DNA of 64,000 nucleotides from Podarcis erhardii (GCA_964252035.1 OZ176214.1), one strand, 5' to 3'. Counted from the stretch's first letter, positions 1 to 64,000 are shown. Program-made: numbers and translations. Notes: generated by a model not told the origin, from the sequence alone.

Positions 1-12
1 GGGGCCATGAAT

Positions 13-13
<1 letters not shown>

Positions 14-45
<32 letters not shown>
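14..45. repeat. (GT)n microsatellite
   Basis: Uninterrupted GT run. Confidence 0.95.
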
Positions 46-46
<1 letters not shown>

Positions 47-2621
47 GCCTCCTTAAACATTTCTTCAGGATTCTGCAGCCTCTCCAACTTCTTGTTATCA
101 AGAAGCCCCATGGAAGGGCATCTTCCTTGGGACATCTTCCTCTGGAACATACTTGAAGTGTGGGCTGGGAAGGGTAGCTACTGAGAACCTGGGATTGATG
201 TGCTTGGTGAATTTGTTTTTAAGGGAAGTCTTTCCTTTTATCTTTAAAAAATATTTCTGCACAAATTTATTTTAAAGTATGATGATGATGATGATCAGTG
301 CTCCCCCACCACCAATAAAAGGTGTTGGTACTCACCACGAAGTTCTTACAGTAAGTGCCAGACTCTTAAGCTTTGGTTAAAAATAACAAACAAAGTGGGG
401 TGCTGGTACTGATTACCCTTGAGTAGCCCCAGAAAAAAAGAAAGGATGATAAAGATAGTGGTCGGGCACACATTACTTTCCTGCCTTCTGTATTTTACAG
501 GAAAGCTTGGTCAAGGATGGCATGGGGGCTTCAGAAAGCACAGGCACCCAGAAAGTCTGCAGACTACTGGAGAGATGATTTGTAGAATGAAAAACAAGAC
601 ACTCACAAACATCTGCCAGCCACTTCAAAAGTAAGCTTAGTGCAACAAAACCCTTCATCCCACCCATGAATGTCACTTTGATAATTTTCTCTTGAAGCTT
701 TGTTTCACATTATCCCCCTGACAAGATTTTATTGAATACATACAAAAAACACACACATAAAAACCTGCAAAACTGCCGCCCAAGAGTATATACCACAGAG
801 GCAGATTTAAGGCAGCATGATCAATTCCCCTGCCAAAAGAAGCCTTCCTGCCTCCTTCCCAAAGACTAGGAAGTGCTGGAGCAGAGATGGAGCATAGCCA
901 GGATGGGAAAGAGTTGGAGGGAAACGAGTAAGGTTTTTTTGGCACAGCCCTCTACACCAGGGGTGGGGAGATGGATGCTGCCAGAGGACTAGATCCTTAT
1001 CTCTCCTCCCTCCGCCCACTTGGGCAAATCCCACCTACCTGCCAATCACCTGACGTCACAACAACATCAGGTAAAATGGCACTTTGAGGCCCCCCAACAA
1101 TAAGATGACTTCTAGGACTTCAAAGCCCCATGCAGAATTCTTGCAAACTCCTGTAATAATTTTATGTTTTTTCCCCCCTAATTGTAACTATTTTATTAGG
1201 GTGGGTTTTTTACAATTGAATATTATATTGTTTTGACACACCCTGGGACCTTACAGTGAAGAGTATAAATAAATTTGCAGATAAATAAATAAATATCAAA
1301 TCGTGCATAAATAAATACCATAGCATTTTTACATACACCTTTCCCATGCTGTAGTGTAGTACAGCCATCTCATGTGCTCCTATCTTGTTGTACTTAAAAA
1401 AAAAATACAATAGAAAAAACCTTCTCTTATGTTAATATGCTGAAAGAGACAGGGTCCACTTAGCCTGCAAAGCTTTGCATATTTTCCTCCATGCCGGCAA
1501 GATTTATTGGCACACTATGGCTTGCTGCCTCAGGCAGAAATGTGTGTGTGTTGGGCAGGGGTGGGGTGGGCATTGAGAGTGTGAAGGAAGGAACAGCCAA
1601 ACAGAATCTGCCTAGAATAAACACTTTCATTTCTTGCCGACAAAAATGCTTTTGGCTGAAGATGTCCACATTAAATCTGGATTGGACTGTCTAAAGACCT
1701 CTTTTCATTCACTTCAACTTGTCTGGCTGGGAAACAAAGCCAAGATATCTCACTGCAAATTACGCAAAATGTATCCTGCTTCAATCACTTCCAACCTTTT
1801 AACTTAATGTGAAAAAATGAAAAAGAATTTAGATGGAAGGCAATTGATTCTGGGTTGCAAATGATATTTCCTTCCTACTGCAAACTGTCGTTTATATCAT
1901 GCCTAATATCACTTCATGTCCAGAAGGGAAATGTTTTTTCTTTTTTTTTCTTTTTAAAGCACCTTGGATGATTGCTCTCTATTATTATATATTTTTTAAT
2001 CCAAAAGCTAGAGAAAACCTGTTTCATACCAGATGCTACTGCAGTGGCTGGAGATTGTCCAATGCAGAAGCAACCTTGAACGTAGCCCACGTAGTCAAGT
2101 GCATCTCTATATAAATTCCAAACACCTTCCCTATCTAATTACTCTATTACGTTTCGAGTAATTACAATGCTGTGTATTTTCTTTTGAGTGGGAGAGAAAA
2201 TTGAATATGCCTTTTTAGAGTAAATAAAGAACGGAAGTTGAAAACAGCAGCCTCGCTGGAGAGAAGGGGAGGGGGGAAAAAATGCTTGAACAACAAACAG
2301 CTTGTGGCTTCTCTTTTTTGCCTGCAAATACATGGCAGCAGCAGCAATGTTTTAAGGATGTTTAACCCTTTCACACATACAATTTAAATCTCCCTTCCCT
2401 GACTCCCACCTTCGGTTTGCTCCACTGTGATATAAATACATTCTCTTACAGAATGTCGGTAATAGACTTTTTTGATTACTCTGTTTTATTTGGCTAGTAG
2501 AATTTAAATAATCAAAAGTTATGCACTCAAATTGACCCTTGTATTTTATGTTTGGGGCCCTTCTATCTGAGGTGAGACGTCTGATGGCCAGAAAAGGAGC
2601 ATTCTTCACTGTGGTGCTGTC

Positions 2622-2980
2622 AGGGATTCCAAGGGTCATTTAGTTCAACCCCGTGCAATGCAGGAATCTCAACTAAAGCATGACAGATGGCCAAACTCTG
2701 CTTAAAAACCTCTAATGAAGGAGAGTAGAATCCACAAGCTCCCGAGGGGGTCTGTTCCACTGTCAAATAGCACTTACTGTCAGAAAGTTCTTCCTGATGT
2801 TTAGCTGGAATCTCCTTTCTTGTAACTTGAAGCCATTGGTTTGAGTCCTATCCTCCAGAGAAGGAGAAAACAAGCTTGCTCCATCTTCCATGTGGCAGCC
2901 CCTTAGATATTTGAAGATGGTTATCATATTGCTTCTCAGCCACCTCTTTTCCAGGCTAAACATACCCAATTCCTTCAATT
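2622..2980 (-). mobile_element. CR1 LINE 3' fragment (ORF2 C-terminus plus 3' UTR)
   Basis: ORF 2763-2978(-) reads KELGMFSLEKRWLRSNMITIFKYLRGCH...NGFKLQERRFQLNIRKNFLTV, the typical CR1 ORF2 end. A CR1-type 3' UTR follows toward lower coordinates. Confidence 0.9.
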
Positions 2981-3161
2981 AAGTGAAGTAATCCACTTCA
3001 CCATCTAAAGAGGGAGACACCTGAAGTTCAAAGCCAAAAAATCAGAAAACTGCACCACTAATTTAAATAAACTGACGTCCGATGAGGTTATAGAGAGCCT
3101 TTTACTGAGTCACTCCATTGGTTCATCTAGCTCAGTACTGTTTGCACAGACTGAGCCTTAC

Positions 3162-3224
3162 CTTCTTCAGCTGCTCTATAATGATTTGGTCCATAGATGC
3201 AGCAGAATGAGGTGGTAGGGTGAA
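3162..3224 (-). other. Candidate 63-nt internal exon (unassigned)
   Basis: Minus strand reads ...TTGAAACAG|TTCACC...AAGAAG|GTAAGG. Phase 0-0 translation is FTLPPHSAASMDQIIIEQLKK; protein not recognised. Confidence 0.2.
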
Positions 3225-3408
3225 CTGTTTCAATACAAGTTGCAGATGGGAGATGCCAATTTTGAATGCTCTTTTGCATAAAATTCCTTGCAAACATCAA
3301 GTAGAAATATCCCAGCATAGCTCACACCTTGCTAGCTTTCTGCTTGCAGAAAAGTTGTTTTGTTTTAATGCAAGGATGTATTTGTTTTAATGCTTCCTTG
3401 CATTAAAA

Positions 3409-3547
3409 CAGGCATAGGCAAACTCGGCCCTCCAGATGTTTTTGGGACTACAATTCCCATATCATCCCTGACCATTGGTCCTGTTAGCTAGGGATGATGG
3501 GAGTTGTAGGCCAAAAACATCTGGAGGGCCAAGTTTGCCTATGCCTG
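3409..3547. mobile_element. 139-bp palindromic hAT-like MITE
   Basis: TIRs CAGGCATAGGCAAACT / AGTTTGCCTATGCCTG and a fold-back interior. Degenerate relatives lie at about 8957-9090, 18103-18226, 20325-20457, 26680-26830, 29690-29810 and 54363-54470. Confidence 0.85.
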
Positions 3548-4676
3548 TTTTAATGCAAGGATGCATTTGTTTTAATGCAAGGATGTATTCAAAAGGGGCC
3601 TTGAAACGACTGCTTGCTCCTGCATGATTCTGTCCACCCACTAAGATGATTGTGAAAACCTCTGCTCCATGTCTCACCAGTGTCTACGGTTAAATTTGTG
3701 GGCAAGGCCTTACTTGTGCTGGGTGCTAAGTTATGGAATTCCCTCCTTTGGTAGGTTCATCTAGCTCATTCCCTTTTGACTTTTAGAAATATTGTGAAGA
3801 CTGTTCTCTTTAGCAAGTCTCTAATATTGATTGACCCACAATATCAGAGTGTTATATTGATGCTGCCTATCTTTTCATTTCAAGTTGCAACAAGTAAGAT
3901 TATTGTTGTTGTTGTTAGAATAAATTTGTATACCGCTCTTCATCCGTAGATCTCAGGGCAGTTCATGTCATAAAATTGCAAAATAGCTTAATAGCATATT
4001 AATCGCATAATAGCATATTGCAATGTATTTTTACACCAAAACAACCATTCTACTGTTCAGGATTCTGGCCATACTCTGCTCCCACATGGCATACTATCCC
4101 TCCATGAGATTCATTACCTGAGTTTTCTGTGCGAGTTATTTGGCTGTTCTGCTTATTTTGCATTGTATGTTTTTAAATAACTTTTTTTTATGCCTCTTTG
4201 ATGATTATCTTGCCAAAAAAGCTGCATATGAATGATTAGGTAGACAGACAGATCGATCGATCTGCAGACTAGGAAATGTAACTAGGTCAGGGATCAAACT
4301 CCTGTAAGAAAGAGTATGTTTATTTATTGGGATATTGCACATACTCTAAGGTAGGTAACAATTGTTTGTGGAAAGTACACATGAAACAATGCTCACCATT
4401 GTAATGATGCTACAGAGTCCAGCACCTCTCCTCTCCCTTCGGCAGGGAGCAGTTGCAAAGCAGTGAGATGGTAGCAAAAGTTTTACCTGCTATGCAGTTG
4501 TTCTGGTTGCTGCTGTTCACCTGGCATGTGGGGTTGCACAAAGCAGGCATGCCTGCCTGGAAATTTATCCTCCCATCTGGTGTCAAGGCCAGCTGCTGCA
4601 ATTTGTTGGTGGGTGGGCTCAGGGTCTCAGATAAAATATGATGCACAGAATAGCTCTCTGAGCCAGTTTTTGAGTA

Positions 4677-5007
4677 CAGTGGTGCCTCGCAAGACGAAAA
4701 GAATCCGTTCCGCGAGTCTCTTCGTCTTGCGGTTTTTTCGTCTTGCGAAGCAACCCTATTAGCGGCTTAGCGGCTTAGCGCTATTAGCAGCTATTAGCGG
4801 CTTAGCGGCTAAGCGGCTAAGCGGCTATTAGTGGCTTAGAAAAAGGGGGGGGGGAGCGAAAAAAATCGCAAGACTCGCAAGACGTTTTTGTCTTGCGAAG
4901 CAAGCCCATAGAGAAATTCGTCTTGCGAAGCACCTCGAAAAACGGAAAACCCTTTCGTCTAGCGGGTTTTTCGTCTTGCGAGGCATTCGTCTTGCGGGGC
5001 ACCACTG
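4677..5007. mobile_element. Tc1/mariner (Tigger-like) MITE, 331 bp
   Basis: TA at 4675-76 and 5008-09. 22-bp TIRs CAGTGGTGCCTCGCAAGACGAA with 1 mismatch. Repeated TCGTCTTGCG subterminal motifs and an internal TTAGCGGC tandem array. Confidence 0.9.
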
Positions 5008-6646
5008 TACCTGAAACACCCCCCTCCCCTCCCATTAAGTAGCAGGCAAAATAAGAGCAGCATCTCTAGCTCATGAAGGTTGGAACAGGGGGAGGTTTTG
5101 TGGTTCTCCCCTCCTGTGTTGCCTGGGTGCTCTGTATAAATAAGTGCCAAGGTACAAAACCCTGAAGGATGAGGGGAGTTGTAATTCTCCATAGCGCTCT
5201 TGCAATTTTTGTGCCTCTTACCGTTGTGGGACCCTAACCAAAGCTGCTAGCTGCTTTCTGCCAAAGCCTGTACTGAAGCAAAGAACTGCAATAAAAGCTC
5301 CCTTCCCTGCCCACCACAACTGTGTAAGATGACTCATCCTGCAGCCACCGTTAGCACACCATGCATTCATACCCATTTTGTTGTGTGCCTATGACCTTGT
5401 GCTTAACTGCATAAAAATGTTTTTTTTGTTTTATTGTTACCATTTTACCAGGCAATGAAAAGATGAAAAGTAGGCTTAATACTACTGAAAGCAAGGTTAC
5501 ACATCACACAGGAAGAAAATGGAACAGGTGGTTTATGTATTTGAAATTCTGCACTGGTTAAATGCATAAAATGATAAATCATGGAGACAAGCATTGGATT
5601 TGTGCTGTAGAATACAAGGCAGTGTTGGGAATCTGCCCCAGTTTGCTTATTCCAAATAGGAATGGACAAACCTGTCACTTTCAGTTTTCTCTCAGTTTCT
5701 CTTTTTTTACTATCTCACTTTGAGAATATTTTTTTAAAGGCCTCATGAAGATATGTCTGCAGTTTAGCACACATTTCTCCTAAAACAGACATTTTTGTAT
5801 GCAATTTGACTCAATGCACACATTTTTGCAGTTAATACTCTCTATAACAGTGCAGTTTAGTTCACTGTTGCCACTAATATACACATTTTATGCATGTATT
5901 TGCCCAATATACACATTTTGTGTGCATTTTTTTTAAAAAATCAAGTAATTATTCAATTTGACAGAGGTTTTAATAATAACATTTTATATTTAAATTGTTT
6001 TCTGTAGCTAAAAAACCCAATGTACTGCAGGCTTTATTTACAGCATCAGGATTAGATGAATCATGTATCTAAGTCATTTCATAGGATCAGGGCTTTATAG
6101 GTCAGGATTGTTTCCGTCTTTAGAGGCAAGAAATGGCAAACAGAATGAATCATAAATGTTCTGCTATGAGTTTGGGGTGCCAGACTCCCCAAAAGTTCTG
6201 GACCCAGAAAGTGTTAGAAACTAATCAAGTTTCCTTAACCCTTGATCCAGCAAGGGTTAAAATATAAGCCAGGGTGATCTCCTCTTGAGGTAATCACCTA
6301 GGAAATGAGGCATGAAGAGTGAAAACAAAGGGAAAAGTGATGGGCCCTTAAAAAAGCAAAAGACAGTGGACTGTGTTTTGGATGCCAAATAGAGGTGGGG
6401 TCCTTCCTTTAGTTCTGAGTTAGTTAGAAGATAAAGCCACAGTTTGGAGCAGAGTTTTAGAGTTGGCTGCAATGTGACCTAGAGGGGAAAAGGCTGCAAG
6501 TTGGTAAATGCAACAAGCTGGAGAGAGGGTCAGAGCATGATGGTTGATTTCTGTTTGAATCGATGGCTGCTGTTATGGAAGAGACAATACCCTTTTGGGG
6601 TGCTAATGTTGTGAACCCCTCCATCAAAGGCTCAGGATATATATAA

Positions 6647-7039
6647 AAAGGCAAAGGTAAAGGTAAAGGACCCCTGAGAGTTAAGTCCAGTTGCAGACGA
6701 CTCTGGGGTTGCGGCGCTCATCTCGCTTTACAGTCCGAGGGAGCAGGCGTTTGTCCCCAGACAGTTTTTCCGGGTCATGTGGCCAGCATGACTAAGCTGC
6801 TTCTGGCGCAACAGAACATCGAAACCAGAGCAGCACATGGAAATGCCGTTTACCTTCCCGCTGGAGCAGTACCTATTTATCTGCTTGCACTTTTTTGGTG
6901 TGCTTCCGAACTGCTAGGTTGGCAGGAGCAGGGACTGAGCAACGGGAGCTCACCCCGTCACAGGGATTCAAACCGCCAACCTTCTGATTGGCAAGCCCAA
7001 GAGGCTCAATAGTTTAGACCACAGCGCCACTCGCGTCCC
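6647..7039 (-). mobile_element. Sauria SINE, full length
   Basis: Minus strand shows a tRNA-like head GGGACGCGAGTGGCGCTGTGGTCTAAAC, a B-box-like GGTTTGAATCCC and a 3' (ACCTTT)n tail. Confidence 0.9.
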
Positions 7040-10000
7040 CTCAGGAGATATGTGTGTGTGTGTGTGTGTAAATAAGCCATATAGAATTTATATATATTAG
7101 TAAATAAGCCATATATCCTAAAGAAAACCACAGTCTCCACTGTGCCTCATTTCCAAAAGGAAACCCAAACACTATGTGAGTACCTGGAACCCTGGAATCT
7201 CACATTTCTTGCAGATTGAGGTGGTGTGCAAAAGTCCCTTATTTTATCTTCAGGGCTGAGTGAAAGCCAGGTATGGTGAGAGATTTGTTAACATTTTTTG
7301 AAGCATCAAATTCCTTTAGGTTTTTTTTTTAAAAGACATTTCACTAAGAGAAGGAATCAAATAATGCACCCGCAGACAATAGAGACAATGCTTCTTGAAG
7401 GCTGCTTAATCTGTCCTAATCCACATTGCTCACTCTTATGGGCTGTCATCATGTCATCTTGCACATTATATGGTCCCTGATTGACTGGGACTGCCCATAT
7501 AACTATTCTCAGGAAGGGGAAGTCTCTTATGGGCTTTTTGTTCTTTCCCTTTTTAAAATGTGGTGCTAAAGCATCTGTTGGTTAGAGAAACAATGACAGT
7601 GAACATGCAGCAAAAAAGGTAAAGATTTTCATAATTTAGTCCCCCCCCCCCCCGGAAATATTTTATGCCCCCTACTATTTTCATCCCCCAAATCAAAATG
7701 AACAAGCTGTCATATTTGGTATTTCCATATCTGATCCGTTTCACATAGAGTTATCCACACAATGGAATCCGCAATATTGGAGGAAAAAGAAAAACAGTGC
7801 TGATGTCTCTCTGCTAATTTGAGCTTAAGGTAGAAGCTCTTTGCTGAATATTTAGCAGCCTGTTAAACCCATTGATCTCCTTGATATAGTCTCTTGGATT
7901 CCACAGTAGGGTTTGTAATTAACAATGTAGATGAGTAGCTATAGGCAAGATCTTTGTGTGTTGATATGTTCACTTTTCCTCTCATTTTCAGGGAGCTAAT
8001 CAGGTTTGCATCCTTTTTCATTGCCAAGACCTTTACTGCCATCTATAAAAGTTTTTAAATATCTCAAGCACAACAGCAAGTTTGCTCAATTGTTCATGGG
8101 CTCGGCTCATTCACACTTTAATTGTTAAATGAAGGCAGACATTGCTGAAAGAGACAGACGCTCCAGCACATGAGTGTTATCTCTTCTGCTTTTTTGAAGA
8201 TAGTGAGAAATTAAAATACTGTTAAAAATATATATATTAAATGCAAATGGGAGCAAATAGAGAGCCCGACCAAGAGTGTGCGGCATAATGAGATGTTTCT
8301 AAAGGTTTTGCATAGGAGTAAAAATTCAGTTTGTAAAGTGTCTCGCTTCCCCTCCCGAAAATAAATATAAAAGAAAACACCAAGCTTTAGACAACATGGG
8401 AAGCAACAGTATGGTCATTATGGTTAACTATGAAAAGCACAGTGCCAAAACATCACAGGCCTGTGAAGATGCAAGGAGGAATTTGAAAGGCATCTAGTTA
8501 TCAGTTAAATGGAGCTTTAGATGAAGACTCCAGCAGAGAACAAATGAAGTCTTTGGAAGGTAGCATTGGCCTAATCTTGTAGCACATATTTCAGACTTAG
8601 ATGTGTTGTATAAACCGATCGGCATATCTGCAAATGACATCATATTTAACTAAATGGTAGGGGTGGGGGCAGATTTCAGTCTATATGTGAAGTTCATGCC
8701 AAATAGTACCACAAAAACAGGAAAAGTGTTTCCCTGTAATTTGTTTAATTTGGATTACTTGGTGCAGGACAGCATATAGATGTTCTCAAACACGGTTAAT
8801 GAAGGGGATATTTGCATTCAAATTCCCATGGAATTTCATCACTGGATGAACTTGGGCAATGAGGAACACAATCCTATGCATATGTGTATAGAAGTTGTTC
8901 TTCATGGGACTTCTTCCCAGGAAACTGCATATGATTGTAAGCCTCAATACAGTATAGTGGTGGGGAATCTGTGGCCCTCCAGATACTTTGGGGCTGCATC
9001 TTCCATTGGGGCTGACCTTTGCCAATGCTTACTGGGGCTGATGGGAGTTGGAACCCAACGTTATTTAGAGGGCTGCAAGTTCCTCACCAATCTATATTAA
9101 CAGTCTCACAGTTGTGGATACAATCTGTTAATTTCACTCCATAGATGGAGCTTAAAATGTGTTAAATGCTATACTGCATGAACCAAAACTTTTTCTCCAT
9201 GGACCAATTTAAAATTCTTGAGGGTCTTGGTGCACCACTTAATTATTTTTCTGCCTGTTGCAACGTACTGTGCTAGATGCAGTATGCTTTTTAATTGAAT
9301 CAAGATTCAACTTCTTAATTCTAGCCCCCTATTAACTTCCCTGCTCATCACTCTTTTCAAGTGCCTCATCTTCCCGTCAGTCTGTCCTGCTCACCTGCCA
9401 AGTGGGCAGTTCTAAGAATGAAGGTGCTGTGGCTGCATCTGTCATCATTTTTCACAGACATGCCACAGACCACCTGGAAAAAAAATCACAGAGTGGTCTG
9501 CACTGCTTGGGAACCACTGCTTGGGAACCCCTGTCACAAACTATTCACATCTACATCAGGCCTGTCTGTATATTATGTTAGTAGACATAAGTGGCAAAAA
9601 GACGGTATAATATCAACATTAAAGGAAATGTCTTAACAAGCTGAAACACATGCCATTTCCAGGTAGGGAACAGAAGCCAGGAAGGCAACTGTGTTGTGGG
9701 AGGACAGTGATCTCTACAATAACAGGCCATATGTGCATTATAGCAAATGCACTTTTTTTCTTAGCACATCACAGCATAATGGACAGCGAATAGGTCAGGA
9801 AGCTTTTAAGGATGGGATGTACAGCACAGTTATATCCATTAATAGCCAGATGAATGCCGAAAATTGCTGGTTAATTAATCTGCATTTTGTTTAAATGTTT
9901 CCCTTTTCAATTTTCACTTGGTGTGAAAGTTCCCCATTAAGGTTTTACCGAAATGTTAATACCTCCTACTGTGTAAATCTGTTTTAAACTGTCCTTGATG

Positions 10001-11343
10001 ATTCTAATGTGAGACGGCTGAGTGTATCTTCAAGCAATTCATTGTGAGGACAGCTGTACTGAGTGAACCTAACTTACTTTTAAATTCTCCTTTTATTGAT
10101 TCAGCTTTTAATTAACATTTGACTTTTTACCAGGTTGTTTTTTTTAAAAAAAGAAGAAAACCAGGAGGAGATCTTAAATAATTACTGTTAAAAGTCCATA
10201 TTTTCAAATCTTCTATAATCTGCTGATGATCACGTATAAAAAATAAATCCATATAGATTTTTACTCTCCTCTTTTATGTTTCTCTCAGTAAATAATGTGT
10301 TTGATGGTTGGTAAATATCTTTAGGCACACTTTCTCCCACTCTTTTTACAATGAAAAGGTTGATGATCACATCTCCCTTTTTTATATTTGATGCCAGAAT
10401 ACATTGCAGGGCTCACTGCTGATGGTCCTTCTTAGGGTAAGGGTTATCATTTTTGTCCATGAACAGCAACAACACACACTCACATGCACACATGCACAGC
10501 AACTGGACTCTCCCACACATGCACACACAGTTGAAAAAAGGTGTTGCACTTTAATAAGCAATCCAAACTCTACAAAGCCAGGGTAAATTATGCTCTTGTA
10601 ATTTAGACTATTCCAAACTCCATTCAGCAACAGGGCTACAGCCGGCTGAGGCAACCCATGCTTGGCAGAGGGAAAACAGGACACTACACTTTTTGGCAGC
10701 ATCACTTCTGTTGTGTTGCCAAGTCACACAACTGAACTGAACAGAATTTGGAATAGGGATAAGTCTCCCCCTTGCCCCATCCTGTCCCTGCCACTTCTCC
10801 TGAACGCTGCTTGAGACTTATTCTGGCCTTTACTTAGGTGGCTTTGGCTCAGCCACCTGAGCCCTGGCTGAGACAGGATGAATGCCAGTCCACGTCTGGC
10901 TGAACTGGAATGAAGGTCTTCAGCCAGTGTATTCCCTGCTGAGCAGATATATTCAGCTGCAGATCTGCCTATTCCAAATCTACTCATTCTGGCGTATCTT
11001 GGGCTTGGATTGCTCCCTAAGCAGCTACAATGGAATGCTTAATTTCAAACCTAACTGCAGTGTGGGAGGACATTTTAAAGTGTGTGGGGTCCTAGGCTGG
11101 GGAGTAAAAGGGCAATCCTTCCTCCCCAAATACAACCCACCCCCCTTGGAAGCAACACTCCTCCATTTTAATTAATATTGAAAGAAGTATTTTATTTATT
11201 GTGCCTAATGGAAGGCTTATTGTCATGAGACAAAGGTTCTTGAGAGCAGAAGCAGGAAAGGCCTAGGCAGTGCAGCCTATGAGGCCTACACAAATCTTTC
11301 AAGCCTAACTGTTCGCAGTAAAATGCTGTGCCACTGTGACTCG

Positions 11344-11417
11344 TGACTCATCTTGGGTTCCCTATAAATGTAACCAGCCATCTCTGTGGGCTTCAGTGTA
11401 GAGTGTGTGTGTGTGTG

Positions 11418-11448
<31 letters not shown>

Positions 11449-11597
11449 GTCTTAGCCAGTATGTTGTGTTGTTTGCAGACAGAGCGGCTGCAGGACTCCA
11501 GTTAATCAGTAACTCATATCTGTGCCTCTGTGAAGAGTCAGCTAGCTATTATGAGCACTCTGTGTATGCTCTTTGACTATGCTGTTTCTGAGTAAGT
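11344..11597 (+). promoter_or_regulatory. Candidate Pol II core promoter plus first exon
   Basis: AP-1 site TGACTCA at 11344-50, TATAAAT at 11363-69, Inr-like TCAGT with its A at 11395 (32 nt from the TATA start), ATG at 11551, and consensus donor GA|GTAAGT at 11592. Confidence 0.4.
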
Positions 11598-12209
11598 TTA
11601 TTTTCTCCAGTAAAGTTTCATTCTGTTGATGAAGAAGACTCTGCATTGATTACCATAATTTACCGCTGTGAGCCACTTATTTCAACCCAATTTCACAGTG
11701 GAGGGCTTGTTTGAAGGGGAGCTTACACATGGTGGTGTTGGTAGTTGGCGCTGCCCCTCCCTTCTCCCTAAAATTGTCCCCATACTACTACAACAAAAAA
11801 CACATATATTCCAGTCTCTGAGCAGTGTGAGATTCCAGGAGCCTATATACAACCTGAGCCTATGATGGAGGGGCTCACAGCATTAACACCACAGAAGGTC
11901 TTGCTTCTCCAACACATGCAGCCTTGGATTCAAGCAGAAATCAAGGATGGCTCTCACTCTCAGGCTTCTGCCTGCTTTCTGCTTCTTGCCCAGTTCACAC
12001 ACACTCTCAGCTCTGGCTATAGGTGAGCCTCCCTGGGGAGAGCATTCCAGGAGTGGCTACTGAAAAGGCCTGTTCTCATGTTGCCACCCTCCAAACCTCC
12101 TATGGAGGGGACACACGGAGAAGGGTCTCAGATTATGATTGCATGGTCTGCGCCAATTAATGTGAGGAGAAGCAGTCCTTGAGGTTTTGAAGTCTTGGGG
12201 TTTATAGAT

Positions 12210-12485
12210 TGTTAAATGTTCAGAAAAAGTCAGAAGGCCAAGGCAATATAAGTTCATCAACTAAGTTTATTCAACATTTGCCAATGACAACAGCTCACTC
12301 ATAGGAACACAAGAACCAAACTGACTGGACAACACAATAATAAACCGAGCATGAACTGACCGTTGACAGTTGACAGTTGAAAGTGCATGCACTTACTTGC
12401 CATTAGAAAGTTCGTCTACCAACGCTTATACGATTGGTTAGAACGCGCCTTGTAACATAAAATGTGTTAAACCCAATACATAACA
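12210..12485 (-). repeat. 3' LTR (276 bp)
   Basis: TGTTAA...TAACA, adjacent to the PPT. I count 14 substitutions and 1 indel versus the other LTR (about 95% identity). Confidence 0.93.
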
Positions 12486-12822
12486 CTCCTCCCCTCAACT
12501 TCCTAACAAAAGGAACAAACATAGTCATCAAGGTGTGCCAGCTTTTTCTGCTCCCACTGGGACCGTTGTGGTTCCTGTGCCTGAGTGGGTGACCCAGGAG
12601 GTTCCTCCGGTACCCGTGGTCTGAGTGGGGCAGTCACCGAGGCCGGCTCTGAAGGGGTCACTGCTGATGGAGCCACTGAGGATTCCAGCCGGAAGTTGCC
12701 CTGCTGGGGTAACTCAGTCATCGGCAACCCGTCTTGTTCCCACCCTGGCCTGGACACAGAATCTCCCAAAGTACCCATTTCTCTGTCCTCTGGTTCCACT
12801 TGAAGTTCCATGTTTGGAGGTG

Positions 12823-12990
12823 CCCTGGCTCTGATCTGGTCGAGATGTCTCTTCCAAACCAGTCCCCCCTCCAACCCTACCTCGTAGGAAACCGGACCTG
12901 TACAGCGAGCAATGATACTAGAGACCCAACCCTGTCCAGTCCCATAGTTTCAGACGTGCACAGTGTGCCCTAGGGAGAACCCTCTTGGAG
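12823..12990 (-). pseudogene. Gypsy integrase C-terminal remnant
   Basis: NYGTGQGWVSSIIARCTGPVSYEVGLEGGLVWKRHLDQIRAR matches the Mag/Gypsy integrase C-terminal pattern GPVSY...WKRHxDQ. Confidence 0.8.
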
Positions 12991-13079
12991 CCCCCCACAC
13001 CACAGTGGATGGTCATTGCTCAAGAGCCCGGTCGGATCTATTCGAAATCTGCCCTTGGGGAAATCTGATTAAGCCCTGA

Positions 13080-13370
13080 AATATCTAAGCCTAACGACCT
13101 GAACCATGCTAGACCTAGAAGGCTAGTGAATGGCCTTTGGTTATAATGAGGTTCAAATTCTTGGTGTACTTCTTAAACTGGACCTTGAAGGTGCCCGTGC
13201 CCTTTAGCTGGATTCTTTTTCTCTGGAAGTCCCACAGCACTACAGGGGCTGGGCGGAGTTGAGGACCGCCATTAGGGCAAAACTCTTTCAGAGTCTTAGC
13301 AGATATTATGGAGTACGGGGTTCCCTCTATCTTATACCCTGAGCATAGTGCACGGGGTTCCCTCTATCTT
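13080..13370 (-). pseudogene. Gypsy aspartic protease remnant
   Basis: KIEGTPCTM...PYSIISAKTLKEF...SLLGLAWFRSLG, with a frameshift and no DTG motif. Confidence 0.7.
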
Positions 13371-13721
13371 GTACCCTGAGCTTATTGGACCCTGGGGATG
13401 GAAGTTGAAGTACCCTGGCTGGAGTGGTGGACTGTAACTCCTCTTCTATGTAGGCCTCGTAGACATGTTGCTTGGGTCATGCTCTGGAGATCTTGGAGTG
13501 GAAGATTTGACCAATGTGCCCAGTCTTCCCACAGTAGCGACATGTGGTGTCCTGAAACCTGCATGTCTGGCGCTCGTGGTTTTCTCTGCAGCTGGCACAG
13601 GTCCCTCAAGGTGAGTCAGATGACCGCTGGTTCGACGATGTGCTCGTAGCTTGGGAGTGCTGGTATTGGTAGGATCGGTCCGAAGCTCCGTGGACATCCT
13701 CATTGTGGGAATCGACCGATG

Positions 13722-14285
13722 TCACTGGATGCGGTGAATTCTCTTTTTGGTATGTGGGCTGTGGGCCGCCTCGTGGCCATTATCCTTCTCAAAGGCCATG
13801 GTCATATTTATTGCTTCCATCATTGTGATGTCATCTTTTGCCAGCAGCTTGTGGCGGAGACGGCTGTCTCTCAGGCCACTGATTAACCTTTCAAGAAGTC
13901 GTTCCTCGATGTCAGTGAATTGGCAATACATCACAATCACCCGGAGTGCTCTGATGTATTCACTTGCTGACTCTTGCGCTTGTTGCTCTCTGTGTGCAAA
14001 GTCGTAGTGGTGGTGGTTCTTAGTTGGCTGAGGCGCAAGGTGTCTTGTCATAGCCTGTGTCAGCTCATTGAAAGTGCATACCTCTATGTCCCTGGGTGCC
14101 ATCAGACCTTCCAGTAGAGTGATGGCAGAACTTCCCAGCACCGTCAGTAACACATCCACCTTGTCTGCCTCCCTAGTGAAGCCTTTCAGTTGGACATAGC
14201 TCCTTATTCGGTGGAGCCACTGCGGCCATTCTGCAGGACGGCTCATATCAAAGTCCAGTGGCTGCCGACTATGACTGGTAGCCAT
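13722..14285 (-). pseudogene. Gypsy Gag N-terminal/capsid region (187-aa open stretch)
   Basis: FDMSRPAEWPQWLHRIRSYVQLKG...YDFAHREQQAQESASEYIRALR...ERLISGLRDSRLRHKLL. A tandem zinc knuckle CASCRENHERQTC-RFQDTT-CRYCGKTGHIGQIF follows in another frame at about 13500-13600. Confidence 0.85.
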
Positions 14286-14468
14286 CCTCGGACTTGGAGC
14301 AGTCGCTTGTGTGATTGTGGGTGGTTGCGAAGATGTGGCAGGCGCGGTCTCGTTTCCAGGACTATTTGCTGAGTCCAGCGTGGCGGTGAGGTCGCGCTTA
14401 CTGCGAGGCTGCAGGCAGTGGTGTTGTGGTGCAGTCTTGGGCCTCTGGCAGCCGGCAGGAGCTCATCT

Positions 14469-14486
14469 ATCCCACCTTCGTCGCCA
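14469..14486 (-). promoter_or_regulatory. Primer-binding site, probably tRNA-Ser(GCT)
   Basis: TGGCGACGAAGGTGGGAT lies 1 nt inside the 5' LTR and is complementary to a tRNA 3' end ATCCCACCTTCGTCGCCA. The tRNA identity is from recalled vertebrate tRNA-Ser(GCT) ends. Confidence 0.75.
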
Positions 14487-14487
14487 A

Positions 14488-14762
14488 TGTTAAAAGTTCG
14501 GAAAAAGTCAGAAGCCCAAGGCAGTATAAGTTCCTCAACTAAGTTTATTCAACATTTGTCAGTGACAACAGCTCACTCATAGGAACACAAGAACCAAACT
14601 GACTGGACAACATAATAATAAATCAAGCATGAACTGACCGTTGACAGTTGACAGTTGAAAGTGCATGCACTTACTTGCCATTAGACGTTCGTCTACCAAC
14701 ACTTATATGATTGGTTAGAACACGCCTTGTAACATAAAATGTGTTAAACCCAATACATAACA
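14488..14762 (-). repeat. 5' LTR (275 bp)
   Basis: Direct repeat of 12210-12485, adjacent to the PBS. Confidence 0.93.
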
Positions 14763-15794
14763 TAGATCAAAACCAGAACTTCAAACTGAGCCCAGAAACT
14801 AACTGGTAGCCAGTGCAGTTGTTCCAGAATTAGTGTTCTCATTTTACCAATCTTAAATTTAGTTCTCCACATTTCCATATTGCTTTGCAATTATTATTAT
14901 TTTTAAAAATCCTGATGAAAAAATGCATTCATACTTTAATGCACGTTTCACCTAATATTCACAACACACAACACACAAATTATTCCAAAGCAAATTTCCC
15001 TAATATGCTGCCTTTGTGATGTTACTTTTGCTATTATGTGCATTTGTTTGTTTGTTTTATTTTGTTTTATTTCAACAATCTGTATACTGCTCAATCACAG
15101 TAATATCTAGGTGGTATACAAATGACCCAGTACAGTAAGACTCAAAATGAGTTAAAAAATAAAATATGAATTCAGTTAAAAAGCCTGCTGGAATTTACAA
15201 AAAGTGCTCAGTAAGCACTAGAGGTTTGATAGGAACGGAGCTGTTTACGCCTGTATATGCACTTTTTACACATTACTTGGCTGGACAAATGAATTGCAAA
15301 TGTCAGAGATGTGTAAATTATGAAGGAAAGTTGTGTTTAGGTTCTTGTATTGTTTCTGATAGTATGAATTAAGAAGGTTCACCTTTAAATGCAAATTGAA
15401 CTGAATCTCTTCCACCATCCGTAATGCTGTCATATATGTATATCATAATCGTATATAAGTACCTAACAGGTATAAGATGCATGACACAGCACCTTTCTGC
15501 AAGCTCTTTGCTTGGTTGTTCTTTGAATGCATTTGTCTATTTATAGCAACAGTGTACACAGCCAAAATCCTCACATCCTTTCAGTTTCTGACTGCACAAT
15601 AACTCAGAGAGGGAAATGTGCTCTGACATGCCTACTGAGTTACGCTAACTCTCTCTTTCACTTACTTGGTTTCACCACTCCAGACAACGTTGTTCATTTC
15701 TGGGTAGATGAACTTCCTGCCTATCTTTTTTTATGTAAGCTAAACACCATCCAGAGCCAGCAAAGCTAGTCATTGATATAGTTACTTGCACGGC

Positions 15795-15925
15795 TTTTTT
15801 TAAAGCCGGAACTCACCGGAACTCAGTTCTGACACCTCTCAGGTGGGCAACATTGCTATTATGAGAGAACAAGGGAGGCATTCGGGGTGAGTTCTGGCAC
15901 CTCTTTTTCTAGAAAAATAGTGCTG
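15795..15925. mobile_element. Short non-autonomous DNA-transposon fragment (hAT-like)
   Basis: GCCGGAACTCACCGGAACTCAGTTC...GAGTTCTGGCACCTCTTTTTCTAGAAAAATAGTGCTG with internal inverted motifs. No clear TSD. Confidence 0.5.
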
Positions 15926-15969
15926 GCTACTTACTGGGTTTGTGTGTGTGTGTTTTTTAAAGAAAGACG

Positions 15970-16794
15970 GTGACTAACAGATTGAGGTTGAATCCTGACA
16001 AGACAGAAGTACTGTTTTGGGGGGACAGGGGGCGGGTGGGTGTGGGGGACTCCCTGGTCCTGAATGGGGTAACTGTGCCCCTGAAGGACCAGGTGTGCAG
16101 CCTGGGAGTCATTTTGGAGTCACAGCTGTCCATGGAGGTACAGGTTAATTCTGTGTCCAGGGCGGCTGTCTACCAGCTCCACCTGGTACGCAGGCTGAGA
16201 CCCTACCTGCCTGCGGACTGTCTAGCCAGAGTGGTGCATGCTCTGGTTATCTCCCGCTTGGACCACTGCAGTGTGCTCTATGTGGGACTACCTTTGAAGG
16301 TGACATAGAAACTGCAATTAATCAAGAATGCGGCAGCTAGACTGGTGACTGGGAGTGGCCGCCGGGACTACATAACACCGGTCCTGAGAGATCTGCATTG
16401 GCTCCCAGTACGTTTCTGAGCACAATTCAAAGTGTTGGTGCTGACCTTTAAAGCCCTAAATGGCCTCGGTCCTATATGCCTGAAGGAGCGTCTCCATCCC
16501 ATTGTTCATCCCGGACACTGAGATCTAGCTCTGAGGGCCTTCTGGCGGTTCCCTCATTGCGAGAAGTGGGGTTACAGGGAACCAGACAGAGGGCCTTCTC
16601 GGTAGTGGCGCCCGCCCTGTGGAACGCCCTCCCATCAGATGTGAAGAAAATAAGCAGCTATCTTCTCTTTAAAAGACATCTGAAGGCAGCCCTGTTTAGG
16701 GAAGTTTTTAATATTTAATACTGTATTGTTTTTAACACTCGATTAGAAGCCGCCCAGAGTGGCTGGGGAAACTCAGCCAGGTGGGCGGGGTATA

Positions 16795-16848
<54 letters not shown>
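15970..16848 (+). mobile_element. L2 LINE, 5'-truncated, subfamily A
   Basis: NRLRLNPDKTEVL...LGVILESQLSM...LVISRLDHCSVLYVGLP...LHWLPV, with stops and frameshifts. 3' end is a (ATT)n tail at 16793-16848. Confidence 0.92.
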
Positions 16849-17329
16849 TGATAGCAATTTGTCTCCTTAAGCAGTATAAAATAAAGCCAACCAAACTTGG
16901 GGCTTATCCATACTTTCCTTTATGCTGGCTTGGAATGCAAGTTATGACACCCTTCTAATTAATTTCTATAGGGTTTACTTCTGAGTAAGCATGTATTGGC
17001 CATTCACTAATCTGAATTAATGGCTCAACATCAGTTATACATGAGACAGATGTAAACAGTGACGTGCATCTTCAGTGGCATATACCTAGATAATTCTTAC
17101 ACAGATGTTACATTAGTGGCACCTTTTTATATCATTTTTCTGAACAATAGGGCATAGGTATTTTTAAAAAATGAGGGTTGGGAAAATTGTGACCCTCCAG
17201 CTGATGATGGGCTATGGCTCTCATTATCCCTGATCATTGGCTACACTCACTGAAGCTGATGAGAAGAGTTGTTATCCAACAACATCAGAAGAATCACAGA
17301 TTCCATACCCCTATTTTAAGCTAAGGGTA

Positions 17330-17815
17330 TGTGGGGTGTTAGTGGAGGGGTAGTACCTCTGTTGGGGGAAACATCCTGCTCCTTCTGGGGTAGTTTGTCC
17401 ACCATTGATCCCCACCCAGCGCTCAGCTCCCACCTGTGACTCCTAGAAGCTGCCAGCATGTGACAGCAATCACACCCTGGGAACAGCTTTGACTGGCTAG
17501 CTAAACCAGGTGAGGGTAACTGATGGGTCTCCAAGCCTTGGTGGGTTAGGCACTTCCCCTGCACAGGCTTTGGCAGATTCAGCAGATGAGACCAACAGTG
17601 GGTCCAATGGTCAAGAAGGCAGGGCAGATTGGGCTCATCAGCCTGGGAAGGTAGCCCGTCTAAGAGAAGGAAAATTCTGATTCTAAACCTTGTGGGATAT
17701 CTTTGGGAGAAGAAAAGGATGCACAAATTTGGAGTGCAGTCCCTAAGACGGATGTCATCTTGTACTAGCCAGGCTGGTGCCAAATCGATTGCTCTGCTTT
17801 CCTTTGGACCACATC
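17330..17815 (+). mobile_element. Probable RTE-clade LINE 5' region, old
   Basis: CATCAGCCTGGGAAGGTAGCCCGTCTAAGAGAAGGAAAATTCTGATTCTAAACC resembles RTE-1 5' UTRs as I recall them. No coding part is retained. Confidence 0.4.
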
Positions 17816-20800
17816 TGTGAGGCTGAGGGGGTGTGTGTCTTTTCATCTGGGCAGCCCAGAACCTCCACACACACTTCCCAGGCTTGTGCCCTGGAGAGGT
17901 TACTTCATTGCTGTGAACACAGTAAAAGCAATGTAGGAGGCAGCAGTTATGAGTTACCGGCCTCTGCAGCCACAGCAAGTGCTGTGATTCTCCAGCAGTT
18001 TGACTGCATCCCTGGAAACCCACTCCATTGTCTCTCCAGACAGATAGATGCCATTAGCAACAAATATTGAACTATCCAACTAAAGGGAACTTTTACTGCA
18101 GAAGCAGAAAGTGCCCTCCAAATGTTTTAGACTACAACTCCCATCAGCTCTAATCAGCACGGGCAGTGATCAGGACTGATGGGAGCTGTAGCCCAAAGCA
18201 TGCGAAAGGCATCATGCTGGCTGTCCTTGAAATACTGGTACTTACTAGCTGTATCAAAAAGCTGTATTAAAAGACTCCATGCCTTTTAACAAAAGCTTTT
18301 AAAAGGCAGAATCACAATTATGGCCAGTAGCACAAAGCAGTATAATATCAAATAATAACTGCACACCATTTACTTGAACATGTCCATTATGATGGAAGTG
18401 CAATCTGGCAGAGTTTAAGCTTTGAAGCCAGTATAGCTAAAGGATAACTGTTCCCTTTGACGCTGTAGTGATCCCTCATGAACAATTCTGCGGGTGATTA
18501 GCAAGATGGCATTTGAGCATTACAGGCCTGTGAAACACACACAGACACAGAGCATTAAATGGCAAAACTTTTAGGGTGCAATCAGACATGGGGAATAATG
18601 CATTAGTTTTCCTGATTATAATGCTAGCACTTCTGCTCATTTCCTAATGTTCATTTCACGCTGCAGTACCTGTTGCATTATGGAACGGTGGCTTTTGGGC
18701 CAACATACTGGCACGTCGCACTAAATTTAATTCACACATTTTGTACAACAATGAATATCACTGGGCAACATCGCAGCCTCCCCCCATTCTACACATACAT
18801 GCTTCCTTTCTCTCATGAAAATAGAAGAGTAGAAATTTGTGCTGGTACAGGGCCCCAAATTTTGTGTGTGCATCCAAGTTTTTCTGGATTAAAGGGATTG
18901 CAAATGGATATTATTCTGGAATCAACATGGAACTAATCATGAACCACATCCCACTAGTTTTCTGAAAGTGGCTTTTATGTTGTGTGAAAGCTCAAATATA
19001 ATGTGGAAGTTAAAAATGAGATTTCAGGAAAATTGAACAAACGTCTGTGTGGATGCAACCTTAGTGTAAGAAAGGATGGCCAGAGTGAGGGGAAGATGTC
19101 AACCCAACAAGCAAGCATGGAGTGGAATTTTGACCAAGCAGCCTTAGTTACCAGAGTTTCTGGAACAGGAGATTACTTCATGAGGATGCGTTTCATTTCT
19201 CCCCTCTGTCCTTCCAGGCACCAGTTCTTGCTCAGAGTTATTCTATATCTTAAGGAACAGTATTCTCTTTTGTGACTTTGTTGTGATTTCTTTTAAAGGA
19301 TTGACTGCCCTCTTCTCTGAGGTTGTCATGGAAGCTTTTACTAATGAACTCTATGGACCCAGATCATGTTCTCCTTTGTGGTTAAAATTTACTATTAATC
19401 AGCAAGAGTGGCAACATTTCTAAGCCTCCCATTCTCATCTCTCTGTATCTCTTTTTTCTCTGTGTGTTGACTGTAATTGATACATTCTTAGCTCTCTAAG
19501 CTCATGAAACTAGGGATGTCGGAGAATTCTGACAAAGAAACAAAAACGGGAGCAGGAATTGCCAGTATTCTCTTATTCATCCCATGCACAGAATGGAAAT
19601 CAATCCAGTGAATATGATCGGGATTCCTTTTTGTTGGTTTAGGTCCTCAAACAATACGTGCAATTGATTACATCCCCCACTTGCACTGAATTTCCTTTAC
19701 ACTGAAATGAATGGGGTAGAATAACTTAATGACAACATACAATTTATGTAATTTATGTAATTAATTACATAAATTACCTAAGTTAAGTAATTTCTCCATA
19801 GCAGACAGCGAGACAAATAACATAGTTTTTGTTCATACATTGCTACAAAGGAACATGGATAGACCACCTGCCACTCAAGGAAGGCTATGGATTGAAACTT
19901 TTATTTAAATATAACCTGATTCAGTAAAACACTTATCTCTCTTGAATACACCTTTGCAGCTATTCTCTTTGGGGCAGGGAGGTGGATGAAATTCTCTTTT
20001 TTATTTCCTTACTCTCTTCCTTGTTAAATAGTATTTGGTGGAAGTCAAACTTTTGTGGAACAGAAACAGTCTGGCATGTGACCAAATGGGGCTGAATAGA
20101 AACAATACATTCTTATAGCCCTACTTGCAAGTTACACTACTGCAATCAGATGCTACAATATGTAGGCTGTGTCCTACCATTCCTAGGCTACAATATCCTT
20201 GGGTTAAAGGAGTGCTGAGTGCACAGAGACACAATTTTGTGGCCCATTTGCTGCAAAATGGAAGTGGTGTGTTGGTATCTTTTTCTTTCGGGGAAGACTT
20301 ACTTGTAAGTAAACAGGTATAGTGGGGGGAGGCAACATGGTGCCCTCCAGATGTTGGACTCCACCTCCCATCAACCCCCCAGACAGGATGGTCAATGGTA
20401 AGGGATGATGGGAGATGAAGTTCACAACACCTGGATAGCATCAGGTTGCTTACCCTTGATGTATAGGGTTGCTGCACACAAAACTCAGCTGGGAGTGGTG
20501 GTTTGCAAGCACTAAGTCATCAAATGGACATGTGCATTTGACTTCAGATGCTCTGAATAATATATTACAACAGTGCATCAGATACAACCGATCAAACACT
20601 TGGCATCCATCTATAACATTCAGTACAGGAAAACACTATTATGTAGGCCCTGCACTTACCAGCTGGTTGGCAATGATTGACTGACACATTCATGTTTCAG
20701 TTTGTAACTCCCCCCGCCACCCCAAAACCGCTCATTATTTAACAGAGTCTTCAGGACACACCCAGATTTTCAGCTTGGCATCCTGCCATCATAGCAGTCC

Positions 20801-21400
20801 CCACACTTCACTGCTGTGATCTTTTTTTTGCCATTGAGCTGTTGTATGCCAATCCACCTGGTTTCTAACTTCTCCTATTCATTAAGAAAAGAGGCAGGTT
20901 TTGCTCACCGAGAGCATATGCATTTGGCATAATCATGCTTTTTGCTAAATGTTTGGGTTCTTTGCAAACTTTACTACTTAGAATAGTTTAGGGCCTCTTC
21001 AAGAAACCAGAGTGATTTTCTTGTCAACCCACTCTTGCAAGCAGGAATCGCAGAATATAAACCTTCCCAGTTTTCTAATCCTTATTATTAAATGCAATGA
21101 TATGAGAAGATCTGGGAGAAGAGCTCTTATGCTCTTTTCTAAATTTACTTATTACAAATGAAGGAAGGTCATGCAGCCAATCAATTCATTGAAAGATGAA
21201 ACTTATTTATGAAACATCAGTATTCAAAATTTCAAGATAAAACACAGCCACATGTCTTCCTTCCACTCATCTGATTGTGATAGCAAGTTACTAATATTTT
21301 TCTTATTGATGATCACCTCCTATTTAATTACTATCTGTTTTTAGCACCAGGAAACAGTATTCTGCTTATCTTTTAGTAGGGTGTGGTTGAGTTGCATCAG

Positions 21401-21434
<34 letters not shown>

Positions 21435-22084
21435 ACACACACACACGGTTGTTTATCCTTGTTTTTAATGTTCATTCTTACAAGTTGATTTAAGTTTCAT
21501 TGTTCTGAAAAAAGTGTCTAATAAATAAAAATAATACACCTCCACATCTTCTTTCTTCTTCCCTTTTTAATCTATCTTATTTTCTCTCCCCACCCCCTCT
21601 TTTTTCTGTCTTTGTTTCTCTGAACAGATAAGATCCATTTAGCCTTCTAGGGCCCCTCCAGGCATTCTTTTCATTGTGCATTCATGACGATTTGTGTTCA
21701 TGATGGTATTGTGACAGTTATCATAATCCTGCTTTCAATAATCTTTGCACTTGGAAAAAGGTTTGGGGTGAACATACTCCTCCATTTGCAACTTGTGCAT
21801 GTCCCACAGCTTGCTGCTAAAATCCTGCAACATTTTATGCCAAAAAATCGGGGGGGGGGGGCAGGGGATTGTTCATCTTTTGTACTCGTATAGTGCAACA
21901 CTGCAACAGTACCCCTAAAGAAAATAATGTGATAACATTGGGGAAGCATTGAAGAGCAACTAATGACATGTGGACGGTCCAGTATAAATCCGCCACTAAT
22001 GTGCTATTATAATAACATGTTGCAGAATATTCCCTAAAACACACACACGCAAACACAAATGGTCTAGAGGGAACACAAATGGTC

Positions 22085-22290
22085 TAGAGAGTGTCAGGCT
22101 AGGATCTAGGAGACCTGTGTTCTAATCCCCACTCAGTCATGGAGCTCACTGGGCGACCTTGGCCCAATCACTATCTCTTAGCCTAAACTATCTCACAGAA
22201 TTAATGTGAGAATAAAATAAGGAGGTGAGAACCATGCACACTGCCTTGAGATCCTTGGAGAAAAAGTTGGGATATAAATGAAACAAACAA
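22085..22290 (+). mobile_element. Old tRNA-derived CORE/MIR-like SINE
   Basis: GGAGACCTGTGTTCTAATCCC...GCGACCTTGGCCCAATCAC core and an L2-like 3' end. Confidence 0.6.
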
Positions 22291-23690
22291 ATTAAATAAT
22301 CAAGCAAAGAACTAACCATTCCAGTGTTTCACAGAACCACCTTGAAAGACTAGTGGAATCTTTTTTGTTCAGTAGGAAATAAAAGGAACTATGTCAGAAG
22401 TTTAGGATGAACCTAAGTTCCAGTTGTTTCCTTTTTCTTTTATACATCCTCCTTCAAGAGTTTAAGTGCCAAGAAAGAGCAGTTGCCATTAGCCTTGGCA
22501 GGACCACTGTATCCTTCAGACAGATGGGCCATCTATCCAATGGGAGTCCCATTACATTGCTATCAACTCTGTACTTGGACACCAGCTGGTTGGACATTTG
22601 GCAAGATTTGGGGGACGTGTTAGAGGAGCCAAAAGTTAGCTGGCCACTGGGGTGGCTGTGAACTTACAGTACCACAATTGTGGAGGCAGAAAGGGATGGA
22701 TTATAGGGAAGCCATGCTGCTGGCCACTGCAAGAGACAAGGGAAGAGAGGAAGCCTTATTTTAAGAAAGGATGGGACATTTATTAAATGAATAATGAACC
22801 AGAATCAGTGTGGCTGCCAGATATTTGACCTCGGTAAATGAAATGAATTATTATTTGCCTATTTGCAAGGCTTTAAGAAAACAATGCCAAAATTCCATCT
22901 GGCACATTTTAAATTATGATAATCCATGCTCCTTGAAAAAAATAAAATAAAAATCAGTTGATATTGTTCTGTTCCCTCCACCAAAGAGCTGGCAGCCTGA
23001 AATCACAGACTAGCAAGAGAGGCAAGGGAACTGTTAGCACTAGTATTAATGTCATTACCGGGTAGCTGTATACATAGTGACTAGGGAGAAGGGTGAAGCA
23101 ACCACTAGGCAACCACTGAGGGTTCTTATTGTAGGTTGTGTAGCCCCATCCTTTCTGGTACATCAGGGAAGGTTCTGATCCTGGAAGCAATGAAGCCACA
23201 GTCTCATAGTCAGGAACAGAGGTTGGTGAAGGGAGGCATCATGGTGCCAGATGAGCTGTCTGCCTTCTAATTCTTTTTTCCTGTCTGGGTTCATTGCCCT
23301 AATTGTCTTAGGCTCCAGGCTACTGTAGGCCACTGGTGTATAGCCTGTTAGGGACAAAGGGAAGGATTTTTGGGGCTGCATCCAAAAAAGTTCTATGAAG
23401 AGTATTGAAATAAATGAACCTAAGTTGGCCATGTCCATTAATTTCAATGGTTCTACTCTGAGTAGAACTAAGACTGGAAACAAACTTCCAGTTCAGTTTC
23501 ACCCCCAATACTGCAAGGCTATGGGAACATGTGGACCACATCTTCCAGTATCCCTGAGCATTAGCCATGCTGGCTGGAGCTGATGGGTTCAGCAACGTTT
23601 GGAGGGTCACCCGCATAATTCTGAGCACTGTGTTTGGATGAAGAATGGTTCTGTTTTCCATATGCACTTAATTGCTGACAATGCATTTCA

Positions 23691-24535
23691 TAATAATAAT
23701 AATAATAATAATAATAAATTTTATTTATATCCCGCCCTCCCCAGCCGAAGCCGGGCTCAGGGCGGCTAACAACACTAAAACAGTACAGCATTATAAAACA
23801 GTATAAAAATGGATTAAAATGAATTAAAATCAAAATTGATGGCAACCATAAACTAAAGTTTGTAAAGATTGCCAGAGGAGGGAGTCAGGCTGCGCCCTGA
23901 CCAAAGGCCAGGTGGAACAGCTCTGTCTTGCAGGCCCTGCGGAAAGATGTCAAGTCCTGCAGGGCCCTTGTCTCTTGTGAGAGAGCGTTCCACCAGGTTG
24001 GAGCCGCAGCCGAAAAAGCCCTGGCTCTAGTTGAGGCCAGCCTAACCTCTCTGTGGCTTGGGACCTTCAAGATGTTTTTATTTGAAGATCGTAAGTTCCT
24101 CTGTGGGGCATACCAGGAGAGGCGGTCCCGTAGGTACGAGGGCCCTAGGCCGTATAGGGCTTTGAAGGTTAAAACCAGCACCTTAAACCTGATCCTGTAC
24201 TCCACCGGGAGCCAGTGCAGCTGGTATAGCACCGGATGAATGTGATCTCTAAGCGAAGACCCCGTAAGGAGTCTCGCTGCAGCATTTTGCACCCGCTGGA
24301 GTTTCTGGGTCAGTCTCAAGGGCAGCCCCACGTAGAGCGAGTTACAATAATCCAGTCTGGAGGTGACCGTCGCGTGGATCACAGTGGCTAGGTCAGGGCG
24401 TGAGAGGTAAGGAGCCAACTGCTTAGCTTGGCGGAGATGAAAGAATGCCGCCTTTGTTATAGCTGCAATCTGCGCCTCCATGGAGAGGGAGGTATCGAAG
24501 ATTACACCCAAACTCTTAACGGACGGTGCTGGCAC
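23691..24535 (-). mobile_element. L2 LINE, 5'-truncated, young subfamily B with an uninterrupted ORF2 C-terminus
   Basis: 216-aa ORF 23885-24535: SLGVIFDTSLSME...VTSRLDYCNSLYVGLP...QNAAARLL...LHWLPVEYRIRFK...WWNAL...KTELF. A (TTA)n tail sits at 23691-23717. Confidence 0.95.
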
Positions 24536-25835
24536 TAACTAACTTTCAGAAGTCTCAGCATGTCTCTTACAGAGTTGGTGTGTCTTTTTTTAAATTTTTA
24601 TTAAACCGGTCTAGCCTTGGAGTCTAGCTTAGCTGGGGTTTGAGATCCTCCTTGCCCGTTCTTTTAAAAGGGAAATGAATTGCTGCCATTTCATTTTTCT
24701 AATGCCTTTCCAATAGATCTAACAGTCACTCATGTTGCAATGTTGCAGTTGTTATCTTGGAAGCTTGCTACAGGCAAAACAAGCAAACAAAACCTGGGAC
24801 TAGCTATGAAATCCAATGGTACATGCTTGAGGTATACAGCCCAGGAAGAATACATTAAAATATGAATGTTTGGCAATTACCTTCTTATTGTTTCATATGA
24901 GCTACTAGAAAACCATGTTCTGCTTGTGCCAGGGAATTGAAGAGCCGTGATTCAGTTCACCTTCTGACAGTTAATAGATGCTGAAACATGACTGTGAGAG
25001 AAAGCAAAACCCAGTCAGCATTCAGCTTCTCATTTAGGAAGCTGTTGTTTTCATTTGGAGGAGCCTATAGGAACTGCTTATCAGCCAACCTAGTCAAACA
25101 AAGGGCAGACAGAGCTGTCATCCCCATACACGGAGAACTATGTTTGTCAGCATTCAGCAACTTGCTGTCCATATGGGAGTGATGGATATTCTCTCAAAAA
25201 CTGCCTCATCTATATGAATCAGTGGAGAAATCTATGCATGCACCATTTGGGGGCATGTAAATCAAGCTATATATTTGAAGAAGGAAGGCTCACAAAGAGG
25301 GCCTGGAAAAAATGAACCAGTGACCGACTTGACAAAATGTAGGTCCTTAAATCATAAGTAGAAAAACAGTCAAGCTGAGAACTTCTTTATCCCCCAAATG
25401 TCACGAGAGTGGAGTGATATGGCTGGGTGGACTATGCCTTTTTTGAATGTTCTTGTCAGATCCTGCATCCACATGGAAGTGTATTCCATTTTCTCGAAGT
25501 TTCCCTAACTGTTGATTTCTGCATTGTATGTGAGTTTCCACGTGACATAAAAGTCATTCTAGTGCAGGTTTAGAGGACTGGACCATTTCATGGAAGATAA
25601 GGCTATCAGTCTATACTAACCATTATGGCTATGCTCTGTCTTCATGGTTGGAGGCAAGGTGCTGGAAAGCACAGGAGGGGAGAGTGCCCTTATGCTTGAG
25701 TTCTTATGGTGTTCCCATGGGCATCTGATTTTCCACTGTGAGAACCAGATGCTGGGCTAGATGGGCCATTGGCATGACCCAGCAAGCTTTTCTTATGTGC
25801 TTATGTTCTGTCATACATTATTTAAGTGTCTAGTA

Positions 25836-26595
25836 CCGGGGTCAGCAAACATTTTCATCAGGGGGCTGGTCCACTGTCCCTCAGACCTTGTGGAGGGCTG
25901 GACTATATTTTGAAAAATATAAATACCTTGCAAGCCGGTCCCACAGCTGCCTCCGGATCTGGAGGAGGAACGCACTCTGCACACACTCAGGAGCACGTCT
26001 TGGAACCACCTGCTCACTGGTTGTTGATGAGCAGCAGCCGCTCCATTGGAACGTCCCCGTGGAGCTCCCAGGTGGCATGCACCATAGACTGCGGCCCATC
26101 ATCCAAGGCCAGGTCGGCGGGCAGGCCACGCACATGGAGCACCAGGAAGGCAGCACACAGCTCACCCTCCAGCTGCTCCAGTGCAGCCACCGAGCGCGCC
26201 ACCAGCAGCAGCGCCGAGCCAAGTGCCAGGCTCAGGGCCAGCAGACACGCCAAGCTCCAGTTGAAGCCCCACGATACGCCCGTCATGATGACCATGGCGT
26301 GGCCCAGACCCGCCGCCCGCCCGCTCACCTCTCCATCCATGGCCGCACCAGGTTTACCTCAGCCGCGGGTGGCGAGGCTTCGGATTGGCTGCAGGAAGTT
26401 CCTGCAGCCAATCCAAAGCTGTGCCAGCGTCGCTGCCCGCCCATAAGCCATGCCAGCATCGCGGAAGTCATTCCCCGTGCGGTGAGGTGTCTGCAGCATA
26501 TGGGGACTGACTGAGCGGACGACAAGGTCCGTGGGCCGGATTTAAGAGCCTGGAGGGCTGCATCCAGCCCCCGGGCCTTAGTTTGCCGACCCCTG
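25836..26595. mobile_element. Non-autonomous hAT element (760 bp) carrying a captured host-gene fragment
   Basis: TIRs CCGGGGTCAGCAAAC / GTTTGCCGACCCCTG. Perfect 8-bp TSD GTCTAGTA at 25828-35 and 26596-603. GC/CpG-rich interior. Confidence 0.92.
26014..26340 (-). pseudogene. SPR: Captured sepiapterin reductase exon 1 (decayed)
   Basis: GLGHAMVIMTGVSWGFNWSLACLLA...ARSVAALEQLEGEL...PADL...ERLLLINN aligns without gaps to recalled human SPR [25 protein letters not shown]...ARNDEALRQLEAEL...PADL...QRLLLINN, with 47/97 identities by hand count. Kozak context GCCATGG. Confidence 0.9.
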
Positions 26596-28697
26596 GTCTA
26601 GTACAGAGGAAGGATGCCACGCCTCTGTCACTTTAAGCATTTCACCATCTGCAAAACATATGAACTGGAACATAGACCCATTTGTTTGCATCAAGCTTCC
26701 CCAGCCTGATGCCCTACATGTGTTTTGGGCTCCAGTTTCCATCAGCCCCAGTGAACAGCTTGGCAAATGACCAGTGATGATGGGAGGTCTAGTTGAAAAC
26801 ATATTTATGGCACTAGACTGGAGATGGTGGCTTGCATAAAAGTTGGTTGAAGTACACTGGGTAGATATTTCACTCTTTTGGCCAACTTCTTGGAAACACT
26901 CAGGAGGCAGGCCCATGTTTGATTCACTGAGAAGCATATTCCTTTGATGCATGAATACTGGTGGAAGCCACATCAATCTTCCTTTGACTCTTATATCATG
27001 ACCTGCTTCTTTACTTTTCATATAAAAATATATTATAAAGCAAAGCAAAGAACCAGTGGGTAGTCTCTGCCTTCTGTCCTGTATCTATTTGCTCTCTGGC
27101 GAGTATGGAAAGAAAACCTCTTGGGATTATCTGGTGTGAAGCAGATCTCTTTTAGAGTCATATTCTTAACCCAGTGAAGAGAATTACAGAACTTTGAAAC
27201 AACTGCTTCAAAAAAGTTTTTGCTTCTTCACATGAGCGCCTGTCTTGTTGCAATCAATTTTTAAAGCCCCCCCCTCAAAAGAAACCCAAGAGTCCTTTAT
27301 CAGTGATTGAAAGAGATTCAATTTGGCCTCGTCTAATTCCTTATCTAATTATTTGATGTGCCGTGCAGCTTGAAAGCTAATTGACATTGTGTCATTTTCA
27401 GTTTCTTACAACAGATGCACAGACAAGCCGCCCTTCCCATTTTGGCATCTTCCTTGAGTCACTTTGCTGGAGAAATAAGTAATCTAAATTTAATTGAGTG
27501 CATTATTGCCAGGACTATGAGACCTTTGCACACTATTAGTATAGACACGAATGTAACGAATCGTTTCCCTCCTGAGGATTTAGCAGAGGTGCAAGTGGGA
27601 CCAGAGGGTTTTCCAGTACAGTAAATCCCTTCCTTTTCTTGAAAGGAAATTAATATCTGTTTGGAATATCTACTAAGCCACAGCACATAATTTCATTACT
27701 TATGGAATTACAATTCTTAACCTGATATCAATCTGAAGGCTCAGGGCAGGTAATAATATTTTAAAACACTTAAAGCGGGGTGCGGTGGGGGGGATGGACA
27801 TCATTGAAATGTGAAATACATGAAATTTTATATGGGAACTTTATCTTCCAGACTGAAGGCTGCATTGTTTCATGGGTAACTTTCATGACCCACACACCCG
27901 CCAACATTTCTCCAATGAAAATAGGGATGGCCTATTCCATAATCATTATTTTACTATTTATACCACATGCATATGACTGGGTTGCCCCAGCCACTCTGGG
28001 GGACCTCCAACATATATAAAAACATAATAAAACATTATGGTAGGAGAGGGAAGGCCAGTTACAAGACTTCAGCTAGATTGGAGGGGAGGGGAACTGGAGG
28101 AGATAAGGGTTGTGGAGGAAAATTGAACAGGCCTGAATACCTAGGCCTTTAGGGGATGCCACACAGAGAAAGGAGGTTTAGCCCTCACTCTTTTGCAGGA
28201 GGCTGTCTTCAGGTTCTCTCCCTAAGCCCCATTGGGTGGAGGCAAAAATAAGTAGCTGCATCCCAGGTTGAGGCAGCATTGGACACCTCCACTGAAATTG
28301 CAACAGTAATGGTAGCCTCTGAATCATCACAGAGTCAGTAAATTTTATCCTCAACATGGTGGGCCAGATGATCACAGCAGTCTTCCATTGCCCCCAGATG
28401 CTTGCCTTGACCAGCAGCTAAGAACAAGTTTCAAACAACCAGCAAAACCTCTGCTGGGTGCTATTACTTGAGGATGCAGCAGACGCAGAAAAACAGGACT
28501 TCTTTGCTGCATTTATTGTCACATGATAGGTGCAATTATGTGCTTTAACCAAGGCTTAGTCACCTTGGAACAGGAACCTATGCCACTTGAGCTCTAGTGA
28601 CCACCTAGCCTACTTCATTGGCCATAGTTCATTAGAATTTCAGGGAGCATTGCAGGCCTTGCAGCATCAGAGACCACACTCAGGAATTGATCAACAG

Positions 28698-28772
28698 AGA
28701 TTCCTGTATTACAGGGGGTTGGACTAGATGAACCTTGAAGTCCCTTCCAACTCTACAATTCTATGATTTTAT
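28698..28772 (+). mobile_element. CR1 3'-terminal fragment
   Basis: GGGTTGGACTAGATGAACCTTGAAGTCCCTTCCAACTCTACAATTCTATGATT is the CR1 terminal motif. Confidence 0.8.
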
Positions 28773-30189
28773 TAATTCAACAGCCCTTCTCAACTCACCA
28801 TTACACAATGAGACAAGAGCCTTGTTCGGATTACCTGTTCCTATCCACTGGAAAGTCCTCCAGAGCATTCAGGAATCCACCAAGAACCATAAATAAAATA
28901 TCAGTACCCTCCACCCTTTGGCTTTTGTTCACAAATACTTTCTTCTATTCCAAGTATGTGCATTTACAGATAGATATGAACAAGAATCCTGTCTGAAACC
29001 CAGGAGAGCCTGTACAAGTTCAGTGTCGGCAATACTGAGCCAGAAGGACCAGTGTTTCGATTAAGGCAGAATTTTAATTTGCAATGTCTGAATTCATTTA
29101 ACTGGGCCATGGAGTCTTGGAAAATGCAGTTTCTATGCATCCCAACAAATCTTACAAGGTCTCTGCTGTCACCAGCCAATCCTCCCTGCTTCAGGTTCTT
29201 TCCTCTTCCTTTAGAAGGGTAAAATTTGCTTTGGAAGACGAGACTGTCAGAAAGGGATGAGTTCCCCCAGGGTGGAACATATTTGAGTTTTCTTAGAGAA
29301 ATGCCATGAGTTTCCCCAAAGGTTCTCTGTTCTGGAAAAAAAAGGCTAATTATGAACAGAGCTGGGTGTAAGAAAGAGCTTACTGGAGCACCAAATATTT
29401 AGTCTTAACTCCAGGTAAGTGATTTCTGTAGGAGTGGATCGAGAAGAACCACACACTCCAGTTCACAGGCGACCCACAAAGGCTTGCATCACATATATTG
29501 TGACGCACCCACAAAGCCCTTGAAAACAGAAGATGCCTTCATGGAAGGAACCACAGTGCCCATCATCTTCGATCATCAGCCATGCTGGCTGGGACATCTG
29601 GAAAACCACAGGTTCCCCATTCCTGCCTCATGATGTCATTTAAGGAGCAGGTTTGTTGAGATGAATTGAAAAGATCTTTCAGGTTGAGAAGTCTGTATGC
29701 CAAGGGTGGGGAACTTGTGGACCTCAGAAAGTGCCAAACTACAACCACCCTGAACATTGGCCACGTTAGCTGGGGCTGATGGGAACTTTCCCATCTGGGG
29801 AGCCACACGTTCCTCACTTCTACTGTAGCTGCACTAGAAAATGCAGGATCAGATTCACTAGAAAATGCAGGATGAGACAACCTAAAGAAACTAGCACAGT
29901 TAGAGGGAAGCAGCAATATAATAAGTGCCAACAGAGCACTACATAAGGTGTGTAGAAGCTTTAGATCTTCAGGTGCTGCTGAACTAATATTCCCACCAGC
30001 CCCAGCAAACATGGCCAAGAGCTAGGAGTGATGGAAGTTGTAGTTCAGCAACATCTGAAGGGCTATAAGTCCTCTTTACATGAGGTTCAAGCAAGCCTGT
30101 CCACATGATCCTAGGAGGGAGGAGAAAATGGAAGCTGGAATTTTCTATATTAGGTGGAATAGCCCAAAGGCTTTTGGGAATATAAGTAC

Positions 30190-30487
30190 ATACCTTCCAA
30201 CATTTCTCTGATGAAAACAGGGATGTCCCATTCCATAATAATAATTTTACTATTTATACCCCACACAACTTAATAAAACATTAAACATTAAAAAAACACT
30301 CTTCCCTATATAGGATTGCTTTCAGACAACTTGGAGGTTGGGTAATTCCATAACCTCCCATCATTTCTCCAATGAAAATAGGGACATCCTAAGGAAAAGT
30401 GAGACATTCTGGGATCAAATCAGAAACCGGGACAGCTTCTCTAAATCAGGGATGTCCCTGGAAAATAGGGACACTTGGAAGGTCGGT
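30190..30487. mobile_element. hAT-like MITE
   Basis: Inverted ends ATACCTTCCAACATTTC ... GGGACACTTGGAAGGT with repeated GGGAC motifs. A related fragment lies at about 27890-27960. Confidence 0.55.
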
Positions 30488-32409
30488 AAGTATGCATGGA
30501 AAACTATACCATCTCCATCTGTTTAGACATATAGATAATGAATTGGACACATTGCACATCAATGAATCTGACAATTTAGAGGCTATGGGTCAGAACACAG
30601 GAGCCTTTAGCATGGAAGGAAATTAGCTGCAAAGTGAGGAAGAGACAAATCACTCCTTGAAGGTAGTAATAATCTACAGCTGAAGTCATTTGGAAAGATA
30701 TATGCTGGATTGTGGTTATTAGACCCTGAAGTCTAATAGCAGAGAAAGGTGAGGGGGAGCTCTTAAAACCCTCAACAATTAATTACAAAGGATCCATGTT
30801 TTACCATTTGGAATTGAGAACAGGTGTGAGAGAATTGTACAAAACACATGCTCTGCCTTTGTGCAATTTAGAACAAGTGATAATTGTTTGAAGACAAGAC
30901 ATATGAGCTAACAGCTCCAATTTCCAGTCTCACTATTTATCTGTCCAATTACGAAAGTGGTTCAAAGGTTGTGAAAGGTGAGTTGCAAAGTTTCTGCCAA
31001 GCCAATTCTCTCTTTGAATCTCGTAATCAAAGAGCTGAGGTGTATGGATGTGGGTGAGGTTTTTGTTGTTATTGTTGCCATGGTGACTGTGTGAGTGATG
31101 TATCATGTCATAATTATGTTATGAGACCACAATTCACCAAATATAGCTCATGCTCCATGTTTCCAAAGAATTTGTGAGCCAGGATGCATACAGGTGCTAG
31201 GGGTATTTTAGGCATTCAGTTTCTGGATGCTAGCTGGCCTGATCTACACCTGCCAGACTTATATGCAGATTAGAATATAGATAATATTATCACCAATATA
31301 TATTTATTTACACTCCACCTTTTTCCCTGATGGGACTCAAGGTGACTTACTGATAAAAACATGAATCTCCAAACACATCGAAATAATATTGGAAAAACAA
31401 TAACTAAACATCATTAAACTTTAATAGAATTAGAATTCTCTCTCGCACACACTGTTTAAAACATATAAACAATTACAATAAAAACAGCATGACACCAGCC
31501 CTTTTCTTAAAAACATTCAGTGCCCAAAAGCCTGCTGGAAGAAGGAGATCTTCACCTGCCAGCAGAAAGACAAGAAGGAAGGAGCAAGTGTAGCTTCTCC
31601 AGGGAGGGAGTTTGAGAGTCTGGGAGCAGCTACTGATGAGGTGCCAGAAAGATTGCCCCATGATAGATTGTGGCGCTGCAAGTTTCTCCAATCCATGTTC
31701 ATGGATGTAATTCATTTTCCATATGTGCTCTCAAACATTTTTTTCCCTGATTAAAAATCAATATAAAATTACCTTCAGAATTTTGCAAGGGTAACTAATG
31801 TGACACCCGTCAGTGCCAGCATACTCACAAGTGCCTCCCAAAAATCCCATAGAAGGCTTTAGTGAATATCTCCTTGCAAACACCCAAGACCGTCTCCCTG
31901 CTGGGCCTTTCCTACACTGAACATGCCCCCTTAAATGTGGCAGGACCCATCCTCCCTTCTGAGTGGAGAAATGCAAATAGTTTCTCTTTCTGAGCAAGTG
32001 TAGTAGCAGCTATATAGGTGCCTTTTCCTCCTAGTAGCAGGTGGCTGATGGGAGGGCATGCGCCTTTTGTGTCCCTGTCTCTAGCAGATGTGACAACCAT
32101 TTTGTGTTATACCTCTCCACCCATCCACCCCACTATTTTGTGACTGGCACTCAGAATCTTAAATAGTCTATTACATACAAATCTAGTGGCTCAGAGGTTC
32201 TAGTTTTACTAAAATAATGTATTTGTTCCATTTTTGAAGTGTTGAAAAGTACACTAAGCATCCTTATCAATGTATTGACTTCCATCCACTTTGGATACAT
32301 TTGGAGTTATCACTCGGTGGTAAAAAGGGCAGCCTGAAGCTGCTGGGGAAACTGTGTACACTAGTCTGAAATATAACTGCATCTCACATTAGTATTCTTA
32401 TGCTTGCAT

Positions 32410-32615
32410 TCTGAGGGCCTTCTCAGTAGTGGCACCCGCCCTGTGGAGCACCCTTCCATCAGATGTCAAGGAAATAAACAACTATTTGACTTTTAGAAGA
32501 CATCTGAAATCAATGCTATTTAGGGAAGTTTTTAATGTTTGATATTTTATTGTATTTTTAATATTATGTTGGAAGCCGCCTAGAGTGCTGGGGAAACCCA
32601 GCCAGACGGGTGGAG

Positions 32616-32661
<46 letters not shown>
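32410..32661 (+). mobile_element. L2 3' fragment, subfamily A
   Basis: Matches the 3' end of 15970-16848 and has a (AAT)n tail at 32618-32661. Confidence 0.88.
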
Positions 32662-33309
32662 TTAAACTTGTGTTAAATTGCAGAAATAATATATGTTTTG
32701 ACATCTTTGGGTCCTTCTTTTCTTGACTTAAAGGATGAAGCTATATACATAAATGTACAGTGAACTCATGATACCCTTAAGCCACACACGCACACATACA
32801 CACACCAGCTTGGTGTTCATTAATAGGTCCATTTATATGCATTTACCATGGCAAAAGGCTTGAAGTTAAAAATAGAATTCTCTCTGCAAGTTTCGAAATA
32901 GTCCCAATTCTATTTGTTACTCGAAGAAATGCAAAGTATACTTACATGTAGGTACAGATTAGCATCAACTGCAATTTCTTTCTACCAGAAGAAATTGAAT
33001 CAGAAGAATAACTAGAAAATAAACACACACTTTCGCTAGACCTTCTGCCTTGAGAGATGTTGGAAATCTAATTATCAGAATGTTAAAGATGTATTTCACT
33101 TAGATATTTCACTTGTGCAAACCTTTCCAAATTCAGATCATAATTTGGTGGCCATGAAGGATGGGTAAGAAATTCAATTCAGTTCATATTTAAAGGAGAA
33201 CTAATTCACATTTTCCAAAACAATATGTGAAATAATAGCCATCCTTTGAAATTCAACTTCTCTGAATTTTTCAATTCCTCCAACTAAGTAATATGTGTAG
33301 GCTTTGACC

Positions 33310-33500
33310 TTTAAAGCCTTGTGTGGCTCAGGACTGCCATTTCCCAAATGAAATGACCTGGACCCTGTGATCATCACCTAAGTGCCTTCATGGTGTGGAT
33401 CCTCCTGGGAGGTCTGGATGGAGGCACACAAGAATGGGTCTTTTCTGTGGTAGCTCTACACTTGTGGAATGCTCTCCCCAAGGAAACTCACCTAATGCTC
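33310..33500 (+). mobile_element. Old L2 3' fragment, interrupted by BovB
   Basis: CTTTAAAGCC...TTTTCTGTGGTAGCTC...TGTGGAATGCTCTCCCC are L2 ORF2-end motifs. Confidence 0.55.
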
Positions 33501-33512
33501 ACTAGATATATT

Positions 33513-33810
33513 TTGTTGTTTAGTCGTTTAGTCGTGTCCGACTCTTCGTGACCCCATGGACCAGAGTACGCCAGGCACTCCTGTCTTCCACTGCCTCCCG
33601 CAGTTTGGTCAAACTCATGCTGGTAGCTTCGAGAACACTATCCAACCATCTCGTCCTCTGTCGTCCCCTTCTCCTTGTGCCCTCAGTCTTTCCCAACATC
33701 AGGGTCTTTTCCAGGGAGTCTTCTCTTCTCATGAGGTGGCCAAAGTATTGGAGTCTCAGTTTCAGGATCTGTCCTTCCAGTGAGCACTCAGGGCTGATTT
33801 CCTTAAGAAT
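33513..33810 (-). mobile_element. RTE-BovB LINE 3' end
   Basis: ORF 33520-33732: MRREDSLEKTLMLGKTEGTRRRGRQRTRWLDSV...AWRTLVHGVTKSRTRLND. Short CAA-type tail. Confidence 0.95.
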
Positions 33811-34829
33811 TTCCTTAACATATATATATAGGAGTCAGAAAAAAAATAAAAATTCTTCGTCACCAGGTCCTTGGCTTTTAATTATCTATGGCCTTCATTA
33901 GATGCTGTAATCCTGCCTTTAAAAAAATATGTATGCATTTTAGATTTTTTTCCCTATGCTTTTTTATGCTGTGTGTTATTTATGGATTATTGTCAGTTGG
34001 ATTGGGATGCAATGGTAAAAAGTAACTAATAAGTTGTATTATAATGATTGCATATGTTAGGATAAAGTGTGCATAAAAATAGCATACTAAAATGTGTCAT
34101 ATTAGGGGAAACTGTGTTGCAAAAACATGTCTATTACACAAAAAATGCATGCCCAAAATGTGTATACAAGGAGAAATTAACACTAAAATATTGAGAACTT
34201 TAAAAAAAAAATATGGATGGGGGTGATGGGAGTTTTAGTTCAACATAATCTGGAGGGCAACACATTGGCGACCCCAGGGATATCCCCTGGATTGTTTTCC
34301 ATTTTTCACAATTCCCATAGTGCCAACTGGGCACTGTGCCATCAGCATTCAGATTACACCTTGTTAGCTAATTTAAAACTAAGATGCACACATATTTTGT
34401 TCTAATCGAGACAAGCTTTGAGAAATTACCGCCAAGAGACGGAGCAGATTTGAAAGGATGAGCACCTGGAAAGTGATGGATGGGAAGCCGAGATAAAGTC
34501 TTGTCCCTGCCTTAATTATCAGAAACTGTCTGATTAGTTTTACTCTTCTCTGACGCAAGGAATAAAATCCAGGTGTCAGACTTTAGCAGTACAATTAGCG
34601 CATGCAAGATTCCAAACATGATTATTAGGCCGTAATAGAGGCGCAGAATAATGGGAGTCAAGCTGATGAAAATATAAGCCCAGGCCTGCTTGCGAGAGGA
34701 ACGTTTGGTAGCGGGAAAGAGAATAGCCATGAGTCTCTTACTCTGCGGTGGCTGGTGCTGGGAAGGCAGGGACCCCAGTGGTAGATGGAACTGGAGTCAA
34801 TGAGAGGCAGAGCCAACTAATACACCCTA

Positions 34830-35227
34830 GTGGTCCTGGGCCCTAAGGAAGTTAGATTAGCTTCAACCAGAGCCAGGGCCTTTTCAACTCTGGCTCCGGC
34901 CTGGTGGGACGCTCTGCCTCATGAGACCAGGGCCCTGCAGGATCTGATTTCTTTCCGCAGGCCTGTAAGACAGAGTTGTTCCGCCTGGCCTTTGGCTTGG
35001 AGCCAATTTGATTCCCTTCCCCTCTTTCTTTTTCCTTTTTCCTATCTCCTCCTGTGATGAGGCTGCATTTTAGTATTTTAATGTTTCAATATTTTAATGT
35101 TGTATTTTAATCTTATTTATAAGTTGTATTCATTCAACTTGTTTTTATTATTGCTTGTTAGCCGCCCTGAGCCCAGCCTTGGCTGGGGAGGGCGGGGTAT
35201 ATATAAAAATTATTATTATTATTATTA
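34830..35227 (+). mobile_element. L2 3' fragment, subfamily B
   Basis: EVRLASTRARAFS...WWDALP.ETRALQDL.SFRR and a terminal GCCGCCCTGAGCCC...GGGAGGGCGGG(ATT)n, shared with 23691-24535. Confidence 0.9.
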
Positions 35228-35369
35228 CTCCTTCCTGAGTTCTACAAGGGCAACTCTGAGACTCAGCAGGAGGAAGCTGGTATGCAGTGACATGCCCTGA
35301 ACAGTGTGTGCTGGACTGACCAGCCTCCACTGCCCATACTGTTACCCCTTTCAAATATCTTCCTCAAGG

Positions 35370-35815
35370 GAATCCGAGACCAGGGAGAAGAATTGGAGGA
35401 GGAGAACTGGAAGAAGTTTAAAGACTATCTGCAAAAGCATTGTAAACTGTATGAATGTTAAGAAAAATGTAAGATCTGTAACATCAAGGCTCTAACAAAT
35501 TAATAACCTTTATGTATAAAAGTCAATGTAATTGAAAAATAAGATAAATTGTGGATAAATGGTATCCTATAATTAACCTTTGACAAAAGAAATCTAAAAG
35601 ATTAAATTTGAGATTTGAATATTGGGAAATTTTAATTAGATAAACTAAATTAAGTTAATAATTTGCTGGTAAAACTTTTGAGTCTAGAGAGTAGGAACAA
35701 GAGGCGTGAGGAAGTCCAAGGATGTCTATGAAATGATGATATCTGAAATTGATATGTTTTTATATATATTTATTGTCAAACAAAATTTAATAAATATTAT
35801 TAAAAAAACAAAAAA
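35370..35815 (+). mobile_element. L1-clade LINE 3' end, 5'-truncated, with 18-bp TSD
   Basis: TSD CAAATATCTTCCTCAAGG at 35352-69 and 35816-33. The 5' part reads IRDQGEELEEENWKKFKDYLQKHCKLYEC*, resembling a lizard L1 ORF2 end. AATAAA and an A-rich tail follow. Confidence 0.8.
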
Positions 35816-38044
35816 CAAATATCTTCCTCAAGGTTCCTGTAAAGGCTTCCTGAAAATAAAAACACCACAAATCTAAATATGGAATCTGCACTGAGAGAAC
35901 AGCTCCGTGCATGCAATATTGTTGATCAGATATTTTTAAATAGGCAATAGGTACTTGCCCATGTGTGTTTTAATCTGCAAACTATTGGTGAGAACTGCCA
36001 ACAAAAGCAATTTTCCATCTTGAAGAAATTCTCTCCCTCTCACCCTCTCTCGTTTTATTTTGTGGCAAATTAACTTATGTAGCTCTTTTTCAAAGTGTAT
36101 TCACAGACCATAACATTTGATTCAGTTCATAGGATAGCTAAAGCCCAGGCATTTATATCTGTAAGATTTATGGGTTCTTCTTGTCCCTGTTACACTTCTT
36201 GATGCGCATGTCTATGTGCGTGTGCACATGCAGGATCAGCTAAACCTCTGTACAAAACCTGACAGTAAACATGTTTAATGGAACTGATTGCAGAGAATTA
36301 TTTGATGGCCCCATTTTGCTAGTGAGGCAACCTTTGTACTTACTCATCTTGACTTTGGGTTGCCTTTCATCTGATGTACAGATGTTAGCACTAAATATAT
36401 TAGCTTGGGAGCTATTTTTTAACCAGCTGAAAGGGATGGAAGCATGGAGAAAGCAAAATTTCATATGCTGAACATAGGCTATCATTCAGATATTTGCAAC
36501 CAGAAGGAAATGATGTATGACTGTTGTACATAAGATAAGAATACTATCAGAACAGACAAGGAGCATAAGCACTGGATTTCTGTGCCCAGGCCTACTTGAC
36601 TTTCATCAATCAGAAATAACTTTTGGGTTGGATGGAGATACTGTGCTCGCTTCCTCGGGGGTTAAGTCACTGTTGTTTACCTGGAGGGATAGGGGTGAGG
36701 AGCTAGGGGAGGTTGGTGTGGTGCAAACACACAGGTGGACCCTTTTCAGCCCTCCTGCTGGTATGTTGACACCACACCAATCTTCCTGCCACCTCATCCT
36801 CTTGGTAAGCAACAGTGCCAAGAAGGTAGTGTAATGTCTCTGTGCCACTCAATGAGCTGCTTCTGGCATCAGTGGAATGTGATGCTCCCTGTAAAATTTA
36901 CATTTTCCCGCCTTGGGCAAGGGGCAAGAACCTCCTTATAGTGTGTACAGAAACCAGCTGGACTCATAACTAAAACTTCAGCGCTGGTAAATGGGACAGT
37001 ATTCACCACCACCATTGAGGGCACTAGGCTAACATGTAGAGGAAACATGGCAGGCCACACAGCACAGACAGCTCTGTCCTCCAGCATCGTGCTGCTACTT
37101 CCTGCTCTCTGGCACCTGCAGCCTGAGGTTGCCATCTCACCCCTGGAAAGTTTGATATGATTAATTCACAGCTTCCTTTAAAAAATAAAAGTAAGAACAC
37201 CACCAGCAAACTTGACTTTTTAATGTCAGAAACAAAAAGCAATGAGCACAGGGTTCATCAGATCATATACTATCAAGTACTATCAGCTATCACTATTTAC
37301 AGTTCCTTCTCCCTTTCTTAAGCAGTGAGGTGGGCTGGAATGGTGTGATGACATCAGGGCCAGCCCACCCATGAGTAGGGTGAGATTTCCCCAGACATTA
37401 CTGGGATTTCAAAAGCAGAATTGACAAATTCTGAAAGGCAACTTTGGGGTGTCCTGGTTTTTACTTTTTGAAATGTGGCAACCCTACCCATGAGGCAAGC
37501 TGAGGTGACTGCATCATGAGGCAGGATCAACAGGGGCAGCAGATCCCTATGTTTATATTTCTCTCCCCCCCCCCTTGTTTCTGGTGTAGATCTTCCCTCA
37601 CTGCTTCAAAATGGGGACACCATTCTGGGGTATACCTCAGGTGCCAAAATGTCTTGGGCTGGTCCTGGACGACATATAGACCTTTGGAGCCACATTATGC
37701 ATATGTCAAATGCAATCTGGTATGGAGAAGAATTGAACTTAAGTTCTAGGGGAAGTTAGAATTGGAAAAGTCTAAGAGTCTCTTTCCCCCACCTTCTCTT
37801 CCTCTTGGGTCTTCAGCAGGATGGGAGCAAAGCAGCACATCCCCTTCCTTCATGTAATGGGCAGAAGAAAAGCAGGCTGGAGCCAAGTTTCCTGGTAGGA
37901 TCTTTTTCTCTGGCTTTCATGTAAAGGACTGTTATACAAATGGGCAACAATTAATATATGGAAACCACAGCAGAGCTAATATGCATTTCTCATGCACTCT
38001 TAACTAATACAGATGGTCAATTACCAAACAGTAATTTGCTATAA

Positions 38045-38431
38045 GGGACACAGGTAGCACTGTGGTCTAAACCACTGAGCCTCTTGAGCTTGCTGATCAG
38101 AAGGTCAGCGGTTTGAATCCCCACGATGGGCTCGCGTTGCTCTGTCCCAGCTCCTGCCAGCCTAGCAGTTCGAATGCACACTAGTGCAAGTAGATAAATA
38201 GGTATCGCTGCGGTGGGATGGTAAATGCGTTTCCATGCACTCTGGTTTCTGTCACGGTGTTCCGTTGCACCATAAGCAGTTTAGTCATGCTGGCCACATG
38301 ACCCGGAAAGCTGTCTGTGGACAAACGCCGGCTCCCTCAGCCTGAAAGCGAGATGAGCAATGCAACCCCATAGTCGCCTTTGACTGGACTTAACTGTCCA
38401 GAGGTCCTTTACCTTTACCTTTACCTTTACC
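38045..38431 (+). mobile_element. Sauria SINE, full length
   Basis: tRNA-like head, (ACCTTT)4 tail, TSD TAATTTGCTAT at 38032-42 and 38432-42. Confidence 0.92.
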
Positions 38432-40182
38432 TAATTTGCTATGCCATACAATGATGGGAGATCATGTGTAGCATCCCCACACCCATTTAGTGAAGAGAAT
38501 ATTTTATCACTCCATGATTTTCTGATCTGTGACATGTGAGCACATTGTAGAATTGACCTGTACAGCTTGTATACTAGGCTGTATACTAGGAGGAGTGGGG
38601 AAACTTTATCATCCCAAGGGGACAAGTGCTTTGAATTCACAGGTTTAGATTCCCTGACATCTTCATGTAAAACAATCTACTGGCAAATGAGGGGAAGAAC
38701 CTCAGCCAGAGACCCTAGTGCCACTGGCAGAGTAGACAATACTGAGCTTGCTAGATTGACTCTCTGACCTCATATAAGGCAGCATTCTCTCATACCACTA
38801 CAGAGACACAACTGCATAAAAATTCCTCTGACCTGAAGCTGTTAATGAACTCTGAAAGCTTCTGTGATTGTTATTAATTATTTTGAAAGAAGCTACCTGA
38901 ACCCTTTTGTCTCTTTACACAATGAAGTTCAGAATGCAGGCCAGCATCTGGGATAACTAACACTAATAAATACCATTCTTCTTGTTACTGTTGTATTTTT
39001 TTTTTTTTTACTGAAAATTGTGCCATTCTTTTAAGCCAGTCTCTTTGATCTAGGTGGTTGTCAAGATCTAAACAAAGTTTTGAATTCGCCACCGTCAGAG
39101 AATAATCAGAAACTTAAATCCTCTCCATGAAATGAGATTTTTTTTTGTATCATAAACTCCTCCAAGCAATGTTTGATGTTTTATTAACAGTCCCCACTTT
39201 CTCTAATAAAACAAAGACTTCAGCATGTATTCATCTTTGTGGACAATGAAAAAAATTTGTTCACAGGAGAATTCATTCGTCCTTCTTTGGGAAGAATGCT
39301 TGAGCTATTTCTGTGAGTCACTTTATCTAAACCATCCTAATTGCAGAGTGGCTAGCTTTGCTCTCGGTCGAAAATCCCTCTGCAGTTTCAGAAGTACACT
39401 CAGTAAACCATTGCACGTTTCATTTTTGCCAACTTCCAAACAGCTTTGAAGTGCCACCTAAAATGACTGTATACAAAGAAGGAGATAAAATCATCCAACT
39501 GGAAATTTGAAGACATTATTAGTATGGATGGATGGATCTGTCAATTTTGATTTCTCTCTGTTTCTCACTGTTTCCAAGCCTAAATCCAATCTTCACAATT
39601 CTAAATGGGTTTGGGATTAAAAAAAAATAATCTCATAAAAATTAACCAGCATTTCACAGTGAGAATATCTCAGGATGGACAAAATTTTGCAAGCACGTTT
39701 CCCTAATAAAATATCATTTTTGAACACATCTATTGGTTGCAGAACTGCTTAGCAAAATTTAGAATTTTGCAGGGTGTTTTGGAATGTGCGAATTAGGGAC
39801 TTGTGCATTTACAATGCAAACTGAACCAAATTTCTCTCCTATCACTAGTGCATCCACTTCATCTGTATTTTCTGGTGACATGAGCTCCACATGCCTCGCC
39901 CCCAATGTGGCGTATATAAATTGGATTGCTGAGAGAGGTGGAAGGGACATGATTATCCCTCAAATGCATTGGTGTTTCCTATACAGCAATAGGAGAGATC
40001 AGAGATGCCTGTCATGATTGGATCCCTGCTGGGAGGATCGCGCCGCCTCGCTGCTATCAGACCCCCCCCCCCCCGGATTGTGCCGCTGTGCCAATCGCCC
40101 CGCCCATGGGCAGATCGTGCCTCCCCACCGCTCTGGGTGCAGGAACAGCTAGCTCCACCACTGGTATCAGACATCCAGATAT

Positions 40183-40246
40183 TAGATAGATGATAGATTA
40201 GATAGATAGATAGATAGATGATAGATATAGATAAAATAGATGATAG
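40183..40246. repeat. (GATA)n microsatellite, imperfect
   Basis: Direct inspection. Confidence 0.9.
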
Positions 40247-41482
40247 CATTTTATAGCAATAAAGGAAATTTAAAAACTCCCACCCGTTAGAGATAAAAAA
40301 AGACTTTGAACTTCTTTAATCTTCCTGCCCAGGCACAAACCATCCTCTCCCCATTACTTTTATTATTTACCTAGGGTGGCTTTCGACATACACATCTCTT
40401 CATGCTCCATCCAGGCAAACACACGGTGTATTGTCGCAGTTGAAGAACACATCCCAGCCAGGTGAAAGCATTTGAAGAGTATGTTGGGAGCAAGTCTACC
40501 AAAGAATCATGCAGTCTGGGAAGAATTCCGTGGGCCACACAGAGAGGCCTGGGCAGCTACATTTGACCTCTAGGTATGTGGTTTCTTCACTTCTGTCTTA
40601 TTGCAATGGTGCTGTGACTGATAGTTCTGAAAGTGGTGGGGAGGCTTAAATGCACATAACCATCAACTTTTCTGTCTGCCTTTTGCCCACCCCCCTGCTT
40701 TGCTTGGCAAAAGGCTCTGCACTAAATATCTTTGTTTTATTGACATATGACAGTTCTTTAATAATTGACAAATTTAATATCTGTCACAGCAATAGTGTCA
40801 GTGCGTCAACCTTTTGGGGGTGACTACCTGTCTCAAGACATATAGCAACATGCCGAGATTGCCTTGATGAGTGAACAGTTTGCTGAAAGGTCACCATGCA
40901 ATTATGCTGGGACCTAAACCTTTCCTACGATGATGGTGGTGGGGTGGGGGAGATTGGCAACTTTCCCACTCCAAAGAGGTGGTGGGTACTTTATTTCAAG
41001 CTAAGAGCAGGATAAAAGGATATATATTTTTTGAGTCTATCCATCTATCTATCTTTGCACAGATATAGCACAATTATGAGATACTGGCTCTATAACAGGA
41101 AACCTTTCTTTTCTTTCATAAATGTTTCTCAACTGTCACAGGGTTGTAATTCAGAAAATGTGTATCTTTCCTACTGGAAGAGATAGGAAATAAATTGTGT
41201 GAACCAGAGAAGTGGTGCATTATCCACTTGGCCAGGGATAATCCAGCAACTTCTGGGAAACTATTGGGTTTGATGACTGCCAATATCCCTGTCCATGACT
41301 CTGCTCTAAACTCTGATTAGTTGGACCTTCACCTCTGCTCCAACCCCCCCCCCCCAAAAAAAAAACCCACCAGCGCTGCTGCCTTTGCTTCTCCGGTGAG
41401 CCTTAACCATGTTGTAGATATTCTGGGTGTTATTTACCATTCAGAGAATTAAGCATTCGGTAAGTGAACATTTGGTACAAGT

Positions 41483-41760
41483 CCCTGCGACAGGGTGAGC
41501 TCCCGTTGCTCGGTCCCTGCTTCTGCCAACCTAGCAGTTCAAAAGCAAGTCAAGTGCAAGTGGATAAATAGGTACTGCTCCGGCAGGAAGGTAAACGGCA
41601 TTTCCGTGCACTGTGTGGTTCACCAGAAGTGGCTTAGTCATAATGGCCACATGACCCGGAAGCTGTACCCTGGCTCCCTCGGCCAATAAAGCAAGATGAG
41701 CGCCACAACCCCAGAGTTGTCCACGACTAGACCTAATGGTCAGGGGTCCCCTTACCTTTT
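41483..41760 (+). mobile_element. Sauria SINE, 5'-truncated
   Basis: Body and tail match the other copies; the head is missing. Confidence 0.88.
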
Positions 41761-41775
41761 TTAAGTGACTTTGGA

Positions 41776-42140
41776 GGGACATGGGTGGCACTGTGATCTA
41801 AACCACTGAGCCTTGGGCTTGCCGATCAAAAGATGGGTGGTTCGAATTCCTGCAACAGGGTGAGTTCACATTGCTCGGTACCAGCTCGAAAGCACGCCAA
41901 AAAGTGCAAGTAGATAAATAGGTACTGCTCCGGCGGGAAGGTAAACAGTGTTTCCGTGCGCTGCTCTGGTGTCGGTTTTCTGTTGCGCCAGAAGTGGCTT
42001 AGTCATGCTGGCCACATGACCCGGAAAGCTGTCTGCAGACAAACGCTGGCTCATTTGGCCTGTAACGCGAGATGAGCACTGCAACCCCAGAGTCATCCAC
42101 GACTGGTCATAACTGTCAGGGGTCCCTTTACCCTTTACCT
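41776..42140 (+). mobile_element. Sauria SINE, full length
   Basis: Head GGGACATGGGTGGCACTGTG, tail CCTTTACCCTTTACCT, TSD TAAGTGACTT(T)GGA. Confidence 0.9.
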
Positions 42141-42696
42141 CTAAGTGACTTGGAACTTTTGTAGTTTACTAGCTCTGACCATTAGATTGCATATACCCTG
42201 CCCTAGGTCTTGTTGCCATACTTGTATATTGCTTTTTGAGTGCAGTGGGGTTATCCCGATTAATTTTAAGCTGACAAATAATTGCAAAAATATTGCCAGC
42301 AAGGCAAGCGGCAAAGGAGCCGTGGTAGCATTAAAGCTCCAAAATGGTGAGATGAAAACAAATGGAAGAAATCCAGTAGAAGAAATAGGCTCCTCTTAGA
42401 AAGGGAGGCAGGCAACACAACATCAGCTCTGGATGGGAGGGATTCCACAGTTTGAGGGGCCACCACTGAAAAGGAAAGGAAATGATGAAACTGTAAATCA
42501 AACAGTAGGGAGCTTCAGGCAAGGTGGCCAAATGTGCACCTCCAAGCCTCTGTATCCTCTGGTCCTCAGGATTCTCTCGAGGCCTCATGCCCTCCCTAGT
42601 CACACCTCCTACTGGCCCTGCCTTGCATGCTCCTTAAGTGCTTCTGCCTGCCTGAAACATGCCCTTGATTTCTGACAATGCCTTTTGTTTTCCTAG

Positions 42697-42752
42697 GTGG
42701 ATAATAGAGAGAGGACTTACAGTGGGTGTAGGAAGCAGTCTACTGTACAAAG
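42697..42752 (+). other. Candidate 56-nt internal exon (unassigned)
   Basis: CCTTTTGTTTTCCTAG|GTGGAT...ACAAAG|GTAAGA has a strong acceptor and donor. Two frames are open; protein not recognised. Confidence 0.3.
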
Positions 42753-43481
42753 GTAAGATTTGCATTAATTGTGCCACCCTAGCCCTGCCCACCACAGGCA
42801 TGTAATCCTGGAAGGGAATGTGGTCTTTGTGTTGAAATGCGTTTCCGTGGTGTTGATGTAAAGCAGGTGCACCAATTCTACGGGTGTCTTCAGCCCCTCT
42901 GCCAATGTCTCCTGGGACAGAGCAGAGCCACCCCCCCAGTCAGCTTTCTTCTTGTGGTGGTGAAAGAACGACTGCCCTGCCCTTTCTTGCACTGTCTCCC
43001 AACGGGTCACTGCCTTACAGTGTCTCCCAGTCCAGCCTCCAGGGCAGGTTGAGTGGGGACTACAAATCCTATCATGCCTTGGTGCTGTCCGGCCCCTCCG
43101 CTGAGCTCACTTTGCCTGCAGGGCCAGCTGCAATGAGGTCGAAAGCCAGCATCTGAGCACAACACCATGCCATGCAGCCAGGCTCCACGCTCAACCTCCT
43201 TCTGATGCTACAGTCATGCATGCGACTGCATCTCATCAAACATGTGTGACATGTGATGATCACCTTTGATGACACCATTAGACATATCAGAGGAGAAAAT
43301 GCAAAATCTACTCAACCCATTTGACTGATACTGACATAGATTTATGCTGCATGCTGTGGGCTCCATTCAGACACGGGGTTTATTGTATTAGTTTTACTGG
43401 TTATAAACCTAGCACTCCAGTCCCAATTTCTAACATTCCTTTTACACTGCATTACCTGTTGCATTATGCAACTGTGGTTTT

Positions 43482-43516
<35 letters not shown>

Positions 43517-44362
43517 CATAATGTCGTGCTAACTTTTAAATGGTAGGAAAGACCTGTATGCTGGAATATCACCGCAAGCTTCACCACATCAATTTATAAT
43601 GCAAACCCATGATTTTCTGGGTTAACAAGGTTGCAAACAGATATTTTCCTGGTAGTAACAAAAGAAACAAGTGCTAAAGTTCTGCTGGGATTCCTCTACT
43701 TTTCTTAAGGTGCCATTTACATTGTGTGAAAAATCACACAAATTGCTGAAATTATCAGGTAGAGACACATCAGGAAAATGGAACAAAGCGTTGTCTGTGT
43801 GCAGCCAGTCACCTCTCCCCACATATTTGAATACTAAAGCCGCATTAACTGACTCGCTCTGCAGGTTGTGAAGCTTGATGCAATAAAGTCCATAATGGTT
43901 ATTGTAATCAGCTATTTCACTCAGTATAACTAAATGTTCTTCAAAATTGATCAGGTAAAAAGACAAAACAAACAGCTCCGGAGTGATATCAAAGACCCAT
44001 CAATTACCTGCTCATTCCTTCTCAAGGACATGGAAGAACAAAGCATAGTAAATGTCAGCTATTTGCGTACTTCCCAATGCTGATTTATTTAAAAGTGTTA
44101 TTTCCCCCATTTTTGCAATAGCTTGTTCTCTGTTTGGGGGCAGGTCAGCTGCATGGTTTTAGTTTTTTTGTTAAATGGTTAGCTTTTGAAATGTCTTTGT
44201 GTATGAGCATGGTGGGTGGGTGAAAAGGGGAGATGTCTATTTTTGCACTTTAATTCCCCATCCTCCCTTAGAACTTTTCTCCCTTGTTGTATTTATGGCC
44301 AAAACAGACATGGAAGCTTTTTAAAAGGAAAAAGGAAATTTCCCAAACTTTAAACCCTAAAT

Positions 44363-44568
44363 CAGAGCTTTCCAAACTGTGTGTCATGACATATTAGTGT
44401 GTCAGCTGCAGTGTGTAGGTGTGTCACGCACAGGCTCCCCATGCTCCTCCCGGGGCTGGAAAGGGGTTTGTTTAACCTCTGGTTTGCTAGTAAAACAGAA
44501 TTATTGTGTCGCAAAATGATGCATGTCTATAAAGTGTGTCACCAACATGAAAAGTTTGGAATGCTATG
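44363..44568. mobile_element. hAT (Charlie-like) MITE, 206 bp
   Basis: TIRs CAGAGCTTTCCAAACT / AGTTTGGAATGCTATG. 8-bp TSD CCCTAAAT / CCCTAAAC (7 of 8 match). Confidence 0.8.
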
Positions 44569-45141
44569 CCCTAAACCTTAAACCTCAAACCTTAAAATGG
44601 CCAATTCTCCCCAGGCTGCTTTCAATCAATAGGCCTCATCCCACTCCAACATGCAAACATCTTTGCTAGTCCCCATCCACCCGCCATCTTTCTTAATTAA
44701 GGGTGTGGACTGGGCTGTTAGCTTCCTACACCTTAATCAAAGTTCTGTCCCTGTAAGGTGCTACTAGACAATTATTATTTTTTATTTATTTCCCCCCTCA
44801 GAAGATGCCTTATAACATTTCGGGCCATTCGGACATCTAGCTTAGGACCATTTGTGCTGATGAGCAGTAACTCTTCAGCAATTCAAGCAGAGATCTTTCC
44901 CAGCCCTACCTAGAAATTCCAGGAATTGGAACAGGTATCTGGGGTTTTTTTTTGCTGCAAAGCATGTACTCTATCCATACTCTCTCCATTGGAGGAACTG
45001 CAGCTTTGGGAAGAAGATTGATAGCAAGTGGAGAATCAATACTGGGAAAAGGGTTAAAGCCTACCTTCCTAATACAATTCCCTCTGCAGCTGTTTTTAAA
45101 TAAATATGTATCAGAAGTTCTAATGCTGTACTTTTGGGCTT

Positions 45142-45786
45142 TAGGGATGGAGGAGAAATTCGATTCATTTAACATTTAAAGGCAAATCTACCTAATTCAC
45201 ACTTTCCAAACAATGCACAAACCAAACATATATTTTCTTCAAAATTTGCACTTGCCTGAATTGTACAGTGTAGTTCTCCAGCCAAGCAACACACACAAAA
45301 ATAAATAAACTAGGGTAAAGTGTGCATAAATTAGTGAAACCAACATTGGAGCCAGTGTGGTGTAGTGGTTAACAGCGGTGGACTCGTAATCTGGTGAACC
45401 GGGCTCGTGTCTCTGCTCCTCCACTTGCAGCTGCTGGGTGACCTTGGGTTGGTCACACTTCTTTGAAGTCTCTCAGCCCCACTCACCCCACAGAGTGTTT
45501 GTTGTGAGGGAGGAAGGGAAAGGAGAATGTTAGCCGCTTTGAGACTCCTTTGGGTAGTGATAAAGCGGGATATCAAATCCAAACTCTTCTCTTCTTCTTC
45601 TAAAGGAAACTGTTTTACAAAGTGCAAAATTGCATACAAAAATATGATATTAGGAGAAATTGGTACTAAAATATTGACGAAATGCTGATTTTTATGAAGA
45701 TAAAACTTTGTGAACTGTTATGGAAATTAAACTTAGTATTGGAAAAATGAGAAATGGAGAAATACCGAAAGATTCAACCGTCCCTA
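45142..45786. mobile_element. AT-rich MITE-like repeat with a nested SINE
   Basis: Ends TAGGGATGG...CCGTCCCTA. Degenerate relatives lie at about 5668-5930, 14780-15030, 33158-33290, 34060-34220, 51290-51600 and 60585-61005. Confidence 0.55.
45348..45601 (+). mobile_element. tRNA-derived CORE SINE (Squam3-like)
   Basis: A-box GTGGTGTAGTGGTT, CORE GGGTGACCTTGGG..GTCAC, L2-like 3' end and (CTT)n tail. Close to the copy at 61534-61789. Confidence 0.85.
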
Positions 45787-48700
45787 GTCCCTAATCTAGT
45801 TTTGCTTTCAGCCTCCTTCCCCTTCAGCTACAACTGCCTGATGCAAACATGGCCACAACATCTCAGTTTGACCTTTGCTGGCATAACATGGAACAAGGAT
45901 TTTTTAATTGTATAAATCAAGATTGGGAAGGGATTTATTCAGATAGGTCCATTACAAATAAAATCTTTGTATACAGAACTGCAGATACAGTAGTCAGAAA
46001 TCTTGAAGCTTTTTAACTCCCTGGGACACCTGCCATTTCAGCATCACAATCATAAATCAAGGTGTGAATTTGAGCAAGAAAAATAACTTGATAGTGGCAG
46101 GTGGCACTTAATCTATAGCAGATTAAAAAGTTAAGTTTTAGAGAAACTTTTGTGGAATGATGGCACTTTCATGAAGCATTCCTCATTTTGTTCTCATAGA
46201 TACATTCCTACGAAATGATTGGCAACAATCTTTGAACACAGATTCCTTGATGCAATGCCTGTCTAAACCATACTGAATTCTTTTGAGTGACTAGGGAACC
46301 AAGACAGTCATTTAGCATGATATCCCTTGGCTGCATTTGCTAAGCTGTGCTCAGTTCGTTATTATTTCTCAAAACCACCCTCCTCCCCAAGTACATGTGC
46401 ACAGAAACAACCTTTGTCAAATTGCACACAGCCCAGGTGACATATTTTAGGCCAATTTCTCTCTCTCCTCTGTATTTCTTACATTCTTAAAAGAGGAGAA
46501 TGGTAATGCAACATTTGAAATAATAAAACTGTCATTAAATCCCAAGAGATTCCCCCCCCCCAGCATGTGCAATAAATTCTTTGCATTTTTAAACGATTGC
46601 TTTATTCTCTATCTCACAAGTTTTCACAGTGAATAAAAGTAATATATTTTTGCATGCCACCCCAGTTTCTGAGTGATGCAAGGTTCTAGGGGTAACCCAA
46701 AATTCGGTTTCCTTGGAATGAGAAACAGCGGGACAATGTTTTTAAGCAGAGGCTGAATGGCCATCTCTTATGGATGTTTCATTTGAAATCCCAGCATTGA
46801 ACTAGATGACTCTTAGGGTTTGAGCTTGGAGCAACCAGCTGAGACTTCCTTACATGCTGGAGTTCACATGGTAGACAGTAGAAGTAACTTTTCCCCAATG
46901 TGAGCAGGAGTGACTTAGCTAAGCTTGGCAGGTCATTTTACTCTATGGCATTAACCATTTCATGCATTGATTAGACTTAAGCATATTGCTTAAATGAGAC
47001 TAGTTATCCCACATCTTTGAGATGGCCTCCTTCCCTATGGTAGTACAACTGAACCTCTAGGTCAGAGGCAGTGTATCTCTGAGTGCTTTTTGCTGAGGGA
47101 CGAACAATGGGCGAGGGCTGTTGCCTTCATTTTCTGCTTGCGGGCTTCTCTGTTGGGTTGCAATTGTTGGAAACTGGGTGCTGGGTTAGATGGACGTTTG
47201 GTTGCATCCAGCAGAGCTCATCTTGCCAGGCTCCTTTTTAAAACATCTCTATAACAGAGTTTTAGAAACAGTGGCAACTAATTTGATCCCTTCTCCCTTC
47301 AAAGAGGCTCTTAAATTTGATACTCATGAATAAAGCAGTGGAGGAGCTGACATTTTGGTCTGATTAACAGTCTAAGGGTGTTGTAAATGAACTAGAAGAG
47401 CACCATTGTTTGGTTACTGACCTCTTTATATGCATTCTTTATGAGCTGTGATCTCATAAGCTGGTGGCTTTTGTTTCCCCTTGCTTTCCTCTGGGCAGAC
47501 AACATTTATGGCAACTTTGCTTCAGTTTGGTAAGGGATTTCTTATCCATCTACACCCTTTTTTTTTTGCATCTGCCTTCTTTGGATGGTTGTATTTACTG
47601 CCACATCACAGTGAACGTCTTATAGATTTTCCTGTATAGAGAAGAATTATTTGCTCCCTGAGGGAGAAAATATAATTCCTGGTGCCTTTAACTGAGAAGG
47701 CTTAAGTTCAGCCAGCCTGATCCATTCAGTTACTTGTGAATGAAGAATTTATTCTATAAAAAGAGAGAACAAGAGTCTGGCCCTTATGATGCTGCGTGAG
47801 GGTCAAAGATTACCTTCCAGACATCCATGTGAACAATAAGTGTGTCTGTACTGACTGGAAGCAATTTGTTTATTAAAATAATGTGGTCTTCAATGGATGG
47901 GTGCAGAAGATAAGGATCTGGCTTCCTGGCCAAATCCAGTTCTCTGATCTACAGTATATGATCACACAACCTCATCATTTTGCAGGGGATGGGAAGGAGG
48001 AAAGGCATTCTATCCTCCCCCCCAGGGATGTAAATAAATAACCAATTAAGCAACACCCAGTCCGTCAGCTAAGTGTGTGTGCTGTGGCTGGTTTGCTCCT
48101 GGCACAAATTTCACACATCCCACATTGTTGGCATCTGTCTTGAGAGATAATGGAAGGCACCTCTTGGGGGTGAAGTCAAACTGCTGTGTTAGCAGTACTG
48201 AAATGGCTTTCCCAGGGTGCAAGCCTGGGCGGTATGTATGGCTGTCCTGGGCTGCCCAGATGACAAGATCACCCTCTTGGCCTCATTGATGTGGCCCAAA
48301 GGACAGCAGAACAAAACAAAAACTCTTATAAGTTGTGGTGGTGGGGTGACTAAATCAGTTGTGATTCCATTTTATTGTTTTGGCAGCTGTGCAGGTGAGA
48401 CAAGCACAGGAGCCCCAAGAGCACGAAAAGTTGGCAACTCATTTCTGTCTCCCAAGCTGCCCTACCTACCCCCAACTTCCTTGGGCTGCTCCCGTCCCCT
48501 AGAAAATGCCTCTGTCCCCTCATTCTCCATGTCCGCTTGTGACATCACAGGCAGTTGGTAGATGTTTGTTTGTAACATCATAGGCAGTCTGTAGCCAACA
48601 GCAACAGCTGAGGCAACATCTGCACAGACCCAACCCCCAGGCCTCACAATTGTGGGGGCACCTCTGCGGTCATTTCTTTAAAATACTTTTATTTCAAAAT

Positions 48701-49071
48701 AAATAATTTAGAAAGGCATTTATTTCTTGGGAGCGGAGAGTGGGAACCAGCAGCTGGCGGGCTTAAGCCATGCAGTTCTCTTCATGACTTTTGCAGTTGG
48801 TCTCTGAGAAAACCTCACCGGCTTCAGACATCCCTGTTTTTTTAAAAAAGAAATAAATAATGCAAAGAAAGACACGACTGCTGAGGTGCCCTCACAATTC
48901 TGAGGCCTGGAAGGTCTATGCAGATGTTTCATTGGTTGTTGCTGTTGGCTATAGACTTCCTGTGATGTCACAAACAAACATGGCAAATGAGCGGGAAGAA
49001 GAAGTTTCTAGGGGGTGGGAGAAGTTTAAGCACACTTTATAGAAAGGTGGAAATAATGTAACATGTCAAAT

Positions 49072-49423
49072 GTAAAGGTAAAGGGACCCCTGACTATTAG
49101 GTCCAGTCGTGACCGACTCTGGGGTTGCACGCTCATCTTGCTTTACTGGCCGAGGGAGCCGGCGTACAGCTTCCGGGTCATGTGGCCAGCATGACTAAGC
49201 CGCTTCTGGCGAACCAGAACAGCACACGGAAATGCCATTTACCTTCTCGCCAGAGCGGTCCCTATTTATCTACTTGCACTTTGACGTGCTTTCAAACTGC
49301 TAGGTTGGCAGGAGCAGGGACTGAGCAACGGGAGCTCACCCCGTCGCCGGGATTCGAACCGCCGACCTTCTGATCGGCAAGTCCTAGGCTCAGTGGTTTA
49401 ACCCACAGCGCCACCCGCATCCC
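49072..49423 (-). mobile_element. Sauria SINE, full length
   Basis: 13-bp TSD TAATGTAACATGT at 49054-66 and 49424-36. Head and tail are intact. Confidence 0.93.
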
Positions 49424-50303
49424 TAATGTAACATGTAGTTTGCTCCTAATACCCCTGCCTACATGGGTAAAGTGGGGTGGAGGGGAAAGGACGTATTTTT
49501 GCTGTTGAAGTGACTGGTCAGAGCAGGTTAATTTGGGAAAGCAAATTGCTATTGAAGTACTTATTAGTGCTGCACCATGAAAACACTCAACTCCATCATG
49601 GGAAAGGTTGCTGAAGATCCAAAGCAGCACAATCGAATACAGCAATAATAGGCAATTTTCAAAATACAGAGATTTGTAATGGGAGAAAGCAGAGAGCATA
49701 TAAAACAGTTTAAGTAGCAGCGCCCACCACATCAGCTATAATTTACTTACAAAGCACAGTGCAACAGCTAGACATTACAAACAGCATACCACATCAGTTT
49801 GATGTTAACTCAACTATTTACAACCACATTCCTGGCCACTTAGTCAATACCTGAATTCCTAATTCAGTTGTTTCTCTCTTATCCCATGCTGATTTACTGT
49901 GCTACCATACATTTGTTTCTGGTTGCTGACCCCCAGGTTTTTTACCTGGAATTGAGTTTCTGAAAGCGCCTAAATTGTCATCCCCTTTTTTGGGGGGGGG
50001 GAGGGGGGGTAGTGTCCATTTGGACTGGTATGGTGGAAGGCAACGAGGCCAACTGTAGATGGAGGCCGAGGGAGAGGCAGAGGCAGAGTTAAGGACAGCA
50101 AAGTCAACTAACACTAATCTTGCTTCCATCCTCCTTCCTGTTGAGTTCTACATGGGCACATCTGAGACTAAAGAGGAGGAGGAGGAAGCTGGCAGCCACT
50201 GCTGGAACCTGAACTAGTGGTATGTAAGAAGGCAGGTAGATGCAGACTGACTGAAGGGAGATCAAGGTTGATGGGGCAGTGCCCCATATGCCCTAAGGAA
50301 GTA

Positions 50304-50916
50304 CCGTATTTTAAGCTCCATAAGATGACGCATCTGACCATAAGACGCACCTAGTTTTTAGAGGGGGAATGCAAGGGGGGGGGGAAATTCTTTAAAGGGA
50401 GCGCTGAGCATCCCAGGCTCTGCTCAGCACTCCCTTTCACGAGCCACGTGGAGCGTGTGTGCAGCGCTTGCAGGTTTTTCCCTGAGTAGGGAGAAGGGCA
50501 GGAGATGGTCTGGCCTTCTCCTTCCCCGGGGAAAAGCCCCCAAGAGCCACACGCACGCTCCGCGCGGCTCTTGGGGGCTTTTCCGGGAGGTGGGGGAAGG
50601 GACAGAGGGGCTAAACCAGAAGCTAGAACAGCAAGCGGGAGCGCTGCACAGCGCTCCCTCTTGCTATTCTGGCTTCTGGGATAGTCGCACCAAGCCGCCT
50701 CAGGGCAGCGGGATGAAGGCTCCCCGTGCCCTGAAGAGGCTTCACGCGGCTAAGCCAGAAGCTAGAACAGCAAGAGAGAGAGCTGCATAGCAATCCCTCT
50801 CACTGTTCTGGCTTCTGGGATAGGCACACAGCCTGCATTTGCTCCATAAGATGCACACACATTTCCCCTTATTTTTTAGGAGGGAAAAAGTGTGCCTTAT
50901 AGAGCGAGAAATACAG
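50304..50916. mobile_element. Tc1/mariner (Tc2-like) non-autonomous element, 613 bp
   Basis: TA at 50302-03 and 50917-18. TIRs CCGTATTTTAAGCTCCATAAG / CTTATAGAGCGAGAAATACAG. GC-rich multi-hairpin interior. Confidence 0.85.
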
Positions 50917-52638
50917 TAGCCTCCATTGCTGCTTTTATTACATTTTAGCAGCAACGCTCAGGGAATGTTCCAATCCCCTTAGCCCAATTTTTTCATAGAT
51001 GCTTCTCTTTTAGGGGAGCATTTGCAAAGCCAGGATGGGACCCACTCAAAGACAAGCCCACTGGTTCCATAAAGTCTAGAGCCACTTTGCCTATTATACA
51101 AAATGCACCTCAGATGTTTGAAGTGTGCATTTCAAAATGGAGCATGTGAATGCAAGCAGTACCAGTTTACAAGCAATAGTACTGTTGGGAGTGGACATCA
51201 GTCAGTCTTAGTTTCTCGCAGTCCCGGCCCCCCCCCCCCCCCGTGTTAAATTTCATTTCTGCTTTAGTTTGTGATTTATTATTTATTTTAAACGAGGTCC
51301 TTCTACAAATTCAGCAGCATTTTAATGAACATTAATCCATCCATACACAGCTTTGTTTGCAATTTTCTGTAAGTTGCATACACACAAACAATTTCCTCAA
51401 ATATAATGCTCTTAGGTGTGCTATTTTCAATAATCTGTGCATTGCTGCTGCTGCTGAACTGCAACATCACAACATTTGCAAAGATACGAATTTCAAATGT
51501 TAGCTTCTTCTACTTGCATATTGTTTTAGTTAGTTAGGATTTAGTTCACATGAGCAAAGTGAACCAAATTTAACCCCCATTTGTAAATACCATGCTCAGA
51601 GACAATGCTTTCTGAGACTTAGGTTTGTTTGTTTTTATGGATTCTGATCGTTAAAAATCAAGTCCCTTAGACCTACTGCATATAAACAGTAGATGAAACA
51701 TGGAAGAAAAATCCTGCTCCACATAGCAAGGAAAGTTCTTGTCATATTTATATAATAGTGACTGCAGCAGCAGCATCATTACAGCTCCATATCACTACTG
51801 TGCTATGCCCCCCACTGGGAAAATGGTGGAGGAGTGTGGCTGACTGTGCTGCAGCTTGTCAATCAATCAAGAAATAGCAGAATGAGGTAACTACTGCCAT
51901 TATTTCAGTCTGGTCCTAGGGGGACATGCCAGGCAACAGTGGAAATTGTGAGCTGATTAAATGGGACTTAATGGGCTACATTTCTCATTGTGGCTCACAT
52001 TTGTTGCAAGCCTTTTAATTGTGTTAGGGAGCAGCTTCAACATCTAACAGATTGTAAGGATTGTTATTGTTTCACTAATTGGTGACAATCAAATGAAATG
52101 CAATGCAAGCGCGCAGCTCGCTTGGGTGCTCCTGGGTGACCCCAGAAGAGGTCCAGAGCTGGCAGAGTTAGTTTCTTTTGCCCAGGGGGATGGTTTCCAG
52201 ATTCCCTTTCAGTGCTAAGCTGGAAAGATTGTTCATTAGGCCAGTCAGAGAACTAAATCAACTGTTGCGCCTCATACACAGTTGTTAAACATAGATGTTG
52301 TGCCTTTCAGATTATGTTCTGAAAGATAGCTGGAGGTTGGTAGGCTTTTGTGTGGTTGTCTCAGCTCACTGTAACCTCCAGAGAAATGCACTTCGTATAA
52401 ATTCATCCACACTACACAGCTCACTCTGTGAACCCATTTGCTGAAATCATGTACAAGTGTATTACTATAGCATATAATCATTTGGAAACTGTAGCTGTGT
52501 TTTGTCATTCTTTCCCAGCAGTGACGGTGCTGTTGGGGACTGTGCATGCCTTTCTTCCCCAATATATCTCACAGGTGTCAAGGGCATACATTCCAACATC
52601 TCATTGATTAAAATTAGTGAGACACCTTTTGTGCTTGT

Positions 52639-52785
52639 AGCCATAGCTCAGTGGTAGAGTATTTACATTGCATGCAGAAGGTTCAATCCCCAAAATCTGC
52701 AGGTAGGACTGGGATAGAACCCTGCCTGAAATTCTGGAGAGCCAGTACCAGTCAGTGTAGTGGTCTAACTCAGATTCCTATGTCC
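52639..52785 (+). mobile_element. tRNA(Ala)-like SINE (Squam2-like), degenerate
   Basis: GCCATAGCTCAGTGGTAGAG...TGCATGCAGAAGGTTCAATCCC head. Fragments of the same family lie at about 28985-29070, 38690-38790, 60256-60480(-) and 61015-61090(-). Confidence 0.7.
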
Positions 52786-53670
52786 TTACTCTCCATATTC
52801 TCAAATCCTCCATAATACACATTGGTTTTTGGCTGTTCCACATTATAGCTGTCTATGATTTTAAAATGTATGAGGATTTAGGCTTCAGTCCTCTGCACAG
52901 GGTGGGCACTCTATGACAGTCAACTTAATTTCATGCTTATTAGCAAGGAGGGGGGAAATGGAAGGGTGTGGCACAGAAAGATATACAGGAGGCAGGGAAA
53001 GGAGAGAGGGAAGAGATGGAAGGAGGGGGAGATATTCAGAAACTGTTAAGAAATTATGACTCCCAAGCTCTTGCATATTATTTTTCATAGAACAGAGTTG
53101 CATTTCCCACCCTAGAATGTAGTTGCATCTTTAAAAATATATTCTCTGCAAGTCTTGTATACAGACATACTGTTATGCATGTCCTCCCCAATTATGTAAG
53201 CAATTGAAATACGAAAGCAGTCAAGACAAATGAGACATTTCCAGCAGGTCTACATTATACATACCCAGCTGCAAGCAACATCTTACTACTGTTAGGTGTC
53301 TCCCATCTTGACAGCTGGTGACGCATTCAAGCCATTTGGAAAAGAGGAATGCACTTCTGGGGCCCAATTTGCTTGCTTAGATGCATAGGATTAGGAAACC
53401 TTAAAGCACATGGAAGCAATACAATTCCCTATGCTCTCTCTATGATTGATAAATCTAGAAAGTATTTACATTGCTGCATATGGTAGCTGAATCAAACCAA
53501 TTCACAACACTGTCTCTCCCTAGTTTCAACCTGCAAAGAGTATTTATGACTCTTACTCCCTCTTGCAAACTCTTTGACGTATCATTGCATTACAAAAACT
53601 ATGTCCATCAAACAGTGTCCAGCCCTTTTCTAGAGAACATGATGACCCACTAAGCTTATCAGAGTACTAG

Positions 53671-54018
53671 GTAAAGGTACCCGTGACTGTTAGGTCCAGT
53701 CGTGGACGACTCTGGTGTTGCAGCACTCATCTCGCTTTATTGGCCGAGGGAGCCGGCGTACAGCTTCCAGGTCATGTGGCCAGCATGACTAAGCCGCTTC
53801 TGACGAACCAGAGGAGCACACGGAAACGCCATTTACCTTCCTGCCGGAGCGGTATCTATTTATCTACTTGCACTTTGACGTGCTTTCAAACTGCTAGGTT
53901 GGCAGGAGCAGGGACTGAGCAACAGGAGCTCACCCTGTCGCAGGGATTCGAACTGCCGACCTTCTGACTGGCAAGCCCTAGGCTCTGTGGTTTGGACCAC
54001 AGCCTCACCCATGTCCCC
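53671..54018 (-). mobile_element. Sauria SINE, full length
   Basis: Flanked by ATCAGAGTACTAG at 53658-70 and 54027-39. Confidence 0.92.
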
Positions 54019-54039
54019 TTCAATCAATCAGAGTACTAG

Positions 54040-54285
54040 GTAAAGGTAAAGGGACCCCTGACCATTAGGTCCAGTCGTGGCTGACTCTGGGGTTGTGGCG
54101 CTCATCTTGCTTTATTGGCCGAGGGAGCCGGCGTACAGCTTCTGGGTCATGTGGCCAGCATGACTAAGCTGGCTCTGGCGAACCAGAGCAGTGCACGGAA
54201 ACGCCGTTTACCTTCCCATCGTAGCAGTAACTATATATCTACTTGCACTTCTTGACGTGCTTTCAAACTGCTAGGTTGACAGGAA
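54040..54285 (-). mobile_element. Sauria SINE, 5'-truncated
   Basis: Flanked by ATCAGAGTACTAG at 54027-39 and 54286-98. Confidence 0.92.
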
Positions 54286-54573
54286 ATCAGAGTACTAGAC
54301 CCCACCCCCCATATTGATGAAGTCACCCAACCTGATGACTATGTACTTCAGAAGTGGAAAACCTATAGCACTCTGTAGCTTGTTGCACTCCACTTCCCAC
54401 CAGCCCCAGCCAGTAGGCCCAATGGCTAGGGACGATGGAAGCTGTAATCCATCAGTGTCTGGGGACCACAGGTACTTAATTCCTGATACACATTTTCTCA
54501 CTTAGCTTCTAGTTCCAGCACAATGGAAAGGCATCCTCATTGCAGCTGACTGGTATGTGGTTTTTTTTGTTTG

Positions 54574-54608
<35 letters not shown>

Positions 54609-57600
54609 ATCCATATCCCAGTTCAATAATACTCTAACAACAGTACAACAATCCAATAAAACAAAGGCAAACCTTTAGAGCAAACCACAGTATAGTTTCA
54701 GCCATAGTTTTTTATGTCTTACTCAGAACAGAGAGCCAGAAAACTATACTGAAGCACCACGAAAAGCAGAGATTAAGATAATAATACACATGGGTTAGAA
54801 TGGTGCTTAAAGGCCTGGGGAATTATTATTATTTTTTTTAAAAAAACTTTGTTTGACACCAAAATGGGGAGACGTCAGGAGAGCATTCTCTGGTGAGATC
54901 ATGCTGCAGCTGGGAGGCCACAACTGAAAAGTCTATTTCCACAGAAGTCATTTTACATACTTCAGTTTGCAGGTGCATTTGATGCTTGAAGAAGGGGCTG
55001 TGTCTTGAATTGTGACAGGGCCTCTTGACTGTGTGGATGTGGAGGGGAAGAAACCTGGTTTGTGCATTGCTGGAATGTATCCTAGTGTACAAAGGCTCAT
55101 TCAATGCTCTGGTCATGCAAAAATCTGCCTCTGGCCATGCCCACCACTGGCATGCAACTCCTAGAAGAATGCCCATATGGGAATGTGGCCCTCAGGATGA
55201 AACACTTATACCACTCCTGCTTTATTGCCTATCCTGTAAACTAGGATTCAACACCACTGAGAGTTCCTGAGTCCAGCAGCAGCAGCTCCCAGCAACTTTG
55301 ATTGTAATGCATTGACACCTGATGAATCCTCATACCTTGGGATAATATGCTGCCAAAAAGAGGAAGACTAAACCCTGCTCCAATAGGTAGATAGTGTTGA
55401 CTTCAGGCATCCAACATGGTACCTTCATCTTTGAAAGCACATTTCCATCCCTCTTAAGTCTGCTCCAGCACACTGTTTGGGAATCACTGGCCTATTTCAG
55501 TCAAATTGTGTTCATCTCTCTGCTACTTTTTAGTTGCAAGACAGAAGGAATTTTATTAATATTACACAAAGTTTTGAATGATTTACTAGAACCCTGCACT
55601 CCAGCAGATGGTGTTACTTCACATGCTGCATGCCAGCATCTCATAATGGCACTGTGACTTTAAGACCATTTGAGGTTATTCCTTGTAACATGTGGCAGCA
55701 GATTGAGCCAGCCAGGTGATCTTGCAAATTGTGTTTCTGCACCATAAAGTACCATAGTTTGGAAGCCATTTTCATAAAGCTAATGTCAGCAGAGAGAAGG
55801 CAGCAGCAGAGGTGGTAAATAAATGAATGATAGCTAAATTAGATGATGATAGACGATGTGGGAGTATGCATGAAATCAAGGGATATATGCTCATGGCTAT
55901 GGTTTGGACTTATACTTTAAAAATAGCTTGACTGAGAGTGAGGCACACAGAGAGAAACAAACCTCCCCCCCCCCTTTTTAATGGGTGGAACATTTTGTAA
56001 ATCTCCTCAAGTCTCCTACTCAACCACCAAGCTTTTAACTGTGGATTCCCTTTATGCTGCAACCCTGGCTGGTATTTCAGAAATGGGCAAGGTGAACAAA
56101 ATGTCTACTGCTGTACACAACACACAAACAAACCCAGACTATTTAAGGGTGTGCTGGGATGAAGTGAAATTTGCTGCAAAAGGAGAAGACGGTCTCTTGT
56201 TTGACCTCCAGGAGCACATGGAAAGGTTTTGTTGCATTTATTAGCATCCTCAAATCAAAGGCCCCCACAGATGCACATGACAGATGGCCATCAACCACAT
56301 CTGCCTAAAAACCTCCAATGAAGGAGAGTCCACCATAGAAACATAGTCAAGCATGGCTCTCATTCAAGCTTCTGCCACCTTCCAGCCCAGCTCTCACACT
56401 CACCACTCTGCTATTGTCCTTCTCACTACCTGCCAGATGAGGGTGTGGGGCAATTTGCCCTCTGAAACAGAGGAGCTTCTTTTGTCAGACCAGTGACTAT
56501 GTTTAGGTCCATTTACCAAGAAGCTGGTCTGGCTACTTCAAAAATTGAATACTCCATTAGGTTTTAACCCTGACTAACCCCCCCAACCTGCAAAGTCACA
56601 ACAGTGTTCATACAATCCCAACCACAGTCAAGAAAGATACAGATTTCAGGTTTGAGGTCCAGGAGCTTTCTGTTGGGACTTAATACTCCACCAACTGCTG
56701 CAGCCAGCACCATTCATCAGGTTACTTCATGGCTGAGTGGGGATTTGAACCCAAGTCTCCCAGTTCATAGTCCAACACACTAACCCTCATACATTTGCCA
56801 AGGAGACCATGCCAGCAGCCTCAGACCTTAGCTTGTGAGCTTTGGACCAATAAGAACACAAGGAGCAAGGACTGACTCTGTGTCTCAGAGGCCTTCCAGA
56901 TGATAAGCCATGAGGAGTTACTTTGATTATGTTTTCTTTTGCCACTTAGGGTCTTCATTGTTGTCCCTTATCTTTCTCCTTTTCTCCAACCTGCACTGAA
57001 TTTGTCACTCTCTTTCAATGGAGGTTTCAAATCCAAATATAGCTGATTATCAGTCCTGTAGAACAGGAGAAGAGGTGGGAAGACTTCAAGCGTGTCACTT
57101 CCAGGGTTGTAAGAGGGCACCGTTTTTCATTCCCCAAGTATTAATTGCAAGCAGTATTGTTTCCATCCTGCTACAGTTCATCTTTCACCAAAAGCTTCAT
57201 TATTCACCTTGCTGCCTGCTGTGGTGAAATTACATAGCCATTATATTATCCCACCCAATTCATTTCAATGCAAGAGAAACACAATGCAAATGGTGAATAT
57301 AGAATCAATTATTTATAATTTGTGTGCTGAAAGCACCACCAACAAATATCAATAACAGCTGATGAATTGATTTTCTTTGCAGACATGGGATGAATAAGTG
57401 AACATTGGCATTTTCCGATCCTGTTTACATTTTCCCCCTATAATTCTCTAAAACCCAGGATCTACCAGCCAGAGCCAGGTGTCAAAGACATACCATTAGA
57501 ATTAAAGAACAGGGTGCATCTGAGCACACTGCAAGCCTAGGAATTGGTTTTCAGTACCAGAACCGAATTGAACTTAGTCTTTTGACCCCTGTTCTATGAA

Positions 57601-58236
57601 ACAGCATTCATGCTGAGATACGACAGGCACCCACAACCTGCACTTTCTGGAAACAATTGGAGGTATTTTTGTTCCGACAAGATTTCCCAGCTGGACAAAT
57701 AGGTCTCTGCCACAGGTGTCTGTTTTTTATTGTTTTTAAGTTTATCTGATATTATTTCATGTATCATTGTTTTTAAGCTGCGTTTGCATTTTGTGCATTG
57801 CCTTGAGACATGTGTGTGGAAGGCAATTAAATTAGTAGTAGTCGTAGTAGTAATAAAATGCAGCTCCTGCAAACTGGAAGCATCAGTGTTTTCCTTATAT
57901 GTGAAAAAGTGACAAGCCTTTTACCAAAATATGATTGAAGTTTGGTAGAGCTGTCTGTCAGGGGGCCATGGGAAATTCCATCCTGGTTGGATCTGGCTTT
58001 CTGATCTCCAGTCAACCATCCCTGAGTTAGATGATATGCACACACACTCCAATTATGTTTATTATTTTCAACAGAATGCTTCCTGGTGGATTGTGTCTTT
58101 GCTCTGTGCTTCAACCCCAATTTCCCAGTGCAGTCACCCCTGTCTTAGATAGATTTCCCAGATCGCATTTAGTATATTTGTCTGTGCATTAGTGACTATT
58201 AAGTGGTTTCTCTTTAGGTAGAAGCTCTCTTCCTTT

Positions 58237-58295
58237 TCTTCTTCTTCTTCTTCTTCTTCTTCTTCTTCTTCTTCTTCTTCTTCTTCTTCTTCTTC
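58237..58295. repeat. (CTT)n microsatellite
   Basis: Direct inspection. Confidence 0.95.
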
Positions 58296-59157
58296 CTGGT
58301 TAGTTCACACAAGCCCTAGAAATAAATAAGGGACTGAGGTTTGTAAAGGAAGATGGAAAAGCTTGATTGGGTCTCCATCATTTTCTCACTGGCAATTTTC
58401 AGGTATTATTTCCTATTGCCAACCTGTCAATCAAAATGAATTCTTCTCTGTGATGCTGTTAGCTCCTGTGTATAAAAAGATTTTTGGATTAACAGGCAGG
58501 TCCCTAACAGTTGAAAGTGAGATTGCTTAATAAGATTTGCTGGTAAATACAGGGCTGTGGAACACTATTAAATAAACCACATGAGGATTACGGAGTAATT
58601 CACTTAGTGGAGGGCAGAATTTACTCTCTGGGATGAATCTATTTGGGGACAGATGTAAATATACTTTTGATGGGAGACCCTCTGGTCGCTTTCTGGGTCA
58701 GCAGGGACTAATCAATCTGTATACTCTCTTGTAAACTACATACAGCGAGATTTGCTTCCTCCAATGCATACAGGCTAGGGATTCTTCCAAAACTCTCAAT
58801 TACTTGGTGTAGTTTCTATTGTGAAACTGATTCCTGCCCTCCAGCACTCCCATTCCCCCCCAGATTTTGTGCAGAGCACTGTAACAGTAGTAGACCTTGC
58901 CATCTCAAATTTCAGCAGTGACCTGTGTGATGCCAAAATCCAGTGCTCCGTGCCTCTCACTGTCCATTAGACTTCATAGTTGTGGTGCCTGCTGTGGTAC
59001 CCCAGAAGCTCCACACTTGGTGCAACCAAACTGATCACGGTTGTGCTGATGCAAGTGCACCATTTGTGTTTCTAATTTCTGCTTTCCTCCCAGCGGACAT
59101 TCCTCATCTGGTTGGTGGTGTGGATACTGGACTGGTTGTCTGCAAGGTCATACCTAC

Positions 59158-59346
59158 CTTTGCATCTGGCTGCGCCCTCCTCAAGCACATACAGCCCCCT
59201 GTTAAACATGGGGGAAAGGGGCCCTCAGACTGGAATGTAGCTTTTTGTATAAATGCTGGATTTACATGTATTGCTCCATGCACAAATTTCTTCTGACCAT
59301 GCCGACTTTTGCCCCTGGCTGCACCTGCCACCAGCACCAACAGCTC
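59158..59346 (-). other. Candidate 189-nt exon (unassigned)
   Basis: Minus strand ATTTAATTTTCCAAG|GAGCTG...GCAAAG|GTAGGT. Only phase 0 is open: ELLVLVAGAARGKSRHGQKKFVHGAIHVNPAFIQKATFQSEGPFPPC...DAK. Not recognised. Confidence 0.2.
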
Positions 59347-59634
59347 CTTGGAAAATTAAATATGGGACAATGCAGCCTGCAAGCTAGAAAATGTTCTTCC
59401 CCCCTGTTCTACTCAAAAGAAAGTCCGGCTGAGTTATACTCCCAGACATACACCCAGAGAGGGTACAGGATTGTACCCTTTGGCCACAGTCTTACACTGG
59501 CTTCCCTAGTAGTATTTCCTACTGAAGTCAACACGACTTACTGCTGAGTAGTACTGCACAATACATAGGATTGCACTGTGAGCCCCCCCCCCGCCCCCGC
59601 ATTTCATATTACATTTATCTTCTCTCTGTGGCAG

Positions 59635-59773
59635 GTCTTATCACCATCAGTTTATCAGCCTCCCTTCCAAAGTAAGAACATTCCTTGTGAAGAAGAAAGC
59701 ATTTTCTTTGCTGCCAAGATATGGAACGACTATCCTCCAAACTCCACTGAAGCCTCCTGTGTGGGAACTACAG
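59635..59773 (+). other. Candidate 139-nt internal exon (unassigned)
   Basis: TTTATCTTCTCTCTGTGGCAG|GTCTTA...ACTACAG|GTAAGA. Two frames are open (VLSPSVYQPPFQSKNIPCEEESIFFAAKIWNDYPPNSTEASCVGTT and SYHHQFISLPSKVRTFLVKKKAFSLLPRYG...). Confidence 0.3.
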
Positions 59774-60296
59774 GTAAGAAATCACTCATTCCATTTGATT
59801 ACAGCCCATCTGCAACCCCCCAAAGAGCGGCACTGGCATCTTAGAATAAAGTTTATGAATCGTTCTGCAGAAGAGAAATCAGCCTTTTGAAACATATTTT
59901 GTGCCGGCGATGGCAGGCAAAAGACAGAAAGCTTCCTTTTGAAACCCTTAATAAAATATAAGTGTTGGATAACTGGCTACATGCTTTTCTCTTTGAGAAA
60001 GTTTCATATGCTCAGGGACTGAGTCCTGATAAGAAATATGAATGCATTTCAACATCAAAAACCTTGGAAGAAATGCAAAGCAGAAGAGAAAGACAGCTGG
60101 AGGTAGCTTGGAGGAGGAGAGGAGCTGACATCCATACAGATGACCTGCACAAAGCAATGCACACATCCTAGAAAACAGAGGCCCATAATGGGGGGGGGTT
60201 GATGGGGGGGGATTCAGGTGTATTTTTGCTTTTGGACATAGGATGGACAGGAAGATATAGGAACATAGGAAGCTGCCTTATATTGAGTTAGGCTAT

Positions 60297-60343
60297 TTGT
60301 CCATGGGGTCACGAAGAGTCGGACACGACTAAACAACAACAAA
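60297..60343 (+). mobile_element. About 46-bp BovB-type 3'-terminal insertion inside a Squam2-like SINE
   Basis: GTCCATGGGGTCACGAAGAGTCGGACACGACTAAACAACAACAA matches the 3' end of the BovB at 33513. Confidence 0.85.
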
Positions 60344-61533
60344 ATTTTTCCATTTAGTTCATGACTGTCTATGATGAGTGGCAGTGGCCCTGCGGGATTT
60401 CAGAGTAGGTTATCTCCCAGCGGTACCTGGAAATACTAGGGATTGACATTGGGACATTCTGCACTCAGAGTGAGTGCTCTGTGACTCACCTATGCTGCCT
60501 AGAACCTGTCTGGAAGCTCCTTCGAACAGGATGAGACTGCAGGTCCAAGGTTATAGGTAGGGGTCTTCCCCAGTCCTACCTAGGAATGGGGGATGAAATT
60601 TATTTCAGTTCACATTTAATTATGAATGTACCTAATTTTCCCTTTCAAAAAGAATGCACAAAGCAAAAACAGCTATTCTTCAAAATTTGCATTTTTTTAA
60701 AAAAAGCACTGCAATGCAGTTCTCCAGCCAAGTCATGTTTACAAAAATTCATGAACTAGAGGAAAGCATGAATTAAAATGCATAGATAAGGAAAGATGAA
60801 AGACAAAAATGCATTATTTTACGGGAAAATGCTTTGCAAATATGTATATATTAGGCTAAACTGCAGGTAAAAAAAATTGTAAAGAGAAATTCACATAAAA
60901 ATGCTGATGAGGATGTTTAGAAATACAAATTGATGTGGAAAACTGAACTTAAGCCTGAAAAAAGGAGAACTGAGAGAAACTCAAATTGTCAAATTTGCTC
61001 ATCCCTGGTCCATTTTGGAGATACCAGGGATTCAACCTAGCTCCTTTTGCATGCAAATCAAATGTCCTGCCACTGGGTTACAGCCATTCTCCTTGAATAG
61101 AAGGCAAATGGATTTGAGGATGGTGCAGAACAGAATTGGTGAGAGGTGTGGCCTCAGACAGGTGAGTATTGAGGACAAGATAGAGAGGCTTGGAAGACCT
61201 CGTTCAGCCTGCAAGTCTGGGATTCTCATCTCTGCCTTACAAGGATCTGAGCAATAGTGTTTTTCTGAGTAACTATTGTATAGTACAGGGATGTGGAACA
61301 GGATCTGGCTAAGAGGGTGGATCCTTTCCCCTCCTGCCCTCAACCAAGTGGGAAAGGGGCCACCTACCTGTCTTTGAACATCTAGTTTGAAATTAGGCAG
61401 TAGAACAGCACTTTGCAAGCCCCGATGACCAGCTGATTGTTGGGACTTGTGAAACACCATGCATGGGACTTTATGCAGGGCTTTGCAGGTGTTAGAAAAC
61501 CACCTTTTGACCTAACTGTGTCTCTATTCTACC

Positions 61534-61789
61534 GAGAGTCAGTGTGGTGTAGTGGTTAAGAGTGGTAGTCTTGTAATCTGGTGAACAAGGTTTGCGTCTC
61601 TGCTCCTCCACATGCAGCTGCTGGGTGACCTTGGGCCAGTCACACTTCTTTGAAGTCTCTCAGCCTCACTCACCTCACAGAGTGTTTGTTGTGAGGGAGG
61701 GAGGGAAAGGAGAATGTTAGCCGCCTTGAGACTCCTTAGGGTAGTGATAAAGCAGGATATCAAATCCAAACTCTTCTTTTTCCTCTTCT
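61534..61789 (+). mobile_element. tRNA-derived CORE SINE (Squam3-like)
   Basis: High similarity to 45348-45601. Confidence 0.85.
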
Positions 61790-64000
61790 ACTCATCTAAG
61801 GTCACATATGACCTCAGTTAGGATGGAGGATGTGGGTTTGCCAAAATGGTCTTGTGGACCAAATGGGGAAGTCTGATAAGCTACAGTTTCCCCACTGCTG
61901 GTTTTGTGGGTATCAGCAGGGGATATACATAGGACATCTCAAGAACTCCAAGTCCTACAACGCTGACCAAGCAGAGTCAAAAGGCTAGGCTCCAAGTATG
62001 TATACCAGGCCTGGCCAATCCAGATATGCTTTGTTGTCTGCCAATCACAAGAGAAGAAGTTGGACACCTGAAATACTCTTCTGGTCCTGAAAGGGCTTTG
62101 AACTCTGAAAGCACACAATTCAGATAATCTCCTAGAATTGATGTCATTCTCAGTCTCTGATGACATGCAGTTCTTAATATATTGCCAAAATTCTTTTTCC
62201 CAAAAAGAGCACATTACTGGACCTCTACTTTATTTAACTTTATTTTATAAATTGTAATCCTAAAATTTATTTTATAAAGTGTAACCCTAAACCACCAACT
62301 ATTTAAAAATATCCTTATGTACAACAAAATCATTAAAACATAAAATAATAAAATACAGAGTATTGGTTCCAGCAATACTCTGTTGACTCCACAGCAATCT
62401 CCTGTGAATTTGATTTACTGACTTTTTTTCAGAAGCTTCTAGGCGCTGATAGTGACTATATTTTGGGTCAGTGGCTATGCTTGGGACCAAATGTATCATT
62501 TTAGTATCACTGGAAAAGCTTTCCTTTTTTCCTTTTACACTGATAATCAGGTAAATCCACCCTTCCCTATAAAGTGAACATATTTTCAGGAGGCTCAGAT
62601 TCAAGGACTAAGTAACAAACACTTCAAATAAACTCCAAAGTCTGCATGCACAGCACTGTGAAATCTATACAAGGAAGGCAGAAACAATCCAGTCTCATCT
62701 TCAGTGGCAATAAACCTTCTTGCAGCTGTAGGAAAGGTAGGCAGCCTAAAGATAAGTTGTTGGGGATAAAAAGGTGATATTTATAGTGCCAATGTTTTCC
62801 TTATTCATAAATCAAGCCAAGCTTGGAATGAAATTTCAACATAAAACCCCAATCTCTTTTTAAAAATGGGGGATGCAAGAAATGGAAGGAGAAGTTGAAA
62901 AAAGAAGTTCCAATTAAAATGAATTATTCTACAACATAGTGGTAAATATATTGAGGGGCAAGTGGGAATGTCTGCATGAGCTACACCAGCAGCCAACATG
63001 GACCCTTCCAGATATTGGACTTGACCGTCCCCCAATCAGCCATAACCAGTAGGTACAATGCTCAAAGGTGATGGGAGAGGCACCAAGCTTGCTTTCCCTG
63101 AGCTACAACATTTGGCAGATCTATTAGCCATGTCCTAGCAGCCAAAAAATCAGCATCATTATGAAAGGGAGTTTATGTGCATTAAGAAGTATGTGCATAA
63201 GGCTCATTCAAGGGGAAGAGGAGACGTAACCCTGCTTTCTCTTCTGCCATTCTATTTCCCGCTACAAATGTGGTCAATTAGAAGCCTCATGTGTCTACTA
63301 GAGACCTTCTTAGTACAAACATTGTCACTTTTAACTTCATAACTGCAGCTATCTTATTTATTTATTTATTTATTTCACGAAATTTCTGGACCATTTGTTG
63401 TAAAAGCAAAACAAGACATCAAACCAATTTTACTATTGGTGCTATATAACAGTGTCAGCTGTAATACTGTAAGAATGGGCTATAGTCACTTTTAGGGGGA
63501 TGGCAGGTTTAATTTCATCTAAAATATCAAATGCTGGGATCATAATTTCAAATGTGATCTCTTCTGAATATTCTGAAAACACTTGCCCTCTGACATTTCA
63601 AGGTAATAAATTGGCAAGCCTGCTGCTTAGCTCAAGGGTACCTATCCTGTATTTGCTATGCAAGTGATCCCCCACCTTCTGACAACTCTACACTGTGTTA
63701 ACAGAAATGGGGTCTTATCAAGTCATGTCAAGGTTTCAGGGACTATGAGTCCCATCTTCCCTTTTGAGATGTAAAGGAGAATCATATAAACACAGTGCTG
63801 GAATTAATATTCATTGCCTATTTCTTGAGAATGATAGAAAGCTCTCCCCAAACCAATCTGACATCGCAATATGAACAGATTGAGCATCAGAAATAGAGCA
63901 AAGTCTGAAGCAAATATTTATTCCTTTCACAGTAGTCAACCAGATGCCAATAAGAAGCCTGTAAGCAGGGCCTAAGTGCAAAAGCTTTTTCTTCACTTGC

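What the first reader, a model, noticed from the sequence alone, without database searches (positions are those of the whole stretch)
25836..26595. Pack-hAT: a DNA transposon that has captured the genomic 5' end of the sepiapterin reductase (SPR) gene
Seen: a 760-bp unit bounded by hAT-type TIRs and a perfect 8-bp TSD (GTCTAGTA). It has about 75-85 bp of transposon end on each side and a CpG-rich core. On the minus strand the core encodes 97 residues (26020-26310) that align without gaps to the SPR N-terminal Rossmann fold, 47/97 identical to human SPR as I recall it. Established (recalled): human SPR exon 1 ends immediately after INNA-G (codon 102, phase 1). Seen: similarity stops exactly there and continues as CAG TGAGCAGG, a decayed version of GCAG|GTGAGC, and no exon-2 sequence follows. 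Inference: the cargo is upstream/5'UTR (about 170 bp) plus exon 1 plus about 95 bp of intron 1, so it was captured as DNA rather than as an mRNA retrocopy. The intact TSD implies the chimera moved as a unit, or that cargo replaced the interior in place by gap repair. Such capture is well known in plants (Pack-MULE, Pack-CACTA) and reported sparsely in animals (Pack-TIRs). I know of no SPR-carrying family in lizards. If multicopy, it would scatter CpG-island promoter and exon pieces of a BH4-synthesis gene and could yield chimeric transcripts or antisense small RNAs.
Basis: partly seen in the sequence, partly recalled or inferred. Interest (0 to 1): 0.9.

Follow-up and report, generated by a model that had tools for sequence, protein, structure and literature searches.

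The report
Transposon carrying SPR gene's first exon
A small cut-and-paste (hAT) transposon in a lacertid lizard picked up the first exon and start of intron 1 of the pigment/BH4 gene SPR and spread it to about 30 decaying copies; two other squamate lineages show the same kind of capture from their own SPR gene.

Summary
Window 25836-26595 is a 760-bp non-autonomous hAT element with an 8-bp TSD (GTCTAGTA) and 13/15 TIRs. It has 90 bp and 76 bp of transposon backbone. Its interior matches the native lacertid SPR gene at 81-83% identity, from about 7 bp upstream of the ATG through exon 1 and about 90 bp of intron 1.

It is not the native locus: the window holds no exon 2 or 3. It is not a retrocopy, because intron sequence is retained.

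One detail is wrong. The roughly 170 bp between the ATG and the right end is not SPR upstream DNA. It is a mosaic of family-specific CpG-rich filler and a palindrome shared with a high-copy repeat.

The chimera is mobile. Copies with identical junctions but different TSDs lie on other chromosomes of Podarcis lilfordi. Contig depth gives about 20-40 copies in three species. This insertion is shared by all three. The copy is decaying: 60% of its differences are CpG transitions.

The scan noted two more SPR copies elsewhere in this genome.

New here: different hAT-like elements in Rhineura and Phrynocephalus independently captured their own SPR 5' ends, starting at nearly the same point.

The parts
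25828..25835 (.). Left target-site duplication GTCTAGTA
   Evidence: Identical 8-mer at 26596-26603.
25836..25850 (+). Left TIR CCGGGGTCAGCAAAC (family consensus starts CAGGGG)
   Evidence: The loose-end consensus of hundreds of contigs reads ...GTCTAGAC|CA at this place.
25836..25925 (.). Left hAT backbone (subterminal region), shared with cargo-free MITEs
   Evidence: Aligns to L006:29387-29463 (93.5%) and L001:43841-43920. Summed contig depth is about 47,000 times single copy.
25926..26017 (-). Cargo: first ~90 bp of SPR intron 1. The donor GTGAGC is the reverse complement of 26012-26017. The junction with the backbone lies at 25926-25930.
   Evidence: Aligns to native SPR intron 1 of Lacerta agilis, P. 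muralis and P. lilfordi up to +417 from the ATG.
26018..26340 (-). Cargo: SPR exon 1 coding sequence (ATG at 26338-26340). Open by chance and decayed: GASRGFG has become GVSWGFN, and there is a 2-bp deletion before the donor.
   Evidence: Human SPR E 7e-16. 71% to P. muralis SPR by tblastn. 81-83% DNA identity to native loci. 60% of differences are CpG>TpG/CpA.
26341..26347 (-). Cargo: last ~7 bp of SPR 5' leader (gcggcc...). Homology may run on weakly to about 26365.
26348..26369 (.). Non-SPR filler shared by all Pack copies
   Evidence: No match to the native SPR upstream region. Depth at 26363 is about that of the cargo.
26370..26426 (.). Near-perfect palindrome with two inverted CCAAT boxes. 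It is a piece shared with a high-copy repeat and is absent from one P. lilfordi copy.
   Evidence: 28-nt arms, 86% complementary. Also at L006:14236-14285 in another repeat. Very high depth, and loose ends at 26376. The L001 copy lacks 63 bp here.
26427..26519 (.). CpG-rich, promoter-like filler of unknown source (ACTTCCGCG, GGGCGGG), specific to this Pack family
   Evidence: Present in all four copies aligned. 19-31 contigs per position at 26434/26444, the same as the SPR cargo. No match to native SPR loci.
26520..26595 (.). Right hAT backbone, including the right TIR (26581-26595)
   Evidence: Aligns to the right ends of the cargo-free MITEs. Loose-end consensus at 26555 equals the MITE backbone. 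TIR.
26596..26603 (.). Right target-site duplication GTCTAGTA

Best explanation
Window 25836-26595 is one old, fixed and decaying copy of a multicopy Pack-hAT family of lacertid lizards.

Origin. A MITE-like non-autonomous hAT lost its interior. It gained a mosaic of host DNA whose main piece is about 425 bp of the lacertid SPR gene. That piece runs from about the transcription start (7 to about 25 bp before the ATG), through the whole of exon 1, into the first ~90 bp of intron 1.

What is shown:
- The source was unspliced genomic sequence.
- There was a single capture: all copies share the same junctions.
- The chimera then transposed in trans to about 20-40 places, each with its own 8-bp TSD.
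- This particular insertion predates the split of at least three species.

What is inferred. Capture was most likely by template switching during double-strand-gap repair at a hAT copy. The extremely GC-rich CpG-island core of SPR exon 1 served as one ectopic template, and two other sequences served as further templates.

Present state. This copy has no SPR function. It holds exon 1 only, its cofactor-binding motif is destroyed, and its CpGs have decayed as expected of methylated, unconstrained DNA.

Possible effect. It still carries an ATG, an open frame and a GTGAGC donor. Like its sister copies, it can be taken up as an alternative first exon in gene models.
For: Anatomy: TSD and TIRs. Backbone ends are shared with cargo-free MITEs that have their own TSDs, GTTTATGC and GTTTAGAG.

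Cargo source: the cargo matches native SPR loci of P. muralis, P. lilfordi, Lacerta agilis and Zootoca at 81-83% identity, from -7 to +417, including intron 1. The window has no exon 2 or 3.

Mobility: P. lilfordi copies on three other chromosomes share identical junctions. Two of them have TSDs of their own, GTCTGGGG and xTGTGGAC (7/8); the third is truncated at one end.

Further copies: short 'uncharacterized' or 'SPR-like' proteins are annotated in P. muralis, P. lilfordi and Zootoca. One of them reads through the same junction into the MITE end.

Copy number: contig depth over the cargo is 19-39 times single copy, with about 28-31 distinct contigs per position, in three species.

Age: contigs of two other species cross from the flank into the element's ends at this exact site, at 97-98.5% identity. 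The Pack copies are monophyletic (97/98 support) and sit among the lacertid native genes.

Decay: 39 of 65 differences are CpG transitions, and 31% of CpG positions are decayed against 0-4% in native genes. Pfam detects no adh_short domain.

Scan notes: two further first-stage notes of SPR Pack-hATs exist elsewhere in this genome (unchecked AI notes).
Against: The capture mechanism is inferred, not shown. No clear microhomology could be read at the junctions, because the exact progenitor backbone is unknown.

The autonomous hAT that supplied the transposase was not identified.

The copy number comes from summed depths of Logan contigs at 80% likeness or more. It includes the native gene and is approximate.

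The species behind the coded runs are unknown.
Confidence: 0.9

Rival explanations
1. Transcription-linked capture. The cargo is bounded by the SPR transcription start because the repair template was the nascent unspliced transcript, or the R-loop DNA just downstream of the TSS. On this reading the template was not random ectopic duplex DNA. This is a rival only for the capture step.
For: Three independent captures start at -7 to about -25 (lacertids), -17 (Rhineura) and -8 (Phrynocephalus) from the ATG, and all run into intron 1.

A conserved TATA-like box, GCGTAAAAGCGCACG, lies at -39 in lacertids and -49 in Rhineura. It predicts a TSS at about -9 and -19, which is where the cargo starts.

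The scan's other Pack-hAT notes in this genome all describe first exons or 5' ends (unchecked).
Against: The TSS is only predicted. No CAGE or 5'RACE data were available.

GC skew of the native exon 1 is weak (+0.05 to +0.25), so R-loop propensity is not obvious.

There is no poly(A) or other RNA hallmark at the 3' junction.

The lacertid and Phrynocephalus boundaries are fuzzy.
Confidence: 0.25
2. Composite origin. Two hAT copies once flanked SPR exon 1 in the native locus. Their outer ends were used together, so the host DNA between them moved as a macro-transposon. The inner ends were later lost.
For: hAT elements are very abundant here: the left-end depth is about 47,000 times single copy.

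The Rhineura cargo ends about 50 bp after a MITE-like TIR sequence that is present in the native intron 1.
Against: No hAT TIR of this family lies near -7 or +417 in any of the four native lacertid loci.

The interior has no inner TIRs.

The interior is a three-part mosaic, which fits template switching better.
Confidence: 0.08
3. In-situ gap filling of a resident MITE at this site: a unique, immobile chimera.
For: This is the commonest route for single-copy Pack-TIRs in animals (PMC8277862).
Against: There are many copies with the same junctions and different TSDs on different chromosomes.
Confidence: 0.01
4. A co-opted element. The dispersed SPR exon 1 copies act on the native gene (for example through antisense or small RNAs) or supply first exons to host genes under selection.
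For: Gene models in Zootoca (SPR fragment + RPL27e), P. lilfordi, Phrynocephalus and a Rhineura-like protein (SPR fragment + weak 7TM match) use the captured exon and its donor.

SPR is the orange colour-morph locus of wall lizards (PMC6431182).
Against: The copies decay like neutral methylated DNA.

The RNA run shows only native-type letters over the SPR cargo.

The gene models may be ab initio artefacts.
Confidence: 0.05

Closest known systems
Multicopy Pack-TIRs of animals, e.g. Pack-hAT-N8_XT of Xenopus tropicalis carrying 291 bp of the CAPSL 5'UTR (Tan et al. 2021, PMC8277862)
   Same: A non-autonomous hAT whose interior is replaced by a 5' gene fragment. The copies lie on different chromosomes with distinct TSDs. 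The parental sequence is GC-rich.
   Different: The host is squamates. That survey found 0 Pack-TIRs in its one lizard genome, which had almost no TIR TEs annotated.

The cargo is a whole first exon plus an intron start, with a mosaic of two further pieces.

There are about 20-40 copies, against 3-5 in the frog case. Only 4 multicopy cases were found in 100 genomes.
Pack-MULEs of rice and other plants (established knowledge; named in PMC8277862)
   Same: Capture of GC-rich gene fragments, often several fragments per element. The chimera is amplified, and chimeric transcripts are produced.
   Different: Those belong to the Mutator superfamily (long TIRs, 9-11 bp TSD) and occur in plants. Here the element is hAT (8-bp TSD, 15-nt TIR).
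HelibatN3 Helitrons of vespertilionid bats carrying the NUBPL promoter, six codons and a splice donor (PMC4778049)
   Same: A mobile cassette made of the 5' end of a host gene with a start codon and splice donor. It can act as an exon trap or alternative first exon.
   Different: That is a rolling-circle transposon that captures by read-through, with thousands of copies and a demonstrably active captured promoter. Here the SPR promoter itself was not captured, and activity is untested.
hAT-Charlie-type MITEs with CAGGGGTCGGCAAAC-like ends (e.g. mammalian MER58; recalled from memory, not tested)
   Same: Very similar terminal sequence, and an 8-bp TSD.
   Different: Those carry no host gene fragment. 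The relationship was not tested with a repeat library.

Membership tests
hAT superfamily (non-autonomous member) | 8-bp target-site duplication | tested here: met
   GTCTAGTA flanks the element on both sides. Sister copies and cargo-free MITEs have their own 8-bp TSDs.
hAT superfamily (non-autonomous member) | Short TIRs beginning YARNG | tested here: met
   The right TIR reads CAGGGGTCGGCAAAC. The left TIR has one change in the motif (CCGGG). The family consensus from loose ends is CA....
hAT superfamily (non-autonomous member) | Target preference of the nTnnnnAn / GTnnnnAC type | tested here: met
   The consensus of hundreds of flanks before the TIR is GTCTAGAC (X1) and GTCTAAAC (X4, X5). 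Observed TSDs are GTCTAGTA, GTCTGGGG, xTGTGGAC, GTTTATGC and GTTTAGAG.
hAT superfamily (non-autonomous member) | An autonomous partner with the same ends encoding a hAT transposase (BED, DDE/RNase H, hATC) | not testable with these tools
   No vertebrate genome DNA collection is searchable here. None was seen in the window or the fetched loci.
Pack-TIR (sense of Tan et al. 2021) | TIR-transposon ends enclose non-TE host sequence whose parental copy lies elsewhere | tested here: met
   The cargo is 81-83% identical to native SPR. In P. lilfordi the native gene is on OX395134.1 and the Pack copies are on OX395128.1, OX395135.1 and OX395137.1.
Pack-TIR (sense of Tan et al. 2021) | Multicopy by transposition: same junctions, different TSDs | tested here: met
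Processed retrocopy of SPR | Spliced (no intron), poly(A) tail, variable-length TSD | tested here: not met
   About 90 bp of intron 1 follows an intact GTGAGC donor. There is no exon 2 and no poly(A).
Functional sepiapterin reductase (SDR family) | Full Rossmann fold with TGxxxGxG-type motif and the catalytic residues encoded by later exons | tested here: not met
   Only exon 1 is present. GASRGFG has changed to GVSWGFN. There is no Pfam adh_short hit.

The most novel reading that the evidence does not exclude
Squamate hAT elements repeatedly capture the stretch just downstream of a gene's transcription start.

Shown here: the SPR 5' end was taken independently by three unrelated hAT-like families, and amplified in at least two of them. 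These are in Lacertidae, the amphisbaenian Rhineura and the agamid Phrynocephalus. Each time the cargo begins within about 20 bp of the ATG, at the predicted TSS, and ends in intron 1 or early exon 2.

The novel reading is that this reflects a TSS-anchored, transcription-coupled capture mechanism, with nascent RNA or R-loop DNA as the repair template. It may be reinforced by an advantage to elements that carry CpG-island exon cassettes.

That would make these transposons systematic shufflers of first exons in reptiles.
Probability: 0.3. Interest if true: 0.8.

Novelty: new member of a known kind. Interest (0 to 1): 0.62.

Why it matters
Multicopy gene-carrying cut-and-paste transposons are well known in plants but rare in animals. 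One survey found four cases in 100 genomes, and its single lizard genome was effectively unsurveyed.

This is a clear vertebrate family with about 30 copies that is older than several species splits. Its cargo comes from SPR, the gene whose upstream region controls the orange colour morph of wall lizards (PMC6431182). The dispersed exon 1 copies therefore matter in practice for read mapping, annotation (many spurious 'SPR-like' or chimeric gene models) and expression studies of that locus.

The more unexpected result is that two other squamate lineages captured their own SPR 5' end with different hAT elements, starting at almost the same nucleotide. If that proves general, it gives a testable handle on how DNA transposons acquire host sequence.

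Tried and rejected
- Pfam on the ORF gave nothing; the ORF is too decayed.
- The search of earlier findings by place and by sequence returned nothing. Only word searches gave leads.
- No other copy of the element or its TIR family lies in the window. The TIR-like hits at 3409/3533 belong to a different MITE.
- The native-locus reading is rejected: no exon 2 or 3.
- The retrocopy reading is rejected: intron sequence is retained.
- The source of the 26427-26519 filler, and the identity of the repeat that shares the palindrome, could not be found. No vertebrate DNA collection or repeat library is available.
- Junction microhomology could not be resolved.
- GC skew as an R-loop indicator was weak.
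- The window's gene context is unresolved. The only Pfam hit among long ORFs is a retrotransposon gag.
- The word-indexed protein search with the ORF alone found just 4 hits. The profile search reached further.
- Literature searches found no report of Pack-hATs in lizards or of SPR fragments in Podarcis.
- Expression: the single RNA run showed only native-type SPR letters over the SPR cargo. Low-depth contigs over the filler and ends come from other copies. This is not decisive either way.

Full report
**1. What is in the window**

The sequence at 25828-26603 reads GTCTAGTA | CCGGGGTCAGCAAAC ... GTTTGCCGACCCCTG | GTCTAGTA.
- The repeat finder returns the 8-bp direct repeat at 25828 and 26596.
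- A pattern search returns the two inverted ends, matching at 13/15.
- The interior is GC- and CpG-rich: GC 0.63-0.67 and CpG o/e 0.6-0.7. The flanks have GC 0.41-0.42 and CpG o/e 0.14-0.21.
- The minus-strand ORF 26017-26340 (108 aa) matches human and mouse sepiapterin reductase in the PDB. The best E-value is 7e-16, over 101 residues without a gap, ending at ...LLLINN.
- Pfam finds nothing in the ORF.

**2. It is not the SPR gene, and the cargo is genomic DNA**

tblastn of Podarcis muralis SPR against the whole window finds only exon 1 (26340-26020, 71% identity, E 6e-28). No exon 2 or 3 is present.

I fetched the native SPR loci of P. muralis, P. lilfordi, Lacerta agilis and Zootoca vivipara.
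- The element's interior aligns to them at 81-83% identity, from -7 to +417 relative to the ATG.
- The multiple alignment shows the native exon 1/intron 1 junction AACAACGCCG|GTGAGCGGG. The window reads AACAA--CCA|GTGAGCAGG.
- About 90 bp of intron 1 follows, down to ...GGACCGGCTTGCA. There the sequence changes abruptly to the transposon end.

So the piece was copied from unspliced sequence. It is not a processed retrocopy.

**3.

Upstream of the ATG, homology with every native locus stops after gcggcc (-7). It could run on weakly to about -25. The native upstream region, which carries a conserved GCGTAAAAGCGCACG box, is not in the element.

Two cargo-free MITEs of the same family were found in P. 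lilfordi DNA: L001:43603-43920 and L006:29387-29635. They define the backbone as window 25836-25925 and about 26520-26595.

The interior therefore holds about 170 bp of non-SPR DNA (26348-26519) in addition to SPR.
- It contains a 57-bp near-palindrome with inverted CCAAT boxes at 26370-26426.
- That palindrome also occurs inside an unrelated repeat at L006:14236-14285, and it has very high depth in all runs.
- It also contains CpG-rich filler. Per-position depth and contig counts at 26363, 26434 and 26444 (19-31 contigs) equal those of the SPR cargo, so this filler is specific to the family.

The interior is a mosaic of at least three sources.

**4. It is a mobile family**

An exhaustive profile-free protein search with the ORF was run.
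- Its best hits are short 'uncharacterized' or 'SPR-like' proteins of P. muralis, P. lilfordi and Zootoca.
- One (P0003) reads through the intron piece into the MITE end, just as window ORF 25881-26222 does.

I fetched three P. lilfordi copies on three chromosomes other than that of the native gene.
- Aligned with the window copy, all four share the same two SPR junctions and the same filler.
- Their flanks differ: TSDs GTCTGGGG and xTGTGGAC (7/8), and one copy truncated at one end.
- One copy lacks 63 bp around the palindrome.

I then laid Logan contigs of four runs on window 24836-27595 at 80% likeness or more.
- Single-copy depth is 58, about 10 and about 16 in runs of three organisms.
- Over the SPR cargo the depth is 1530-2280, 194-344 and 512-1282, with about 28-31 distinct contigs at typical positions.
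- That gives roughly 20-40 copies in each species, native gene included.
- The left backbone reaches about 47,000 times single copy, so the carrier MITE family is extremely abundant.
- Run X1 matches the flanks without a single difference and is the window's own species.
- In the two other species, contigs run from the flank into the element's first 32 bp or last 29 bp at 97-98.5% identity. The insertion is therefore orthologous and older than their split.
- No empty-site joint was seen.
- The consensus of the flanks of hundreds of family members just before the TIR is GTCTAGAC or GTCTAAAC. This is the classical hAT target type.

**5. State of this copy**

Against the consensus of the four native genes, the window cargo has 65 differences in 348 positions.
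- 39 of these (60%) are CpG>TpG/CpA.
- 31% of CpG positions are decayed, against 0-4% in the native genes.
- Non-CpG divergence is 9%.

At the protein level nearly all changes are of this kind (R>W/H/C, A>V/T, P>L). The glycine-rich cofactor motif GASRGFG has become GVSWGFN.

The open frame is therefore a by-product of GC richness, and the copy is dead as a coding sequence.

In the one RNA run laid, the contig over 26020-26315 is 82% identical and carries the native-type letter at every listed position. It is the native SPR mRNA. Only low-depth contigs from other copies touch the filler and ends. Expression of this copy is not shown.

**6. Timing**

In a maximum-likelihood tree of the -20..+330 region, the four lacertid Pack copies form one clade (97/98 support). 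That clade sits among the native genes of Podarcis, Lacerta and Zootoca.

Zootoca also has annotated copies. There was one capture, at about the time of or before the radiation of these lacertids.

**7. Independent captures elsewhere (the unexpected part)**

The same protein search returned SPR exon 1 fragments from Rhineura floridana and Phrynocephalus forsythii.

Rhineura:
- The fragment lies in a 996-bp element at L007:2400-3395.
- Its TIRs are CAGTGGCGTACCAAG / CTAGGTACGCCACTG and its TSD is a perfect TATAAAAC.
- The cargo runs from -17 through exon 1 and about 700 bp of intron 1.

Phrynocephalus:
- The fragment lies in a 1030-bp element at L008:2264-3293.
- Its TIRs are CAGTGTTTTTCAAC... 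and its TSD is a perfect CATTAAGG.
- The cargo runs from -8 through exon 1, most of intron 1 and 42 bp of exon 2.
- It has an internal 135-bp deletion at a GGCT microhomology, and a tandem duplication.

Each cargo groups with its own species' native SPR (100/100 and 99/98 support). Together with the unrelated TIRs, this makes them independent events.

Phrynocephalus has at least 15 annotated fragments on ten or more scaffolds. A second protein with the Rhineura-type N-terminus exists, but its species was not looked up.

All three captures begin 7-17 bp upstream of the ATG.
- A TATA-like box conserved between lacertids and Rhineura lies at -39 and -49. It predicts starts at about -9 and -19, close to the cargo boundaries.
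- This is an inference, because no TSS data were available.
- Native exon 1 is 80-84% GC. The lacertid cargo ends where the island ends, but GC skew is weak.

**8. Mechanism**

Shown: single capture, genomic source, mosaic interior, transposition in trans, and neutral decay.

Inferred: acquisition by template switching during repair of a gap at a hAT copy. This is the model favoured for Pack-TIRs and Pack-MULEs (PMC8277862), with a preference for very GC-rich, TSS-proximal DNA.

A TSS-anchored, transcription-coupled variant is the most interesting reading not excluded. A composite two-element origin is unsupported by present-day native loci.

**9. Comparison with what is known**

Tan et al. 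2021 found 370 Pack-TIRs in 100 animal genomes. Of these, 208 were hAT, but only four were multicopy: three in a frog and one in an alligator. Their single lizard genome had 0 Pack-TIRs and almost no TIR TEs annotated.

I found no paper describing Pack-hATs in lizards or SPR fragments in Podarcis.

HelibatN3, which carries the NUBPL promoter, six codons and a donor, is the closest functional analogue (PMC4778049).

Several annotation pipelines already build chimeric models from the captured exon and donor. One example is a Zootoca 'eL27-like' protein with an SPR-fragment N-terminus and a Ribosomal_L27e domain.

SPR is the orange-morph locus of wall lizards, acting through cis-regulatory variation just upstream (PMC6431182). 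None of that upstream region is in the element.

**10. Earlier notes of this scan**

First-stage readers noted two more SPR-carrying Pack-hATs on other pieces of this genome. They also made 27 notes of Pack-hATs, with cargos described as first exons or promoters of other genes.

These are unchecked notes. The copy number I measured agrees with the SPR notes. I could not read the other sequences.

**Verdict**

The finding is real and largely correctly interpreted. It is a new, multicopy animal member of the Pack-TIR kind. One anatomical claim needs correcting. The added observation of convergent capture deserves follow-up.

Noticed in passing
L007:2400-3395 (Rhineura floridana, CM057606.1): A 996-bp hAT-like element with TIR CAGTGGCGTACCAAG and a perfect 8-bp TSD TATAAAAC. 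It carries Rhineura's own SPR from -17 through exon 1 and about 700 bp of intron 1. It is annotated as 'sepiapterin reductase-like' (113 aa). The cargo ends about 50 bp after a MITE-like TIR sequence that is also present in the native intron.
   Followed up: partly
L008:2264-3293 (Phrynocephalus forsythii, JAPFRF010000010.1): A 1030-bp hAT-like element with TIR CAGTGTTTTTCAAC and a perfect TSD CATTAAGG. It carries the agamid's own SPR from -8 through exon 1, most of intron 1 and 42 bp of exon 2. At least 15 short SPR-fragment proteins are annotated on ten or more scaffolds of this genome.
   Followed up: partly
Proteins P0040 (Zootoca), P0047, P0002, P0009 (P. lilfordi), P0007/P0030/P0049 (Phrynocephalus): Gene models that splice the captured SPR exon 1 to unrelated downstream exons. 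In several of them the SPR donor is used. Examples are an SPR fragment + Ribosomal_L27e, and an SPR fragment + a weak 7TM receptor match. They are either real chimeric transcripts or annotation artefacts.
   Followed up: partly
window 26370-26426 and L006:14140-14340: A palindrome with two inverted CCAAT boxes. It is shared between the Pack element and an unidentified high-copy repeat that is also present in RNA contigs. One Pack copy has lost it.
   Followed up: partly
window 25480-25835 and 26604-26860: Both flanks of the element are high-copy repeat, SINE-like on the left, with depth up to thousands of times single copy. The hAT therefore seems to have landed in or beside older repeats.
   Followed up: no
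window 3409-3547: A 139-bp MITE of another family with TIR CAGGCATAGGCAAAC. It sits inside a larger inverted repeat (gcattaaaac / gttttaatgc).
   Followed up: no
window 13722-14285 (-): A 187-aa ORF with a retrotransposon gag / PNMA match (Pfam E 9.5e-06).
   Followed up: no
window 23885-24535: A GC-richer block (0.53-0.58) with a 216-aa minus-strand ORF and no Pfam match. Its nature is unknown.
   Followed up: no
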